From positions 1 to 8,452 of the IMG/VR virus record IMGVR_UViG_2802429224_000005: 8,452 nucleotides of DNA. One strand, 5' to 3'. Made by a program: the position numbers and the translations under genes. Every line of letters starts with the position of its first letter. Positions within the stretch are counted from its first letter, which is position 1. Shown here one piece after another: positions 1 to 8,452 of this stretch. This DNA is from a virus. Its lineage: Duplodnaviria > Heunggongvirae > Uroviricota > Caudoviricetes. The notes under the pieces were generated by a model that was given only the letters and a program-made list of their open reading frames with translations, made no database searches and was not told the DNA's origin.

Positions 1-3
1 AAG

Positions 4-480
4 ATGGTGGAAATCAATAATCAACGTAAGGCGTTCCTCGATATGCTGGCGTGGTCAGAGGGAACTGATAACGGACGACAGAAAACCAGAAATCATGGTT
101 ATGACGTCATTGTTGGCGGAGAGCTATTCACTGATTACTCCGATCACCCTCGCAAACTTGTCACGCTAAACCCCAAACTCAAATCAACAGCCGCCGGACG
201 TTACCAGCTTCTTTCCCGTTGGTGGGATGCCTACCGTAAGCAGCTTGGCCTGAAAGATTTCTCTCCGAAAAGCCAGGACGCTGTGGCATTGCAGCAGATT
301 AAGGAGCGTGGCGCTTTACCGATGATTGATCGCGGTGATATCCGTCAGGCAATCGACCGTTGCAGCAATATCTGGGCTTCACTGCCGGGCGCTGGTTATG
401 GTCAGTTCGAGCATAAGGCTGACAGCCTGATTGCAAAATTCAAAGAAGCGGGCGGAACGGTCAGAGAGATTGAGGTATGA
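4..480 (+). CDS. R: Phage endolysin, lambda R-type lytic transglycosylase (158 aa)
   Basis: Full-length ORF starting at ATG 4-6. Translation [26 protein letters not shown]... matches my recollection of lambda R almost residue for residue, including the catalytic Glu19 in the AWSEGT context. The stop overlaps the next gene's start as ATGA (477-480), as in lambda lysis cassettes. Confidence 0.93.
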
Positions 481-944
481 GCAGAGTCACCGCGATTATC
501 TCCGCTCTGGTTATCTGCATCATCGTCTGCCTGTCATGGGCTGTTAATCATTACCGTGATAACGCCATCGCCTATAAAGAACAGCGTGATAAAAAAGTCA
601 GTGAGCTGAAGCAGGCGACCGCCACCATTACTGACATGCAGCAGCGCCAGCGTGCTGCTGATGCACTCGATGCTAAATACACGAAGGAGTTAGCTGATGC
701 GAAAGCTGAAAATGATGCTCTTCGGCGCAAGCTTGATAATGGTGGCAGGGTGCTCGTCAAAGGAAAATGCCCTGTGCCATCCTCAGCCGAAACCTCCAGC
801 GCCTCCGGCATGGGCAATGATGCCACCGTCGAACTCTCTCCAGTTGCTGGACGAAACGTTCTCGGTATCCGGGACGGAATTATCCGCGACCAAACAGCAC
901 TGAGAACGCTTCAGGAATACATCAGGACGCAATGCCTTCGATGA
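477..944 (+). CDS. Rz: Rz-type i-spanin (inner-membrane spanin subunit, 155 aa)
   Basis: Immediately follows R with an ATGA overlap; GAGG RBS 5 nt upstream. N-terminal hydrophobic helix ([18 protein letters not shown]), then a charged coiled-coil-like region ([54 protein letters not shown]). The N-terminal half resembles lambda Rz as I recall it. Contains an embedded +1-frame ORF (Rz1). Confidence 0.85.
697..903 (+). CDS. Rz1: Rz1-type o-spanin (outer-membrane lipoprotein spanin subunit, 68 aa), fully embedded in the +1 frame of Rz
   Basis: ORF lies wholly inside Rz in another frame. AAGGAG RBS at 684-689, 7 nt before ATG 697. Product [24 protein letters not shown]... has a lipoprotein signal with a lipobox-like VAGC, followed by a proline-rich stretch ([16 protein letters not shown]) similar to lambda Rz1 (KPPPPPAW). 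Confidence 0.8.
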
Positions 945-1118
945 TAGCGATAATTTTACTCATCATCCTTCACATCTGGCTCTGTAGACAGGGTGGTGCT
1001 TACTTCTGGAGCGAATCCAGATTAAACATCTCATTGCTGATGCTTGAATTTAAGCATATGGCGCGCGGTAAGGGGCTGCGTTGAGACAAGAGCCAGTTCA
1101 TTACAAATACCAGGATTT

Positions 1119-1144
1119 TGCCTCGCATTCGCGGGGCTTTTTTA
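1119..1144 (+). terminator. Candidate rho-independent terminator in the Rz-rha intergenic region
   Basis: GC-rich imperfect hairpin (CCTCGC-ATTC-GCGGGG, about 6 bp stem with one G-U pair) at about 1121-1136, followed directly by a T tract (CTTTTTT, 1137-1143). Not energy-scored. Confidence 0.35.
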
Positions 1145-1287
1145 CATCTGAATTTCACCGCGCATCTCACGCGCATATTAACGAGAGCCTTTCAGTAAGC
1201 GAGCCTGAGAAATGCCGTTATAGGTGGCGACCTCTCTCGGGCGGCTTTTCTGTGAGACAGGCTCACTTTCTAAAAGGTAAAGACGCT

Positions 1288-1812
1288 ATGAATAATCCGT
1301 CAGTTATTCCGGCCTTTGACTTCCGAGAAATGGTGCAAGCTAAAAACGGAGAGGTCGTTACCACATCCAGAAAAGTTGCTACGTACTTCGGAAAGCGACA
1401 CGGTGATGTGCTCAGGAAAATCGAGCAGGTTAAGGCCGATTGCTCAAGAGAGTTTAGCCAACGCAATTTTGCGTCGGCTGATTATATCGATGAGCAGGGT
1501 AAGGTTCGCCCGATGTATAGCCTGACGAAAGATGGCTGGATCATGGTTGTTATGGGATTCACCGGGAAAGCTGCTGCGGCTATCAAAGAAAGCTACATTT
1601 CAGCGTTCAACTGGATGTCTGAGCAACTTAGCCGTCGCCTGGCCATGGGTGAAGAAATGCAGCACCGCTACGCCATCAAAGAAACGCGCTCAAAGTTGAA
1701 GGGAACGATCGGTAGCCGGTTGATGAATGAGCGGAAGAAAGAGAAGCGCGTTCTTGAGCTCGAGCATGAGCACATCATGCAGGTGACGCAGCCAGAATTG
1801 CTGATTGGCTGA
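1288..1812 (+). CDS. rha: Rha-family phage regulatory protein (Phage_pRha domain), 174 aa
   Basis: Translation from ATG 1288 (MNNPSVIPAFDFREMVQAKNGEVVTTSRKVATYFGKRHGDVLRKIEQ...YIDEQGKVRPMYSLTKDGWIMVVMGFTGKAAAAIKESYISAFNWMSEQL) follows the conserved pattern of the Rha N-terminal domain. The six-frame track extends this ORF to 1081, but that extension starts at TTG and runs through the terminator-like hairpin, so I prefer ATG 1288, which has an AAGG purine-rich patch about 10 nt upstream. Confidence 0.8.
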   Translation: MNNPSVIPAFDFREMVQAKNGEVVTTSRKVATYFGKRHGDVLRKIEQVKADCSREFSQRNFASADYIDEQGKVRPMYSLTKDGWIMVVMGFTGKAAAAIKESYISAFNWMSEQLSRRLAMGEEMQHRYAIKETRSKLKGTIGSRLMNERKKEKRVLELEHEHIMQVTQPELLIG

Positions 1813-1878
1813 TTGACATTACAGAAACTCTTCACTGAGGTGCTTGGACAATGGCGCACCTAACGATGCGCCTAAAAC

Positions 1879-2139
1879 TCAACCCCTGTTGAAATTCTCT
1901 TTTGCTTCATTAATGAGATCTGAAGCGATCCGAAAGCTATTAGGGTTGGAATTGCTAATCAAACCTTTAACTGTTTCTTCTAATTCAATCAGCGCCTGAT
2001 TGCTGTGCGCAGACCTTGCAACGTTAGTCAATAAGGCAACCAAAATTGCCTCATGGGCAATGGCATGTTCTTTATCAGTTGTTTCTATGCGAAGCGGGCT
2101 GTTGGATGATCGTAGGCTTGTTTGGTTGAACGAAGACAT
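1879..2139 (-). CDS. Hypothetical protein (86 aa), predicted mostly helical; function unknown
   Basis: Minus-strand ORF with a canonical GGAGG Shine-Dalgarno about 6 nt upstream of the ATG (reverse complement of 2140-2155 reads ...ATATAGGAGGAAGAATG). Convergent with rha and divergent from the small + ORF at 2193. No family recognised by eye. Confidence 0.55.
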   Translation of the reverse strand: MSSFNQTSLRSSNSPLRIETTDKEHAIAHEAILVALLTNVARSAHSNQALIELEETVKGLISNSNPNSFRIASDLINEAKENFNRG

Positions 2140-2192
2140 TCTTCCTCCTATATGTCATTGGTAATTTTAACCGCCTTTGAAGGTATAACACT

Positions 2193-2399
2193 ATGTCCGA
2201 CATCTACCAAATCACGCTAACCACCCAAACAGGCGAAACCTTCACTGGCAAGATGTCACGACGTCAGCATGAGCTGGTTAATGGCTTTGTGCCGCTGGCG
2301 ACCGAGACAGGCGAGTAGCTGTACTTTGCTCCTGGTGATGCGAAGCGCGTGCAGTTCACGCCAGTAGCGGCAGGACAGACAGAGCAAACGACGGAGTAA
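2193..2399 (+). pseudogene. Small phage ORF interrupted by an in-frame amber (TAG) codon: 41 codons to TAG 2316-2318, reading frame stays open a further 26 codons to TAA 2397-2399
   Basis: Translated codon by codon: MSDIYQITLTTQTGETFTGKMSRRQHELVNGFVPLATETGE-[TAG]-LYFAPGDAKRVQFTPVAAGQTEQTTE-[TAA]. Either a 41-aa product, a nonsense-disrupted 68-codon gene, or an amber-suppressible gene. The RBS is weak (GAAGG about 11 nt upstream). Confidence 0.35.
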
Positions 2400-2496
2400 C
2401 CTATGGCTAACGATGGAGAGCCTAGGTAATGTCCGCCAATTATCTTTCCCGACTCTGGCAACTGGCATCCATGAGCCTTTTTACATATGCTGAGTA

Positions 2497-3402
2497 TTAA
2501 CTGATATATCCATGAGCTTTGAGATAATTTTCCGCAATAATCATACCTACTGGATTGATGACTAGTGAGTCAAGTTCTGTAAGGGTTGAAATACCAAAAG
2601 AGTCGAGAACTAATTTTGTAGCTGGGAATGCTTCATAAAATGATGCATCAGATGTAAGAGTGTCATAACCCGTTCTTTTTGATAATAACTCTAAGTAATT
2701 GATATTATATATTTTATCTGAGAAAAATACGCCTTTAATTTCTAATAGCTGCTGATTTAGGCGTTTGAGGGTGAAATGTTCTCCAAGAAATTTTATATAA
2801 TCTGTTTCATAAACAGCATACATTGACCTATGGATCATGTAATTTTCTTCCAAGGAAATGTTAGGTAGTGAAAAATGAGTACTTTTTTTCTCTGCAAGTT
2901 CTGTGATATTTATACTTCCTACCATCTTATTGATTGAACGTAAAAAATATACAAATGCCAAAAACTTAATATCATTAGTGGTCAGTCTGGATGTTGTATC
3001 TAACGCTTGATCGATCAAAATGCTTTGGTCTTCTTGATCGTTTTCAATTTTAGTAACTATTAACTCCTTAAGAAGTTCTGATTTTGCATCAAACCCCTTT
3101 CTTGCGACCTGAACGACTGCTTGATTGAGGGTGTACTGAATATCGGGATCAGCGAGTTTTGCTCTTAGTTTTTCATCAACATCTTTAGATAGTTTTTCTG
3201 CAATTTGGTGACCAAATTCTTGAGCCCGTGAGTCGACTAAAGCGAATGCATCTTCACGAAGCGAAGCCATTTCACTTTTGACCATTAACTGGCAAATAGC
3301 CATGACCTCAGTAGTGGTGTTGCCAAAGTAGGCATCACCTGTAACTTGTATAGCTGAGGAGTTATCACCCACACTTTGACCGGATTTCTCGAATAAGCTC
3401 AT
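2497..3402 (-). CDS. Hypothetical protein (301 aa), downstream gene of an AT-rich two-gene moron operon; no recognisable catalytic motif; candidate effector or sensor of an undescribed exclusion/defence module
   Basis: Long minus-strand ORF in a compositionally distinct AT-rich segment. The start ATG (3402-3400) overlaps the stop TGA (3401-3399) of the upstream small membrane-protein gene as ATGA, implying translational coupling. N-terminus carries GQSVGDNSSAIQVTGDAY, a near-copy of the motif at the C-terminus of the upstream protein. Confidence 0.7.
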   Translation of the reverse strand: MSLFEKSGQSVGDNSSAIQVTGDAYFGNTTTEVMAICQLMVKSEMASLREDAFALVDSRAQEFGHQIAEKLSKDVDEKLRAKLADPDIQYTLNQAVVQVARKGFDAKSELLKELIVTKIENDQEDQSILIDQALDTTSRLTTNDIKFLAFVYFLRSINKMVGSINITELAEKKSTHFSLPNISLEENYMIHRSMYAVYETDYIKFLGEHFTLKRLNQQLLEIKGVFFSDKIYNINYLELLSKRTGYDTLTSDASFYEAFPATKLVLDSFGISTLTELDSLVINPVGMIIAENYLKAHGYIS

Positions 3403-3644
3403 TCTTTGTCCCTTTCATTAATAGTTATGTTGCCACCAATTTGTATACCGCTAGAGTTATCGCCGATTGTTTGGCTAACACCTTGCTCTTTAGCTTTGTT
3501 GCTTTTTAGATTTGCTAAGGCTGTTAGAAAAACGACCAAACTCGCTAATGCTGCTAGCGCTGTGGATAATGTTTGACTGGTTATGGCTTGATAGCCAAAG
3601 CCTAAAGCCGAACAAAAAGATACAAATACGATTAATTTTCTCAC
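3399..3644 (-). CDS. Small predicted membrane protein (about 81 aa, two hydrophobic helices), upstream gene of the two-gene moron operon
   Basis: Minus-strand ORF with a probable GTG start at 3644 preceded by GGAG with a 6-nt spacer (minus strand reads CTGGAGATTTTCGTG). The alternative ATG at 3686 would put the start inside terS. Product VRKLIVFVSFCSALGFGYQAI...LSTALAALASLVVFLTALANL...GVSQTIGDNSSGIQIGGNITINERDKE has two hydrophobic segments and then a soluble tail carrying the shared motif. Confidence 0.6.
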   Translation of the reverse strand: MRKLIVFVSFCSALGFGYQAITSQTLSTALAALASLVVFLTALANLKSNKAKEQGVSQTIGDNSSGIQIGGNITINERDKE

Positions 3645-3665
3645 GAAAATCTCCAGAGATAAAAC

Positions 3666-4193
3666 ATGGCACTTACTGACAAGCAAGAAATGTTCTGTCG
3701 CGAGTACCTCATCGATTTAAACGCCACGCAAGCGGCTATTCGGGCGGGGTACAGCGCAAAGACAGCTAACCGTACCGCATCCGAAAACCTGTCAAAACCT
3801 GACATCAAGTTAAGAATCGCCGAACTGAAAGCGCAACGCAATGATCTTGTTGGTATTAATGCAGAATATGTACTTAATCGCCTTCTTGAAATCGACCAGA
3901 TGGATGTGCTCGACATTCTCCTGCAAAACGGTGAGTTAAAGCCCATTAAAGACTGGCCTAAGGTATGGCGTACAACGCTATCAGGAATGGATGTCGTGGA
4001 GATGGTATCCGCAGATAGTGCCGCACTTCTGAAGAAAATCAAATGGCCTGATAAGGTTAAAAACCTCGAACTTCTTGGTAAGCATGTTTCCGTTCAGGCG
4101 TTTAAAGAACAATCTTCGCACGAGCTAACAGGCAAAGACGGCGGCGCAATTCAGATTGAAACATCACCGATGAGCACTCTATTCGAAAAATGA
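3666..4193 (+). CDS. terS: Terminase small subunit, Terminase_2 (P27-like) family, 175 aa
   Basis: N-terminus MALTDKQEMFCREYLIDLNATQAAIRAGYSAKTANRTASENLSKPDIKLRIAELKAQR matches the conserved signature of Terminase_2-type small subunits (LTxKQxxFCxEYLxDxNATQAAIRAGYS). Stop overlaps the terL start as ATGA (4190-4193). Confidence 0.85.
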   Translation: MALTDKQEMFCREYLIDLNATQAAIRAGYSAKTANRTASENLSKPDIKLRIAELKAQRNDLVGINAEYVLNRLLEIDQMDVLDILLQNGELKPIKDWPKVWRTTLSGMDVVEMVSADSAALLKKIKWPDKVKNLELLGKHVSVQAFKEQSSHELTGKDGGAIQIETSPMSTLFEK

Positions 4194-5605
4194 ACTCGAT
4201 TAATCCTATCTTTGAACCGTTCATTGAGGCGCATCGCTACAAAGTTGCCAAAGGCGGTCGAGGTAGCGGTAAGTCATGGGCAATTGCGAGACTGCTTGTT
4301 GAAGCGGCGCGTCGGCAGCCTGTGCGTATTCTTTGCGCTCGTGAACTGCAAAACAGTATCAGCGATTCGGTAATCCGACTGCTTGAAGACACCATAGAGC
4401 GGGAAGGGTATTCGGCTGAGTTTGAAATTCAGCGTTCAATGATTCGTCATCTCGGAACGAATGCTGAATTCATGTTCTACGGCATAAAAAACAACCCTAC
4501 GAAGATTAAATCGCTCGAAGGCATTGATATCTGCTGGGTGGAAGAAGCGGAAGCGGTAACGAAGGAATCGTGGGATATCCTGATTCCAACCATCCGTAAG
4601 CCGTTCTCTGAAATATGGGTGAGTTTCAACCCGAAAAACATACTCGACGATACCTATCAGCGGTTCGTCGTAAATCCTCCCGATGATATTTGCCTACTGA
4701 CGGTGAACTACACCGACAACCCGCATTTTCCTGAAGTTCTCCGTCTGGAGATGGAAGAGTGCAAACGCAGAAATCCGACACTGTATCGTCACATCTGGCT
4801 TGGTGAGCCAGTAAGCGCAAGTGATATGGCAATCATCAAACGTGAATGGCTTGAAGCTGCAACCGATGCGCACAAGAAACTCGGATGGAAAGCGAAAGGT
4901 GCGGTTGTCTCTGCACATGACCCATCAGATACAGGGTCAGATGCTAAAGGTTATGTATCGCGTCACGGTTCGGTTGTTAAGCGCATTGCCGAAGGTCTGC
5001 TGATGGACATCAACGAGGGTGCTGACTGGGCTACTTCGCTGGCGATTGAAGACGGCGCTGACCATTACCTGTGGGATGGTGATGGTGTTGGTGCCGGGCT
5101 ACGCAGACAGACAACGGAAGCGTTCTCCGGTAAGAAAATCACCGCCACGATGTTCAAGGGCAGCGAATCGCCATTCGATGAAGATGCACCGTATCAGGCC
5201 GGAGCATGGGCTGATGAAGTCGTACAGGGTGACAACGTTCGCACTATTGGTGATGTATTCCGCAATAAGCGAGCGCAATTCTATTACGCACTGGCTGACA
5301 GGCTGTATCTGACATATCGGGCGGTTGTCCACGGTGAGTATGCAGACCCCGACGACATGCTGAGCTTCGATAAAGAAGCGATAGGCGAGAAGATGCTGGA
5401 GAAGCTGTTTGCAGAACTGACGCAGATTCAGCGCAAATTCAATAACAACGGGAAGCTGGAGCTTATGACTAAGGTCGAAATGAAGCAGAAGCTCGGGATC
5501 CCATCTCCTAACCTGGCTGATGCGTTGATGATGTGTATGCATTTTCCGGAGTCGGCTGCGCAACCCGACTATTCTAGTTACTCAATTCCTTGTGGTGTAG
5601 GTTGA
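4190..5605 (+). CDS. terL: Terminase large subunit (ATPase/nuclease), Terminase_3/PBSX-like, 471 aa
   Basis: Walker A-like VAKGGRGSGKS near the N-terminus and Walker B-like acidic motif DICWVEEAE. Size and position directly downstream of terS and upstream of portal are typical. Confidence 0.9.
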   Translation: MNSINPIFEPFIEAHRYKVAKGGRGSGKSWAIARLLVEAARRQPVRILCARELQNSISDSVIRLLEDTIEREGYSAEFEIQRSMIRHLGTNAEFMFYGIKNNPTKIKSLEGIDICWVEEAEAVTKESWDILIPTIRKPFSEIWVSFNPKNILDDTYQRFVVNPPDDICLLTVNYTDNPHFPEVLRLEMEECKRRNPTLYRHIWLGEPVSASDMAIIKREWLEAATDAHKKLGWKAKGAVVSAHDPSDTGSDAKGYVSRHGSVVKRIAEGLLMDINEGADWATSLAIEDGADHYLWDGDGVGAGLRRQTTEAFSGKKITATMFKGSESPFDEDAPYQAGAWADEVVQGDNVRTIGDVFRNKRAQFYYALADRLYLTYRAVVHGEYADPDDMLSFDKEAIGEKMLEKLFAELTQIQRKFNNNGKLELMTKVEMKQKLGIPSPNLADALMMCMHFPESAAQPDYSSYSIPCGVG

Positions 5606-5606
5606 T

Positions 5607-7805
5607 ATGGCAGAAAAAAAGATGACTGACTGGCATCGCAAGGTGCTGTGCAACTTTGATAATGCCTGGTCAGCAACGCAGGATATGCGTGAGCAGATTA
5701 TTGAGGCTCAACGTTTCGTACGGGTGTCCGGCGCACAGTGGGAAGGCAGCACAAACGCTGGTTACTCATTTGATGAAGGCAGGTTTGAGCATTATCCGCG
5801 TTTTGAACTGAATAAGATTGCTCGTGAATGTGATCGCATCATTGGCGAGTATCGGCAGAATCGCATCAGCGTTAAATTCAGGCCGAAGGATGACAAGGCA
5901 TCGGAAGCGTTAGCCGAAAAGATGAACGGCAAATTCCGCGCTGATTATCAGGAAACATCCGGTGGCGAAGCGTGTGATAACGCATTTGATGATGCTGTAA
6001 CGGGCGGATTCGGTTGTTTCCGCATGTGTGCTGATTACGAAGATGAAATGGATCCGAGTAACGAGCAGCGACGCATCAGCCTTCTTCCTGTTTACGACCC
6101 AGCGACATGCGTCTTCTTCGATCAGGACAGCAAGCAATATGACCGCTCTGATGCTATGTGGGCTATGGAAATGTTCTCCATGACGCCTAAAGCGTTCGAG
6201 GCTGAATACCCTGATTCCATCGCGGCAAGTCTTTCTCGTGATGACACTGGCACTCAATATGACTGGTCAACGCCTGATGCCATCTATGTTGGGCGCTACT
6301 ACGAAGTTCGCATAGAGAAGGTGAAGCTCACGGCGTGGCGCAACCCTGTTAGCGGAGAAACGGCAATCTATGATGAAGAGCAAATCAAAGATATTGTCGA
6401 CGAGCTGACCGATGGCGCATTCGAACTGATTGGTGAGCGAACGGTGAAGAAACGCCGCGTTTATTGCGGCCTTCTGTCTGGCGCTGAATGGCTGGAAGAA
6501 CCGAAGCGTATTCCGGGCGAACATATTCCACTCATCCCGGTATATGGGCGTCGCTCATTTGTTGATAATCAGGAGCGAATCGAAGGCCACGCAGCAAAAG
6601 CGATGGATGCACAGCGTCTTGAGAACCTGATGGTTTCCATGATTGCAGATAACGCCACTCAGGCTGGCGGTGATGGTATTCCTATCGTGGATGTTGATTT
6701 TATTCCCGGTCCATTAATGAATCACTGGGCAGAGAGGAATAAGAAAAGACCTGCAGTTCTTCCTATGACCAGCAAGAAGGACAAAAACGGAACAGTCATT
6801 TCAGAAGCTCAGGTTGCTGGCTGGACACCTCCGACACAAATGCCTCCTGCTCTTGCCGGGCTATTGCAGTACACCGGAACGGCTATTCAGCAAATTACAG
6901 GTGCGTCGCAGCTTGAGAACATGCCGAGCAACGTCGCTACCGATACCGTTGATAGTATCTTTAACCGGATGGATACGCAGTCCTATATCTACATGGACAA
7001 CATGGCTAAATCCATGCGCCGCGCTGGCGTCGTGTGGCTTTCTATGGCTCGTGAAGTCTATGGCAGCGATACGCCAATGCGCATCGTTAATGAGGACGGC
7101 AGCGATGACGTGGCGCTAATGACTGGTGAAGTGGTTGACCGTCAGACAGGGCAGGTTATCGCGCTTAACGACCTTTCGCAGGGTAACTATGAAGTGACTG
7201 TCGATGTCGGTCAGTCGTTCGCTACTCGCCGTGATGCAACGGTTAAGTCGTTACTTTCCATGCTGGCACTTATCCCGCCAGGGACGCCGAAGCACGACCT
7301 TGTATCGTCGATGATTCTCGACAATATGGACGGCGAAGGGATGGACGACCTTAAAGAATACAACCGCAATCAGTTGCTTCTGTCTGGCGTTATCAAGCCG
7401 AGAACGCCTGAAGAACAGCAGATGGTTGAACAGGCGAAACAACAACAGGCCAGTCAGCCAGATCCGGCTATGGTTGCAGCGCAAGGTCAGCTTCTTGCTG
7501 GTCAGGCTGAATTGCAGAAAGCGCAGAACGAACAGGCAGCCATTCAGGTTAAAGCATTCCAGGCACAGACTGATGCTCAGGTTGCAGCGGCAAATGTTGT
7601 GAAAATCCTCGCATCTGCCGATAGTCAGCAGAAATCTGATATCCGCGAGGCTCTGAAACTGCTCGGACAGTTCCAGCAACAGCAAGGAGATAATGCCCGT
7701 GCTGATGCAGAGCTTGTCCTGAAAAGTCAGGCACAGGGCCATGCGCAGCGCATGGACATCAGCAGCATCCTGCAAAAATCAACTCAGCAACAACCACAGC
7801 AGTAA
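5607..7805 (+). CDS. Portal protein, P22 gp1-like, 732 aa, with a Gln/Ala-rich C-terminal helical extension
   Basis: Several blocks match P22 portal as I recall it (RRRVY, PGEHIPLIPVYG, PRTPEEQQ, DPAMVAAQGQLLAGQAELQKAQN, ARADAELVLK, QRMDISSILQ), and length is close to the 725-aa P22 gp1. Starts 1 nt after the terL stop. Confidence 0.92.
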   Translation: MAEKKMTDWHRKVLCNFDNAWSATQDMREQIIEAQRFVRVSGAQWEGSTNAGYSFDEGRFEHYPRFELNKIARECDRIIGEYRQNRISVKFRPKDDKASEALAEKMNGKFRADYQETSGGEACDNAFDDAVTGGFGCFRMCADYEDEMDPSNEQRRISLLPVYDPATCVFFDQDSKQYDRSDAMWAMEMFSMTPKAFEAEYPDSIAASLSRDDTGTQYDWSTPDAIYVGRYYEVRIEKVKLTAWRNPVSGETAIYDEEQIKDIVDELTDGAFELIGERTVKKRRVYCGLLSGAEWLEEPKRIPGEHIPLIPVYGRRSFVDNQERIEGHAAKAMDAQRLENLMVSMIADNATQAGGDGIPIVDVDFIPGPLMNHWAERNKKRPAVLPMTSKKDKNGTVISEAQVAGWTPPTQMPPALAGLLQYTGTAIQQITGASQLENMPSNVATDTVDSIFNRMDTQSYIYMDNMAKSMRRAGVVWLSMAREVYGSDTPMRIVNEDGSDDVALMTGEVVDRQTGQVIALNDLSQGNYEVTVDVGQSFATRRDATVKSLLSMLALIPPGTPKHDLVSSMILDNMDGEGMDDLKEYNRNQLLLSGVIKPRTPEEQQMVEQAKQQQASQPDPAMVAAQGQLLAGQAELQKAQNEQAAIQVKAFQAQTDAQVAAANVVKILASADSQQKSDIREALKLLGQFQQQQGDNARADAELVLKSQAQGHAQRMDISSILQKSTQQQPQQ

Positions 7806-7895
7806 TTAACCCATAACGTGCAATGGCTGTCTTTATGAGGCCTTGCACCCTATTGCCTTCCGATGGGCTGAACATCGAGTAAACAGGGGTAACAA

Positions 7896-8452
<557 letters not shown>

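Follow-up and report, generated by a model that had tools for sequence, protein, structure and literature searches.

The RexA and RexB proteins of phage lambda are classically described as a sensor and a membrane-depolarising effector, respectively, which bring about abortive infection (Abi). RexB has four transmembrane (TM) helices, and we know of no terminal motif common to RexA and RexB. Another Abi pair, Bab/Agp of E. coli, is found in a prophage hotspot, and a motif of ~20 amino acids is common to the C-terminus of its effector and the N-terminus of its sensor (bioRxiv 10.1101/2024.11.07.622273). Here, a viral DNA stretch of 8,452 nt (the window) was analysed, and the two-gene cassette that it carries on the minus strand appears, by analogy, to be laid out like Bab/Agp and may work like lambda RexAB. 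No homology of the cassette to Bab/Agp or RexAB was found. Our overall reading is that of a mobile two-gene moron encoding a sensor and a membrane effector coupled by a motif, which would act by abortive infection; we give this reading a probability of about 0.5.

A low-GC island coincides with a two-gene cassette

The cassette and its surroundings comprise the following features.

2473..3665, minus strand: whole accessory cassette, a low-GC island that comprises a short leader of its own and two translationally coupled genes (GC change-points 2471 and 3695)
2497..3402, minus strand: large gene, 301 aa, LPO_1073/Vpar_1526 family (NF045477, PF28206)
3399..3644, minus strand: small gene, 81 aa, GTG start, encoding a predicted two-helix membrane hairpin with a disordered tail
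3399..3402, minus strand: ATGA overlap of small-gene stop and large-gene start (translational coupling, from the sequence)
3651..3654, minus strand: GGAG Shine-Dalgarno, 6 nt upstream of the small-gene GTG (from the sequence)
3645..3665, no strand: right junction, 21 nt separating the terS ATG from the divergently oriented start of the small gene
2473..2496, no strand: left junction, downstream of the large-gene stop (GC change-point 2471)
3666..4193, plus strand: terS (Terminase_2; Pfam PF03592, E 1e-39), fixed right-hand neighbour of the cargo slot
2193..2399, plus strand: phrog_6581-type small gene (PHROG match, E 2e-20), left-hand neighbour, interrupted by an internal stop

The island at 2497-3644 has a GC content of 36.3%, against 49.6% for the remaining window. 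When 200-nt windows were used, the minimum (30-31%) was found at 2601-3100, values of 37-45% extended up to ~3700 and the flanks ranged from 45 to 56%, revealing a clear compositional difference from the flanking phage genes. The lowest-GC 1148-nt window of the entire sequence starts at 2491 (36.2%), and windows of this size outside the island have 46.9-52.1% GC (mean 50.1, sd 1.3). Moreover, a two-state change-point search without positional prior set the island limits at 2471-3695, close to the 2497-3660 of the initial annotation, in which the shift was said to match the operon boundaries. That annotation relied on 60-nt samples, with ~32-37% GC in the operon and ~60% in terL. The operon values were reproduced exactly (36.7% at 2521-2580 and 31.7% at 2881-2940), as was the terL value (60.0% at 4261-4320); the latter stretch, however, is a local peak in a window that has 49.6% GC outside the cassette, and is unrepresentative of the whole terL gene, which averages 50.1%, so that the true contrast is ~36% versus 50% and not 32-37% versus 60%.

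Codon usage and k-mers, which had been proposed as a further check, also deviate. GC3 is 29.1% in the large gene and 30.5% in the small gene, and ranges from 46.6 to 62.3% in the flanking plus-strand genes; the synonymous codons of the cassette fit the flanking-gene usage more poorly than those of every flanking structural or lysis gene. The trinucleotide distance between the island and the remaining window gave z = 10.4 (51 control windows), the GC-corrected tetranucleotide distance z = 3.8 and the GC-corrected dinucleotide distance only z = 1.7. The compositional anomaly is real, far above chance and coincident with the gene boundaries, and its distinctness from the neighbouring phage genes is as expected of a moron. 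It should be noted that such an island on its own is ordinary, AT-rich accessory genes being abundant in prophages. A weaker GC dip (41.5-43.5%) is also seen at 1801-2200, over a second minus-strand ORF (1879-2139).

The cassette occupies a cargo slot upstream of terS

The cassette lies close to the lysis genes R, Rz and Rz1 (4-944), on the minus strand and antisense to the late genes, so that its expression need not depend on late transcription and could take place in the lysogen, for instance. Since only 21 nt separate it from terS, any promoter of the cassette would have to reside within the terS coding sequence. A scan limited to consensus sites found neither a sigma-70-like promoter on the minus strand at 3645-3800 nor a terminator-like site downstream of 2497. 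Two promoters picked out by eye, TTGACA(3795-3790)-15 nt-TACGGT and TTGCTT(3685-3680)-17 nt-TTTATC, were poor candidates and were not adopted.

We located the junctions at ~2473-2496 and 3645-3665, slightly different from the ranges near 2400-2500 and 3645-3665 anticipated earlier. In BLAST comparisons with cassette-free relatives, the left breakpoint was 2386 or 2472, and the right one 3645, 3657 or 3666. In an alignment of prophages with different cargo, homology collapses at the right junction (3645-3665), and the first ~85 nt of terS are invariant. On the other side, positions 2391-2472 match weakly (75.6%, E 2e-9) a different module of the M10 prophage, the match ending at 2472. The phrog_6581-type gene is annotated by PGAP with an 'internal stop' in Rb-23, and the versions found ahead of the slot in M10, 23CRST004 and GB089 are intact homologues. 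No direct or inverted repeats were found to bracket the cassette at its junctions, where only short chance-level repeats occur.

The closest phages, phiv205-1, Kapi1, CUS-3 and HK620, lack the cassette and match the window at 1-1806 (or less) and then only from ~4119 onward. The mosaic segment in which the cassette sits is larger (1807-4118) and takes in most of terS. Among 5,426 complete E. coli genomes, 13 carry the cassette, and these hold its closest copies (>99% identical). Prophages of Escherichia, Leclercia, Klebsiella and Providencia whose head and tail modules are unrelated also carry it. In Serratia it lies in a chromosomal island, beside an IS3-type transposase, and another copy terminates a satellite-like integrative element; additional copies are present in Enterobacter and Pantoea genomes. 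A scan of genome contigs with narrow back-translated patterns returned two loci. At the same position, the minus strand of other prophages encodes alternative cargo (a YkgJ-family protein, DUF6953 with YodC, or hypothetical proteins, one of 78 aa and others of 112 and 170 aa), and in prophage GB089 the slot is without cargo. A fixed position with variable, alternative or no cargo among related phages is again what characterises a moron.

The cassette is very probably an accessory element in a cargo slot between the lysis/Rha region and terS of a lambdoid/P22-like prophage. The earlier suggestion of a horizontally acquired cassette holds in part: the cassette is accessory and comes and goes independently of the neighbouring phage genes, but its arrival looks like module replacement at the slot rather than simple insertion. 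Indeed, the search among related prophages for an empty site revealed no cassette-free relative with identical flanks, no insertion scar and no precise excision-type site. The close phages differ over all of 1807-4118; the architecture of GB089 is alike without cargo, but its terS is different.

In all hosts examined, the GC content of the cassette is 33-40%, with flanks at 40-57%, and this holds for copies with only 32-42% protein identity. Low GC that remains constant across diverged copies indicates a long-standing property of the cassette and gives no evidence of recent import into this phage.

The large protein belongs to the Vpar_1526 family

The large protein is divided as follows.

3322..3381, minus strand: N-terminal shared motif, residues 8-27, GQSVGDNSSAIQVTGDAYFG (from translation; disordered in the monomer model)
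2938..3318, minus strand: conserved helical N-domain, residues 29-155, with an invariant PD.Q...N..V.QVARKG..KS block (from alignment)
2500..2937, minus strand: variable C-terminal domain, residues 156-301, proposed sensor/specificity domain (from column entropy and dS)

Residues 27-295 of the large protein match NCBIfam NF045477 (LPO_1073/Vpar_1526) with 97.5 bits (cutoff 45), which places it in this family. The same family name is given by RefSeq to the identical gene, and precomputed assignments to PF28206 exist for P0001, a protein of identical sequence, as well as for each of 63 homologues. The family counts 1,541 representatives at 50% identity (E <= 0.001), the profile matches lying mostly at positions 5-160. 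The AF2 model is all-alpha (pTM 0.75), with pLDDT <50 at residues 1-28, and the protein, in which hydropathy revealed no TM-like segment, is predicted to be cytoplasmic. Recovery of Vpar_1526 from V. parvula membrane fractions (PMC5491611) is a weak hint of membrane association.

Our Pfam scan assigned no family to either protein, and no NTPase, TPR or PIN match was found in the large one with Pfam and NCBIfam. The large protein had no match in PADLOC-DB v2.0.0 (2023) at E up to 1, and the only PHROGs matches of the two proteins were phrog_19542 and phrog_27656, both of unknown function. In the literature searched, LPO_1073, PF28206 and the RefSeq accessions appear in no paper and Vpar_1526 only in a proteomics table; a search on prophage defence likewise gave no description of this gene pair. 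Vpar_1526 is a large, named family without an assigned function, and the obligate small membrane partner, the common terminal motif and the nuclease-effector fusions described below are three previously unreported features of it, which make its function directly testable.

The two halves of the large protein are not equally conserved. Among Enterobacterales homologues with at least 52% overall identity, the N-domain is 64-95% identical and the C-terminal half 29-60% (84% in the closest, P0002). Column entropy is 0.6-1.3 bits in the N-terminal half, 1.7-2.5 bits at 161-280 and 1.24 at 281-300. Compared with the Klebsiella copy, dS is 0.56 in the N-half and ~1.6 in the C-half, the latter value being inflated by a 1-codon offset. 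Both cassette genes are under purifying selection (dN/dS 0.15-0.52; 0.30-0.36 for the large gene). Overall, the small protein and the motif are more conserved than the N-domain, which is itself far more conserved than the C-domain, a gradient that corresponds to the pattern expected of a conserved effector or signalling half and a diversifying sensor.

The small protein is a predicted membrane hairpin

The start of the small gene is consistent with its orthologues, which begin with VRKLI or MRKLI, and with the 246-nt gene annotated by PGAP in Rb-23. A longer ORF of 95 aa, with a TTG start at 3686, was rejected: it overlaps terS, has no Shine-Dalgarno and is not conserved in orthologues. AF2 predicts two helices (residues 2-23 and 26-53) at pLDDT ~90 and a tail at ~50. 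The hydropathy profile contains two TM-like stretches, with positive charges on the N- and C-side of the hairpin, so that, by the positive-inside rule, the tail is probably cytoplasmic. The tail carries one further feature.

3417..3473, minus strand: C-terminal shared motif, residues 58-76, QTIGDNSSGIQIGGNITIN, containing G-I-Q-I-G (from translation)

Positions Q58, I60, S64, G66, Q68, G70, G71 and I75 are invariant. No Pfam domain was above threshold in the small protein, and its best match in PADLOC-DB v2.0.0, the 2TM effector PDLC00709, was not significant (E 0.042, 11.5 bits).

A terminal motif common to the two proteins

The small and large genes are adjacent at 25 of 25 distinct loci examined. 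These comprise 20 tabulated loci together with L017 and L018, which all belong to Enterobacterales or to viral contigs close to them, and L035-L038, which are distant; L039 and L040 repeat L038. The 4-nt overlap is present in 20 of 21 tabulated rows, which represent 20 distinct loci, L034 being truncated.

The tail QTIGDNSSGIQIGGNITIN of the small protein matches the N-terminus of the large protein, QSVGDNSSAIQVTGD (z = 7.1 for the pair of the window). When local alignments of tail and N-terminus were compared with shuffles, z ranged from 4.1 to 11.2 in nine of nine pairs. Cognate pairs are more similar in this motif than non-cognate pairs (permutation p = 0.005), even if the co-variation is modest. 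In the motif logo, the large-protein motif recurs throughout the family with constant spacing to the PDIQ anchor, and both motif segments are predicted to be disordered in the AF2 monomer models. Adjacent genes, with a motif at the C-terminus of the putative effector and at the N-terminus of its partner, are features of amyloid-signalling pairs. The Pfam RHIM model (PF12721) gave 12.8 bits on the segment SGIQIGGNIT of the window tail (cutoff 20; E 0.088), and a permissive Pfam scan found no RHIM in other tails or in the large-protein N-terminus. As judged with Pfam, where RHIM alone appeared, the motif did not fall within a described amyloid family (RHIM, PP, BASS1-11), nor do the two proteins comprise a Bell/HeLo effector with an NLR (NB-ARC/NACHT) or TGP partner. 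A likeness to curli CsgA repeats noticed by eye (Q-x-G-x-G-N-S-A-x-x-x-Q) was discarded, Curlin_rpt being absent from the permissive Pfam scan.

Natural fusions also exist. P0201 combines two TM helices, two motif copies and a Vpar_1526 domain, P0171 one TM helix, a motif and a Vpar_1526 domain, and P0168 and P0200 an HNH nuclease, a motif-like linker and a Vpar_1526 domain. By their predicted architecture, TM helices or an HNH nuclease substitute here for the small partner. The HNH assignment is based on P0168, whose residues 12-108 match PDB 9om4 ('HNH endonuclease') with E 2.3e-9 and whose HNH domain matches solved HNH nucleases at E 2e-9 to 4e-8, among them the HNH-SAVED chains 7rwm, 7rwk and 8ysq (E ~2e-8), which we take to be CBASS Cap5-type effectors. 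In P0200, Pfam HNH_2 remained sub-threshold (19.4 bits versus 21).

Proposed mechanism and alternative explanations

We somewhat favour the view that the cassette is a defence or abortive-infection system; as for the coupling of the small and large proteins through their motifs, we consider the balance to be even. The analysis establishes the compositional anomaly, the structures of the genes, the behaviour of the slot, the conserved pairing, the common motif with its modest co-variation, purifying selection and the architectures of the fusions. We infer an anti-phage function with sensor and effector roles, and a co-assembly driven by the motif, be it of amyloid or other nature. The small protein would form a helical hairpin in the inner membrane, with the Q/N/G-rich motif of ~19 residues closing its cytoplasmic tail, and the large protein would be a sensor or switch. 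The variable C-terminal domain of the large protein would recognise a cue from the infecting phage. Upon activation, the normally disordered N-terminal motifs of large proteins would self-associate and recruit the matching tails of small proteins; the recruited hairpins would cluster and cause a membrane lesion, the cell would be depolarised or permeabilised, and the infection would be aborted.

The motif match could also reflect specific pairing within a toxin-antitoxin or addiction module stabilising the prophage or island, in which the hairpin would act as a membrane toxin and be held in check, via the motif, by the large protein as its antidote or regulator. Small hydrophobic proteins are commonly toxins, the cassette genes are tightly coupled, and the cassette occurs on mobile elements and beside an IS element. 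A fast-diversifying, recombining C-terminal domain is, however, hard to reconcile with a simple antidote, and the single-polypeptide HNH fusions are incompatible with a toxin and a separate antitoxin. We therefore consider such a module unlikely, while noting that the boundary between toxin-antitoxin and Abi systems is blurred and that this explanation overlaps the abortive-infection model. Slightly less likely is that the motif was left over from a partial gene duplication, or that it is commonly bound by a third party (such as a protease, a chaperone or the membrane), and is not a device for mutual assembly. Short low-complexity Q/N/G/S segments can come from duplication, and the motif is retained in single-chain fusions; a relic would nevertheless be expected to decay, whereas the motif is found at both termini with invariant positions across very distant pairs, and cognate motifs are more alike than non-cognate ones.

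Non-suicidal superinfection exclusion or lysis timing, with a hairpin that blocks DNA entry or modulates holin or spanin and a large protein that is accessory, would fit a membrane protein encoded next to R, Rz and Rz1; small size and a membrane location are seen in many of the exclusion proteins of prophages. We find this less likely still, since the cassette is antisense to the late/lysis operon and is found outside prophages as well as alongside lysis cassettes of unrelated type, since the HNH fusions suggest an output that kills or degrades in the cytoplasm and not one that blocks entry, and since the positive-inside rule suggests a cytoplasmic tail. The least likely explanation is that this phage recently acquired the cassette from a donor organism of low GC, and that the composition has no further significance. 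It would account for a GC3 of ~30% against ~50% in the neighbouring genes and for a patchy distribution with near-identical copies in 13 E. coli genomes. However, the cassette is low in GC in every lineage, its nearest relatives are all Enterobacterales and no low-GC donor lineage was identified, so that the donor postulated in the initial annotation finds no support.

If the abortive-infection reading holds and operates by motif co-assembly, the cassette would be a minimal system (81 + 301 aa) in which to study the relay of an immune signal to the membrane by a short disordered motif. A broader proposal, which we regard as doubtful, is that it is the first known member of a widespread class of Abi systems, so far unrecognised, that are coupled by an amyloid-like or RHIM-like motif, and in which a non-NLR Vpar_1526 sensor would use Q-x-V-G-D-N-S-T-A-I-Q-A-G-G-N to template or recruit the tail of a minimal two-helix effector, TM and HNH effectors being interchangeable and, in 'all-in-one' relatives, directly fused. 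If true, this would extend amyloid-type immune signalling to a family of 1,541 representatives in many bacteria and prophages. Moreover, additional accessory or defence genes could be sought in the slot directly upstream of terS in lambdoid/P22-like prophages.

Comparison with known systems

Like lambdoid morons, accessory genes that lie inserted among the essential genes of the late region, the cassette is variably present in similar phages, deviates in composition and is oriented independently of the late operon; a difference is that a consensus scan identified no sigma-70-type promoter or intrinsic terminator of its own. As for CBASS, the HNH of some Vpar_1526 members is homologous to that of Cap5 (HNH-SAVED; E ~1e-8), the effector is likewise N-terminal and the regulator C-terminal, and nuclease and TM effectors interchange. 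In contrast, the cassette is without SAVED domain, cyclase or nucleotide signal, and the match of the small protein to the CBASS 2TM effector is only marginal.

Lambda RexA/RexB resembles the cassette in being a two-gene prophage system with a cytoplasmic protein of ~280-300 aa and a small polytopic inner-membrane protein. The small protein has two TM helices, however, and RexB four; the Rex gene order is reversed, and the Rex locus is the immunity region, whereas the cassette lies in the lysis-terS slot. No sequence relationship to RexAB was detected, and no model of PADLOC v2.0.0, which may not include Rex models, matched the large protein.

The closest likeness in layout is to Bab/Agp (BASS11), the Bell/NLR BASS pairs and fungal HET-S/NWD2, which all have, as does the cassette, adjacent genes, a small membrane-targeting protein and a C-terminal motif of ~20 residues matching the N-terminus of the neighbour. 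The motifs are alike in being G/N/Q-rich with several glycines, and the small-protein copy has the G-phi-Q-phi-G core reported for RHIM, PP and BASS3, unlike the large-protein copy, which reads A-phi-Q-phi-x-G. The effector of the cassette is a two-TM hairpin instead of a Bell/HeLo helical domain, and its partner is a 301-aa Vpar_1526 protein instead of an NLR or TPR-GreA/B-PIN protein. The motif is retained in Vpar_1526 fusions, but all-in-one NLRs are described as able to dispense with theirs. Bab/Agp and the cassette have a prophage location in common, and single-polypeptide 'all-in-one' versions are found in both families. Thus, if the cassette does act by abortive infection through motif co-assembly, it would be a second E. 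coli case of the Bab/Agp logic, unrelated in sequence.

The compositional island is a two-gene cassette in the prophage late region

The window is the start of the late region of a lambdoid/P22-like prophage, with the following gene content.

Genes of the window
4-480: endolysin
477-944: Rz, containing an embedded Rz1 reading frame
697-903, plus strand: Rz1 outer-membrane spanin, with lipoprotein signal and cysteine, in the +1 frame of Rz (the equivalent CUS-3 gene is annotated Rz1)
ending at 1812: Rha-family regulator
1879-2139, minus strand: unannotated reading frame of 86 aa
2193-2399, plus strand: phrog_6581-type small gene with an internal stop
2497-3644, minus strand: two-gene cassette (large gene 2497-3402, small gene 3399-3644), between the phrog_6581-type gene and terS
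3666-4193: terS (Terminase_2)
4190-5605: terL
5607-7805: portal
right end of the window: scaffold gene, start only

The initial annotation had described a compositional island coinciding with the two-gene operon, and this was borne out, with its magnitude corrected, by sliding GC, change-point, GC3, k-mer and codon tests. GC content is 36.3% across 2497-3644 versus about 50% elsewhere in the window, with a minimum of 30–31% between 2601 and 3100 (200-nt windows). The lowest-GC 1148-nt window in the whole sequence starts at 2491, other windows of this length ranging only from 46.9 to 52.1%, and a two-state change-point search run without positional prior placed the island limits at 2471-3695. 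Moreover, GC3 is 29–31% in both cassette genes versus 47–62% in the neighbouring plus-strand genes, the trinucleotide composition of the cassette lies 10.4 sd off 51 control windows, its GC-corrected tetranucleotide usage is 3.8 sd off, and its synonymous codon choice is atypical. The three 60-nt samples counted initially were reproduced exactly (36.7%, 31.7% and 60.0%); the low-GC island thus stands, but the 60% terL sample is a local peak, unrepresentative of flanks at ~50% (mean of 50.1% for terL, 49.6% for everything outside the cassette).

A lower-GC donor, proposed on the same occasion, is not supported, since the cassette is low-GC in all hosts compared. In a table of 21 rows (20 loci from Enterobacterales genomes and close viral contigs, plus an extra row for the truncated locus L034), cassette GC is 33–40% in every row with both genes intact and 40.3% in L034. 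Cassettes of Leclercia, Klebsiella, Serratia and Providencia are likewise at 33–40%, in flanks of 40 to 57%, and some low-GC copies are only 32–42% identical in protein.

A milder GC dip (42% GC; 41.5–43.5% in 200-nt windows) was observed at the antisense reading frame 1879-2139, for which Pfam and PHROG searches returned no family and RefSeq gives the label 'hypothetical protein'; it may be another small accessory gene.

The site upstream of terS is a recombination-prone cargo slot

The closest phages, phiv205-1, Kapi1, CUS-3 and HK620, match the window over 1-1806 or less and again from about 4119 onward, and are without all sequence between these two stretches. The E. coli Rb-23 prophage is 98.5% identical to window positions 1-4108, and then continues with a different terL and a different head/tail module. 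The window's own combination was found independently in two viral metagenome contigs (97.4% over 489-8340). Among 5,426 complete E. coli genomes, 13 carry the cassette, while in ~190 others the match begins only at about 3647, the start of terS, and extends to the right. Directly upstream of terS, these genomes have different minus-strand cargo: a 78-aa hypothetical protein, a YkgJ-family protein, or DUF6953 plus YodC. The M10 and 23CRST004 prophages share the left-hand small gene with the window and have other minus-strand genes in the slot, and in the GB089 prophage the shared small gene is followed directly by terS, with no cargo. This phrog_6581-type gene stops after 41 codons in the window and is a pseudogene in Rb-23 according to PGAP; in other prophages, the homologues found ahead of the cargo slot are intact.

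Alignment of five prophages with four different upstream cargos revealed that the first ~85 nt of terS (3666-3750) are invariant, whereas the gene is only 89–96% identical beyond them, and that similarity collapses within 10–20 nt upstream of the terS ATG. This invariant stretch may mark a recombination boundary, or may contain an antisense promoter for any cargo of the slot. No consensus promoter was found for the cassette, and any cassette promoter must lie inside terS because only 21 nt separate the divergent starts.

Right breakpoints fall at 3645, 3657 and 3666; on the left, one lies at 2386 and a weak relic match ends at 2472. No direct or inverted repeats were found bracketing the cassette. 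Given the alternative cargos, the invariant terS start, these breakpoints and the lack of bracketing repeats, the cassette is a moron-type module swapped in and out of a conserved slot by recombination, and not a simple insertion; its initial description as horizontally acquired was therefore right in spirit. An accessory cassette in a cargo slot prone to recombination thus accounts for the compositional island, which is real; this is in itself ordinary.

Two further features were observed. Window positions 2391-2472 weakly resemble (75.6% over 82 nt, E 2e-9) the beginning, at 4211-4292 of locus L009, of a 'putative metallopeptidase' gene located on the right-hand side of the cargo in the M10 prophage of E. 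coli; they are probably a relic of an earlier packaging-side module, left at the left junction. In addition, a mosaic joint lies at 4108-4119, near the 3' end of terS, between a part matching the Rb-23-type prophage (1-4108) and a part matching the Sf6/CUS-3/phiv205-1 terL-portal module (4119-8340). The last ~25 terS codons thus move together with terL, as would be expected of a terL-binding segment. The full terS-terL-portal combination is also present in E. coli SCU-124.

The cassette encodes a membrane hairpin protein and a Vpar_1526 family protein sharing a terminal motif

The most plausible start of the small gene is the GTG at 3644 (81 aa), a choice based on a GGAG 6 nt upstream, the VRKLI/MRKLI starts of its orthologues and the same PGAP call in Rb-23. 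An ATGA at 3399-3402 holds both its stop and the start codon of the large gene, which overlap. The small protein, 80–86% identical to its Pantoea and Serratia counterparts, has two transmembrane-like hydropathy stretches and is modelled as a helical hairpin (helices 2–23 and 26–53, pLDDT about 90) ending in a low-confidence tail. Positive charges lie at the N-terminus and just after helix 2, the inter-helix turn being uncharged, and by the positive-inside rule the protein would be N-in/C-in and its tail cytoplasmic.

On NCBIfam NF045477, 'LPO_1073/Vpar_1526 family protein', the large protein (301 aa) reaches 97.5 bits (cutoff 45), and it also contains PF28206. Its hydropathy gave no transmembrane segment, and its model is all-alpha (pTM 0.75) with residues 1–28 disordered. 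Both cassette genes are under purifying selection (dN/dS 0.15–0.52).

The small gene lies directly upstream of the large gene at every distinct locus examined (25 loci), covering the 20 tabulated loci, Serratia L017 and L018, and the very distant L035–L038; L039 and L040 repeat L038. The 4-nt overlap is present in 20 of the 21 tabulated rows. Moreover, the tail of the small protein, QTIGDNSSGIQIGGNITIN, matches the N-terminus of the large protein, GQSVGDNSSAIQVTGDAYFG, and in all nine pairs tested the local alignment of this motif scored 4.1–11.2 sd above shuffles. Cognate pairs scored higher than non-cognate ones (mean 53.0 vs 45.8, permutation p = 0.005), an effect driven by distant pairs such as that of L038, QKGGDNSTNIQAG and QKGGDNSENLQAA, which suggests a modest co-variation between paired motifs. 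Invariant positions in the tail motif are Q58, I60, S64, G66, Q68, G70, G71 and I75. Among 133 full-length family representatives, the N-terminal consensus is Q-x-V-G-D-N/G-S-T-A-I-Q-A-G-G-N/D-V-T-I; a relaxed core pattern occurs in 66 of them versus 4 and 11 in two controls, most of its 'misses' being visible variants of the motif.

The family has a variable C-terminal domain and effector-swapped relatives

A profile search (E <= 0.001) returned 1,541 representatives at 50% identity, most matches covering positions 5–160, with a variable C-terminal half. In Enterobacterales homologues such as P0016, P0017, P0029 and P0036, identity is 93% in the motif region and 79–82% in the helical N-domain, and only 29–36% in the C-terminal domain. 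Relative to the Klebsiella copy, dS is 0.09 in the small gene, 0.56 in the N-half of the large gene and about 1.6 in its C-half, the last value being overstated by an ungapped comparison with a 1-codon offset. This rise along the cassette points to a recombination breakpoint within the large gene, with alleles exchanging their C-terminal domain.

Natural fusions of the family
P0201: two transmembrane helices, two motif copies and the domain
P0171: one transmembrane helix, motif and the domain
P0168 and P0200: N-terminal HNH nuclease, motif-like linker and the domain

The HNH assignment is based on matches to solved HNH proteins (E 2e-9 to 4e-8), including HNH-SAVED chains, which are Cap5-type CBASS effectors; the Pfam HNH_2 match is sub-threshold. 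The family thus combines a conserved motif-plus-helical module with a variable C-terminal domain, and links these to exchangeable modules that may be lethal (membrane hairpin or nuclease), either N-terminal or encoded in trans.

Other genomic settings were also observed. In L038 (GCA_040792085.1, 342-8607), a distant pair (60 aa and 362 aa) lies just upstream of an integrase, in a small integrative element also encoding an AAA_25 protein, an S78 protease and a capsid protein; given this satellite-like layout, mobile elements other than prophages carry the cassette too. In Serratia marcescens (L016–L018, 6255-10863), the pair lies outside a prophage, adjoining an IS3-type transposase and an HTH/HTH gene pair, and is adjacent to Aldedh/AA_kinase (proA/proB-like), Crl and FrsA-like genes. 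This setting suggests an island hotspot on the chromosome.

A candidate abortive-infection system compared with known systems

On the best-supported interpretation, an inferred one, the cassette would be a system for abortive infection or exclusion carried by the prophage. In it, the Vpar_1526 protein would act as a sensor or switch, its specificity residing in the C-terminal domain and its N-terminal motif being disordered at rest. Upon activation, the N-terminal motifs would self-associate and recruit the matching cytoplasmic tails of the hairpin protein, whose clustering would produce a membrane lesion; among the fused relatives, nuclease domains would be gathered in this way. Weak points of the model are the promoter scan that found none, the modest co-variation of the paired motifs, and the retention of the motif in fusions, where recruitment in trans is unnecessary.

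The cassette might instead be a toxin-antitoxin or addiction module, or serve in non-suicidal membrane exclusion or lysis timing, or the motif might mediate an interaction with a third party. All three explanations lose weight because the C-terminal domain is diversifying, the cassette is antisense and also occurs outside prophages, and some relatives are nuclease fusions in a single chain. The contents of the cassette amount to a new, testable form of two-component membrane-effector system: in the uncharacterised, widespread Vpar_1526 family, the small membrane partner is obligate, the two proteins share a terminal motif, and in some relatives the effector has been swapped. The most novel interpretation, an amyloid-like class of immune signalling that is new and whose sensor is not an NLR, we regard as rather unlikely; it would be of high interest if correct.

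In the Bab/Agp pair of E. coli, located in a prophage hotspot, a small membrane-targeting protein ends in a ~20-residue amyloid motif that recurs at the N-terminus of the sensor next to it, and this motif transmits a death signal triggered by phage (bioRxiv 10.1101/2024.11.07.622273). The cassette has the same layout, with its motif at the small-protein C-terminus and the adjacent large-protein N-terminus. The small-protein copy also contains G-I-Q-I-G, which fits the G-phi-Q-phi-G core reported for RHIM, PP and BASS3 (bioRxiv 10.1101/2020.01.06.895854); the Pfam RHIM model matches this stretch with only 12.8 bits versus a cutoff of 20, and gave no match on the orthologous tails. Unlike in amyloid-signalling pairs, the effector is without a Bell domain, the sensor is neither an NLR nor a TGP protein, and the motif falls below every family threshold. 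The cassette would thus work like an amyloid-signalling pair in its layout and like lambda RexAB in its component types, and is at most a candidate member of either family.

Follow-up and report, generated by a model that had tools for sequence, protein, structure and literature searches.

A gene pair of a P22-like Escherichia coli prophage that shares a terminal motif resembles bacterial amyloid-signalling modules

Bacterial amyloid signalling has so far been shown for one system, Bab/Agp of E. coli ECOR25, a BASS11 amyloid-signalling Abi system established by experiment (Ibarlosa et al., bioRxiv 10.1101/2024.11.07.622273) and encoded in prophage hotspots of this species. Earlier it had only been predicted, for the NLR/Bell pairs of multicellular bacteria. 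In these pairs (BASS1-10), the effector carries the motif C-terminally and the sensor N-terminally, and a 4-bp overlap of the collinear genes is common (Dyrka et al. 2020, bioRxiv 10.1101/2020.01.06.895854). A terminal motif present in both a small effector and the adjacent sensor, along with a 4-bp overlap of the genes, is the signature of amyloid-signalling pairs.

The window analysed here, a stretch of 8,452 nucleotides of viral DNA, contains a gene pair of this layout (Table 1). In the P22-like E. coli prophage, the lysis/Rha genes lie on one side of the two genes and the terminase on the other; a scan for promoter and terminator consensus sequences gave no signal for the module. As in Bab/Agp, two neighbouring and collinear genes, located in a prophage region of E. 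coli, encode a small, putatively membrane-targeting effector with a C-terminal motif of ~20 aa and a candidate sensor carrying an N-terminal copy of it. Unlike the Bab/Agp effector, which has a helical Bell domain and a 'MEPIS' N-terminus, the effector candidate is a bare 81-aa 2TM hairpin, and the putative sensor is a 301-aa all-alpha Vpar_1526 domain without TPR, GreA/B-C and PIN. Because the same tag at facing ends is the layout of known amyloid-signalling switches for cell suicide, the pair probably constitutes an uncharacterised and very widespread anti-phage module. That the pair is a self-contained moron which follows the amyloid-signalling plan, with a sensor and a membrane effector bringing about abortive infection, is a reading to which we give about even credence; amyloid formation, the trigger, the membrane damage and the anti-phage function of the pair are what we infer.

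Table 1. Features of the two-gene module and its surroundings (window coordinates).
Feature	Position	Strand	Description	Source
Large gene	2497..3402	minus	301 aa, LPO_1073/Vpar_1526 family protein, candidate sensor	NCBIfam, PF28206, PGAP
Fast-diverging C-terminal half	2500..2952	minus	residues 151-301 of the large protein	identity comparison with homologues
Conserved N-terminal part of the all-alpha domain	2953..3312	minus	residues 31-150 of the large protein	alignment of homologues
Motif copy 2, N-terminus of the large protein	3325..3378	minus	QSVGDNSSAIQVTGDAYF, residues 9-26	
ATGA overlap	3399..3402	minus	4 bp shared by the small-gene stop and the large-gene start	
Motif copy 1, C-terminal tail of the small protein	3417..3473	minus	QTIGDNSSGIQIGGNITIN, residues 58-76, contains GIQIG	
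Small gene	3399..3644	minus	81 aa, GTG start at 3644, TGA stop 3401-3399	ORF list, PGAP CDS WP_001228633
Transmembrane helix 2, small protein	3507..3572	minus	about residues 25-46	Kyte-Doolittle maximum 2.2
Transmembrane helix 1, small protein	3582..3638	minus	about residues 3-21	Kyte-Doolittle profile
Shine-Dalgarno-like GGAG	3651..3654	minus	6 nt upstream of the GTG of the small gene	read from sequence
Low-GC island with the two-gene module	2401..3600	.	30-42% GC vs about 50% in the flanks	composition profile

The 81-aa product of the small gene, a candidate membrane effector, has 31 homologues with identities of 56-93%. Comparison with Pantoea orthologues revealed a pS of 0.37-0.40 and a pN of 0.07-0.09, corresponding to a dN/dS of 0.13-0.18, and for this reason the small ORF is a genuine coding gene; together with the PGAP annotation this value ruled out the possibility, left by the preliminary description, that the ORF is not a gene. 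The MRK N-terminus of the protein suggests an N-in orientation. Since the basic linker KSNKAKE comes after the second transmembrane helix, the tail is predicted to be cytoplasmic, and the positive-inside rule predicts the same for the 2TM and the 1TM classes of such mini-proteins alike. Searches with family profiles returned no family for this 2TM hairpin.

The large protein matches NCBIfam NF045477 over residues 27-295 with 97.5 bits (cut-off 45; E 1e-27), and Pfam PF28206 is precomputed for all of its homologues. Pfam gave no domain besides Vpar_1526, PADLOC-DB 2.0 no matching family, and tblastn with the large protein against GenBank phages no match. The family comprises about 1575 clusters at 50% identity, its function is uncharacterised, and a literature search disclosed no paper mentioning it in a defence context. 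Within the protein, residues 31-150 are 42-82% identical to the homologues and were modelled confidently by AF2 (monomer, pLDDT 85-97); they include a long helix (residues 30-72) and the sequence DPDIQY..NQAV.QVARKG. For this all-alpha fold, neither the PDB nor BFVD contained a structural neighbour. Where residues 31-150 hold this level of identity, residues 151-301 show only 19-61%. In one homologue (P0016), for instance, identities of 93, 80 and 36% were determined for residues 1-30, 31-150 and 151-301, respectively. The fast-diverging half is a candidate for the part that recognises a ligand or phage.

One motif, QxxGDNSSxIQxxG, recurs in the small-protein tail and at the large protein's N-terminus. 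Its aligned core comprises residues 58-72 of the small protein (QTIGDNSSGIQIGGN, window 3473-3429, minus strand) and residues 9-23 of the large one (QSVGDNSSAIQVTGD, window 3378-3334, minus strand), with 9/15 identical and 13/15 positive residues (BLASTP E=5e-5 in a single comparison). The Smith-Waterman (SW) score of 52 was equalled by 3/5000 and 7/5000 shuffles of the whole proteins and by 0/5000 shuffles of the tail and the N-terminus alone. The duplicated motif reported at the gene junction is therefore real, it is significant against shuffled controls, and its copies had been placed correctly, at 3482-3417 (residues 55-76 of the small protein) and 3381-3328 (residues 8-25 of the large protein). 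On the DNA level the two copies are identical at 28/45 positions, and consequently the motif duplication is neither a recent slip nor the result of gene conversion. Both copies are under purifying selection; in the N-terminal stretch of the large gene, one nonsynonymous change per 70 sites was counted vs six synonymous changes per 20 sites. These data, and the conservation of the motif in the relatives of both partners, corroborate the earlier view of an old and selectively maintained duplication.

From the wider family a motif of ~20 aa was derived with the consensus Q-x-[VI]-G-[DN]-N-S-x-[AG]-I-Q-[AIV]-G-[GR]-[DN]-[VI]-x-[IV]. It is enriched in Q (2.8x), N (2.7x), G (2.2x), I (2.0x) and V (1.4x), poor in L (0.24x) and K (0.7x), and lacks P. 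Two Q positions are near-invariant, one of them being represented by Q68 in the small protein and by Q19 in the large one. The small-protein tail scored 40.6 bits against the motif HMM, a model of which this copy is itself a part. A PDB search with the motif gave no meaningful match. The motif copy of the large protein was modelled as coil (AF2 monomer, pLDDT 60-72), the domain itself being confident. In a database search with a 42-aa motif query, all proteins retrieved measured 74 aa or less; the search thus covered short proteins, not other effector architectures.

Composition and layout agree with BASS motifs, which measure ~25 aa, share conserved G, N and Q, and are likewise enriched in Q/N/G/V/I and depleted of K/P/L. 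As in BASS1-10 and in the fungal HET-S/NWD2 pair, the motif is C-terminal in the putative effector and N-terminal in the putative sensor, and the genes are collinear with a 4-bp overlap. By contrast, residues I87-G88-S89-V90, Q92 and D99-N100 of BASS11 are out of register with the motif, the comparison covering few residues. Within the small protein, the pentapeptide GIQIG is identical to the core of the RIPK1 RHIM. The published core tetrad of RHIM reads (V/I)-Q-(V/I/L/C)-G; the corresponding tetrads are IQIG in the small protein, IQVT in the large protein and IQAG in the family consensus. RHIM (PF12721) was the sole Pfam family that matched the small-protein tail, with a sub-threshold score (12.2 bits, E 0.14, cut-off 20 bits), and across 42 motif copies it matched 2/42 (best E 0.057). 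A similar short core is all that can be claimed as a link to RHIM.

The arrangement of the pair is conserved far beyond the window. Orthologous loci exhibit the same ATGA junction or a gap of a few nucleotides, and in related loci the distance from end to start mostly amounts to -26 to +19 nt. The N-terminal motif is near-universal in the 150 best of the about 1575 Vpar_1526 clusters. In 41/48 loci sampled from gut, soil, water and prophages, the gene directly upstream encodes a 1TM or 2TM mini-protein with the motif at its end; an upstream ORF was counted if the SW score of its tail against the N-terminus was 27 or higher. An upstream gene of 81-84 aa with transmembrane segments and the motif occurs in Providencia, Klebsiella, Serratia, Enterobacter and Pantoea; the pair was also found in Pseudomonas, Burkholderia and Lysinibacillus, and conservation of the motif in both partners extends from Enterobacterales to relatives from soil and gut and among the Firmicutes. 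A group of mini-proteins designated A8 was absent from the viral contigs searched. In different prophage types the two genes form a low-GC moron that always adjoins the lysis genes, and they occur too in an IS-flanked, non-phage context.

In 31 non-redundant pairs, cognate motif copies reached an SW score of 52.8 vs 37.6 for non-cognate copies, a difference attained by 0/20000 permutations. Odd variants of the motif are present in both partners of the same locus: LQAD in L045/L056, GDNSN[IV]V in L013 and NVQI in L060. This co-variation supports in spirit the proposal of the preliminary description that the copies represent a shared interaction strand. Its other proposal, a single ancestral protein that was split, is not needed, the split pair with two copies being the dominant form. 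That the layout is the signature of amyloid-signalling pairs had escaped that description. The pair unites a shared terminal motif, collinear genes at short distance, a BASS-like composition and matching cognate copies. It deviates in its domains, as the large protein is neither an NLR (NACHT/NB-ARC) nor a TGP and the small protein is not a Bell/HeLo or other immune domain. Unlike it, BASS1-10 combine NACHT or NB-ARC NLR sensors with Bell or HeLo, TIR and CHAT effectors. They were reported from multicellular Actinobacteria and Cyanobacteria, whereas unicellular Proteobacteria, Firmicutes and prophages harbour abundant members of the Vpar_1526 family.

Fused homologues, for which a check had been suggested, do exist, but fusions of a transmembrane segment with the domain are rare. 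P0226 contains both motif copies; it is present on one 1.6-kb contig and looks like the product of a stop-codon loss. P0201 has one transmembrane segment and one motif copy. In all-in-one relatives, an HNH-like nuclease or a transmembrane segment is fused N-terminally to the Vpar_1526 domain, which marks the N-terminus as the attachment point of effectors. All-in-one fusions beside split pairs are also known from BASS1-10. The idea that the HNH fusions carry an ABC-3C effector was rejected, as it had no Pfam support and only a sub-threshold HNH_2 match was obtained.

On the amyloid-signalling reading, the Vpar_1526-family protein would be a cytoplasmic sensor whose fast-evolving C-terminal half recognises a cue, most likely derived from an infecting phage, and whose first ~26 residues form the disordered, Q/N/G/I/V-rich motif. 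The 81-aa effector would be a two-helix membrane hairpin exposing its motif on a cytoplasmic tail behind the short basic linker. The cue might induce oligomerisation of the sensor, by which the N-terminal motifs would be gathered and adopt a stacked beta-arch (cross-beta) fold. This fold could then template the tails of the membrane proteins and cluster the hairpins, and the clustered hairpins may damage the inner membrane, killing the infected cell before it can release phages (abortive infection). Counting against this reading are the departure from NLR or TGP sensors and Bell/HeLo effectors, the negative PADLOC and literature searches, the sub-threshold RHIM score, the misfit with the BASS11 residues, the single gene pair behind the TGP link described below, a few loci with tandem Vpar_1526 paralogues and no transmembrane partner, and the negative promoter and terminator scan. 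The disorder of both motif copies in the AF2 model of a natural fusion (P0226) speaks neither for nor against it.

Alternatively, the motif copies might pair as ordinary beta strands, yielding a stable hetero-oligomer in which the mini-protein constitutively anchors the Vpar_1526 protein. Superinfection exclusion or envelope sensing would be possible tasks of such an inner-membrane complex, which would involve neither templating nor a switch. We consider this rather unlikely, while granting it appreciable weight: co-variation of the motif is expected of any specific interface, in the P0201 fusion the transmembrane segment is linked directly to the domain with a single motif copy, and membrane fractions of Veillonella parvula were found to contain Vpar_1526 itself. 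However, the Q/N/G-rich, proline-free composition, the length of ~20 aa and the terminal positions better fit signalling amyloid motifs, and even with both copies in one chain the motif was modelled as disordered (P0226, AF2 monomer, pLDDT below 50). Moreover, a few loci (L011, L029) encode tandem Vpar_1526 paralogues without a transmembrane partner. Since partner-less family members and the HNH fusions retain the motif, anchoring cannot be its only role.

It is improbable that the pair works like a toxin-antitoxin system, in which the mini-protein would be a membrane toxin whose tail is held inactive by the large protein and which is set free by loss or titration of the latter. The genes are indeed tightly coupled by their 4-bp overlap, and the mini-protein is more conserved (80-93% identity) than the large protein (56-66%). 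The small protein also bears a weak resemblance to the 2TM effector profile PDLC00709, its only match in PADLOC-DB 2.0 (E 0.042, 11.5 bits), and to the holin profile PHROG 565 (E 0.074), but neither match is significant; its gene is located outside the holin-lysozyme-Rz cassette and on the opposite strand. Against this explanation, the gene of the presumed toxin comes first, a regulatory DNA-binding domain is absent, and all-in-one fusions of a transmembrane segment with the domain are hard to square with an inhibitor role. For known 2TM effectors the activating signal is a nucleotide or a protein domain rather than a motif shared at the termini. The pair shares with the 2TM Abi effectors (PADLOC 2TM models) a short membrane hairpin beside a putative cytoplasmic sensor on a mobile element.

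A third explanation, that the two proteins never come into contact and that each motif copy serves on its own for self-oligomerisation or as a tag for a host factor, the similarity reflecting shared ancestry and constraint, is quite improbable. The existence of rare fused proteins and the persistence of the motif in family members without a transmembrane partner are compatible with it; under a common external reader, however, cognate copies would resemble each other no more than non-cognate ones do. In addition, the two genes travel together between unrelated genomes and between phage types, which argues against a dependence on a specific host factor. Finally, a chance low-complexity match or a non-genic small ORF has a practically negligible probability: the match spans just 15 residues, and linkers often contain G, N, S and Q, but the BLASTP and shuffling results, the conservation of the motif in dozens of divergent pairs, the dN/dS and the PGAP annotation of the ORF speak against it.

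Returning to amyloid signalling, we tentatively propose, with somewhat less than even confidence, that Vpar_1526 proteins and their 1TM/2TM mini-proteins are among the largest families of bacterial amyloid-signalling immune modules, with a new motif class and a hairpin effector. A functional hypothesis is now available for this large family of no known function, and the results suggest that the signalling principle is widespread in ordinary Proteobacteria and Firmicutes and in their prophages, with a minimal effector. If this is true, amyloid signalling would be no speciality of multicellular bacteria but commonplace in unicellular ones and in phages, a hairpin effector would be assembled by cross-beta templating into a lethal lesion, and the motif core in enterobacterial prophages would be the RHIM pentapeptide GIQIG. 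The compact 1.2-kb E. coli module is directly testable, and the co-variation of cognate pairs provides natural material for studies on templating specificity.

A closer connection to Bab/Agp was found in Nitrosomonas, where the gene of a related 1TM mini-protein of the same class overlaps that of an Agp-like PIN-TPR-GreABC protein. Should the proposal hold, interchangeable motifs would allow one effector to be used by different sensor families (Vpar_1526, TGP); the TGP link consists of a single gene pair, present on two contigs. No phage match to the TGP protein was obtained by tblastn, and its sensor-side motif copy was missed by BLASTP and by the motif HMM. The PIN-TPR-GreABC protein matches PF20698 with 38.6 bits (cut-off 27.8), and its N-terminus shares the motif of the mini-protein with an SW score of 48, which was equalled by 0/5000 local shuffles.

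The two copies of the motif, a stretch of about 20 residues that forms the C-terminal tail of the 81-aa membrane protein (small protein) and the N-terminus of the 301-aa Vpar_1526 family protein (large protein), were confirmed at the positions named in the preliminary description. They aligned with 9 identities and 13 positives in 15 residues (BLASTP E 5e-5). Their Smith-Waterman (SW) score of 52 was reached by 3/5000 and 7/5000 whole-protein shuffles and by 0/5000 shuffles preserving the local composition of tail and N-terminus, a significant similarity against shuffled controls. On the DNA level just 28 of 45 positions were identical. Compared to Pantoea orthologues, the small gene exhibited pS values of 0.37-0.40 and pN values of 0.07-0.09, and codons 1-30 of the large gene showed six synonymous changes at 19.7 sites and one nonsynonymous change at 70.3 sites. 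Thus, the small ORF is translated and both motif copies are under purifying selection, which bears out the description of the duplication as old and selectively maintained.

The copies also varied together. Among 31 non-redundant pairs, the mean score of a tail was 52.8 against the N-terminus of its own partner versus 37.6 against those of other partners, and none of 20000 permutations reached the observed cognate mean. Since independent divergence on the same tree would give equal scores, the excess indicates mutual constraint. Variants common to both partners included LQAD (loci L045/L056), GDNSN[IV]V (L013), NVQI (L060) and QKVGNNST (L015). The motif pair is a real, conserved and co-evolving feature, and its cognate co-variation supports the initial idea of a shared interaction strand. 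The splitting of an ancestral membrane-anchored protein, suggested as well, is not required, as split pairs predominate and fusions are uncommon. One fusion (P0226), found on a single 1.6-kb contig, kept both motif copies as expected of a read-through fusion.

Homologues of both proteins were detected in Enterobacter, Serratia, Pantoea, Klebsiella, Leclercia and Providencia, with a motif-ending gene of 81-84 aa directly upstream of the Vpar_1526 gene in every context examined. The host prophages of this two-gene module differ in their terminases, and in Serratia the module is not located in a phage but next to an IS element. When 1.84 billion cluster representatives were searched with a profile, 1575 Vpar_1526 family clusters were obtained (E <=1e-3); nearly all of the best 150 had a version of the motif at their start, typically ..KQxQxVGDNSTAIQAGGDVxI. 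Of 48 loci from genomes, metagenomes and viral contigs, 41 had an upstream ORF that was predicted to contain one or two TM helices and whose C-terminal tail matched the large-protein N-terminus (SW score at least 27), while several of the remaining loci contained a frameshifted or more divergent upstream ORF. Two loci harbored tandem Vpar_1526 paralogues without a TM mini-protein upstream; at least in L011 each paralogue carried the motif N-terminally, where it might link the paralogues to each other. In a Klebsiella prophage containing the module, a RelA_SpoT-domain protein encoded beside the lysis genes may be a moron of the toxic small alarmone synthetase type.

The small protein is a two-helix membrane hairpin (predicted helices at residues ~3-21 and 25-46), which gave no match to curated families. 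Because of the positive-inside rule, its basic N-terminus and the basic linker KSNKAKE after helix 2 predict a cytoplasmic location of the motif-bearing tail. Mini-proteins of this kind fell into two classes, 2TM (..PGFDS..) and 1TM (..W[IVL]FSG[IV]G..), both basic after the last helix. They occurred in Pseudomonas, Burkholderia, Marinobacter, Lysinibacillus and many metagenomes, and three of four genes looked up were followed by a Vpar_1526 gene. A group of about 25 mini-proteins of 70-72 aa (..STQTIRSGDSSTNVQAGRDVNI..) resembles the 1TM mini-protein of Nitrosomonas described below. Just upstream of the mini-protein gene, a Lysinibacillus prophage and a related metagenome contig contain homologous small ORFs with two CxxC pairs, which may represent a third component of the Firmicute version.

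The large protein matched NCBIfam NF045477 over residues 27-295 (97.5 bits, cut-off 45). Its AF2 model, based on 60 homologues, was confident (pLDDT 87, pTM 0.80) and all-alpha from residue 30, with residues 1-29, in which the motif lies, as coil (pLDDT 60-72). Residues 31-150 are much more conserved among homologues than residues 151-301; P0016, for example, shares 93% (1-30), 80% (31-150) and 36% (151-301) identity with the large protein. Such a pattern would be expected if a conserved part for signalling were combined with a diversifying one for recognition. None of the defence-system models covers the Vpar_1526 family, a literature search disclosed no paper covering it in a defence context, and the only mention of its namesake Vpar_1526 was in a table of proteins detected by proteomics in V. 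parvula membrane fractions.

In the fungal HET-S/NWD2 system and in bacterial amyloid signalling sequences (BASS), the effector carries a motif of ~20-25 aa at its C-terminus and the neighbouring collinear gene, often with a 4-bp overlap, encodes a sensor with the same motif at its N-terminus. When the sensor oligomerises, it nucleates an amyloid fold, by which the effector motif is templated and the membrane-targeting domain activated. For E. coli, the amyloid-signalling abortive-infection system Bab/Agp, located in prophage hotspots, has been demonstrated experimentally; Agp belongs to the TPR-GreA/B-C-PIN (TGP) proteins, while Bab is small and has a Bell domain (Ibarlosa et al., bioRxiv 10.1101/2024.11.07.622273). 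At the sequence level the window pair agrees with this plan in each respect, but differs from known pairs in its candidate sensor, a Vpar_1526 domain, and in its candidate effector, a bare TM hairpin.

The motif consensus, Q-x-[VI]-[GS]-[DN]-[NG]-S-x-[AG]-[IVL]-Q-[AVI]-G-[GR]-[DN]-[VIL]-x-[IV], contains one invariant and one nearly invariant Q. Relative to Swiss-Prot frequencies, Q (2.8x), N (2.7x), G (2.2x), I (2.0x) and V (1.4x) were enriched, L (0.24x) and K (0.7x) were depleted, and P, W and C were lacking. The same bias has been reported for BASS and beta-solenoid proteins (Dyrka et al. 2020, bioRxiv 10.1101/2020.01.06.895854). The sole Pfam family touching the small-protein tail was RHIM (12.2 bits, E 0.14, cut-off 20), aligned on NSSGIQIGGN, whose GIQIG equals the RIPK1 RHIM core; for the core tetrad, (V/I)-Q-(V/I/L/C)-G has been published as the consensus. 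Since the consensus here is IQAG and just 2 of 42 motif copies gave RHIM matches, this is a resemblance, not membership. In the Leclercia-type homologue P0015, the unit TQVTGDL is tandemly duplicated within the motif (residues 18-33), reminiscent of the pseudo-repeats described in some amyloid signalling motifs.

Some relatives are 'all-in-one' proteins with an HNH-like nuclease or a TM segment attached immediately in front of motif and domain, which marks the N-terminus as an effector port. The HNH-like fusions contain a degenerate motif followed by the Vpar_1526 domain. A connection to TGP proteins, based on a single gene pair on two contigs, was found in Nitrosomonas. There, the gene of a same-class mini-protein (1TM) overlaps the beginning of the gene for an Agp-like PIN-TPR-GreABC protein of 1266 aa, which matched the PIN domain of the TPR-GreAB-C-PIN system (PF20698, 38.6 bits, cut-off 27.8). 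The sensor N-terminus MWNNKQSISAGDKSINLIAGRDIYY and the mini-protein tail STQTIHSGNNSTNFQAGRDVNI gave an SW score of 48 (0/5000 local shuffles); composition-adjusted BLASTP produced no alignment of this motif pair, and the motif HMM did not detect the copy of the sensor, as this has I in place of the invariant Q.

A constitutive tether via ordinary strand pairing, the main rival explanation, is compatible with the cognate co-variation, but agrees less with the composition of the motif and with the existence of all-in-one relatives. A toxin-antitoxin-like pair, though possible and likewise compatible with the co-variation, is a poorer fit on the same two points. Judging from sequence, the genes are best read as a widespread amyloid-signalling pair whose sensor family is new and whose membrane effector is minimal. 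We propose that this module serves in abortive infection or superinfection defence; the steps established here are architectural and evolutionary, while we infer amyloid formation, trigger, membrane lesion and defence function. A cue from a phage would be perceived by the variable C-terminal half of the Vpar_1526 protein, and this protein would oligomerise, whereupon its N-terminal motifs might nucleate a cross-beta fold. The latter would recruit and cluster the membrane hairpins through their matching tails, and the clustered hairpins could then breach the membrane. For P0226, a natural fusion (2TM, motif, linker, motif, domain), the AF2 model showed a confident domain and two disordered motifs, and is silent on multimeric states.

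Features of the window and of related loci
Feature	Position	Strand	Remarks
Holin, lysozyme, Rz-type lysis protein, Rha	5' side of module	+	PGAP
86 aa hypothetical protein	1879-2139	-	PGAP; between Rha and module
Short CDS	2193-2399	+	PGAP pseudogene with internal stop; between Rha and module
301 aa 'LPO_1073/Vpar_1526 family protein'	2497-3402	-	PGAP; between Rha and terS
Motif, large-protein N-terminus	3381-3328	-	
Motif, small-protein tail	3482-3417	-	
81 aa 'hypothetical protein'	3399-3644	-	PGAP; between Rha and terS; GTG start at 3644, GGAG 6 nt upstream
First terS codons (+) and region immediately upstream of small gene (-)	3667-3747 (L088 1501-1581)		81 nt
Terminase small and large subunits, portal, capsid	beyond module	+	PGAP
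HNH-like fusions	P0198, P0229; L055 104-1519		470-485 aa; Pfam HNH_2 19.4 bits, just under 21-bit cut-off
Mini-protein/PIN protein pair, Nitrosomonas	L086 3001-6213; L087		
Tandem Vpar_1526 paralogues	L011 2121-3882; L029 610-2340		
RelA_SpoT-domain protein, Klebsiella	L005 6726-7787		353 aa
CxxC ORFs (zinc-ribbon-like)	L083 2708-2953 (Lysinibacillus); L015 77-283 (metagenome)		~70-80 aa

The two genes overlap by ATGA and lie in an island of 30-42% GC between flanks of ~50% (composition profile). The window belongs to a P22-like E. coli prophage; among 5426 complete genomes of this species, 13 carried the 1.6 kb around the module with 99.6-99.8% identity. A tblastn search of 50,697 GenBank phage records with the large protein gave no match at E <=1e-3, and near-identical copies of its gene occurred in IMG/VR prophage-derived contigs and E. 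coli chromosomes; the module seems to be confined to prophages of natural isolates. A consensus promoter scan of the 81-nt stretch upstream of the small gene found none. This stretch is 92.6% identical to P22/BTP1 DNA covering the start and upstream region of pid, a minus-strand moron gene of these phages. The module therefore occupies the same slot as pid, with which it may have its upstream control region in common.
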